64,000 nt of DNA, from NCBI GenBank assembly GCA_021613535.1, contig CP075497.1:11470001-11534000 (forward strand), written 5' to 3'. The translations under genes were made by a program, and so were the position numbers. The notes beneath the pieces were generated by a model. The model did no database searches. It saw nothing but the letters and a program-made list of their open reading frames with translations, and had not been told where the DNA came from. The DNA is from Adineta vaga. Taxonomy: Eukaryota; Animalia; Rotifera. Below are positions 1 through 64,000 of this stretch, one piece after another (within the stretch, counting starts at the first letter, position 1; every line of letters starts with the position of its first letter).

Positions 1-991
<991 letters not shown>

Positions 992-1342
992 CTAGAAAAT
1001 ATCAAATATGATGCATATTTATATTTTCATGTTTGTTTTTTTTTATAGTATATTTTATTTCATACGAATAGAGACAGCAGAAAACGAATGAACAACCAAC
1101 ACGACACAAACAACATGATAAAGAAGAGAAAAACAAATTAGTTTGTTGTTGTTTTTTTTCGAATACAATCTCAAATATACGCATACACACACACACACAC
1201 ATGTACAAATGTGACAGTACCAAACAGAAAATGTCTTACAAGCACTAAAGGGAAATAATCATAGAGTATATGAACTATGTTCAATACATAAACAAAGAAA
1301 TAGAAGAAAACAAACACAGTCTTATTGGATTTTTCAAAAGAT

Positions 1343-3979
1343 TCATTTGCGTAAAAGCAAACATGATTTAAGAATTGTATCGATTAAATCTGGTTGTTTC
1401 GCTTTCAATTCAGTCCAACCCTAGAGAAAAACAAATCAAATATGTTTCTAATCTTCTATTAAATTCAAACTTACCGCTGTTTCCATAACGTTGCCTAAAT
1501 TATTCGCAATATAATCACATGTTGTTTGTTTTAACATTTCCGATTTCATATTATCACTCAACATAAGTAATTCACTAAAACATACGATCAAATATATTCA
1601 TCGAAAGATTATAGAGAAAATTCTTGCTTACCATGCATTATCAACACGAATAATATCTTTAAGATAATATTCAGCATAGGTTTTCAAATCCGGCATATCA
1701 TAATTAGCTGCAATTGTTAATAAATCAATAACAAGTGTATGAGAAATAGCAGCACCTGGTAAAGCTAATTTTTTAATTCCACCTGTGTAAACATATTCAA
1801 GAAAATATAGAATTGTTTTACGATCAATATCATTAATATCAATTGTTAAAAATGATGCATCATCAGTACCACCAACTTGTGTATCGGTTTCCATACTTTC
1901 ACTTGTTGTATTGGCAGCTGAAGCGGTTGCTCGTTTACCATGACGACTAAAATGAAAAAAAATCTATTTTGCTTTGTTTTCTCTTCTTGTAGATAGTTTT
2001 AGTTACGTTGGTTTAGCAGGTGGACTAACAGCTGCTGGATGAGCTGATGTTTCTTTTTCTTTAATCATTCGTGCAAGTACACTGGAACGAAGACCAAGTA
2101 TAAGTTTATGCACACTATATAATTCATTGCCACATCGTAGATACATATCACACATACGTTTTTCCAAGTAAGCTGTGTAGAATAATGTTGGCCAATATGT
2201 TGCTGGATCATCACTAATTGATGTTGATGTTGTTGAATTGGTTTTATTTGTATTTGTGCGCGGTAATGCAACCAATGGACGAGAAATGTATTTACGTTCA
2301 TCAAGGGATTGTCGTTCAAGAATTTTTATTTGACAATATAATCGAAGTTCATTTCCTGGAAAAAGTTGTTGTTGAGCTTGTAATAATGTTGAATGTTTAA
2401 TAAAATCACCAACACCCCAACGTTCACCTGGTGCTAGAACATGCGATGGTAATTGTTTTGTATTAACACGACGTCCACGTGCATCAATTAAGGAAAAACG
2501 AATAACAACACGAACACTTGGACCAAATGTATGTTCGAGAAAAACAGATAAAGATTCTTTAAATCGTTCAGTTTTACCACTTGGATAAAGAATAAGTGAC
2601 CATTGATGGGGTGGAATATCATTTTGTGTTGTTGTCGTTGTTGTTGTTGATGATGCTGCTTTATTTTCATTTGTATTTGCTCCATTAGTTAATTGTTCAT
2701 CATTATCATCACCAGTTTGATCTGGTGTTGATGTTTGTAAATTTGCTACATTACCTGGTCGTTGTTTATTGAATGTAAATTCACACGACTCAATAAAACT
2801 ATTATTCGGTGATTCATTAACTAATGTTGCAAATTTTTCAATTTTCCAACGTAATTTCATTTTCATGACCTTAGACACGACACGAGATGAACCTTCAAGT
2901 ACTTTCGACGTACTTGTTTTCATACTACGTTTCGCAATATCATCGATTGACATTAATTCGATACTAATGATTAAATGATCTTTCGAATCTTTATATAATT
3001 GTTCACATAAAGCTCGTGTCATTTTCATAATAACTAATTCATCAGTTATATTTCCACCACAATCATGAACAGTTTCAGTATGAAATATACGACCCTAGAA
3101 AATAAAACTATGGAAATTACTTTTTTCGAAATTAACTTATTTACTTGAGGATTTGAAAAATTAATCAATGCTCGAAAATACACTTGTAATTGACGTGATG
3201 ATGTATTCATCAATGATGATGCAATATGATTCGGATTATTTGAGCCACCATTGGCTGTTGTTGATGCATTGGATGGATGTTGAGATGCAACATGTGATGG
3301 ACATAAAGTTAAATAGAATTGTATTGATGAATCATCATCTGTTGTTGAAGCTCCACTAGTTGATGTTTGATTTTGTTGTTCTTTTGATAAACGTTGATGA
3401 CCTTTGGGATAAAGACGAAGTGTCCAAAATTCCTTTTGTAAATCATATGGAGGAAATTCTTCGCTTTGAATCATATCACCACATTCATACCTTTCAAAAA
3501 AGAAACATAAGAAAATCAATGAAATAAATACAATATGAATATCTTACATTTGTGGATAGAAATCTTCAACAGTCCATTCAAATCGAACATGTGAAACATT
3601 TTCAATTGTTGTACATAACATATCAGCTTCGTTCGTCGGAATAGCTTTGGCAGCAATACCTGTTGACGTATTTGATGACGATAATTTTGCATCTTGTTCA
3701 TCCTCATCCATACCTGTACCTTCTTCATTCATACCTTCAGCATTTCCTTGACCAGAAATATTCTCATGTCCACCAGCTTTACCAATGACTTGGTCAGAGA
3801 GACCTGTTGCTGCTTCGCAAACATCAGAAATTTGTCTTTGAGAACAAATACTATCCACACTAAAACAAAATCATCTATAGAATCTTTCATTATACTTCTC
3901 TTCTGTCTCACTTTTCGGATACAGCGGACATTTCTTCTGATTGTGCACCACCTGATCGTCGTAAATTTTTTCGTGACAT
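1343..3979 (-). CDS. SPOP-like protein with two MATH domains, a BTB domain and a BACK-like C-terminus
   Basis: MATH-like segments HVRFEWTVEDF...WTLRLYPKG and KLRWKIEKF...WSLILYPSG...SLSVFL...WGVGDFI. BTB: CDMYLRCGNELYSVHKLILGLRSSVLARM...FLEYVYTG...LLTIAANYDMPDLKTYAE. Last exon GWTELKAKQPDLI. ATG 3979, TGA 1345-1343. Confidence 0.85.
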
Positions 3980-4152
3980 TAAACTTCGATACAAAAAGAT
4001 TCAGTCAATTTTTAATCTAGAACAAACAAAGAACTGATATTTTTATTTTATAACCATAAACGAAAAAAAGATTCGAAGTATCGAATGAGATTCACATAAT
4101 GATTAGAGTATTCGCTTGGATAAATATTCATATTAAGACTCTCTAAACTCAT

Positions 4153-4757
4153 TTATAAATCGACTGGAAGAGCAAGTCGTCCCCAGATAATCATATAAAT
4201 GCATGTATAGACCATGTTAAACAAAGAACCCCATGCGATGTCTTGTAAAAGAATCGATAATGGATATCGTTCAGAAAATAATACACGTGTTGTTAAATTA
4301 TAAACACCGTAGACAACAAGTCTAGAATAGATAAGATAAAAGTTCATTATTATTCATTTCAAACAACTCCAATGAAATCACATTACCCATATAAAACACC
4401 AGCAACAAGTCCACTCAATGCACTCGCAGATAATGGAGTCCATGTTGGTCGATGTTGTTTAAGTTTATCGAAATAAGAAAATGCTAATGAAACAGCAATG
4501 AAATACCAGCCAATAGCTAAGACTAAAATTGAATAAAAAGAATTTTTTCTTGTCTTTATTTTTTAATATTGATATAACTAACCGACATATGTGATGACAC
4601 CAGCTACAATATCAAATTGTACCTTTTCTCCTTTTTGAATATTAACAACCACAGCTTCATAACGATCTTTTGCCAGAAAGATGTATACTAGATCGATAGC
4701 TATGTAGACAATAACTGCAATAATAGGCAGAATGATATTTGTAATTCGACGATTCAT
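4153..4757 (-). CDS. DUF2177-family small multipass membrane protein (159 aa, 3 exons)
   Basis: Exons 4757-4583, 4522-4387 and 4321-4153 join into an open 480-nt CDS. Motifs IAIDLVYI..Y..VVVNIQ and GLVVYGVYNLTT...YP...LQDIAWG are typical of the mainly prokaryotic/giant-virus DUF2177 family. Confidence 0.75.
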
Positions 4758-4937
4758 TGTTAGAGAAGACAAACGTCGAATCAATGTCAAAAAGAAAAAC
4801 AACAAACTATAAACAGAGGCTTTTGTTTGTGTCGAATGTTCTTTGTTCGAGAAATGACCAATCATTAAGAAAATGCTTGGCCTCCATTTTACATTTCAAT
4901 AGATGTCGCTCTCGTCAACTCGCGTGTAGAAAATCTA

Positions 4938-4945
4938 TTTCGCGG
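4938..4945. promoter_or_regulatory. E2F-like site (TTTCGCGG) in the divergent promoter between the DUF2177 gene and the OSR1/SPAK kinase
   Basis: Matches TTTSGCGS. A second CGCG core lies at 4921-4924. CGCG is uncommon in this AT-rich sequence. Confidence 0.4.
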
Positions 4946-4995
4946 GTGATTGTCATGTTTTTTTTTTCTTGAATAAATTTATTTGATTGAAAAAA

Positions 4996-7080
4996 ATGAA
5001 TGAAAATTCTGAACGACATTCATCAACTACAAATGTAAAACAATTAAAAGATGAATTAAATATTGAACGAAATGAATGGCCATCGAAACGAGAACAATAT
5101 ATCATTTGCGGAAAATTAGGTGAAGGAGCAACGGGTAATGTGAGTAGAATTGAAAGATAATTTGAATAGAAGAAATGGTTTCTATTTCAAGGTATTGTTC
5201 ATTGGGCAACATGTACTGGTTGTACAATAAGAAAGCGAGTAGCAATTAAACGAATTTCAATTAAGGAATCGATGTATATTGATATTGCTCGTGAAATTCA
5301 TGTGATGGCATCATGTTCACATGAAAATATTGTTCGATTTTGGACAAGTTTTGTGTATAAAACGGAATTATGGATTGTGATGGATTTATTAGATGGTGGA
5401 AGTATGAGACAGATTATTGAAAAACGAATTCGCGATAAAAACGATTGGTATCTCGGAATATTAGATGAACGTGAAATTGCAACTGTAATGCGTGAAACTT
5501 TGAAAGGTCTTGAGTATTTACGTAAATAATAATTTGAATATGGTTGAAATCTTTTCAAATAAGATCTTTATTTCATTAGATTCACAACAATATATTCATC
5601 GAGATATAAAAGCTGGAAATATCATGTGTAAAATTGATGGAAGTATTCAATTAGTTGATTTTGGTGTCAGTGCTTTTCTCATTGATTCATCAACACGTGA
5701 AAAAGCAATTGCACATACATTTGTTGGTACACCCTATTGGTAGATATAGATTCAAATCATTTATTTTAATAATAATAATCATTCAATTTAGGATTGCACC
5801 TGAAATGTTTTCATCGGTTGGTTATGATAATAAAGTTGATATTTGGGCATTAGGTATTGTTGGAATTGAATGTGCAACTGGACATCCACCTTATTATAAA
5901 AAATCAGCTCAAGATGTCTTTCGTATTGTATGTACAGATACGAAAGGACCAACACTTGAATCGAATGCTGAACGTGAAGGACAATATATAAAATATGGTA
6001 ATGAATTTCGTCAATTTCTTTTAATGATGTTAGAACCATCGGCAACAAAACGTTTCAACGCATCGAATTTATTACAAGCAGATTTTTTAATTAAATTTGG
6101 TCAAGAAAAAAAATTCGTTATTGATCATATGATATTAAAAATTTCATTTGATTGTATTGAACAACAAATTGATATCGATTTACAATCAGACGATTTAAAA
6201 GATCGAATACAAACAACAATTCGAGAACATGGATTACAAACAGAAAATACAATTTTAGATAATATTAGAAATTTCTTTCGGTAAAATTCATTTTCTTCTT
6301 CTTCTTTACTTTGGAATCATCGGTTCTCTTTTCAGACCCATATCACAAAAATTAACCCAGGTAAAGAATGTTGGTTAAGTTTTTCTTACTTTTAAACTTA
6401 ATTATATCGTTCTACAGAGTTTTTTTTTCTTTTTTTCTGCATCTATTGAGAAAATCTTCATCAGAATTAATCGTATTGCTAATCGATTTTCATGCTTATT
6501 CGAACAAAATTTACATTATTTCTCTTATAGTTAGTTGCGAACATATCTAATCTATTGTTTTGTATTTCAAAGGATATCGATCGAAAATTAGATGCAAATC
6601 TTGATTCCAAAACAGTTCTAAATCAAGAACCATCTATATCAATTAAATTGAAAATAAAAGAACCGGGTCGTTCGGCATTTTCATTAATTACATTTAAATA
6701 TCAACCAAATATTGATCATCCGATCAATGTTGCTCAAGAATTAGTAGCTGAAAATCATGTTTATGGACATGATTATATATTAGTTGCAGCAAATATCGAT
6801 AAAGTTCTTTCTCATAAGAATAAAATTCGATTTACATTACATAAAATCGATGGCAAAGGTTTACTATCAAAGATTTCTTTGTATCTTTTGTTTTTGTTCT
6901 ATTTTGATTTCAATAGAAAAAGAACCACCATCATATGCTGAAGTTTCACTTGAAGACACACCTTTAACTGAAACAACAACAACTAATGGTCTCCATTCCG
7001 TTGGTTCACTTCTCCACGAACCAAGTACCCATCAAATAATCAATCCAGATTCGAATAATATGCCCACAACTTTCTCTTAA
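4996..7080 (+). CDS. OXSR1: STE20-family kinase, OSR1/SPAK (fray)-like
   Basis: [59 protein letters not shown]-terminal CCT-like domain [20 protein letters not shown]...VAANIDKVL. Confidence 0.85.
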
Positions 7081-10000
7081 ATGATTATTACATATCATTA
7101 TTGATGACCTTGTCTTAGACAAGCATCCAGCCGTTCTATCATTTCATCATTAACATACAGACGTTGGACATATGCAAGCTTGGTGTTTATTGAGATATAC
7201 ATATACATTAACAAAATAAGTCTTATGCATAAGAAAATTTGCAAGTGTCAATAGTTAAAACTCTTCATTTTTCTCCTTCCATCAAACAGATCCGCTGATG
7301 TTGATATATGATCATTCTTCAAATGGATTTCTTTCTCCCCCTCTCTCTCTCTCTGTCTATCTATACGATTATTTACTTCGATATATGTCACTAGAAAGAT
7401 TTTTCAATGACGAAATACATCAAAAGTTTCTCGACAATGTTGTCGATGTTTTTAGCAGATGATTTGATTAGATTCTTTCATCAGAAAAGAAAACGAATGG
7501 AAAACAGTGCAACAACACTCGAGATACATTTTTCTAGTTATTATTGTCATTGCTATTTTATTTCACATGTAACGATGATAATTCATGCTAGGAAGAATAA
7601 CTTTCGAAGAACGAAAGAACAACATACTTGACAATTCACAACAAATCAATTAGTTGCTCTTCTCTGAAGCAGATTTACAGAAATAAACTTCAACCAGATG
7701 ATGAATTCACAATTTGTTTTTTCATTTATCATCTCAATAAAGGTGATAATCAAAAATCTATTCAATGGAACTAATATAATAATTAAATTTTCACATCATT
7801 TAGATTTCTCTCCAAAAAAAGGAAGAAGAAGAAGAAAACTGATGAATACATCTGCGTTCGTCACTGCAAAGAAAACCAGAACGAGAAAAACTAGTGATTT
7901 CTTCTGATGAGCTCTTTTATAATGATGAACGACGTTTGAATGAGTACATAAGATTGAATTTCGCTTCTTCTTCTTCTTCTTATTTTTCCATCGTTCAATT
8001 TAGCATCTCATTGTTATTCTAATTGTTCAGCAAGTCTCTTTCTTGTTTTTTTACGAAATAGTCGTCACTGACAGAGTTTGAAATAAATCATGCAGGCTAA
8101 CATCAGCATGTGTGCTTTAGCAAACGTTCGATTAATTTCCCTCTTTCGAGGTTCGGAATTTAGCTTGATTGTGCTTTTTTGTTTTTCAAAACAAAAGAAC
8201 CTTTTCACAATATTTCTTTCGCATTATTGATGAGACGGCCGCATCGAATCGGTTTGGTTCAATCGATGATAATTCGTTAACGTATTGACTATGAAAGTGA
8301 ATTAGTCCTCCTAGTATGTATTTATATCTACAAATGGACAAAGTAATTCGTCAAATATTGCAATTGTCGACGACTAATTTGAATTCCCACAATATGTGTT
8401 TTTCTCTATTACTTCGTCCTCTTCTTATTTCTCGCGATGCACGTATTAATTATTGTCAGTCGTGCGCAAAAACAGATAATGAAGGAGAATGAGACAAGAA
8501 GAAATGGTATATCATAGTAAAAAAGAGATATTGACCTATTTCTCTCAATAAGATGGACTAATTCTAGTCAAATACAATTCTTCTATCATTATTATCTGAA
8601 CATGACGTATTCCAAAACAAAATACACCTGTCACCTTTCAAAATATCAGATGATATTCTGAAATTTGTGGAAAAATTAAAATTTATATGTTATGACGTCT
8701 TCGCTGTGGGAATGCTGAAATCCGGTTACAAACATAATAGTAGAGTGCATTCGTATTCTAATTTTGATAACATTCACAAGATTTATTAATGCCATATGAA
8801 GTCTACTATATTATCATGAGATTTTCGACCTCAACGTATATTTTTACAATCGATTTTTTTCACTTTTGTTTACTTCTTTATTATGAATATTTAAAACAAT
8901 GGCATCAATGTATATGAATAGGCATTTTCAAGTATGTAAGCTTGTCTTAATAAAGAACAATGAAATGATTAAATCAAATCCAAAAGTTTGTTTTTTTCTG
9001 ATTATCATATAGTTGACTATTGGTTGATAACGATCGCCTGATAGCATAGAGAACTATTGCATGTAACACAAAAGAGAAAAAACATGTATGCCATTAAATG
9101 AATAACGGACATGAAGAGATTAAATCTCACTCTTCTTCTTTACACGAATGATTTTCAAGTAGATGAAATACTTCATAGTTTTCTATTTATTAGATCTAGT
9201 TATTTTTCTTTAACGAGGTAAAAGGTCATTGAATTGAAACGAATCGATTTCTTTTTTCGTTTTATTTTTGTTATGAAATAATTACCTACAAAAATCAATG
9301 ACGGAATTGATTTTATTAGAAGTGTAGTCGAGAACAATCAATTGCTATTTTTGTTCTGTGAAGAGTTCGTTGTATTGTTGAGATACTTGAAAAGTTTGAT
9401 TATTATTTTTGATATATATATATAAATAAGAACGAGTTTGTCAATGACGGCAACTTTTGATACAAAAGCACAAGTTGCATTCCCATTCTCATCATCATTA
9501 TCATCAGTCGTGTGACAACTGGTCCACACGGCTACGCTAGCAAAGACATATTCAAAAGGATTCGTCGTTGTATTGTCTTCGTCCGAGCAATTACCCTCTT
9601 GAAAAATGTATTGTATTCTGATGTGCCCGTCTGTCTTCTCTCGATATTTCTAGAAAGAAACAAAAACTAATGAAACTATCTCTACTATTATCATCACATC
9701 TTTCAATCTTCTTTGTGAACGTATAGTTTTTTATTCTTATTGCTTTTCGAAACAATCTGTTAAATTCTTGAAAATAGTTTTCTTAGCCTTTCTTTCTCTT
9801 TAGATTTCCGATTTTATATGTCCGTAACTGCCAAAATGATGATGATGATAACAACATAGAAGCGATTGAGTTTCGCATCTTTGGATTCTCTCCCTCCCTT
9901 TTTCTGTATATTCTTTTGATGACGATATTCATTCGTTGAAGGGGAGAGAGAGAGAGGGAGGGAGAGAAGAAGAAAGAACGAAAGAGAAAAACAGGTCTTT

Positions 10001-10637
10001 TTGATAGACAAAATCGTAGAAAGAGAGAGGGAGAGAATGACAAGCGAAACTATCTTTTTCTCTCTCTTGATTCAAACTAACCAGAGTAAATCTTCAATTG
10101 CCATTATTCTTCTCATGTTTTTTTTTCTATTTTCGACATTCAAATCGGCTGAGATAAAGTAAGCTTATAATTGAACTTGTCAGTTTACTTAGCTTCATTG
10201 TCGAATGGGTCGTTCTATTTTCTTTCCACATTTATGCTTTAGATTTTCATTTAGTGGATTATAATAGACATCTATCTCGAATCTAATTTCATTACAGATC
10301 TGTTTTTGCTAACATATCAATATAATGTCAAATATTCTTTTCTGTAGTTCTTCTTCTTCTTCGATTTATTTTTCATTATACAATGCTGAAAACTATCGAA
10401 TCCAAACATCCCGATATATTTTCTGGAGAATAGTCATATATATAGAGTTAGATATCTATGTAACAACTTCGTCGTTTCTTTTGTTGCCTTCTGCTTAATC
10501 GAGTAGAATTGATTGACGTCGAGAAGATATATTCACAAGAATGCTTAGGAATTCATGCAGTCGTTTTGAAGAATGATATTCGTCAAATAATTGAATACAA
10601 TTCTAGATTTCTTAAACCGGTATGCAGAAAACAAACA

Positions 10638-12334
10638 ATGTATTATCATTCATCTTCATCTAATCTAACATCATTAACTGGAAACAGTCCATTGATCTAT
10701 TTTGATCCGACATTTTCAACACCTATCTCATTATTTGATGATAATGTTACATTAAATACGACTTATTCATCTTCATTTTTAATAACAGATTCTACGACAA
10801 TAAAAAATATTTCTTGTACTCAAATGAAATATGAATATGTTACACAAATCACCTTATTCAATGTTGTTCGTTACATATCACAAAATTTAAATCGCTTTTT
10901 TATTTTACCAGCTATTATTTTAAATCTATGTGCTTTCTATATTCTCCGACGTACACGAATGAATCGTTCATCATCAATTGCCTTCTACATGCAAACATTA
11001 GCATTATGTGATGTGGCATTTTTTGCATTACGTGTTATCTTCGGTGAATTAGCAAGTTCAACAACAGGTAAACAAATTCTATCAACAGGTTTATGCAAAT
11101 TTCTTTTCCTTATGGTCAATGCTGTTAATTATACAACTGGTAAGTTATCTTTTTTCGAATAAAACAAAAACAAATAAAGCTTTTCTTCTTAGTATGGCTT
11201 ATTGCAGCAATGAATGCCGATAAATTTCTTGCTGTATGTTTACCATTACGTGTATCTGATTTATTATCACGGAAGAAAGCATATGCAGTTGTAATAGCTG
11301 TTATTATTTGTTCGATGCTTGTTGCATCTGTACATGCAAGTCGAACTGTATTGAAAAATAATGGCTATTGTTGGTTAGAAACACCACAAGATGAAAAACT
11401 TGTTTTTATTCTTGATGCATTTTTTTGGTGCTTTATTCCATTTTGTGTTATATCGATATTAAATGCAGCTATTTTCGTTGCCTTATTTCGAGCACGTCGT
11501 GAAGCATCACATCTACATGAGTCAACAACAACAGCATTAATGCGAACATCAATCAATGGTCGAGCATCAACAACTAATCATCTTAAAGCACCAACAAATT
11601 CCTTAGGAAAAAATCAATTTCGTACGTCAACAGTCAATTCCACTACAACAAATCGTGCACGTATGCAATCACAAAATCTTCAAATAACGATTATGCTTAT
11701 TACAATTTCCATCTCATTTTTTGTTTTAACATTACCAAATGCGATCTATTATTTGCTCATACTTCTTCGTGTTCTTATCGAAAGTTGGAAAGCAGTCGAA
11801 TGTAATGATGATCTTCGTCGAAATCTTGATGTCTATGTTCGTACATCAGCTGTGATGTATTTAATCTCGAATATAACATCAGATTTAATGCATGTGGTAA
11901 ATTTCTTTCTCTATTTTATAAGTGGAGCACGATTTCGTACGGAATTTCGTCGTTTAATATTTTATCAATTTTCACGTTGGTGTTGTAAAGGAAAAGATGG
12001 AGTTGGTGGCAAAGATTCGATGGGAAATGAACGTTCATTTCTTCGATCGAGTGGTGTAGCAACTGTACGCTCACTGGCATCATTGCCGGGAGGTGCCGGA
12101 AGTAAACAGATACGTACGTCAAATCTTAACTATCCAACCACAATACGAGATAAGCAGATATCAAAAATACCAAGAACACGTATGTCAACGAATTCGATTG
12201 TTGCGCTTGATGGAAATAGTTCGAATTCGCTCGAAGGCAAAACGAAACGAACTCACTGTTCTCCAACAACAACATTGATTAATCCAGAAAATGATGACAA
12301 AATAGAGAGCAATACTATTCTTTCTCAAGAATAA
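10638..12334 (+). CDS. Rhodopsin-class peptide GPCR (FMRFamide-receptor-like group), 2 exons
   Basis: Seven hydrophobic segments. YMQTLALCD (TM2), MNADKFLAVCLPL (DRY variant), FFVLTLP (TM6), NFFLY.ISG.RFR (TM7/H8). Intron 11140-11191. Confidence 0.88.
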
Positions 12335-13273
12335 GATTGAAATCATTTCGGTTTATTTTGTTTCTTTGTGCTTTTTCTTTCATTCATGTATACAATATCT
12401 TATGTATTCTTCTTCTTCTTCTTGTTCTATTTCAACAAAGATTCAAACGGATATTATCTATGTTAAGGAATTTGATCAATCGTTCTATTATTTATAGCAA
12501 CAACAAAAAATGATAATAAATCGAAGAATATCAGATCAAATATCAGTGATAAAGATTTCATTTCATATTGTCTTTTTATGCGTAACTCAGTACTTTCAAA
12601 TCTAGATTACTTATATACATATCCTCCATGTAAGAAGACAAAATTGGTTGATAGATTTGTTATGACTTATTAACTGTCACCGAAGAATGTCTTATCAATT
12701 TTCCTATCAGCTGCATCATCAAAGTTCTCCTTGAAGAGAACTGTTATTTATTTACGTATATGAAATTCTATCAATAAATATACAAATATGTACTGAAATT
12801 ATCGTTTATTTATTTCTATAAAAGGTTCAAAACAAAAGAAATCGTTAGTTGAGTAAGAATGTCATATCTTTCGTAGAGATTTTGTTATTTTTTTCTGTCA
12901 TATGGCTTGATAGATTAAAGGTAAACTTTTTCCTTTTGACATGTTTGAATTTCCTGCTTATTCAAATATTATTTTGCCCTTGAGATTGAACTAACACGTC
13001 ATATGATGATGTGAATATTCTTCGACTTTTTTGATTAAAAAAACGAAGTAATTTTCAATACAGAACTCTTATTCTGCACGTTAAATAAGTACGATACTTG
13101 AAAAGTGCACGAGAACTGTTATTTTCTTATACTGAAGTCTGACGATATATATTATTAATGATGATGGATAAATCAATGCATATGTGTATGTGTACTTATT
13201 GCCAACATCACACATTTTTTAAAGCAAACATTTGTGTCGCATTCTTTGACATACGCACATTATTCATTTAAGC

Positions 13274-13699
13274 ATGCCAAGAAAAGTTGGAAATGTTCTT
13301 CTTAATGTCGATGGTCATTATTTTCAAATCGATCGGCATTTACTTGCTTCACAAAGTGTTTATTTCCGAATACTCTTTCGTAGTCCAACAAAACGAGATC
13401 AACATGGAGCAATTATTATTCCCGGTAATCCGGAACGATTTGGTTTAATTCTGGATTATTTAACTGGTGAACGACATTTATCAATGGATCAATTAGAGAT
13501 GATTATTCCGGATGGTGCAACACTTTATCTAATACCATCATTGATCTATTTATCGCAATATAAAGCTGAATACGAAGCAAAAGATCGGAAACGAATTGAA
13601 GAAGTTAAACGCGCAATGTCAAAAATGACGAAATTAAAAAAAGAAATTATGAATTTAGAAACATGTATTGATAATCTACGAATAAAAAGGAATTATTAA
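13274..13699 (+). CDS. Small KCTD-type BTB/POZ protein with C-terminal coiled coil
   Basis: VLLNVDGHYF....LL..S.YF..LF...NPERFGLILDYL..G is a T1-type BTB signature. Intronless, 141 aa. Confidence 0.75.
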   Translation: MPRKVGNVLLNVDGHYFQIDRHLLASQSVYFRILFRSPTKRDQHGAIIIPGNPERFGLILDYLTGERHLSMDQLEMIIPDGATLYLIPSLIYLSQYKAEYEAKDRKRIEEVKRAMSKMTKLKKEIMNLETCIDNLRIKRNY

Positions 13700-13975
13700 T
13701 TGATATAAAACAAATTCTCTTATAAATTTCAATTGATCAAACACTTTTTACTTGTCATTTTCTTTCTTTTTTTTCCTCTCAACATATCAATAAACTGTAA
13801 ATATTTGAAAACATAATAAGCGACATCTATTCAAAAATAAAAACAAATCGATCTATTAATATTTTCGTCTCTATCAGACAATTAAATCTTTTCTCATCAT
13901 CTAATCTATAAAATAGTCTTCCTACTCAAATCATGGTTGTTGATAAGTAATTATAGATATTAAACATTTAAAATG

Positions 13976-13996
13976 GTTGTCAAGCGGTTGCCGTAG
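13976..13996 (+). promoter_or_regulatory. Tandem RFX X-box half sites upstream of ARMC3
   Basis: GTTGTCAAG and GTTGCCGTAG about 120 nt upstream of the ATG of a ciliary gene. Imperfect second halves. Confidence 0.4.
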
Positions 13997-14109
13997 TTCT
14001 CTCCTGTGTGTGTGGTGTGCCTTTCCTACAAACAATCACTCGTTTGTCTGAGTGAAATATTACTTTTCATTTCTATTTGTTTATCTATTCAAAGAAAAAG
14101 ATCTTCACA

Positions 14110-17100
14110 ATGGTTAAAGGTGGTAAAACTCCAGCAGCAGCATCAACTACAGGTGGAAAAACACCAGCTGCTGGTGGAAAAGATAAAGGTAAAGCAGGAA
14201 AAGGAAAATTAACTGAAGAGAAAACAATCGATGAAACTGTAAGTAAAATTTAGATTGATAAGAATAATTAGTTATGGTCATATTTGTAGTTTGAACCGAT
14301 AAAAATCGATGTTAAAGGTGCTCAAACAGCAGTTGTATGTTTAAAAAGTACTGAAGAAAATGTTTTGATTCGAGCATGTGATTCTCTATTTAAATTTGCG
14401 GATAAAAGTGATGCAAATAAATTATTATTACATGAAATGGCTGCAACAGATACTTTATTTGCATTGACTCAACATGAAAATCCAATTATAAAACGAAATG
14501 CAACAATGGTTTTTGGACTAATGGCTTCTCATCGTAAGATTCAAAAGGTTATTAACTATTCCTAATTAGCTATCTTGTTTTTAGCGGATATTCGACAATA
14601 TCTTCGTAAACTTGATTGTATTCCACATATGATAACACTTCTATCAACTGAACGTATGTTTCTAATCCTTCTATCCAATTGAATGTTTGTTCTGAATCAT
14701 CTTTTGTCTAGATGAAGCATTAACGAATGAATATGCTGTCTTTTGGCTTCGTCATATGTGTAGTAATTTTTCGACGAAATCTCAAATAACTTCTCTAAAC
14801 GTTCTTCCACCATTAATTCGATTGATTAATGAAAATGATCCAGATGTTAAATTTAATTCTTTATCAACAATCGATCGTATTCTTGATGATTATAATGCTC
14901 GAATTCTAATGAAAGAATTGAATGGTATCGAACCAATATTAAACAATCTCAGATCAGATTATCCACAAATATCCGAAACTGTTTGTAGTTGTTTACAAAA
15001 ACTTGCTACAGATCCAAATAATCGTGCAGTGATTAGAGAAATTGGTGGATTAGATCGAATGATTGATTTTATTGGATTAGATGATACAAAAGATGTTCAT
15101 GTTCATTGTTTAAATGCATTAGCAAATCTTTTAGAAGATACTGAATGTCTTGATGTATGTTTTAACAAAGAATATTTTGCTTTTTTTTTAAAGAGAATTT
15201 TCTTTTTATAGTTAATTCAATCGAATGGAGGACTGAAACGATTGATGCAATTCGTACAAGATAGTGCGTTACCAATTGTTCAAGCAGCTGCAGCAAAAGC
15301 CATTGGACGAGCAGCACGAAAACGTACGAAAGATTTCATAAAAATGTTCTTGAAATTATTTCGACTATTTTAGCACAAAATCGGAAGATTTTTTCGGAAC
15401 AAGATGCTGAACGTGCGATGATTTGTCTTTTACTTAGTGAAAATGATGATGTACGTATAGCTGCTTGTCAAGCATTAGCAGTCATGGCAGAAAGCATGTT
15501 AAGTCGAGAAACAATTCGAAATAATGGTTTGTTTTTTTATTCATTCTTTCCTTTTATTTTTTTTCTCCTTCATCGATGTGATGATAGATGGAATTCTTAC
15601 AATTGTACAAATGATGCAAAAAGATAATCCACGTTTACGGGAATTTTCAACATTAGCGATGTCAAATTTAACACAGAATAATTCCAATAATATTCGGTAA
15701 ACGATTTCCAATGAATTTGAATGAAAACAATTCAATTATCGTTTTGTATAGAGAATTACAAGAACAAAATGGTTTGGAAATTTTAATTCATTTATTAAAT
15801 GATGAAAAAGATACAACTAAAGCTTATGCATGTGTGACATTAGCAAATTGTTCAACAGATCCAGTTGTACGTGCGAATATTTTAGAAAAAGGTCTTATTA
15901 CTAATCTTCTTGCACCATTACATACAAAGTAAGAATGAAAAACTTTCAAAAAACAAGTAGAAACACATGTTTTATATCAGTTATGAAACAGCACAAGCAA
16001 AGGCAGCAATGCTTTTATCAGCATTTGGTATTGATCAAAAAGCACGACCTGAAGTAAGACGAACAAAAGAAATTCTACGGCAATTTCATTTATTGATTGT
16101 ATGATCAATGTAGGTATTAAGTAATGCAGCAATTGTCCCACGTCTTGTAACACTATCAAAATCAAATAATGATGAAGTTCGTCGAAATGTTTGTTTTGCT
16201 ATTAGTGTTCTCTGTGCAGATCAAGCTATTGCAATGGAAATTCTTCGAAATGGGTAAGGTTTCACACACACAGATACGTCTCTTCCGAAACTATCAGATT
16301 GAATGTTTAGTGCCCTTGAAATATTACGCGATTTAAATGCATCGGAATCTCGTAAGAGTAAATTCACTGAAATGGCTTTACAAAGAATACTCGATAGTCA
16401 ATTATCAGCTAAATATTCTTATCTTGGACGATTAGGTAAATGATTTAGATTTTCTTCGGAAATTTCTCATTAAATTGTTATTGTTATTTTTCAAGAAAGT
16501 AATAATATTACGACAGATGGATTTTATGATATGGGACCGGTTCCTGAAGGTGGAAAATTTTTAACAATTGAAGAACTTGCTGTACAAGAAGTGAATGATC
16601 GTCGGCCAATTTTAATTGTCAATGCTCCGGAAAAGAAGTAAGTGAAAAACGAGATAGTTTCATGTTCAATGTCACACGCGCTCGTTCACATTTATTTTTT
16701 ATTGCATGTTGCTTTATGCATGATCGATGTTGTATCATTTGCAGAAAGAAATTGACTTTTTTTTTAGAAAATATTCAGAATTTTTTGAAAGATTTTCTTT
16801 CAATTGCATATATATTGATGAACAATGTATACAAGTTCTGATCTTGTTCATTTAGTGTTCCACAATTCAGTGCAGTACCTTCGGAGGTGCCTCCAGAAGA
16901 TGATCGTACTCGAGCACGATCATCATCTAATTCAAATCTTGCTCGAGCAACAACACCATCGTAAGATTTCGTTGTATATTAGTTTAGTCATTGTTATTCT
17001 GTTACAGGAAAGGTTCGGATGGAAAAGATAAGGCAGGTAGTAATGCAACAGGTCGTACATCAAAGACAGTAAAAGGTGCAGCTAAAGAGAAAGAGACTAA

Positions 17101-18100
17101 AACGTAAGTTTTTTCTAATCTTTTCGCTTTCATTTCGATCTTCTCTGCTTATCTCTAGTACTACAACTACTTCCAGGTATGAAAATGCTTTTATTAAATG
17201 TATTTTGTATGTCTTCATTTTTCACCCTTTCACTCACATTTTTAACTAACAAAATTATTGGATAAATTATTTTACTTATTACTTGATCCACTTTTTTTTT
17301 CTAGTCGATCGAAAAAAGATAAAGTTAGTGATAAACGAGGTGCAGTTGATGATAAAAAGAATACGGAAGCTGATTCATCAACAACGAATGGTGTTGATCC
17401 GGTAAGAGAAATTCATCTCTTTCGGAATGTTTTACTCATTGATTTATTATTGTATAGAAAGCAGGTTATCAACGAACACCGGATCAAGATTTTCTAATGT
17501 ATCTCGATGAAATTCGCCCATTAGTTGCGAAGAAACCTTTATCAGAACAAACTCCAATTCTTGCTAAGTAAAATTGACCAAGTTTTTTTTGTTTCTGTTA
17601 TCATCCAATTATTATGTTTATTATTAAGATTTATCAGTAGTAAAATGGGTGAATCTATCGCGCCTGATGATATTTCAACATTTGGCTATGAAGTATCAAT
17701 AATTCAATTGAAAGCTGAAATTCATTCAAATATCGTTCCAATTGGACGAATACGAAAAGGTATTTATGCTCAACGAGCATTTCTATTCAAAGTGAGTACT
17801 TAAAATAAACTTTAAACAAAGTATATAGACAGTATTGATATGTTTTAGACGTTAGCTGATCGATTGGGAATGCCATGTACATTAGTACGAGGAAATTATA
17901 ATCGTGCTTGGAATGAAGTAGTACTTGGAGAATCATCTGCGGTAGGTTTTTGAAAAACAAAATTTCAATATAAACATGTTTGATTTTTGTAGGGTGTTCG
18001 ATATCCAGCTAAAACATGGATTGTTGATCTACTTCATGAACCAGGTCGATTGATCCATGCGAATTCATCGGATGCTCGTGCTTATACAACACTATCTTGA
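14110..18100 (+). CDS. ARMC3: Armadillo repeat-containing protein 3 (ciliary), many exons
   Basis: ARM repeats, then LSAKYSYLGRLESNNITTDGFYDMG and the C-terminal EDR1-like domain IGRIRKGIYAQRAFLFKTLADRLGMPCTLVRGNYNRAWNEV...IVDLLHEPGRLI. TGA 18098-18100. Confidence 0.9.
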
Positions 18101-18491
18101 AACAAAAACCACAACAGACTGAAAATATTGTCATAGTTCCGGTGGATATCATATTTTGAATCTACCATTTCTTTTGCTTCGTTTTTTTCTTGCTCAGAAA
18201 TATCTTGTCGATTTCGAGTTTGTACGACTATCGAAAAAATACAGTGATTCAAATGAACATAACCATCATTCATAGATTATCATCGAACGAAATTTCTCGT
18301 ATCTTCAGCAAGCATATTTGATTGTCTTTTGAGAAGATTTTTTGTTCTTATTCTATTGAAAATGATAGTAGAGAGAATGCAACAGCTTGCTTTAATCATT
18401 CATTAAGAATTTGTATATAGGTATCGATAGAGAAAAAGAACAAGCTGATTCTTTGGCATTTCTGATCTATTTTATCAAAAGAAGCAGCATC

Positions 18492-19403
18492 ATGAAATTT
18501 GTACTCTTCGTTCTGATTCTTTGCTTTTCGCTTCATTTCAACTCAGCTCTCTTTTGGTTCAATACAGAAGTAAAAAAGGTGACTAAACCGGTCAATACTC
18601 AGCGTACAACTGCTCTACGTCAACAATTTATCTCTCGACTTCAAAAATCCGCAAGAAATATGACGGTTTCTCAACAACAAAAAGTCATTACTTCGAATGC
18701 AAACCGAGTAAATCAATCACCTTTACAGCGAGCTCTTCTTCCACGAACACCTTATATTCGTTATACGTCTGGTGTTCAACGGCAAGCTGATAGTGTAAAA
18801 AAACAAAGCAACCAAACGATACCTCGAGATCGTTTTCGAGGCGTTGTTTATCAACAACGAAATGGAACAGTTCAACGTCCAGCAATGATTCGTCAAACTA
18901 ATCGAACTGTGATTAATACCAATAATCGAGTTTTAAATTCAAAACTTCAACCAATTTCTCGAAACAATACAAATATCAATAACCTCGCTGCACGTCGTCG
19001 TACTTTATCTCAAGTTAAAGTAACAAAAGCATTACTTGCTGATTCTAAACAAACTAAAACATCAATTGTTCGAAACAATCAGATTCATTCGCTTCAACAT
19101 GGAACACCAGTTGCAAAAAACGACATAAAAAATACAAGAACAAGTCTTCTGCATCGAACTCTTACAAAAAAAGTAGCAAATAACATCACTGCTCAAAATC
19201 AACGACGACTTCAAGACAATTCCCTTTATCAACAACGATTGAAAGCTTTTCGGAATGGTACACATCCTCATTCAAATCTTCAATCAACTTTGAGACGACA
19301 AAAACGACAAAATGAACTCAATGATGTACCACTTGAAAGATTTAATTCAATGGTTTTTGTACGTGATGCACCAGCAAAAGAAGAAGATTTCGATTCATCG
19401 TAA
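18492..19403 (+). CDS. Secreted, highly basic orphan protein / possible propeptide precursor
   Basis: Signal peptide MKFVLFVLILCFSLHFNSA. R/K/Q/N-rich body, RRQKR furin-type site, then a 31-aa acidic tail. Intronless. Confidence 0.7.
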   Translation: MKFVLFVLILCFSLHFNSALFWFNTEVKKVTKPVNTQRTTALRQQFISRLQKSARNMTVSQQQKVITSNANRVNQSPLQRALLPRTPYIRYTSGVQRQADSVKKQSNQTIPRDRFRGVVYQQRNGTVQRPAMIRQTNRTVINTNNRVLNSKLQPISRNNTNINNLAARRRTLSQVKVTKALLADSKQTKTSIVRNNQIHSLQHGTPVAKNDIKNTRTSLLHRTLTKKVANNITAQNQRRLQDNSLYQQRLKAFRNGTHPHSNLQSTLRRQKRQNELNDVPLERFNSMVFVRDAPAKEEDFDSS

Positions 19404-19710
19404 ACACTTTCAAGAAAACTATCAACTATTTTTCCTTATGATAATCTTTTATTCTAAATAAACAAGAATTTTCCTTAAATAGGTTTTTATTGTGAATTTT
19501 CTAGTGATGATTTGAATAATTTAAAAACAACAACAACAACAACAAAACGTGATCACTACTCATCTTTTGACTATGATTTGTAGTCGAAAATCACTTTTAG
19601 ATAAAAACGTGTTGAAAATATTAATAATTACATATCTGACAAGTCAATTTCAATGTTTGCTTTGTTTCATATCATTTAATATCGTCGTTCACGAGTTCTT
19701 CTTCTGTTAT

Positions 19711-20218
19711 TCATAAGTTCATCAATATATGCTCGTAATCGAATGTTATCACGTTTGAATTCATTCGAATCGATACAATAATTTTTAAATCATTTCTACA
19801 TTGATCATAATCACGTTTTAATAAATTTATACTATGAACTAATTGTTCATGTTGAGCACATAAATGCGCATGATCATTTTCACGTATGGTTAATCTTTCT
19901 TCGAATAGTTGACGTTTTTTACGTTCGATTAATAATTCACGAACTAATGTTTGAACCGTAGGTGAATATTGTTCGACATTTTGTATAATTTCATCGATAG
20001 ATTTTGTTTGATCTGTTAAAGGACGATAGCTATGTTGTCGATTGGTTTGAACTAAATAGATAATGATGAAAAGAAATAGTTTTCTTATGTGATTTACTTG
20101 AATGATCAGAATAATATCGTTCGTAAGAAGCAGTTTTTAATCGTTCTTTATCTCGATCATGTTGAGATTCTCGTTTATCCAATGGTGAACGTGAACGAGA
20201 TCGATGACAATATAACAT
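19711..20218 (-). CDS. Small coiled-coil orphan protein (2 exons); C-terminus may extend to 19676 via a -1 frame change
   Basis: Exon 20218-20098, 46-nt GT-AG intron, exon from 20051 open in frame (SPTVQTLVRELLIERKKRQLFEERL...). Confidence 0.55.
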
Positions 20219-20697
20219 TATCTAAAATAACTGTATGTCTTTTTCTGATCTGTTCGGCATCATGTGTATTACAAAAATTGATTTTTCTCGGCTAGTCAGT
20301 ACTTCATTTTGAGACTATGTATTTGTAATCTATTGATTCTTGTGATTCTTTTTATTCTTCATTTCTTTTTAACAAATATAATTAGAAAGAAGAAACCTAA
20401 ATAATTCAAGAATAATATTGACAAGTCATCATTTTCAAACGAAAATATCTAAAAATCAATTCTTAATCAAATTTCCAATCGTAAAACTAATTCAAAAGTA
20501 CATAGTCAATATCCTGAGGATGACTAACCTATTGAATCTGTTATTACTAGTCAGATAATCACAAAACAATATTCACAATCACCAAAATTAGAATTGAAAC
20601 TGAAATTCTCCTGAAAAACCCAACTATTTCCTATCCAATGATGGTATTTATTATAGATGTCTCTGTTGAATTATGATCATCAGGCACATCACAGGTG

Positions 20698-20711
20698 GTT
20701 GCTAAGAAAAC
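20698..20711. promoter_or_regulatory. RFX X-box (GTTGCTAAGAAAAC) upstream of TTLL6/13
   Basis: Full match to RYYNYY-WW-RRNRAC. Lies between the divergent coiled-coil gene and a ciliary polyglutamylase. Confidence 0.55.
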
Positions 20712-21562
20712 GAGATGGAATAACGAGCGAAGCAAAATGGTTTCGAGCTGTTTTGATTACATTACCCTGACTTTTCTTTACCTAAATGTACGTCTATCTA
20801 TAAATCCGGAAATTTCTCTCGTTCAATTTTTTCTTTCAGGAACATTTTCAAGAAGACTTTTGTCATATTTTATGATGAAATTACATATTCTGTTTCTATT
20901 GTGTACATAGAAATACGAGAATGAGACTTCTTACTTCATTGTTAAGAGTAAAAAGTTCGATTCAATTGTCATCATAAATGACATTGAACTAATGAAATGT
21001 GATTCTTTGTTCTATCAGATTCGATTTAAAGAAAAGAATCAAAATGAGTTCTTTTTTACATTTTCAATTTGTCAGAAATCTATTTTTTCTCAAGTTTCAC
21101 TTTTAACTGTCACTTGCGAGTTTCTTTTCTCTCACAGATCAAAGAAAGTAAGCAAAATATTTTTTCAAGATCATGTCAGTAGAAGATTTAGTTTCTATTC
21201 TTTTTCAACTTTAATGGCTGCCTACATTGAAAATTGAGATGTATGATTACGCGAGAAGAAAGAGTGTGTGTGAGAGTGAGAGAGAAGAGAAAAGAATGTC
21301 TTGTCATTTATTATATTGTCAACAACAGCAGCAACAACATAACGACATTGTGTATATTGATTCTGTACATGGAATAATTTTTTTTGTTTTCGTTTTTTGA
21401 AGATCTTTTGTTCATATCATATGGCTCTTGGTATTGATTTGGTAACTTCGATGTGTCGACGAACTTTATCGTAAATATTCTATAAAGAAATCTTTCATTT
21501 GATTAAAAGAAAAATTCATTTCCTGTCACACAACTTACATTAGAGGATATTAAAAATAATAA

Positions 21563-24500
21563 ATGCCAGCACCAAGACGACGTGAAAGAAATAGCTCAAG
21601 TGAATCAAGCGGAAGAGGATCATCATCAGAAGATGAAACACCATCGACGACATTTGATCGATCAATAACGAATAAACCAAGTGAATTAACGTTGAAAGAT
21701 GATGAAGATATAATTGATTATCAAGCACCATTACCCGACGAAGAAGGTAATGACAAAACCGAACAAATACTTTCAAATTTCCAGTTTTGATTATAGAAAT
21801 TCCAGGTGAATCGGATGACGAACGACGTGTTTTACCAAGACCTATTCCATCATCGACATCTAGAACATTAGATGATGAAAATGATAGTAAAAAACAACCA
21901 CAATTAGCCAAGAAAAAACGAAAAAGGTTTGATTGGAGAGAAAAAAGATTTATTCAAATATCTTTTTGTTTTTTTGAAGAATCTATTATATTTGTGTATC
22001 CAATGTGCAAATATGAATGCGTACGACGAGCAGCAAAACGATTAAACTTTCGTGAAGTGGGTGATGATGATGATTGGAATGTTTATTGGACAGATACAAG
22101 TGTTGGAATTGATCGAGTTGGACAAATGAAAAAATGGCAGGTGAGAGAAATTCACTAAATCTTTTTGGAGTACAAATATGAAAATCTTTGGTTGTTTTTT
22201 CCTGTAAATAGAAAGTCAATCATTTTCCGGGTATGAGTGAAATTTGTCGAAAAGATTCTTTAACAAGAAATATGGCACGAATGATAAAAATGTTCCCGAA
22301 AGAATATGCATTTTATCCTAAAGCTTGGTGTCTTCCAGCTGAGTATGAAATCTTTTATTAAGAAATTCTCGTTTACTTATTTCTCGTATAAATTTGTCAA
22401 TAGTTATGCTGATTTTGCTAAATATTGTTCCGAGAAGAAGTTCAAAACATATATTTCCAAACCGGATGTTGGTTGTCAAGGTCGAGGAATTTTCATAACA
22501 AAAAATCCAGGAAGAGATATCAAACCGTAAGATATAAATTCAAAAGATTTTGATTATTTCGTTCTATTTAGTTCTGATAATTATGTTGTACAAGTCTATG
22601 TGAATCGAGTATGTTGAAAAACCTTTCTTTAATCGGATAGAAATTTAGTATTGTTTTCTTTCGTTTAGCCTTTTGTTCTCGATGGTTTCAAATTTGATTT
22701 ACGTGTTTATGTAGCTGTAACATCATGTGATCCTTTTCGAATATTTGTTTATAAAGATGGTTTAGCTCGTTTTACAACTCAACAATATGAAGAACCATCA
22801 GGTTCTAATTGTGTATGAGAAGATAATCGAACAAAAAGAAAAAGACATTTTATTGATTTTCTTTTCGTTTTTCTAGAAAGATGTTTTTATGCATTTAACA
22901 AATTATGCTATTCAAAAACGTTCGGATGATTTCATTCGAGATGAAGATTCAGGGACTAAACGGTAAAATATTTTTGAAAAATCGAAAAAAAATATAAATT
23001 CCTCATTTCGAAATATTCTCTAGTCGAATAACGACAATTAATCGTTGGTTAATCGAACATGGTTATGATGTTGCGAAACTTTGGGCAGATATTGATGAAG
23101 TTGTTATAAAAACTCTCATATCTGCTCAATCAGTTCTCAAACATAATTATCGAGCTTGTTTTCCAAATCATTATCGTGGTAGTGCTTGTTTTGAAATTCT
23201 CGGATTCGATGTGTTACTTGATCGAAAATTGAAACCACATGTTCTTGAAGTAAGACAACAAAAAAAACGAACTTTTTTCGAATCGAAGAATTTTTCATTT
23301 TCAAAGGTTAATCATTCGCCAAGTTTTACAACCGATTCTAAACTTGACCGAGAAATCAAAGATGCATTGATTTATGATACTTTAATGTTATTAAATTTAC
23401 CTGCAGCTGATAAACGTCGTTTTGTTGAAGAAGAAAAAAGACGTGCAAAAGAACGACTTTTTCAGAAAATTAATAAAAAAGATAGTAAATATCGTGAAGA
23501 ACAAGAAGATCTTGCTCAACAATGGCAAAAGGAAATCGAAAATTGGGAAGATCAACATATGGGTAATTATCGACGAATTTATCCAGGTCCTGATACAGCT
23601 GAAAAATATGATCGATTCTATATACAGTCCGGAACACTCTATTCAGAAACGGCAGCATCTAAGGCTCGATTAGAACAAGCAAAGTAAGTTGATCTTGACG
23701 ATGAATAATTGAAACATTGTTTTTCTCTTCGACAGAGCTCAAATCGATGAAATTCAAAAGAAACAAGATAAATTGAATGCATTAAAAAATCGAAAACCTA
23801 ATTCAACAGGAATTACAAACAATCCAAAAGAACTTCGAGGTGAAAGTCCAACACGCAAACCATTAGGAACTGTAAAAACATCTCGAAGTTCATCATTCAA
23901 TCGTGTACCATTAAAACGTCTCACAGCCGTAAGTTTATTTCTAATCATTTCTTCGTTTTTCTTCTCTATCGTTTCACTAATTTAACTAATCAAAAACAAC
24001 GCTTTATAGAAATTGGTTTTTTCTCATCGACATTCAATGGTAAATTCTTCCACTAAACTTCCTCATTGCACATTCTTGTTCTTTGCCTTTCGTATTTCGA
24101 TATAAACATATTCTGACATTCATCTCTTTTCAAACTAAAACATATCCAAAAATAAATTCTTTAGAATACAGTTATCACAACTCCACCTATACAACAAAAT
24201 TACGGAGAATCAACTCGACCGATGGATATTGATGAAAGTGAAGAATACGAACGATTAACATCACTTCATCAGCGTGAAACATTGGTTCGAGGATTAGGTA
24301 GACAAACTAAAATGTACTTAGAAAACATATAATGTTTTTTTTTCAAATTACACAGGTGTTGTCGATATGTGTCATCGCGTTTTGTTTGGCACACCAGGTA
24401 CGACAGCAAATGTACCGGTGACAAATAATATGAATGCTACAACAAATGTACAACATCATAATATGGTAAAAACCAAAGTGATAGATAGATTAGAGATGTT

Positions 24501-25503
24501 ATTCGGATGAATTTGTTTTCTCTAGACTCAGAATGATCCATCAGATCCTTCACAAAATCTCTCTCTTCTTCAATATGTTGGATTGAAATTACCTAATTCA
24601 CAATTGAATCGATATACGACACATAATGGAACAACTACTCAAGGTATTCAACAATATTATACCAGTCAACAACATCAAATGCAACCAAAATATGATCTTC
24701 GAACGACTAAAAATGTAGCCTAGGATTTTTCTTTATCTAAAATTTTTAACTCAATTTATCATTATTCTAGACTACAACGAGTACACAGAATGCTACAAGA
24801 TTAAGTCGCTATCAACAAGCATTACGTTCATCAGAGAATAATCAACATAATAGTACTAATCGTGCTGTCCTACCGACTCATTTAATGCCACAAATAACAA
24901 CAAATTTTTCATCTAAAACAACAGTTACGACAACAAATCCTACAATTGATCCATCTGTTCGAACTAAAAGTGCAAATACCATCTCACGACATCGGACAGG
25001 TCTGTTTGGATAAAAAGAAAAACGAACTACTAGACGCAACATATACACATATATTTGATCAATCTTCAATCTTCTTTTTTTGGTCCTTACACTTGATTTA
25101 TATTTGAATTATGCATGTCTACACACATTCTTCTTCTTCTTCTTCTGATTTTCTGTTTATATTACACACATACTTTCAATCGATTTGATAAAACCGGTAA
25201 GTTGATTTCGTTTCATTCAAACCAATATGAACTATGTCTTCAATTGTCCAACAAAAAAAACGCATTTTTATTTCAGGCGGTCTCTATTTGGTTTCATGTG
25301 GTTCTAATATAACTCGTCTTCCTACGAATACTATAACACGTCCTCAAGAAATAGCTGTCAATGGTTCATCAATGACAGTTGGAAGTAAACTTCAATCACT
25401 TTGTGATTTTGCATCACTGGAACATTTCAAACGACTTCATATAGCAAAACTTTCTACCAATGAAACTGTTGTTTCATCAACATCTCCATCAGCACCTAAA
25501 TGA
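21563..25503 (+). CDS. TTLL6: Tubulin polyglutamylase TTLL6/TTLL13-like
   Basis: WNVYWTDTSV, KVNHFPGMSEICRKD, YISKPDVGCQGRGI, KFDLRVYV, GLARF, HLTNYAI, CFEILGFDVLLD...LEVNHSPSF. Long low-complexity C-terminus. Confidence 0.9.
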
Positions 25504-26430
25504 GAGATCGATAAGAAGTTCTCTAGAATTATTATTGTTGTTCAAATACGCTGTCGTTTTCTCTGCAAATATTCTAAACCGGTTTGTTAATGCTTCCCCA
25601 TGCCATTCCTCTCCGATTCTTTCTTTTTTTTCTTTTGTCTTTTTCTTTTGTTTTTGGTGTGCCTTGTAGACAGACGATGATGCTGTTTTCTTTCTTTTCT
25701 TTTTTGTGAATGTGTGTAAATGAGAGGATAGAACGATGAGCAAAACAAATGACATCTGATTGCGAACATATTTTAGCGAGAGAAATCACACAGTTGTCTA
25801 TTGCTTCTATTTTTGTTAATCAAATTGGAAAGCAAAATACACATACGTTCAATGAAATTAATTATTCCATCTCATAAGAGATACTTCTATTAAAAAAGTG
25901 CTACATTAACAAGTCATGTTTGACGTAAGTCATCAGAAATATTTGAAAATCTTTATTATATATTTATGTGTAAAGAATAACCTTGAATTTTTCATTTCTA
26001 TACCATGCATTGTTCAACAAAGAAGACGACAAAAATAATGATGATGTTATATCCTATATCTCTATAGTTGTTTATTTTGAAAGTAGGACAAAAAAAGAAA
26101 AGAAAAAAGAACATGATCAGTAATAGTAGTAGGAAACGACGACAACGATGACGATATCAAATCTTCCAAGTTCAATTGAGCAACATCGTCTAGATAGTTA
26201 GAACAAAAAAACAGAGAACAAAAAGGATGAAGTAACTGTACATGAGGAGAGAAATCCCGAAGAGCACAAAAGAGAAAGGATATTTCAATGACAAGCAAAA
26301 AAATGAAAAGAAAAATAGGCGTGTTACACGAAAAAAAATAATAATAATAAATACAGCCGAGACAAAAAGAAAGATAAGATATATAAGCTGATTTGTTGAT
26401 ATTTTTTTTCTTTCGATAGAAATATTCTTT

Positions 26431-27419
26431 TCACATATGTCGGCCACGTTTGGGTTTTTGAAAATCTGAAGAATTCGAACCATTGAATAAATCTGCTGAA
26501 TGCCAATCACGTTTTCGCGCTAAATGATCAGCAACTTGTTGACGAACGAAACTTTCCAGTTGTTGAGCAGTTGATGGTGGAGATGGAGATTGATGACGAT
26601 AGGTAGTCGAATGAATATTTCGATTAGCATTATCAATATCGTGCATAACAAGTGCTTGTCGAAATGTTTGAAGATCATCAACAATTGGTTGAGTTGCATT
26701 CGTTGTAAGTTCAGTAGTTGAATCTTGTCGACGTACAGTACTAAGATTTGTTGTGCCACTGTTCGTACTGCCAATTTCTGTTGTTGATATAGAATTATTT
26801 GAATGATATGGTCGAGAAGCAAAACGATATGGAGGTCGGCCAATTAAATAATCATAAACTTCTTCAGTACGGATATGACGACGTTGTTTACGACGTGCCC
26901 AACATAATAATTCTTTGGTTTTACGTTGTTCACCATTCATAATACCCAATTGAACTGCATCTTTCAATGCATCCAAACTTTCTACAAAGAAAGAACAAGA
27001 TCATAAAATTAACAAAAAAAATTAAAACTTTCATATATTTTCTCATACCTTTATAAAGCATTGTTACTGATCCAGCAGCTGCATGAAATGTATTCCAATT
27101 TGCTGTTCCATTGGAACGTTCTAAAAAATAAAATAATAATAAAAATTTAGACAAAACAAATTTTGGTTATTTTTCTTCTTTTACCACGAAACATTTTTGT
27201 CACTTCTTTTGCTGCATTTTGGAAGGCAATAAATAGTTTTTGTGTATATAAATCTTGTCCATTAACTAAATTTTCATTTATCATCCTTTCCAGCTCATGT
27301 TCATACTTGGATAAAGCGGTTTCTTCACTATCAATTGAAGTTGATAGATTATTTGTTGTATTCATTCCTGAGCGTTCTGGCGAATCTCCAATATCAGATG
27401 AATCACCAAAATTCGACAT
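26431..27419 (-). CDS. HAPSTR1: HAPSTR1/C16orf72 (DUF4588) family protein, 3 exons
   Basis: Duplicated motif KLFIAFQNAAKEVTKMFR / WNTFHAAAGSVTMLYKES, followed by GEQRKTKELLCWARRKQRRHIRTEEVYDYLIG. Basic C-terminus. Confidence 0.8.
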
Positions 27420-27940
27420 GAAAATAAATTTAGTTATTAAAGATCTGAATAAAATCAAATAAATATATCAAACCAATGATAAACAATCATGTACATGGAA
27501 GAAATGAGAAAAAAAATAATAATGATGATCAAATGTGATTTTTTTCATCAATCCATTGTTTAACTGTCATATCCAATGAGTGAGGTCGCTAGTAGGATGT
27601 TTATTTTTCTAGAACTGAATTTATTTTGAGAAAATAATTGAAAATAAATGTTTTCTAGTAGAAAAATAATTTTCAATAAAATCAGTTCAAAATGAAGAAG
27701 TGTTATGAAAATCTTAGTCAAGTCAATTCTGATTGGTTGATGAGAAATGAAGAAATCCAAAAAATTGCGCAGCTAGAGATGTCCGTTGGATAATGTGTTA
27801 CTTTTTGAGGCATTATTTTCTTCTTTTATAGATTGAAAACACCCTGTGTGTAGTCATTGATTGACTCATTTGATAGTATTACACAATAATTTATCATTTT
27901 CTACAATGAATTGTTTGATTTTCTAGAGAAAAGATCTCAA

Positions 27941-30323
27941 ATGGATAAAAAAGATAACGTTCAAGAACCATCTTCAGCTAATGAATCATCCGTAACTGAT
28001 GCTCAATCATCAGCAAATAGTGATACAACTTCAACTGCACTCGGAAATCCGGCTTTCCTTCAAAATGTTCAACAACGAATGGATTCTATGGGTGATGATT
28101 TTGCATCATTATTTGCTGGAAGGTATGAATCTAAATAAACAATTCCAAAATAGTTCGATTATCTGACTCATGATTTTGTTGTCAAACAATATCGAACGAT
28201 GTGTTTCTTTCTTTCTTGCTCTTTCTTTTGGTGTTATTTGCATCATAGAATAGACGATAAAATGCCAAGCAAATACAGAAAAGAGATAAATCTATCTGAG
28301 AATCTATTTCTTTTTTTCTACAAGTGTACGCGTGTGTCGCTTTATTGCTAATATACATTCTCTTCTGATTATTAATACGTCTTTTATCCAGTTATGTCAA
28401 ATACAGAAAGTCTTGATGATAATAGTTATATATCTGATGATGATGGTCCGCATCAATCATCGATTCCGAAAGAATATGAGTATTATGAACATGTGTAAGT
28501 AGGAAAGAATCGTTTCCTATTGGATAAACCATTGCTTTGGAATGAAAATATAAGATATTTGTTTGTTTAGTTTGCCAGCAGAAGTTGTACGTCGAGTGAA
28601 TGCACTTCGAAATCTTCAAGTTGAACATCATAAAATTGAAGCGAGCTTTTTCGAAGAAGTTCATGCACTTGAATGCCAATATTTAAGCAAATATCAACCA
28701 CTTTATGAAAAAGTAAAACAAAATTTAATTTCCTTCAAACATTTTTCTATGTTATTTTCTAGCGTTTGAATATCGTAAAAGGGGTTTATGAACCAACAGA
28801 TGCTGAGGCTAAATGTGCATTTGATGAGGATGAAGTATGATGAATGAAATTTCTTCGAAATGATTGAATTAAATTTTCAAAATGATATTTAGACTGATGA
28901 AGAAGCTAAAAAAGCAGCAGAAGCTGGTGAAAAATCCGACGAACAGAAAAAAGAAGAAGGTATGAGAGATAAAAAGAAAAATTTTCAAAATCATTCATTT
29001 CTCATAACCTTGAGTGTATGAGAAGATTATTTTATCACAAGGTCTACGCAATTTCCCATGCATTAGACTTTCTTTGGTTAGAAGATATCAATAGACAAGG
29101 CCATTGTTGATTATATCATTTGTTCTTTTTTTGACAAAAGTATTCTTGATTGATGAAGTGAAAATTGTTTTGTTTTTTGTTTTTTATTAGAAAAAGCAGT
29201 TGGTATTCCAGAATTTTGGTTACAAGTATTTAAAAATTCTGATGTTCTCTCTGAATTAATAAAAGTAAATAAGAAGAAAACAATTTTATTCTTATTTATT
29301 CATTTGAATGTTTAGGAACAAGATGAATCTGTATTGAAACATCTGATTGATGTTCGTATAACAATGAAAAATGAAGCAGCAGAAAAAGGTTTCACAATTG
29401 AATTTGAATTTGCACCCAATGAATTTTTTACGAATACGATACTAACGAAATTCTATGAACTTCGTACTGGATTAGATGAACATGAACCATTAGCTTATGA
29501 AGGACCAGAAATAATTAAATCAAAAGGCTGTGATATTCAATGGAATAAAGGCAAGAATGTTACAATAAAATTGGTAAAAAAACGACAAAAACATAAGAAT
29601 CGAGGAACAATCCGTGTTGTAACAAAAGAAGTTCAAACTGATTCATTTTTCAATTTCTTCAAACCGCCAACTGGTAAATTTGATAATGAAAGTTGAAAAT
29701 TTTTCAATTTTTTTGTTGTTTTTTCCTAGTGCCAGAAGATGCTGATGCTGAAGTAGAAGATAATGATGAAATGAGATCGTTAGCAGCTGATTTTGAAATT
29801 GGACATATGCTTCGTGATTCCATTGTACCAAAAGCTGTACTTTATTATACCGGTGAAGCTGGAGATGATGAAGATGGTGATGTAAGTCAATGATTTTATT
29901 CAATAAACATTTCAACACATATTTGTTTAGTTTGATGAGGATGAAGATGATGAAGATGATGGTAAAAATTTCAAATAAATCAAAAAGAATTTTCTCAATT
30001 GATATCTTTGTTTTAGATGACGATGATGATGATGAAGATCCAGAAGAAGATGAAGATGAAGGTACGATGAAAACAAGAATTTCAAAAAAGATTTGTCTAT
30101 TTTTTTTTATTAGGTCATGGTCATCATCATGCCGGTGGTCGAGGTGGACATCATCATGGTAAACATGGTGCCTCGGGTGGTGCAGGAGGCGTAAGTCTAA
30201 CATTTCTTTTTCATCCGAGTTTGTTTTTCAATGATTTCTTTTCTATAGAAATCACGAGGTGGTAAACATGGCGGTGGTGGTGGAGGTGGTGCTGGTCAAC
30301 AACCTGAATGCAAACAACAGTAG
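27941..30323 (+). CDS. NAP1L1: Nucleosome assembly protein 1-like
   Basis: LPAEVVRRVNALRNLQ, GIPEFWL, FEFAPNEFFTNTILTK, DSFFNFF, DFEIGHMLRDSIVPKAVLYYTGEA. Acidic tail ending PECKQQ (NAP1 farnesylation motif). Confidence 0.95.
28981..29165 (+). ncRNA. Candidate structured intronic RNA (possibly H/ACA snoRNA-like) in a NAP1 intron
   Basis: Oversized 231-nt intron with a closing stem ATTTTCA/TGAAAAT and four internal hairpins. ANANNA at 29080-29085 and ACA at 29134-29136. Confidence 0.35.
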
Positions 30324-31015
30324 ATAAACGAACAAATCGACATAAAAAAGAAATAAATTAAAATTGACGATGATTTGTCTATTTTTTCTTTCTCTTCTTT
30401 TTCAGATGCTATGTTTTGCTCGTTTTTTGTTCCGAAAAATTTCATTCATTGTTGTTCTTGTTCATGTTGTTATATCTTCGAATTTTCCTATCAAGCCATT
30501 CAAAACATTTTCGTAACATATTCAGAGAAAAAGAAAGATATAAACATACCAAAAGAAAATCGAAGACGAACAAAAATATATGTTTTTTACAATATCTCTT
30601 CTCTTTGATCTTTACTGATAGAACATTTCGAATCAGGAAACGAAGAATAAAGAAGAAGAAGAAAAAAGTTGCATCGTCATCGTTCTCTTTCTTTGACTTT
30701 AGACGTTAGTTCGTTTTTTTCTGTCTCGTAATGTTTATTACCTAATGCAAAGAAATAGTGTTCTGTTATTTTCTTATTCTTCGTGTAGGCTGACGGGAGA
30801 GAAGGTGTGATGAAGGGGAAAAAAACGTGTGCTGGCGAAATAGCATCGTTTTTTTCTTTTATCTAATGAGATTTTTAATATTCAGGATATATATATAATG
30901 TTTGGTTCAATAAATTTCAGATCAGATTTATTATGGAAAGACCTTCACGTTTCTATTCATCATTAATCAGTATTGTCAGAAATTAGTATAAAACGGTAGA
31001 ATAAAATCGATACAA

Positions 31016-32233
31016 ATGGCATCGGGCGATGATTATGAAAGTCTTCCTGAATCAATGCATCCAGCCATACATATGGCTGCTGGAGCATTGGCTGGTGTTG
31101 GTGAACATTGCGTTATGTATCCAGTCGATGTTGTTAAAGTATGTTTGAAAAAATCGTCATTTCACGTAACTTCCTTTCTATCTATATATATATATATATA
31201 CTATAGACTCGGATGCAATGTATCAACCCTGATCCTCATGCAAACTATCGAGGAATCGTACATGCTATACGACAAATGATGGCTAATGAAGGTATTTTTC
31301 GACCCGTACGTAAAATAAAATTATTTTCATGAATACAATAAACGATTGATTTGTTTTCTTCTTGGTTTAGGTTCGTGGTATGCATGTTGTTGCTTTAGCA
31401 GCTGGACCGGCACATGCACTTTATTTTTCATGTTACGAACGAATGAAATTATTATTTAGTGGAAGTTCACAAGTAGGTCATAATCCAATAGCTAATGGAT
31501 TGGCTGGTTGTTTTGCTACTTTATTCCATGATGCTTTGATGGTACCTGCTGATGGTAAACAAAATATTTTCTACATAGGATCGAATTTAAATGACTTTCT
31601 TCTAGCTATTAAACAACGTCTGCAAATCTATGCATCTCCATATTCCGGTGCAATTGATTGTCTACGGAAAATTCGTCAACGTGAAGGTCTTTCTGTTCTC
31701 TATCGAAGTTACACAACTCAATTAACCATGAATATTCCATTTCATTCAGTACATCTTGTTACCTATGAATTATTTCAAGATTATCTAAATTATGCTCGAG
31801 CATATGATCCTTTATCCCATGTTATCTCTGGTGCTGGTGCTGGTGCTATAGCATCAGCAATCACAACACCATTAGATGTTTGTAAAACATTATTAAATAC
31901 TCAAGAATGTTGTTTAGCAGCAACAGGTGGACCAACCTGTTCAGTATCCAGAAGTTCATCTGGAACGGCAAAAACTATTGCTGCAACTCAAGAAGCAAGA
32001 GGACTGATAACAGCTATTCGAGTGATATATATTCAAGGAGGACTACCTGCATTTTTCAAAGGTTTAACACCCCGTGTTCTTTATCAAATGCCAAGTACAG
32101 CAGTAGCTTGGTCTTGTTATGAGTTTTTTGTAAGTCATTCGAAGAACCGATGTTTCAATTCGATAAATAACAAATGTGTTTTATTTTATTTTCTTAGAAG
32201 CATTCTTTTGCCGGCAAACCAACAATATTATGA
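31016..32233 (+). CDS. SLC25A28: Mitoferrin (SLC25A28/37) mitochondrial iron carrier
   Basis: [74 protein letters not shown]. Three carrier repeats. Confidence 0.93.
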
Positions 32234-33193
32234 CCTGTCTAATATGTTTTTATTCTAGCAGGTCAGTGAGGTATTCAACAATCTATTTGTCGTCCTTTTC
32301 TTTTTTCGTTTGCTTGTGCGATTAATAAAATCGTTCTCGATTGTTTTGTTTTTCTCTCGTCTCTCTTTCTATGCTTATATTGATATACATGTTTATGTTA
32401 TGTGATTTTATATTTGTTCTTTACCACCTGACTTCTTCCTTTATTCTTGTCAACGAGTACATAAACAATATATATACATATAAAGAATAAGACTCAGGGA
32501 CGAGCTTAAAAGAACTTTATTCTATTGAATAATATGATCATCTAAGAAATCAAGTAGATCAATGATGAAAATGTGTTTTGCTTTGTTCGTAAAGAATTGT
32601 ATTTGATTGAAAGTAATGTTTCTTTTTTCTCATAGGAATTTTAATTTATAAGTTAAACAAGTGTTGCTATTCAAATCAAGATCCGTCCTTTTATAATTAA
32701 TCACGAAGAAAACAAGGACATCATTTTCATGTTTTATGAAATGATTTATTTTTTCTATTTCATGTTTGTGTGTGCATCTTTTTTTCCTGAATGTTTTGTT
32801 TTTCCATTGTTATACCATTATTTGATTTTTCTAGGAAAAGAATCCACATATTGTTCAAGAATCTTGTTTTTACTAGATGATTGTATTATTCAACGTGTTA
32901 TTTGCAAATGAGAATTGCACTAATACCATATCGATTGATGATTTGTCGTTTTAAAGATGTTGTATGCTGTTTAATATTTCAATCTTCAGTTTATTCAAAG
33001 AGATGCATTCTTTTTCTTGCATTTGTTCTATAGTGTAGAGTGATTGTGATATGTATATCAAATACTTTGTTTGATTTGAGCTTATAGAAAAAGATTTTGT
33101 TACTTCTATGAAGTTAAAGGAAGAATCGAAAGTATTGATGTTATTTACTATGAGGTGATCGATGCAACGATGATGTGTAAAGAGAACTATTCG

Positions 33194-33219
33194 TATATAT
33201 ATATATATATATATATATA
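33194..33219. repeat. (TA)n microsatellite
   Basis: Run of TA dinucleotides. Confidence 0.9.
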
Positions 33220-33388
33220 GATGATTGATATTAGTACTCGTCATTACTATGTTTGTAACTCGTTTATTAAGATCTATAAAAACTGAAGTTTTAGAAAAAT
33301 GCTGTTCAGATTTGTTTTTTTTCTGTAAATAAATCAACATATTTTTAGTAGAGAAGATGTATAAATCTATTGAACATTTGTTTTGTCT

Positions 33389-33960
33389 TTATTTCAATGT
33401 TTTCTTTGGAATTGCTTTCAATTTAATCCAATAAAATATCAGTCCGGCAATACCACCCAATAAAACAAATAAAAAGATAAAACTCACGAAGAAATATAAA
33501 GAAATCGATGTAGACGCTTTAATTTTATTAGCTCGAACAGTATTCATATGACTTTTTCCTGGTTTAACTAATGCTTTCGCCCATTCTCGAATCGATTGAA
33601 TTGTATAATTCGCTGGAAAACATTGACAACGATCTTTTTTTGACATTTTTGCAAATGAATGATCACAATAATCTCTTAATTCAATCATTGTTGTTTCTCG
33701 TTGACAATGAGTTAGTGAACTTGAATTATATGGGTAAAAATTTCTGTCTAGCGTACAGCTCGAACAAACAAATCCATTTCGTTTGGAAGTAATTGAATAA
33801 AGGTGATTTTTAGGAATTAATCGAAGATTTGATTTGATACCAAGTCGTGAGGGAGTGCAATCTGTGATATTAAAAAGGAAATATTGGAAGATTTATAATT
33901 CCAACAAAGTATAGCTGTGCAAACAAATAAGCCTGGACAAGATACTGAATAATACCACAT
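33389..33960 (-). CDS. Cys-rich single-pass membrane orphan protein (probable 2 exons)
   Basis: Open frame extends well upstream of the listed ORF (CTPSRLGIKSNL...CSSC...HCQ...YCD...CQC). C-terminal TM followed by a basic tail. Putative first exon MWYYSVSCPGLFVCTAIL. Confidence 0.55.
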
Positions 33961-34164
33961 GAAGCATTTAAGAAAGAAGAAATAAATACTTTGGTAAAAA
34001 CGCGCTTAAGATATGAATATTAAAAGAAGATTTCAGATGATGTCGCTTGTGAACGCGTTCAATAAAAAGTGTGAAAAATTCATTGGTCCTTGAATTTTGT
34101 CTAATATTTTAGAATAAACTTATCTCTAGTAATTTCATTTCAATTTGTTAAGGTTAAATCAATC

Positions 34165-37100
34165 ATGCCAAAGTCAAAATCTAAACTTCAAAAGTCAATA
34201 ATGACTTCCGCTGCAGCTGTTATTGGACTTACCGAAGAATTTGAATCAACATTATGTTGTTCTAAACGTGATTATTCTTTCTTTTTCTTTCTACTTTACT
34301 TTTGTTCTAAACACATTAGTTCTTCTAGAACATTGGCATGAACATTTAATACAAATTCTTCAGCAAACACAACTTAAATCAACTCAAACATTTTCTTCAA
34401 AATCAAAATCAAAAAAACCTCATTACAAATTATCTCATTCAAATATTCTTTCAAAATTATTTCGTATGACTAATCAGCATATGAATGATCAACCTGGTGG
34501 AATCTATTCCACACCAGTAGCTAAATCAATTGTTTTAGAAAAACATCAAGCATTTGCCAGTCAAATATCGAAAACATTCGATACAATTGAAAGTTTACCA
34601 TATTCATTTACAAAAACGAATCTCTTACCACAAATGAAATATCGAATGGTTTCATTAGTTACTGATCCATTTTCTGATCAGGTTATTACTTTCTTCTTCG
34701 AAAGAAACAATGAATGAATGAACGATTTCTCTTCTTTTTTTTCGAGTTTAGATGGATCGTATGGAAATCTCTACACAATTAAAAATTAATCTTCTTCGTA
34801 TTAATCATATTCATTTAAATAGTCGTTTACCTGTTAAGATTATATCCACACCAATCTGGACTCGCTGTGCTGTACATGTTGTTGTTCAAGATGAAAATAC
34901 TCATTGTCTTCGTTTATCTATTTATAATTGGTCACATGTAATTAATACACGACAAATGAAATCCTATATTTATATTCAAGAACGTTTATCATATCTTTTA
35001 CCTATCAATTCTTGTATTGTTTTATTAGATCCTTGGTTAAAAATGTGTGAAGATGGTGAAATAGGATTACGATGTGAATCTCCAAATACACATTTACTAA
35101 TGATTGATTTTGAAAGTCGTTGTTCAACAAATTTGCGAACAAATCTCGATCAATTACGTCAATGGGGCAATAGATGTTATCAAACTGATGATAATCTTGC
35201 TGCAATTGAATTTTATACATATGGTTTAAGACAAATTGATGAACAACAAGAAAATGATTTCATGTTCAAAGATAAATCTAGTAATAATCTGTCGAATGAA
35301 CAACAACATCGTATTCGTCTTTTATCGAATCGATGTGCTTCCTATTTACGTGAACGTCATGCTGGTTTAGCATTAGCTGATACAAGTATTCTTCTCTCTC
35401 TTGATGATTTTTCACGTGTATTAGAACCTTCGAAAACAACAACAAGCAAACTATTCTTTCGTTGTCTTAGTGCACATCTTCATTTAGGTTTATATGATAA
35501 AGTTGAAAGTTTAATTAAATCTCCTAAATTTAACGATGGAGAAAATTCAACATCAATGATTATATTAGAAAGAGAATTAAATAGACTTCGAGATGAAAAG
35601 ATGAAAGTTAAATATGATATTCAAGGAATGTTACGTGAACAAATTGCAATAGATAAACAGGAAAAATCACCGATGATGTTTATTGATTTACCACATTATC
35701 ATGCAGAATGTCATCGAAATGATCTCTGCGAAATTCGACCATGTCAAGTAAGTCCGAAAAAAAAAGATTATTTTAATATTGAATGGATTTTATAGGCAGA
35801 AGAATTGACAAAACGTGGTTATCCAAAAGGTTCCTATGGTGTTTATGCTTTGAAACCTATTGAAGTTGGTACTTTATTAATTGTTGAACAACCATTTGCA
35901 AGTATTGATAATCGAATCATTGGTGAACAACGTTGTCATTCAATAAATTATTGGCAAACCAATGAAATCGAATATTACAACGATGAAACATTACGTTTAT
36001 TAAATGAAGTTGAAAAACAAATGTTAATTGGAAATAATAGTTGGATGACATTTGATAAATTAAAATTAATGCAACCAATTCGACAATGGTTAAATGAAAT
36101 GAAACAGAATTGTAATGTTGAAGAAGAAGAAGAAAATAAAGATATGTTAGATTTTTTAGAAGATGAAACATCAATGGTATTGAAAAAACAATGGCAAAAA
36201 CAATTCTTAAAGTAAAGTTAATTTTCTTTTGATTATTGAATCAATTGAATTGTTTTATAGACGAATTCCACCACCATCATCTTTTATTCCTTGGCGAATT
36301 TTATTTGAAACTCAAAAACAAAATCCATTTTCTTCAAAATCAATTCATGCTTGGTATCCACTTGGTTCAATGTTTAATCATTCTTGTTTACCGAATTGTC
36401 TTTGGTATTTAATTGGTGATTATCTTTTCATTTATGTATGTTCATCAAATATTCGGCAAGGTGATGAATTAACTATTTCCTATTGTCCATTATGGATCTC
36501 ATCATTAAATGATCGAGCATATCATTTACGTCAATTTGATATTCATTCTTGTCGTTGTTTACTTTGTTCTTATGATCGATCAAATATGCCACAATATGAA
36601 ATTGAATTGAAGAAATTTACAAATTTACGTGCATTAGCAAGACAAAAGAATCTTTCGATAAATCAACGATTTGATTATGTACAAAAATTAAAATGTATTT
36701 ATGAATTTCTTATAAAAAAATTTCGACAACGTCCAATTGGTTTTATTAACGAATTCATTGATTTCGAACAAATTTTAAAATATTTTCAACAAGAAAATCT
36801 TGATACTAGTCGATCGAACGAAATTCAACAATTTTTAGAAGATCAACAATTATCATTTCTTGAACGTCTATCACGTATTTGTCGTTTTACAATCAAAGAT
36901 TTACCACAAATTGGAAATCCAATCGCATTCTTTGGTATACAAATGCAAGTGAGTTTTTTTTTCTCTAAACTTTATCGAATTGCTCTCGGAAAAAGATAAG
37001 ACGAAAATATTTCGTTTAGTTACTTGTTCAACATCTTGAACAACATTATAATCGAATAAATACATGTGATTTAAAACAATGGAATCGTTTACTCGAATGT

Positions 37101-37235
37101 CTCTATGAAATCTTTACTTTCAAATGTCATTCATCAGCAAGTGACATGCAAAAAACATTAAATGATCATCAACAATTCTTGACTAATCTTTTTCAAACGC
37201 AAACATCGATTCAACAACAAAGACAAATCATGTAA
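34165..37235 (+). CDS. TPR + SET-domain (SMYD-like) putative lysine methyltransferase with fungal-type N-terminal domain
   Basis: TPR: LRQWGNRCY..DDNLAAIEFYTYGL...LLSNRCASYL. Split SET: GVYALKPIEVGTLLIVEQPF ... SMFNHSCLPNC...GDELTISY. Post-SET C.C..C. Confidence 0.85.
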
Positions 37236-37721
37236 ATATTTGATACTTGTTTGTTTCTAGTCTTTCAGTTGTTTGTTATATATTGATATGTATATCTTAT
37301 GTTGTATATGAAATGAAAATAAAAATCTCAATCAAGAATTTTCGTTTATTTAACATTTGAAAGATCAAGAAGGGTGTGAGTGTGAGCGAGAGTGATGAAA
37401 ATGAAAAACATCAATTGAGTCTTTTTGTTTTATTAAAGAATAGAAGGACAAAGATCACATGTCTTCTATCGAATTCGAGAAAATTATCATAGAAAAGTTC
37501 ATTCAGTTAGTAAAAAGTGATGGATAAACTCGCTATCAACTTTCTTATTTACTATTTGCTACGATTGACGAACTAAAATGAACTATCAGTCCAAAATATA
37601 TTTTGATTCTTTCTTTCTCACTATAAACAATCGTGTTCTTCTACATTTGTTATTTACTATCAACAATTACTTACGATCACTACATCTGAGTTTTTACCTT
37701 TTACAAACTATTTTAACAATT

Positions 37722-38485
37722 ATGGCATCAGAGAAAAATAATAATAGTGAAACAAATACATCATCAAGACAAAATAAAACATCATCAGATACTGTACAAA
37801 ATAGTCAACAACACCAATTACAATCTAAAAATACAAATAATAACAATAATAATACTGGTGTTGTGCGTAATAAACCTTTAAGACGTTCACAACGAGCTGT
37901 AAGTAACATTAGATCTATTCATTATTGATTATTTTTAGGGTGTCGTGTTTCCTGTTCATCGAATTCATCGTATTTTGAAAGAAGGCAATTATGCTCGTCT
38001 AGTTCGAAATAATGCTGCTGTTTATATGGCTGGTGTATTGGAATATTTAGTAAACTACTCAGAAAGAGATTGCTTCTGATGATTGAACCATTTTATTTAG
38101 GTTGCCGAAGTAACTGAATTGGCAGGAAATGCTGCTCGTGAAGATAAAAGACGTCGTATTACGCCTCGTCATATCTTTTTGGCTATTTGTAATGATGAAG
38201 AATTGGTAAATAAAATACGTCATTCTCCTCATGATCACTTGTTACCAGTTTTTCATAGAATAAATTATGTCAAAACGCAACTATTGCTGAAGGTGATGTT
38301 CTTCCACATCTTCACGAAGTCTGTAAAATAAATGTTTTTCTTTTTCAAAAAATATCAAAATCTAGTTTTTTCTTTAGATATTACTTCAATCAAAAAAACG
38401 TAGCCATAGTTCACGAGGCAATACTTCAAAGAAACAAAACAATCCGAGTAGTACAGATGGTAAGAGCAAAGTTGTATTCAATTGA
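37722..38485 (+). CDS. Divergent histone H2A variant, 5 exons, long N-terminal extension (186 aa)
   Basis: Exons 37722-37898, 37939-38049, 38101-38205, 38259-38318 and 38378-38485 give [23 protein letters not shown]...[48 protein letters not shown]...TIAEGDVLP. Confidence 0.92.
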
Positions 38486-38712
38486 TTCGTTTTTTTCTTC
38501 CCAACCTGTTGTATATAATTGTACAGGTGTGAAAAACTTATGGCTTTTTATTATTATTCCTGTTAGCCTTCTTTATTTTCATTTTGAACCAATAATGTTT
38601 TATTCTATTTGTTTAAATGCTCTATATGTATTTTCTATTTTTATAATTATTGATAAAAAAAAGTAGATAAATTAATCGAATTCAAAGTGAAACAAATTAG
38701 ATTCAAAATTTG

Positions 38713-39873
38713 TTATTCCGAATCAGTAGGATTCAATCGATCACGATACATTTGTTTTAATTCTATCCAAAGTCTATAATAATCTGAAAAAGCATGATGA
38801 CCAAGATGGCGTCCAGTTGAACAAGTAAGAAGTGGTGAAATTCCAGGAGGAGGATTTTTCATAGTCGTATTTTTAATTAATCCAGCACATGTATCGACTG
38901 AACCTTGATAAAATCCGAAAGGAATAAGTTGACACGCAAAATTTAACCGTTGAGCAATAATTCCAGTAATATATACATCAGCAAAACGAAATGGGTGTTT
39001 ATCTTTTGAAGCCTCAGTAGTTAATGCAGATCTCGTTGCAGAATTAATCAAATAACCAAAGCCTAAATTGAAGATAATAGATTAAAGAAAAAGGTGAAAT
39101 CTAAAGGAAGAGATTTACAAACCAGAACAATAACCTGGATATAAATCTGGTGCATATTCTTCTCGACTAACATAGTACGGTGAGTGTGTCAAATTTCGTT
39201 CTGGACTTCCTGCTGAATATGCTAGACCAAACAAAAATTTCTTTCCATCATCTGTGCTTTTTGCAAGAAATAACGAATCAATTTGAGTACTATATAAATA
39301 TCGATTATAAACATCATCAGGATCAGTTTGAAGTTCTCGAATAATTTCATGTAAAAGAAGAACATTAACAAAAAGATCGTCTTCTGTTTTAAATATATAA
39401 GTTACATTTGAACAATATCGATCTAACCATTGGTAAGTATGAATTTCTTTTAATGTAAAATCATGATCTTTAGTAGTTAAATAGAGTATATCTTTTTCAT
39501 GGGTTGCTTCTTTTGTTACATCTTTATAGAAATTTCCGTGTGGATAATAGCCAAAAGCAAAAAGACGTCGAGAACGTACATCGAACATATTAGGCATTGA
39601 TCCCCATGTTTCACGAATAGCTTGTCGTTCAAGAAAGTTTCCACTAGCAGTAATTATAACGATAAGTAGATCGATTTGTTGAGAAGAACACAAATGAGTA
39701 TTTTCTATCAATGGTATTGAATTATTCAGAGCATGAAGATACGCATTTCTTTCTTCAATATCATCTTCGGTTAACATATGACGTTTCGATGAATAGAATA
39801 CATAATATATAATATAAATCAATAATGCGATACTCATAAGAACACATATTCGATCATTAGAAAGTTTTCGCAT
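38713..39873 (-). CDS. Beta-1,3-galactosyltransferase family (GT31), type II membrane protein
   Basis: N-terminal TM; RQAIRETWG, FKTEDDLFVN, YPGYCSG.GY, ADVYITG. One intron. Confidence 0.88.
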
Positions 39874-41652
39874 GATTATTGATGAAAATACCTTAGAATA
39901 ATGATGAAACTGTTTGAAATACAAATGATTGAGTAAACAGACGTTTGATTCGACAAGTAGAGTAGGGAGAAAAATCGAAAAATAAACTTCAACGTGGCAT
40001 TTTTCTTTTCGTTCGGGATTAAAGTGGCGTTTAGAAAATATTCAGTCAATTTTCGTCAATGTTATTTTTTATGTTAAATTTTATTCAAGAGTTGTAACTA
40101 ACCGAATTTATCTACTTCGAATGATTTGATTGTTTAACCTTGTAGTATAGGTTTTAGTTAATCAATCTTAAGATATCTCATATGTAAATATCCTGTAATA
40201 TGAAAAATATGTTTTGTTACCAAAGTTAAGATTGCATAGATCATTTGGTAGAGAAGGAAATTCTATCTTAAGTGACATATCCTATAACATGTTTTTGAAG
40301 AACGTTTCTGCTTACAAAATATTAAAAATTGCATTGAATGTTCTTTTCGGATCGATTCAATTTAAAAGAAATTATGTCAAAAGTGAATCTACTTTATTTT
40401 ACTATAATAATTTGTACATGAATTCTTCGATTTCATGTCTTGTATTCGAAATGTAGGTTAGTTATGGATGTAATCTAAACAAAAAACTAGTGAAAATATT
40501 TATGAGGATGTCGATATTAGTCTGGTCGATGGAAGTAAATAGAAAATCTTTAAAATCAAAGATTTTTATCCTATTATTGCCTTTCAATATTTTATACATA
40601 AACAATGTAACTTCATTCAATTATTGATACCAATTGAAAACGAATACAATTAGAATATTTTCATGCCATTGTCTGTATATAGAGATAGGATAGTTTTGTC
40701 CTTTGTCTTTTTATTTCAGTATATATTATACGCTAGTTTAGATAACAGAAAATGTTTTTCTTTATGGATAATAAAAACGATTTCCTTCAGTTGATCAGAC
40801 AAGCATAGCTAATTGATTCTAGTCTATATCAGCTGGTGTTTTACTACGTGTATTAGTTTTATCTTCTATATTCTCAAAACAATATGTCTCGACAAAAATT
40901 TATTGATGCTGAAATAGATTGTATTTTATTGATTAGGACTTCGATCAAAATAACTTCTCGAACCATCTAATTATGAAAAGAATCTTGCAATTTTGTAAAA
41001 TAATTATAAACATAACTAACGAGATCTTCATAGAAGTTCTACGTTCTGTTGTTTAGCTATATTCATACTAATCAATAACAATACATGGAGACTATTTTCT
41101 ATGTTCTATCTTATACCATAAACGTCGCTTCTCATCATGATAGATAAAGAAAATATATCTATGTAGGCGTGTATATAAGTAAGATTTTATGGTAGAATAT
41201 CTTCTTGTTGTTGTTATTCCGTATTTTTCTTTCTGTTGGTAAAAATGATTTGTCTGCTATATATACATACATGCATACATATGACTGTGTTCTGCCGATA
41301 CGTTCTTTTTGCATCGATGACGGCAGTAATATTCACAATAGGAAGAAAAGAAATGTATAACAGATCTTCTTTTTGGTCAACATTCATAGGAACTAACTTC
41401 CTTCTGTTTTATCCATATAGACATATATAGCCAGATGAAAGTAGAAAGAAGAGATTGCATCAATGCGAGAGAAAAGAAAAATCATGTATTGAGAAGATAA
41501 ACCGAACAAGCGTTCTTCGCCTTCGCTCTGTTCTGTTTGGTTTATTTCTACTAAATCTATTTTCTTTGTTTGTTTATTACATCTTCAGTTTGCTTAGATT
41601 TTTTTTGCTTTTCATCATTAACTAATCATATTTTAACAATAAAATTAAAGAT

Positions 41653-44600
41653 ATGGCCACACACTACATTGAAAATGGAAGTAGTGGCAATCAATATTAT
41701 TTTGATTCAAATAGCAACCCTACTTCACAAACACAACGATCAACTCAAGATCGAACTTATTCATCGCCTATAGTATCGACAACAACAGTTGGTTCTTCAG
41801 AGTATTCATCTCAACCTGCTGGAGTTTCAGGCATACGTTCTCAACATCAACAAATAAGATCAGATCGAACTGCATACAATGAAAATGATCTTAATCAATT
41901 ACCACAACAACATCAATCAATAGCAGGTTTTAATAAAAGTGTACCTCAACAACAATATCAATCATCTCCATCATCTGTACCTCAAGTAAGAGCTACTGTA
42001 CGATCGGTTAACAGTCAAGAACAACACATTTCATCATCTAATCAATATCAGCAACAACCACAACAATATTATCAGCAGCAGCCACAACAACGACCACAAC
42101 AACAACAACAAACCCACACAAGCTATGAACAACAAGGTTCACCACAATCTCCTCAAATTTCACCACAACAACGACAACCTGCATATACCAACTATGAACA
42201 ACAAGGTGCACCTCAATCATCACAAATTTCTCCTCAACAACGGCACCAACAACATTCGCATATGAATTATGAGCAACAAGGTACACCTCAATCTCCACAG
42301 ATTGCTTCTCAACATCATCAATATCAACATGATTCTCGTCAACAACCAGGACAATCGACAAATGCTTCAAGCTATTATCAAACACCAGGTTCTAGTCAAT
42401 ATACACAAAAAGAATTAGAACAACGAACTGAAAGTCCATCACGAAGTCATGATCAACATGTGCAGGTACATACATAGTTCTGTCTTTCCATTCTTCTCTA
42501 TGGAAAATAATATAGCTGTTATCTTCAGTACATTAATGTACTAGAAATGTATACTAGTGCTGACAGATAAACTTGTTCATCATCATTCTTAGCTCTATAT
42601 ATCGATGTATCATTTTCCCTTACAAATAGATTAAACCATTGTAAACAACTAGACACTTTTATATAATATTTATCATTCTGTAACTCAATAGATTCATTTT
42701 CTTACATTTTATCATAGGGACAACATGTAACAGCTCGATCAATGTCAAGTAGTTCACATCAACAAAGTGATAGTACTAGTGGTTATCAACAACAACAGCA
42801 ATATTCAACTTCTCAATCATCTCCTCAACAAACTCAACAACAACAAGATCAACTTCAACAATACTACAATCAACTCACACCCGGTATGTATTATTATCAG
42901 TACATGTCTATCATTGTATTCATGCATACACACTACACACATATATATATATATAACTGACTTATATGATTACATAACTAAGACTGATGAAAAGTATTAT
43001 CAAGTATATAAACGCAGTCTAATTGTATTCCTAGAACAATATCAACAATTGTTACGTCAACAACAAATTCAACGACAACAACAAGATGAATTAAGACGAC
43101 AACAAATTGCTCAACAACAATATTATTTACAACAGCAACAAGAACAACAAAAACAACAACAACGTCCCGATCAGCAGTATCAACCAAATCGTCCAAATCA
43201 AGATTCTTATCGTTATGATGAACAACAACAACGACGAGTTCAACAAGTTTCATCCAATCAAGATCAACAATATCGTCAACCAGGTTTGATTTTTTTCTTA
43301 ACTACATCCATTGCATATCTTTTTATTGTTGAATATAGCTCAAGATCAATATGATCCATATCAACAACGACCACAACAAGTTCAAAGCAATGTTTCACCA
43401 AATACCAATCAAGATGCTTACCGTCAACAGCAACAGCATTATGGTTTGACTTGATTAAAATAATCTTCACTTCTTTTGTTAAACTATTCGTCGTTATTTT
43501 TCATTCAGATCAACAAAGCCAATTGGATGCTTATTACGAGCAACAACGTCGTGCTGCTACACAACCAGAATCGTCATCTTCAAATTATCAGCAAGAACAA
43601 TACCGCTCGACAGTATCTGGTGGACAACAACAACAACAAGAAGAAGGCGAGCCAGGTACAATTCTTTTTGTTCTTCTCTTTCTAAATGTACTCCAAAAGA
43701 TATCTAAAGATAGCAAAAAAGAATGTTTCCTCTGAGAGCTCTTACAGTAAAAAGTATATGTTTCTTGACATCAATTCATCGAACTCCCCCGATTGTGTTT
43801 TCATTCGATGCTTTTCTCGATGACAGACTACTATGCAGCTCAGTTGGCTCAACAACAAGAACGTGAACGTGCTGCTCAAATCGAAGCAGCACAACTTCAA
43901 CAAGCATTACAAAGAGCCCAACAACTACAACAACAACAACAACAGCAAATGCAAATTATCGAAGCTCAAAAACCAGTAGCACCTGTTGGAATTCGAGTGT
44001 GTGGTTTTTATTTTTTATATCCATTGCTTAAAAATTGAATTTCCTTGATTTAGGGTTTAATGAATAAATTTACTGGACCAACAAAAGTTCCAACATTTGA
44101 ACCTAAACAAAAAACAACGTCAACACGACATTTCTCAAGTTCGAGTTATTCATCAACAAGTGGAACTGGTCATACTACATCAACAACGAATCGAGCATCA
44201 TCAACATATGCAATGACATATTCAGCATTACCTAAACCTCAAGAACCACCTGTAAATAGTGCTGAATATTATCAATTAATGCAACAAGGAGCGATCAGTA
44301 ATACACCATCAAATATTCAACAATCAGCTGCTCCACCACATATTCAAGGTCCTGCACCTGGTTTTGGTGCATTACGTGATCGTTTCAAAACAGGCTCATT
44401 TTCAGAAGGTACAAATTCATCTCAAGATACACGTCGACAAAATCAATCAAGCACAAGTAATACTGGATTATCATCATTACGTGATCATTATTTGAATCGT
44501 GCTCAAGAATCACTACAAACTCAAGAAGAATCATTTTCACAACGAGTTCAACAAGTATCTCGATCAATTGTTGGTGGAGATCAATCACAATCACAACCAC

Positions 44601-44845
44601 CACCACCACCACCACAACAACAACAACAACAACAACAGAATCAATTACCTCCTGCACCACCATCAACACCGCAAGTTTCTCAAGAGGAAGAAATACCAGT
44701 ACAAACTCTAAGTATTGATGATCAACCAGCATCATCTGAAGGTGCTGTAGCAGATGGCAGTTCATTGTCAGGTGCATCATCTCTTGAAAATGATTCTACT
44801 CAGACGACAATAATTGCTCCATTAGTCGAAGAATCTTCAACTTAA
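41653..44845 (+). CDS. Gln/Ser/Tyr/Pro-rich intrinsically disordered protein, multi-exon
   Basis: Consecutive in-frame Q-rich exons with GT-AG junctions. No globular domain recognised. Confidence 0.7.
42121..42320 (+). repeat. Three imperfect coding repeats (YEQQG.PQS.QI..Q) within the Gln-rich gene
   Basis: YEQQGSPQSPQISPQQR / YEQQGAPQSSQISPQQR / YEQQGTPQSPQIASQHH. Confidence 0.85.
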
Positions 44846-45639
44846 TTCTCGTTTGTTTATTACTATACTAACATTTTAACGATCATTGACGATGTTCTTT
44901 CTATTACCCACCCTAACATTTGACAGACAATGGATACTATAATACACACGTGTGTTTAATAATGAAAGGAATAACAGACTGTTTGTTTATGTAAGTCGTT
45001 TGTTCAGCTTTTTAGCTCAATGATGTTGTGCATCACCACATATGTCCTTTTCTTCTTCTTCTTTTCATTCAATTTGACCTATTTTTCTTTACTAACCTTC
45101 CCAGAAATATGCATGTGTGCGTGTGTGAATATGCGTATCAAACGTTCTTCTACTAGTTTTTTGTTTGCTTATTTCATCAAAATAAATTTCAACTTTTATT
45201 CATTGATATTTGAGTGAAAAATAAACTATTTTATTGATCAAAAGATGATAAATAGCAAAATCAAATTGTCAACAAATATGTAGACGGATCATCAAGTTAG
45301 AATATATAGTATACACAGGAACCTGATTTTTATGTTACTCAATTACTAACGACATCTATATATATATTCGAAAACATGAATATACATTCTTTTAATGTTA
45401 CATTTACTGATAAATTGATCTAAATAAATTAAAATTTATTTACTTTTTTTTCGTTATTACCATCTATCATTAACATAAAATAGTATACGTTAAATGTGTA
45501 ACCTATCCAAATCAACATATTGAAAGTCCATTTTGTAATTTGTATTTGTACTTGTACTTGCGTTGTGTTGTGTTGTGTAAAAGCAAAGTAATTGCATACA
45601 TATACATCAAACGAAACGTTCTTTTTAGATAAAGACGTA

Positions 45640-50062
<4,423 letters not shown>

Positions 50063-50225
50063 ATATAAATCATATCTTTATATTTGTTTTTCTCGTTGTG
50101 TAAATTCAGAAATTAATATGATTGTTCATGTTTATTTATAGAGAACAAAAAGAAATGAAAGATCATTTATTCCAATAAAATCTAACATGATATCTATACG
50201 ATATAATTGAAAGATATGTACAATT

Positions 50226-50840
50226 CTATGAATGTTGGAGAGAATTTGTTTTGAGAAAATGTCGTCGACGATAACATTCGTCCAGTTTTGATAGATCAAA
50301 TCGTTGTGGATCGGAACGAATAAAAGTAACTGCTGCTTGTATTAAATGATAAACAGTTTCTTCAAGATGATCATCACGAGTAGCATGAACGGAAAAATAT
50401 TGAAGAATGGATAAAAAATTTACATAAGTCGAATCATCGTCTTTGCCAGTTATTAGATCAGTCACAAGTTGACTTAGTTTTGAAAGATCAATGTCATTTG
50501 ATGATGATCGTTTCAATGCTTCATTGCTTACGTTTTCATTATTGATTGCCTTTGATTTCTTAAAGAAATCACTCTTCGTTTGTTCATGTTTACGTTCAAG
50601 TGAACGAATACTTTGAGGAAATTTATCTGCTGTGCTGCTAGACACTTTCATATCAAACCAATCATCAGCTTCACATTGCCAACTAGCTACTGATATTTTA
50701 GAATCATTTGTATCTGATTTCATCGTTGATTGTGCTAGACCACGAGGACTATCCAGAAGTGGTAATGGCACGGGAACTTTTGAAGAAGGTGCATTAGACC
50801 CATTCTTGTTTGAATTATTTTTATTACGTGATTTAGGCAT
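50226..50840 (-). CDS. Orphan protein (204 aa): disordered N-half, helical C-half
   Basis: Intronless ORF with coding-like composition. Splice acceptor just upstream of the ATG. Confidence 0.6.
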   Translation of the reverse strand: MPKSRNKNNSNKNGSNAPSSKVPVPLPLLDSPRGLAQSTMKSDTNDSKISVASWQCEADDWFDMKVSSSTADKFPQSIRSLERKHEQTKSDFFKKSKAINNENVSNEALKRSSSNDIDLSKLSQLVTDLITGKDDDSTYVNFLSILQYFSVHATRDDHLEETVYHLIQAAVTFIRSDPQRFDLSKLDECYRRRHFLKTNSLQHS

Positions 50841-51202
50841 TTCACTATAACCAAATGATTTACATCTAAAAAGAAATTCGAATTAACACATTTGTTCTGT
50901 ATTCTGACTATGTATTTCAGTGATTTCTGTGACGAATCTTTTCTTGTCAAAGATGAACCAAAAGTAAGAATGAATATCGAGCAAAGATCGATTCTTGATT
51001 TTTATTTCAATGATAATCTGTTCTTTCAAACACGCACATACAACGATCAGATGAACAGAAAGAAAAGAAAACAAGCCAATGACAGAACACCAGTAAATAA
51101 ACAAAGAAGAATGAATTTCTTTACACAACACAAGAAACACGCATAGACGACTCTAGGACACAACGAAAACAAAGAAAAACAAATAACGTGCATTGTAAAG
51201 AT

Positions 51203-52687
51203 CTAGTCTTCATCATTGTTTTTCATGTCAGCATCATCAGGTGGTGGTGATGAACGACTTTCATCATTTTCATCTTGATCAATTTTTTCATTATTCGATT
51301 TATCATTATCAAGTTTATTTCCATCTTTTTTCTCATCATTATCATCTTTCGATGGCGAACGTGAAGAACGTTCACGACGAGACTTTTCTACGGGCGATGA
51401 TGAACGATCACGTGATGAACTAAAAGAAAACATCGTATAATTTTCAGAATTATTTTATGACACTTACCTTCGTTGTCGAGAGCGTCTAGAAAACAATAAC
51501 AGACGAGACAATATAGATATAGATTCTGGAAAGAATAAAAAACTTACTTTTTTTCGCCAGCTGGCGATCGACTGGATGATGAACGACGTTTACGTTTACT
51601 TTCTTTTTTCGAATGTGAACGTGATCGTGAACGACGATGATGTTTTCGGGATCGACGTTCTTCACGTGATGATGAACGGGATCTAAATAAAAACAAAATC
51701 ATTATATTCTGAAGTCTTAGTAGGAATATACATTACCGTGAACGACTTGGTGAGCGGCGTCGTTCGCGTCGACTTCCTCGTCGATCATCGTCATGATCTC
51801 GTTTTGAATCTGGTGACCTATTACATTGAAATAAAATGATTATTTTCTCTCATTATCTATTTTTATCTCTATTGACAACAAAGGAAGAAAAACCAATATA
51901 TCTGTTTGGTACAAAAAAAAGAAGATGTTCATGCCACTGCACAATGTCCGTCAAAGATGTTTTGTTTTAAATAAAAAATACTCACTGGTTGAAGAGAAGA
52001 AGACACAAAGAAGAAGTGCAGATTTAAAGATCAGCTGGCTGAAAAGTATCTGTAGGAATGCCGCTGTATACATATGGAGAAATACGATCAGAATAGTAGA
52101 TGAACATGAACAACTGAGATGATGATCATGGATGAACATAGACAGCAACAACGCTGAACAATAGGAGATAAATAAATGCGATTAGCAAAATGAAAAATCA
52201 GATCTTGGTCTTTTGAAATTTATCAAGGAAGCAAAAGATATGAAAGTGAAAAGAATAAAATCAAACGTTTTTTTTTTCTTCTTTCCTATCATTTAGAATC
52301 ACTTACCGATAGCCTGGTGATCGTTGTCGTAAATAACCACGACCAAATGATGCGCCTTTTTTGTTTCCAGTTGGTCGAGCATGTTCTACACGAACTCGAC
52401 GTCCACAAATCGTTCTAAAATAGACGAAAATAAAAATATTGTTTATAGAAAAAGATATGAAAAATATCTTACCGGCCATCGAGTTCTTCAACAGCACGTT
52501 CGGCATCTTCAGCATGTTTATAAACAATAAAAGCAAAACCGGGTGGATTGCGTGCAACCCAACAATCCACAAGTGGACCGAAAGAATCGAATTCTTTTTC
52601 TAATTCAAATTTATTCGTTCGACTTCCTAAATCTCCACAAAATACTCGATATCCACCAAAATTTCTATCAAATTGTGGTCCACCCAT
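51203..52687 (-). CDS. SRSF3: SR splicing factor SRSF3/SRSF7-like (single RRM, no zinc knuckle)
   Basis: RVFCGDLG...FGPLVDCWVARNPPGFAF...DAERAVEELDGRTICGRRVRVE followed by an RS domain. Confidence 0.88.
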
Positions 52688-53064
52688 CTTTAATTAATTT
52701 CTTTTTTTTCTAACGAATGAATCTTTCACAACTTGTGCCGTTCGTTTTCTGATGAAAGAATATTCTAAAAGAAAAGAAAAAATGTATGACATTGATGTAT
52801 ATATTACTCATTGAGAAATGAAACGAATGAAATAATGTTTTTCTCCTGTTAGACTAAATAGACATATTCTTTCTCCATCCGTCCGTCCGTTTGTGAAATG
52901 AAAGCATTTTCTTAAGTTAGTTATGCATTTACTAACCGTTAGTATTCATTCGTTTGACAAAGAACCAATCAGTATTTTTGTTGTTACAAACAGACATAAG
53001 ATAATACAAAATAGAAGAAATAAGTCTAGCGTATCAATAGCAACGTCTTTTGAAACTTTCATAG

Positions 53065-53733
53065 ATGGCTTATCGAAATGAAAATGGTTTTGTTCGAACA
53101 GGAAATACAACGACTACTGCAAACACGGGCGGAACAACTACAAATGATACTGATAGATCTGTAAGTTATGAAATAATCTTTTTTTGTTATGTCTTTGACT
53201 TCTAACTTTCATTCAAAGCTTTTGGATAAACGTGCGATACATGAATTAATCAAAGATGTAGATCCATTGATGCAAATTGATGAAGAAGTCGAAGATGTAT
53301 GGATATTTTGAAGAATAGAATATGAAAAAAAATTAGATTTGTCTCTCTCTAGATGTTAGTTCAAATAGCAGAAGAATTTGTTGATTCAACATTACTCGCT
53401 TCTTGTCAAAATGCAAAACATAGAAAATCAAATACAGTTGAAACTAAAGATGTTCAACTTTATCTTGGTAAAAGAGAAGAAGATCTTTTTTTTCTATATA
53501 TAAGATTCTCTTTTTTTTTAGAACGAACGTACAGTATGTGGGTTCCAGGTTTTGGTACAGAAGATCCAAAACAATATAAGAAATTTTTAACAAATGATAC
53601 ATTAAAAGCAGTAAATAGCTTGAAATAGAAAATTAACAATCGATCTACTATTCTGTTTTAGTCATTAAAAACACCCTATATATCGTCAACAACGAATCCA
53701 AAAACATCCACTTCCAAACAACAACCGTCCTAA
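53065..53733 (+). CDS. TAF12: TFIID subunit 12 (histone fold)
   Basis: LLDKRAIHELIKDVDP...DEEVEDMLVQIAEEFVD....SCQNAKHRKSNTVETKDVQLYLER.YSMWVPGFG. Confidence 0.93.
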
Positions 53734-54046
53734 TCAAGTTAATCACGGAAATACACATATCTTTTTCACTTTCCAGTGTTTATATTGTTAAGAATGAAAT
53801 AAAATCATGTATATATATACATATATTCTAGATAAAATTCATCTTCTTTTGTTTTCTTTAAAATCTTCGTTTGTACAAGACTCTGGATAAAAATAAGAAA
53901 GAAAGAAATCGCACCATCTGTTATCATATATATCTCTGTATCTGGGAAAGAGAAAAACAGTTAACAACAGCTGTCGTTATTTTCAAATGTGTAATGAAAA
54001 ACATCGGATTTTTTTTTCGTTGTAATTCTAGATAATTTATTTGTCA

Positions 54047-55084
54047 ATGGATATCACCGGTGTTAAATTAATAATCTCATGTATTTTTTTCTTCACAACA
54101 TTTTTATGTTTAACAATTCCAATTTGTCTTTATTCTTGTCTTAAACTTCACAAGAAATCTTCTACAACACGATCTCATTGCACATTATTTTCTGTAAATA
54201 CTCTCATCAATTGTATAACTTGTTTTGGTGGTGGAATTTTTCTTGGTGCATGTCTTCTTGATCTCTTACCTGAAGTTATATCTCATATGAACATGACATT
54301 AAAGATGGAATTTCAGTATGATAATGAATCATTGAAGCATTATCCTATTGCTGAAATTCTCATTGCTGGTGGCTTTTTTCTTGTTTTATTTCTTGAACAA
54401 ATGATCTTATCATTTCGTTTGAATTCAACACATTCAATTGCACAAATCGAAAAACGACAACCAATTATTATCGCACATGATGATGATGATGAAACATCAT
54501 TTATTAATGATAAAGATCCATTAATGACAAGAACTTCATCAACTGAACATCGTTTTGAAATCAGTGAACATAAAGATGATCTACGTAGTCATCAAAATCG
54601 TGTTGTTTATACACGAAATTTTATTTTAATTCTTTCATTAATTATTCATTCAATATTTGAAGGTATTGCACTTGGTTCAATAAAAGAATTAAAATCATTC
54701 TTTGAATTATTCTTTGCTATTATTATTCATAAATCCATCATTACATTTAGTGTTGGATTAAAACTAATGAATTTATCGAACAAACGTTTAGTTTATTGTG
54801 CATGTTTCATCTTATCAATTGCAACACCAATTGGTATGTTGATTGTATTAAGTATGCAAGAATTCTTGCCTAATAATCGAACAGCAAAGATGACGCATGA
54901 AATTCTTCGTGCTTTTGCATGTGGCACGTTTTTTTACATTACATTTATGGATGTTTTACCACATGAATTGAATTTAAATTCACATCAACGACAGTCAACA
55001 ACGAGTCAACATCGATTTCTTAAAACTTTTTGTATATTTATTGGTTTTAGCTTTATTGCGCTTTTGTCATTTCTAATGAAATGA
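54047..55084 (+). CDS. ZIP-family (SLC39A1/2/3-like) zinc transporter
   Basis: CFGGGIFLGACLLDLLPE, HSIFEGIALG, IIHK, GTFFYITFMDVLPHE. Intronless. Confidence 0.92.
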   Translation: MDITGVKLIISCIFFFTTFLCLTIPICLYSCLKLHKKSSTTRSHCTLFSVNTLINCITCFGGGIFLGACLLDLLPEVISHMNMTLKMEFQYDNESLKHYPIAEILIAGGFFLVLFLEQMILSFRLNSTHSIAQIEKRQPIIIAHDDDDETSFINDKDPLMTRTSSTEHRFEISEHKDDLRSHQNRVVYTRNFILILSLIIHSIFEGIALGSIKELKSFFELFFAIIIHKSIITFSVGLKLMNLSNKRLVYCACFILSIATPIGMLIVLSMQEFLPNNRTAKMTHEILRAFACGTFFYITFMDVLPHELNLNSHQRQSTTSQHRFLKTFCIFIGFSFIALLSFLMK

Positions 55085-55438
55085 ATTACTTATATTTGAT
55101 AATATATATATATATCTACCGATTTCGAATCTCAAAAACAGTTTGTTGTTTTGTTTTGTTTATGATAAATAAAAAGAAAAGACTAAACATGAATTTATAT
55201 AATAAATCTATTCTTGGTTTGTGAGTCTAAGCTTGAAGTCGAGAAAGTTCAGATGTACCTGATTGATTTCAGACAGAGACTAGCTTTTCAAAGAATGTCG
55301 AGTAGAAAATCGATATTTATTTTCGTGATATACAATCGTGAAGGTAAAAGAATGTATTCGATACAGAAAAGTAAAGGTAGATATTTATCTTCATGTATTG
55401 CGTTATGTCATGACTTTTGCTAAATAGATGAAATATAT

Positions 55439-56140
55439 TTATTGATTACATGCTAGATTCAATTCACATTTGATTTCTTCAATTTCATTTGTATGTTTTA
55501 TATTTAATTTATCGATTGTTGATGAATGAATGTCATTAAGGTAATTAACTTTTGAATCAAAACTTGTTTTCAAATGATTAAGTGCAGTTCGAAATTCATC
55601 ATTTAACGTTTCAAATAACTTCATTGGTTCTTGATGTTGTTGATCAATTAAATGTGAACAAAGTTCAGTCATTTCACAAGATTGTTGTCGAATACAATCA
55701 GTAACATTCGTTGACTGTGCACATAATTCTTTCTGATGTAATAATCTAAATAAAATTACATTGAAATAAACGATGTTCTACAAAGAAAGAATATTTTACC
55801 TTAAACTTTCGATATTTTCAATACTTTTTTGTAAAACATTCGTAACATAAATCGATAGATCATTAACAACGTGTTGAACTAATTGTTTATGTTGATAAAT
55901 GACCGATTGAATTTCTTCATGAAATCTTTGTTGTAATAAATGAGATTGATCATCGAATTCGTTGTGTATTTTATGACGTTCGCTTAATTGATTTCGTAAT
56001 TGTTGAAGTTCACATTCAAGAGCATATTTTTCAATTCGAAGATGTCCGATGACTTCATCATGTTCGTGAGATAATTTCTTCTTATCTTGACATTGATCAT
56101 CTACTTTGACAGCGACAATAAGATCTGGTGGATTCTCCAT
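55439..56140 (-). CDS. Coiled-coil orphan protein, 2 exons
   Basis: Two heptad-rich ORFs joined by an approximately 50-nt GT-AG intron. Acceptor AG directly before the ATG. Confidence 0.65.
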
Positions 56141-57582
56141 CTAAAATCAACAAACACACCTTCAAAATGACGGAGAATGTGTTCATGAACGAAGGAAAAA
56201 GAAGCTTTTCTCTCTCTCTCTCGCTCGTATACTATTGAGACTAAGCCTATACCTATTCTTTTCAAACTTTCTCATTCAGGTAAAGCATTTTTTCTTCGCT
56301 GTTCTTTCACTTCTGCCGTCTTCGCTCGACTGGCATTTCATAATCAAGCGCGCAAAAGAGAATTCTCATTTTTCTTTTTCTTCTAACCTAACGTTGATTA
56401 CATGATTCCACATTAACCAGACAAAGAGCAAAAGTTGACGCGAAAGAAAATATATCGACTCAATGTTCAACATTAACTACACAGAAAAAAAAAGAATTTT
56501 TATTGAGATCTAGTCGACCAAACTAAATACAAAGCATGAACTATTCCAGGAATAAAACCACAAAGAGTTAATAAAACATTGAAAAGAAATGTTTGAGTAC
56601 ATCCTTTAAATACAAATGAATAAATTATATCTTTGTTTGTTTAATTTTCTCATCTTACCAACTTTGATTAATGCAACGATGGGTGGTAAAATTATTGAGA
56701 GAATCGAAAGTAAACTAAAGTTAAAATATGATTAATTATATGATAAGATATATCATTACTCACCATGTTTCAAACATATTTTTTTTCAATTTTACAGATA
56801 TCAAGTGTGTCGAATGGAAGATTGATGATAAAAAATTTCCTTCGTAGATCTATAACTTGTATAATCGTACGTTAACCAAAGAATTATGACCATCATATAC
56901 GATCATCAAACACATGTTATTTTATCGATAGAACGAAAGATTATATCGAAATGTCAGCGATAACAAGTATTGATTCAAAACATAACAATTACAATTTATT
57001 ACCATTACATGATTATCGAAAAGTTTATGAGAGAAATCGTACAAGCATTGATAAATTCGCGTCTGTTATAATATCATGGTTATAAGACGAAAATTTGATA
57101 CTAATAACATAAATCTTGAAAATGATAAGCAAAGATTCATTTATTTTCAAGATCGAATTTCAGTAAAGACAACGTTGTCAGACATAGATTAACAATCACG
57201 ACCTTACTCACATGTCTTTTGAAAATAGAGGGTAGGATTTTTTGTTAAAGACAAAATTGTCCTTCTATTTTGAATCACAGGATATCATTCGGTTGGCTAG
57301 TAACGAAACCTTGTTGTCTATAGATGTGAAACTATTCTGAAGTCTAATAAATACGAAAACCAAATACATTTGTTAAATTATGATTTTATCCTAAACAGTC
57401 TGATAAAATGATTTAAAGACTAGAGTTTCAACTAGTTTCATATCAATAAAACATGTTTATATTACATGATGTAAATGTTCCTAAAGCAAATCAAATATAT
57501 ACAAGTCTTACAATGGAAATTCACGCATGGTATTACGCATGAACACAGATTAATTTAACAAATCAAAACACCTTCGGACAAA

Positions 57583-57797
57583 GGTAGCATTAGAAGATCA
57601 TCAAACGCAACGAGATATGACCAATCGTCGTATTGAGCCGCACGACTAAAGCCGAACTTCGTCTAATGGAATTAGATGAACAAATTTAATGTATTCCAAT
57701 TGAATCAACTATTTCTATTCAATATTTAGATGAAATAAAGAAAGAACTTACCGAAGTAACTCATTTGCCTACTCAAATACAACCACCACCTAAACTC
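57583..57797 (+). pseudogene. Possible decayed coding fragment
   Basis: Protein-like reading VALEDHQTQRDMTNRRIE / AELRLMELDEQI*CIPIESTISIQYLDEIKKELTEV, broken by a frameshift and a stop. Confidence 0.3.
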
Positions 57798-58506
57798 TCG
57801 TGTTGTGCGCGTTTTTGTGATTACCACATGATTCTGACAAGTGCGAGTACATCTCCGACTTAGAAGAATCATCTTCCAAACTTGTTGATAGGAAAAGTTA
57901 GCGTGTTAATTGAATTATAATTGAATATATTCGTCACAGAGGAATAATACCGATTTTGATGAGAACAATTTTGATTTACAAAAAAAACAGTAGCTGCGAA
58001 GCTTTTTCGTCTCATAATAAGACTTAAAAGTATGCGTGGACATTATCCTGATATGTTATCAATCAAGGTCTTGTATTTTGGACCTACTTTTTTACTTTAA
58101 GGTGCTTCAAAAGATGCTTGGATTATTGTATGTACCATTAGTCTCTAACCATTGATGATCGCCTGAATGAGTTCGATTACAAGAAGATCGAATAACCGAT
58201 TCATGTACACCAGTAACGCTGAATATCAATGATGATCTTCTTCAGTTATATAAAATCTTCTGAAATTATGTATAATACAGAAGAACAGTGATAAGACTTA
58301 TCCGAATTTCGTAAAAAATTATCGTTTTTTCTTTTTCAAATTAATTCAGAACATTGCGACATCTTTAAGTTAACTTTCTTATGCATGTCGTTGGATTGGA
58401 TCTTGACGAGATAGGAATAGAATTACGAAAGTTTTCATTTTCAGTTTGGTTTGGTTATTTTTTCCCAAAATTCTCTATTCATTCAATTCTTGTGAAATCA
58501 AACTCA

Positions 58507-61500
58507 ATGGCAAAAATGAATTTTAAAGTTCGTCTTCAAAAATTACTTGAAAATGAATTTTCAATTTTATCAAATGATAAAAATCAATTCATTTCTGGTT
58601 ATAAATCTTTAATTGATATTCTTCGAATTCCACAATTAAACAAACATTTACATGGCTGTCATGATTTACTTTTCGAATGTATTTCTCAAATTATTCTTAC
58701 ACCATTTAATCATGATTTTGATGATGAACAATTAAGTCTATTATTAGAATTAGCATCGAATTCATGTGTTTTAACAATGTCACAGAATCAAATTATTGAT
58801 GGATGGTTACAGAATGTTGAAGAACGAACGTTTGAAAAGCCGGATAATTACACTGAAGAAGAAGAAGAAGAAGAAGAAGATGATGATGATCTATATGAAG
58901 ATGCAAGTGAGAGTGAAGAAGAAGTGAATACGAAGAAAAACTCTACTCGCAGTCGAGAAAATCCAAAACATGTGACTTTTGCTGAAACAACTTCTGTATC
59001 ATCAAAAAAGAAAAATTCATCTTTGACACGTATGTTATTAATGCAATCTTTTCGTATTTAATTACTTTAACTATATAGAAGTAGTACCCAATCCACGACT
59101 TGGTCATGTTGCACATTCTCGTGGTCAATGTGATGGTAAGAAATCTGATATTTATTAGAAAGATGATTCTATTCACCATTGAAAAGGTCATCAAAATCAA
59201 CTCTCTGAAACTTCAACTCGCGAAACAAAACAAAATCCGAAAAAAGAACTTGATAGTATTCGAGGAAAAGGACGTCGTACATTTCCCTGCGACAATAATA
59301 ATAAAGATTGTTACAATTGTGGAAAACAAGGTCATGTTCAATACGATTGCCCTAAGAAATCAAATAATACTAAACCTATTTCTCGCGGTAATGCAGCACG
59401 TGTCGTTAATCGTAATGAAAATGAACGAAATCGTTCGAAAGAATCTTCATCATCAAGTTCTTCAACTGAAACAACTCTGACTGAATCGGATCAAAATCGA
59501 ATGCAATATCTTTATAATTTATCATCGAAACTTTTAAATAGTTCACAATCAAATGATGAACGAACTCAAACATTCGATTTATTCCTTTCATCCATAAAAA
59601 AACTTCAAGATTACCATAAAACTAATCTTCCAAAAATTCTTCAGGAAAAACAATCAATGTTCTATTCACTTTTTTGTCACATTGCTCAAAATGATTTTCT
59701 CTTTACCAACGAACAATATCTTAAATTCTATGAATTAAAAGATCTTCTAATACCAACCAAAGTCAATTGCTTGAACAAAGATCGTTCAATCTTCTGTCGA
59801 CAACGTCAATTAACTTCATTAACAATTATTGAAAAACATTTCGATACGACTTCACAAATTCAACCGATAATATTCGATGATATTCAAGAATATCTTATTC
59901 GTTCAACATCACCAATATCTGGCAGTTTATATGATTTAATAAAACATTTATTTAAATCAGTAATTCATATTGATAAACAATGTTTAGATCATTTTACTCA
60001 GAAGATTTTATTTGAAATGAAAAAAGAGATTTTTTCTTCCGAACAACTGCAAGAACTTCATTCTTATTTAGACATTCGAATAAAACGTTATGAACGACAT
60101 AATCAAAAACAAATTTGGAAAGAACGTTTGAATTTATTCAAAAACGATCAATTATCAACAGTTGATCTTAATCAATGGATAAAAGAATTTCAAGAAATTC
60201 TCAAATCTGATTCCATGGATGTTAAACCAACTTCAACGGTTATTGTTGATCATGCTATGTGGTATTTTGCTGTCTTATTTATGGGAAGTAGTGGTCATTT
60301 AAATAAAGAACAATATGAAAATCTATTCAATTCAGCTGCTCAATCGTTGTTATTCAATACGAAACAAAAATTTTATTTTCAATTCTATTTAGATGAAGGA
60401 CACGCACCGATTATGTTTAAAGAATTAAAACAAATTCAAGTTAAATTAGAAGGTGATGATACAGACAAGAAAAATACGGTATATGAAGAAATTTCAAAGA
60501 TATTAGAAAGATCAAAACCGGAATTTGATCAGGTATATTTTCATTTTCGACGAACATTTTATCATCTTATTTTTTTACTTTTTAGACTCTTCCAATTGAT
60601 GATACAATTCCTATTATTGATAATTACGTTCTATTACGTCTTATTTCTCTTGTTGAAGTGATTTGTTCGGATACAAACACATTTTCTAATGAACAATGTA
60701 CGATTTTACTTGATAAATTTCTTCAACAATCTTCTATTGTTCGTCCATTATCGAATGTTGAACAACAACGTTTAAGATCTTATTATTCTCGTCCAATGTC
60801 ATTGAATGAATTGCAAAATATTTGTTCATCAAATCAATTTGATATCGAAGATCTTCTCTCGATATTCAAAAATCGAACATTATTAACAAATGATGAAGTA
60901 CTTGATTATCTTACAAAAAAAATTTGTGAAATTTTTCGAAATCAAAGAAAATTTTCCAATGATAAATGTCACGAATTAAAATCTGTAATTGAAAAACAAA
61001 TCTTTGGAAAACAACGTTATCGAATCGTTAATGAATCTTTTCAAAAACATCGTTTGAATAGAAAGCTTCTCCCATTAATTGATCCAACTATTCTCAATAA
61101 ACTCTTAACAAAAATTCTCGAACAAGATCATCAAGTAAAACAATAATAAAAATCAATCTTAGAATTGTCTTCTCTATATTTTTAGGCTCATTTGGAATTC
61201 TTTACTTTATTAGAAGAATTTTCTCAACGAACAGATTTTGATGAAATGACAATATCATTTGAAATCAATCGTTGTTTATTCTCGTCAATTATTCTTATTA
61301 TATCCGAAAGAGATTTTTCCAATGCATCAAATTCGAATTTCTATCGTCAACATTTAAAAACAATTTTTGATAAACAAAGAGAATTTTTCTCATATTTTCT
61401 TTCCGAACAACAACATAAACTGATTCTTTCTCGTCTAACCACCTCATTATCAAATCTTGATCTGCTAATTGAATCAATTCAAACGAATATGAATGAAACG

Positions 61501-62668
61501 AATTATGAAAATCTCATTCATTTCATTGAAAATGATCTTAAAGATAAAAATGATTTAGATAAATTATTTAATTTCATTTTATCAACATTTGATAATCAAT
61601 GTTTAACAATAACACAAACACTTCAACTATCCAATTTAGTCATTCAACATGCGAAAACATTCAAAAATCTTCTACAATTTCTTATTGATCTTCTTCAATT
61701 GAATATTCATATTTCACCAAAAAATCTTTTGAATATTATTGAAAATAATCAAGAAACAGATCAAACAATGAACCAAATTATTACAATATTGAAAACTCCA
61801 AATGGAAAATATGCAATTGCTGATTGGAAGAAAACAATGATTCGTTTAGTAACTATTTGGTTCCATCGAAATGAAAATAATCAACAGTTAAAAGATCTTG
61901 CACAACAATCACCATTATTTCAAACACCTATTTTTCGACAACAATTAGAGTCTTGTTGGAATCATCCAACGGATGAAAATAGTGTAATTTTAGCTTCTGC
62001 TGGACCGAAAACGACGGATAAAGATGATCAATCTACTGCACATCGTGATATGTTTCGTCATTTAGAGTCAGATGATCCATCGACAAATGCACTCGTCATA
62101 GGAAAATTACATTCTTTCCTAGTCGATAAACAATTATCCAAAGAAATATCTCTTCAAAAATTTATTCAAGCTTTACAAACGGTTTTCAAAAATTCTCGAA
62201 AATTTGTGCAAATAAGATTGGATGAATGGGCAACATTGATTGCGAATAATCGTGGAAAGGTAAATTTAAGAAAATCTTATTAAAATCAATTCTATTCATC
62301 TTCTTCATTAGATCTTTACAAATGATATTCAATGTGATCAACTAATAATAAATATTCTCTGTGCTCGTCTTAATTTACCAATTGATACCTTCACTTCATT
62401 ACTTCGTTTCATTCAATCAAAGAAAGCACATGAACGACACGATGGATTTCAGAAGTTAATTTTGATTTTACAAAATTCTCAAATAAAAAACGAAAACGAT
62501 CCATGGAATCATTTACCGACAATATCAAATCAACTTTATGATATAATAACTCGCGTTATATTTGATCAAAAATATAATGATAATCAAGTTCGTCTTTGTT
62601 TAACAGCAGCGAAAAAGACATGCCTATTGAATAGTGAACATCGACAAAAACTGAATGAAATTTCCTAA
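58507..62668 (+). CDS. Large (about 1300 aa) protein: acidic tract, CCHC zinc knuckle, long alpha-helical region
   Basis: Exons join in frame across short introns. CYNCGKQGHVQYDC at 59309-59350 lies in the frame that continues into ORF 59501-60661 and is missed by the ORF track. Confidence 0.75.
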
Positions 62669-62821
62669 TTCGTTTTCTTGTCATCATTAACTTCTTTTCT
62701 TTTGTATGCAAACTACCCGTACTATGACTAGAACATTTCTTTTTTGTTTTGCATTTATATAAAATATAAATAAATATATATCACAAAATTCGATCAGTTT
62801 CATGTTTATAAATATGAAGTT

Positions 62822-64000
62822 TTAATGACGCGATTTAACCACGTCATCCTGAGAAAATTTCACTTGTTTCGAATTAGCGCTTGCTTGCCATTGTTTGTCT
62901 TCTGGAGCACTGAATTGATGATTGAAACGATGAGGAAGTGGAATCGTAAATGATTTTCGATCCCTATCTGCAGGTGTATAATGTAATTCAAATGTTCCAT
63001 TGTTCTCTTGAGTGTTTTTGTTTTTATTTGCATCTTCTAATACTTTTGTCACCATATCACTAACAGCACGTGATGCAGCTATTTCCCAACTTTCACCGTG
63101 AGCTATAACAAAGCATCTTTTTGATTATCTTTTTCTAAGAAACAATTTATGTCTTACCAGTTACATCAAGACCTTCGAGTTCATCTTCTTCTGCTAAACG
63201 AATACCCATAATAAAATGCAAAGGAAGAAGAATACCAGCCGTACATACAGCAGCGAATGCTAACAATACAAATAAAGAGAATATTTCCTTCCAAGTAATC
63301 AGAAAAATATTTCACTTACCAACAGCAGTCAATATCCCGGCAATCTGATACCACAACTGAACCGGTCGACCATAGAAAGCACCATCGAATCCACCTGCTT
63401 CATTCACCCATTTCTCTGCAAATAATCCAGTCATAAATGCACCAGCTATACCTCCTATATATCAACATAGACAAAAATCTCTTCAATCCGAGAGAAAAGA
63501 ATAACATACCACAACCATGTACTAATGCAACATCTAATGTATCATCGAAACGCATATACTTCTTCAGTAATAAAAGAACATATACAATAGCTGTCGCTAT
63601 GATAGCTATCAATATAGCCCATCCTGGTTGAACAAAACCACATGCTGGCGTAATAGCTACCAACCCAACAATAGGACCGATACAAGCACCAGAGATTGCG
63701 ATATGACCACGAACAGCATCGATCACTACCCATGTAACTAATCCAGTCGCGGCAGCTGTGTGTGTATTGATCAATGCAAGAGCAGCCAGACCACTAGAAT
63801 GACAAAGAACAATGAGTTTCCCATATATTTCTCTGTTTCATGTTACCTCGCAGAGTTAGCTGAACCAGCATTGAAACCAGTCCATCCAACCCATAAAAGA
63901 CATGTACCCAGAATAGTAAATGGAAGATTATGAGCTGCTGTACTATGTGCATCATAATCCTGTCGTTTGCCAAGAATAATCGATGCAACAAGACCAGAAA
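62822..64000 (-). CDS. Ammonium transporter, AmtB/Mep/AMT2-type (3' part, runs off window end)
   Basis: HNLPFTILGTCLLWVGWTGFNAGSA, INTHTAAA, GLVAITPACGFV, DDTLDVALVHGCGG, EDELEGLDVTAHGE. Several short introns. Confidence 0.92.

Follow-up and report, generated by a model that had tools for sequence, protein, structure and literature searches.

Among the operons described in other animals, those of tunicates (Ciona, Oikopleura) and the SL1-type operons of nematodes join unrelated genes on one strand, with an unpaired acceptor tens of bases past a poly(A) signal, a single spliced-leader (SL) class with no operon-specific leader, and a leader that can form the entire 5′ UTR, and all of these traits have counterparts at the locus of the bdelloid rotifer Adineta vaga analyzed here. 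The gaps in those operons are near zero, whereas ours are 43 and ~100 nt and we infer co-transcription. The SL2-type operons of Caenorhabditis elegans resemble the locus in the distance of ~100 nt from cleavage to trans-splicing, in the conserved element within the gap, and in a downstream gene (here MCM3) of growth or germline type. They use an operon-specific second leader, a feature of nematodes only, in contrast to the one SL sequence, in 42 copies, that a query with the published leader returned here. The chaetognath Paraspadella gotoi is a gnathiferan and as such related to rotifers, and its operons are defined by a spacing of <250 bp between genes and by an SL carried on a downstream gene, the leaders not being operon-specific (PMC12460157). 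Those leaders are different from the bdelloid one, and the P. gotoi work used Iso-Seq with read-level SL calls (PMC12460157), compared with assembled contigs in our case. In Hydra, an operon with a horizontally transferred gene (PMC3273482) has a bacterial-type gene heading a native SL-resolved pair, as here, although the foreign origin of our DUF2177 gene is putative and its co-transcription with the SPOP-like gene is the weaker link. For rotifers, SL trans-splicing has been reported and operons have not (PMC7986045, 2021), and a later paper only lists them among the trans-splicing lineages (PMC12460157, 2025). A rotifer operon, which this locus resembles, would be without precedent in the papers searched.

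The locus lies in a 64,000-nt window of A. vaga contig CP075497.1, the positions of which are used throughout, and its features are all on the minus strand. It is a compact tandem array of three unrelated spliced genes, DUF2177-like > SPOP-like > MCM3, placed head to tail as an earlier note on this DNA had described, and every motif named in that note was found in place when the minus strand was read. The predicted introns (14/14) are visible as CT..AC joints in four public RNA assemblies (X2, X5, X21, and X23), indicating that the models of all three genes are real. The gene for a DUF2177-like membrane protein (4757-4153; ATG 4757-4755, TAA 4155-4153) is present in one copy in the genome and has exons at 4757-4583, 4522-4387, and 4321-4153, with both introns appearing as joints in 4/4 assemblies. 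Its match to Pfam DUF2177 (PF09945) comes from exon 3 alone (E = 1.2e-5; 25.9 bits, just short of the gathering threshold of 26.9). The MATH-BTB (SPOP-like) gene (3979-1343; ATG 3979-3977, TGA 1345-1343) comprises 768 codons in exons 1–4 (3979-3912, 3859-3548, 3490-3145, and 3094-2007) and 5–7 (1946-1632, 1574-1475, and 1420-1343), and its six introns are confirmed by RNA joints. It contains MATH_2 (9.8e-14), BTB (1.5e-5 and 1.3e-4), and weak BACK_BPM_SPOP matches; the likeness to SPOP is one of architecture only, the predicted protein of 768 aa being twice the length of SPOP. MCM3, also a single-copy gene, exits the window at its start and is represented by N-terminal exons at 991-920, 857-745, 691-569, 513-427, 370-241, and 190-33, the introns of which are likewise confirmed by RNA joints. 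These exons encode MCM_OB (3e-12) and MCM_N domains, and the orthologous locus L017 carries MCM, MCM_lid, and WH_MCM3_C domains.

Upstream of the array, a 230-nt divergent region separates the DUF2177-like gene from an OSR1-type kinase gene. The DUF2177 5′ UTR and its own transcription start probably lie at 4758..4795, the X5 contig reaching 4779; no AG is present from 4800 down to the ATG, and RNA depth is zero at 4801-5400 in 4/4 runs. The DUF2177 mRNA 3′ end appears to be at ~4121, the point where the contigs of X2, X21, and X23 end by depth arithmetic, behind a TATAAA (4152..4157) that overlaps the stop codon. Conservation and contig ends make this hexamer the probable poly(A) signal, and a TATAAA or AATAAA overlapping the stop is shared by the window with L017, L018, and L027. 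The earlier note had given this role to AATAAA at 4047-4042, which is indeed present there but is missing from seven other lineages, and with the RNA ending near 4121 it is probably not the DUF2177 signal. The ~24-nt spacing that the note derived for this first junction falls with it: because the DUF2177 contigs of three studies stop at ~4121, the gap is ~100 nt, and no contig in the four RNA assemblies covers about 4019-4111. In the stretch behind the DUF2177 3′ end (4086..4121), a GU-rich tract with TGTG at 4096-4093 is followed by the conserved motif GAATCTCA at 4093-4086, and AATCTC is almost invariant across the eight lineages aligned at this junction.

The same features can be read as those of three separate transcription units in a compact genome, with compact promoters in the upstream 3′ UTR or gap and short outrons (the 5′ stretches removed by trans-splicing) replaced by the SL, a reading we take seriously while placing it somewhat below an even chance. 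The 230-nt region serves both the kinase gene and DUF2177, so local promoters can be tiny, and GAATCTCA, being conserved in the first gap, might act as a promoter or as a start element. However, it follows the GU-rich tract 25–35 nt past the putative DUF2177 cleavage site, the position expected of a poly(A) downstream element.

The probable trans-splice acceptor of the SPOP-like gene, TTCTAG (4017..4023, AG 4018-4017), is identified by conservation and by the X5 contig, and the 5′ UTR occupies 4016-3980 between this acceptor and the ATG. TTnTAG/AT ahead of the start is invariant in eight lineages, and the X5 contig matches the genome up to 4018 and then carries two non-genomic letters. At the other end of the gene, the 3′ UTR (1037..1342) contains strongly conserved blocks such as ATTGAACATAGTTCATAT (1285-1268), and the AATAAA poly(A) signal at 1059-1054 is followed by cleavage within the A-run 1044-1036, with the contigs of X2 and X21 placing the RNA 3′ end at 1037, 17 nt past AATAAA. 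The poly(A)-signal block CTATTCGTATGAAATAAAA has 97% identity over 10 lineages. The layout of the second junction proposed in the earlier note stands in full, with 60 nt free of any GT between AATAAA and an AG (993-992) that touches the MCM3 ATG; the absence of GT is peculiar to A. vaga and is not common to the other nine lineages. The intercistronic spacer from the SPOP-like poly(A) site to the MCM3 acceptor is ~43 nt (994..1036) and, by depth arithmetic, has zero RNA depth in all four runs. The MCM3 acceptor TTTCTAG (992..998) abuts ATG 991-989, and the TTTCTAG/ATG block is invariant in 10 lineages. Pairwise identity across these lineages is 97–98% for the poly(A)-signal and TTTCTAG/ATG blocks compared with 56% for the drifting spacer, which sets the two blocks 52–71 nt apart. 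A TATA-like run at 1047-1036 was considered as an MCM3 promoter and rejected because it is not conserved. The MCM3 contigs of X2, X21, and X23 cease to match the genome at 993, at AG/ATG, and that of X2 continues with four non-genomic letters.

Trans-splicing to an SL has been established in bdelloids since 2005. Our genome search (100.8 Mb, six pieces) found 42 SL copies, each followed by a GTAAAT donor and differing from the published leader at base 1 only; the query was the published leader alone (PMC3795323, Table 1), and the leader is 23 nt long, with a 3′ part ending in ACCAAGAG. SL RNA genes with a GT donor thus exist in this bdelloid genome, in line with the bdelloid trans-splicing on which the note relied. 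Cis-splicing to either acceptor, which the note named among the outcomes that would speak against it, is not seen, as no joint in the four RNA assemblies reaches them. In contigs of the mature SPOP-like and MCM3 RNAs, matching stops at the two AGs where the note expected SL-bearing reads, but the SL letters themselves were not read, and two scans of JGI metagenome contigs returned genomic copies only, with no SL-joined MCM3 start (six genomic contigs from the second scan were reused for conservation).

Trans-splicing of the SL at both acceptors is nevertheless well supported, and the non-genomic letters beyond both AGs are probably SL. It is very improbable that transcription instead starts next to the ATGs, or that cis exons have escaped notice, with the contig ends being assembly artefacts. 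The unread SL letters would permit this, as would the ends at 3981 (the SPOP-like contigs of X21 and X23, which stop there rather than at 4018) and at 4733 (some DUF2177 contigs, which terminate within the coding sequence), which show that contig ends can be artefacts. The bare acceptor motif is also at chance frequency (YYTYTAGAT, 11 found in the window against 9.95 expected), so the evidence for the acceptors lies in their position and conservation; GAATCTCR is likewise at or below chance in the window, and since neither motif exceeds chance they are not general signals. In opposition to this, the MCM3 contigs of three studies stop matching at one base, non-genomic letters follow both AGs with no cis joint, both acceptors are invariant among lineages while their flanks drift, and SL genes are present in the genome. 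Furthermore, under cap-dependent initiation a 5′ UTR of 0–2 nt is implausible and such an mRNA is untranslatable by scanning, indicating that MCM3, which would otherwise have a 5′ UTR of this length, needs an added leader.

Comparison with related rotifers shows both acceptors to be invariant in 8–10 lineages whose spacers drift. The trio is retained in five other lineages and the SPOP-like > MCM3 pair in 10, and the order kinase <> DUF2177 > SPOP-like > MCM3 is kept in L017, L018, L028, L031, and L037; L026 and L027, considered as spliced RNA contigs, proved to be genomic sequences from lineages without some introns. Kept gene order is weak evidence for an operon because neighboring non-operon genes are syntenic too. 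In a more distant relative (L020-L023), MCM3 is absent from beside the SPOP-like gene. An ohnolog of the SPOP-like gene is located on C3, where the ohnologous region contains the SPOP-like gene only, with no linked partner. In L019, L038, and L025, however, MCM3 exon remnants lie directly behind the duplicated SPOP-like copy, indicating that the SPOP-like > MCM3 linkage predates the old duplication. The B copy of the SPOP-like gene keeps the TAG/ATT acceptor behind ~3 kb of upstream DNA without a same-strand neighbor, from which it follows that an ATG-adjacent acceptor is not operon-specific and that the SPOP-like gene can use its own promoter and outron. This identical acceptor with a long upstream region of its own favors separate units, as does the finding that 50–65% of bdelloid mRNAs are SL trans-spliced (PMC1925144), which makes acceptors at the ATG common.

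The case for separate units is less comfortable at the second junction. The conserved blocks of the SPOP-like 3′ UTR could conceal an MCM3 promoter, but two of them persist in B copies with dead MCM3, indicating that these blocks serve the SPOP-like gene and not MCM3. Such a promoter would also lie inside a transcribed 3′ UTR and be overrun by polymerase, and the remaining room, from SPOP-like cleavage to the MCM3 acceptor, is only ~43 nt and poorly conserved. With this distance alone parting the two sites, we infer read-through, in which polymerase passing the SPOP-like poly(A) site would supply at least part of the MCM3 precursor. RNA depth is less favorable to shared transcription, since the ratios differ among runs: DUF2177:MCM3 ranges from ~0.3 to 7, about a 28-fold spread, and SPOP-like:MCM3 from 0.9 to 2.3, contig depth being a poor measure in both cases. 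The wide variation of the former disfavors strict co-regulation of DUF2177. No contig bridges either gap in the four RNA assemblies, assembled contigs being prone to drop rare precursors.

Our judgment is evenly balanced as to whether the SPOP-like and MCM3 genes, possibly with DUF2177, form an SL-resolved operon in which transcription is shared at least in part. In such an operon, DUF2177 transcription would start ~25–40 nt upstream of its ATG, in the 230-nt divergent promoter region shared with the kinase gene, and its mRNA would be cleaved and polyadenylated near 4121. The SPOP-like mRNA would receive the 23-nt bdelloid SL at 4017/4016 and be polyadenylated at ~1037-1044, and MCM3 would receive the SL at 992/991, with the leader as its whole 5′ UTR. 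The ~43-nt spacer of the second junction would be taken up by poly(A) downstream elements, by a branch and pyrimidine region, and by the AG. SPOP-like > MCM3 would then be a two-gene operon of the tunicate or SL1 type, possibly extended upstream by DUF2177 as a third gene beyond the ~100-nt gap. A fuller version, in which bdelloids have true operons and a pair formed before the bdelloid genome duplication later gained the bacterial-type DUF2177 between its promoter and first acceptor, seems unlikely on present evidence.

The locus contributes mRNA boundaries measured on RNA contigs and a linkage that can be dated, the SPOP-like > MCM3 pair being older than the ohnolog split. If confirmed, the operon would bring one more phylum into the small set of animals known to transcribe genes polycistronically and would bear on whether operons arise wherever SL trans-splicing occurs, and it would affect how genes are annotated and promoters assigned in the genomes of bdelloids.

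The segment 1-4800 of the window contains three intron-bearing genes that lie head to tail on the minus strand. Gene 1, DUF2177-like, has its ATG at 4757, its stop codon at 4155-4153 and three exons. Gene 2, SPOP-like (ATG 3979, stop 1345-1343), comprises seven exons and 768 codons with MATH_2 and BTB domains, and gene 3, MCM3, starts at 991 and continues beyond the window, within which MCM_N and MCM_OB are found. In L017, an orthologous locus from a related rotifer lineage, gene 3 carries the MCM P-loop and lid domains and a winged helix domain of the MCM3 type. Domain searches of the gene models were performed per exon with the exons unjoined, and exon 3 of gene 1 matches Pfam DUF2177 with E=1.2e-5, slightly below the gathering score, as is to be expected of one third of a domain. 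The RNA evidence consists of assembled, spliced contigs from four runs of four studies (X2, X5, X21 and X23), in which all introns of the trio (14/14) are present as CT..AC joints. The joint of SPOP-like intron 3 (3091-3145) occurs in two forms, 3093/3144 in X5 and X23 and 3091/3144 with GC between in X2 and X21, which is probably an allelic difference adjoining the acceptor. Intron presence also differs from the window among lineages (L018, L026, L027, L036/L037), with SPOP-like e2/e3, e3/e4 or e4/e5 missing from certain relatives' genomic contigs.

In X2, X21 and X23, the exon-1 piece of MCM3 covers 75 letters (919-993) and stops at the AG (993-992) preceding the ATG, with four further letters in the X2 contig that have no genome alignment. 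The SPOP-like exon-1 piece of X5, 107 letters long (3912-4018), extends up to the AG of the predicted acceptor (4018-4017) and carries two unaligned letters. As the 23-nt bdelloid spliced leader (SL) ends in AG, leader-joined RNA is expected to align exactly to these AGs, and we infer that the unaligned letters of both contigs belong to the leader. The SPOP-like 3' contig end lies at 1037 in X2 and X21, within the A-run 1044-1036 and 10-18 nt past AATAAA. Bin-by-bin depth arithmetic on the contigs gave no RNA over 994-1036 in the four runs and none over about 4019-4111, and no contig of the four runs joins either acceptor (4017 or 992) to an upstream exon. The SPOP-like contig of X21 and X23 stops at 3981, off the gene boundary, and the DUF2177 contigs of three runs cover only 4121-4733; we tentatively interpret the ends at 3981 and 4733 as graph breaks, located near heterozygous sites in the vicinity of the RNA ends. 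All motifs named in the earlier note are present at its coordinates, and the 60 nt between AATAAA 1059-1054 and AG 993-992 indeed contain no GT. Its proposal of trans-splicing at 992 and 4017 is upheld insofar as contigs stop at both AGs with unaligned letters and without cis joints, at conserved sites, with the leader itself inferred. The mRNA boundaries and their conservation are best explained by SL trans-splicing at 4017 and 992, which we consider highly probable.

The assembly (100.8 Mb, six pieces) contains 42 SL copies, which mismatch the published 23-mer (PMC3795323, Table 1) at base 1 only; behind every copy lie a GTAAAT donor and an ~80-nt intron. This gene set identifies the genome as bdelloid. 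The SL RNA genes are clustered on one piece of this genome (G000 C5:9884356-9925969 and C5:10912931-10934587; L001-L006), frequently as divergent pairs with leader starts ~154 nt apart.

The X5 DUF2177 contig extends to 4779, and no AG was read between 4800 and the DUF2177 ATG; this gene probably has an ordinary transcription start in this region. At 4779 the contig carries, at low depth, 10 extra 5' letters (ACGACACGTA in mRNA sense) that are neither genomic nor SL. About 230 nt (4758-4990) separate the DUF2177 ATG from that of a divergent plus-strand OSR1/STE20-type kinase gene, an arrangement kept in relatives, and no RNA contig covers 4801-5400. The AATAAA at 4047-4042, previously assigned to the 3' end of DUF2177 with a 24-nt spacer, is probably not the signal in use: it is present in this genome only, and the DUF2177 contigs have their 3' ends at ~4121 in three studies. 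In seven related lineages, the stretch from the DUF2177 stop to the acceptor lacks AATAAA and ATTAAA, save for one such signal overlapping the stop in L027. The window and three of the other seven lineages (L017, L018 and L027) have a TATAAA or AATAAA that overlaps the stop codon; the contig end lies ~31 nt behind the TATAAA, and a GU-rich tract with conserved GAATCTCA (4093-4086) is located 25-35 nt past ~4121. With 3' ends at ~4121, the first gap is ~100 nt.

Related genomic contigs were obtained from a word search based on exon 4 of SPOP-like, from contig look-ups and from one pattern scan. The order kinase(-), DUF2177, SPOP-like, MCM3 is retained in L017, L018, L028, L031 and L037, SPOP-like>MCM3 also in L032-L036, and DUF2177>SPOP-like also in L026 and L027; MCM3 is absent beside the SPOP-like gene of a distant relative (48% identity, L020-L023). 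In alignment A1 across lineages, the block CTATTCGTATGAAATAAAA and the block TTTCTAG/ATG, which holds the AG/ATG boundary, show 97-98% pairwise identity, with 56% identity in the 52-71 nt spacer between them. In alignment A2, the AATCTC motif and TTnTAG/AT are the only invariant elements. The SPOP-like 3' UTR (1060-1300, minus) shares long near-invariant blocks with L017, L018, L028 and L031-L036, including ATTGAACATAGTTCATAT at 1285-1268 and a TGTACATGTGT-containing block, and two blocks are retained in diverged B-type duplicates (L024, L025, L038), which points to putative elements of post-transcriptional control. A (GT)n microsatellite at 1172-1211 of this UTR occurs in this genome alone, at a place where its relatives carry a conserved TGTGTTTGAGATTG block; in X23 and X5 it interrupted the RNA contigs.

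A diverged SPOP-like duplicate (B copy) lies on piece C3 of the genome without DUF2177 and MCM3 neighbors; a receptor gene on the opposite strand is ~3 kb away. In B-type loci of relatives, MCM3 remnants are located immediately behind the SPOP-like poly(A) signal: an exon-2-like stretch with an internal stop (L019:10585-10698, E=2e-7), an exon-1 remnant with its donor (L038:2980-3027) and a similar exon-1 remnant (L025:5300-5360). These remnants, lost from the A. vaga B region, indicate that the SPOP-like>MCM3 adjacency predates the duplication. The B copies retain the TAG/ATT acceptor 9-12 nt upstream of the ATG; trans-splicing of SPOP-like is independent of an upstream gene.

Bdelloid SL trans-splicing is reported, and no report of bdelloid operons was found in the literature searched; one study describes SL trans-splicing but explicitly no operons reported in rotifers (PMC7986045), and another describes chaetognath operons and merely lists rotifers among trans-splicing lineages (PMC12460157). 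The 43-nt SPOP-like>MCM3 gap is occupied by 3'-end and 3'-splice-site signals. Polymerase normally does not stop as close as ~43 nt past a poly(A) site, so that read-through RNA that carries a functional acceptor is to be expected, and co-transcription of SPOP-like and MCM3 is slightly more likely than not. For DUF2177 and SPOP-like, co-transcription is somewhat less likely than not, because the ~100-nt gap holds a conserved motif, depth ratios differ widely among runs, and the B copy makes an independent promoter possible. Some C. elegans operons combine read-through with an internal promoter, and a hybrid of this kind would fit all of our data.
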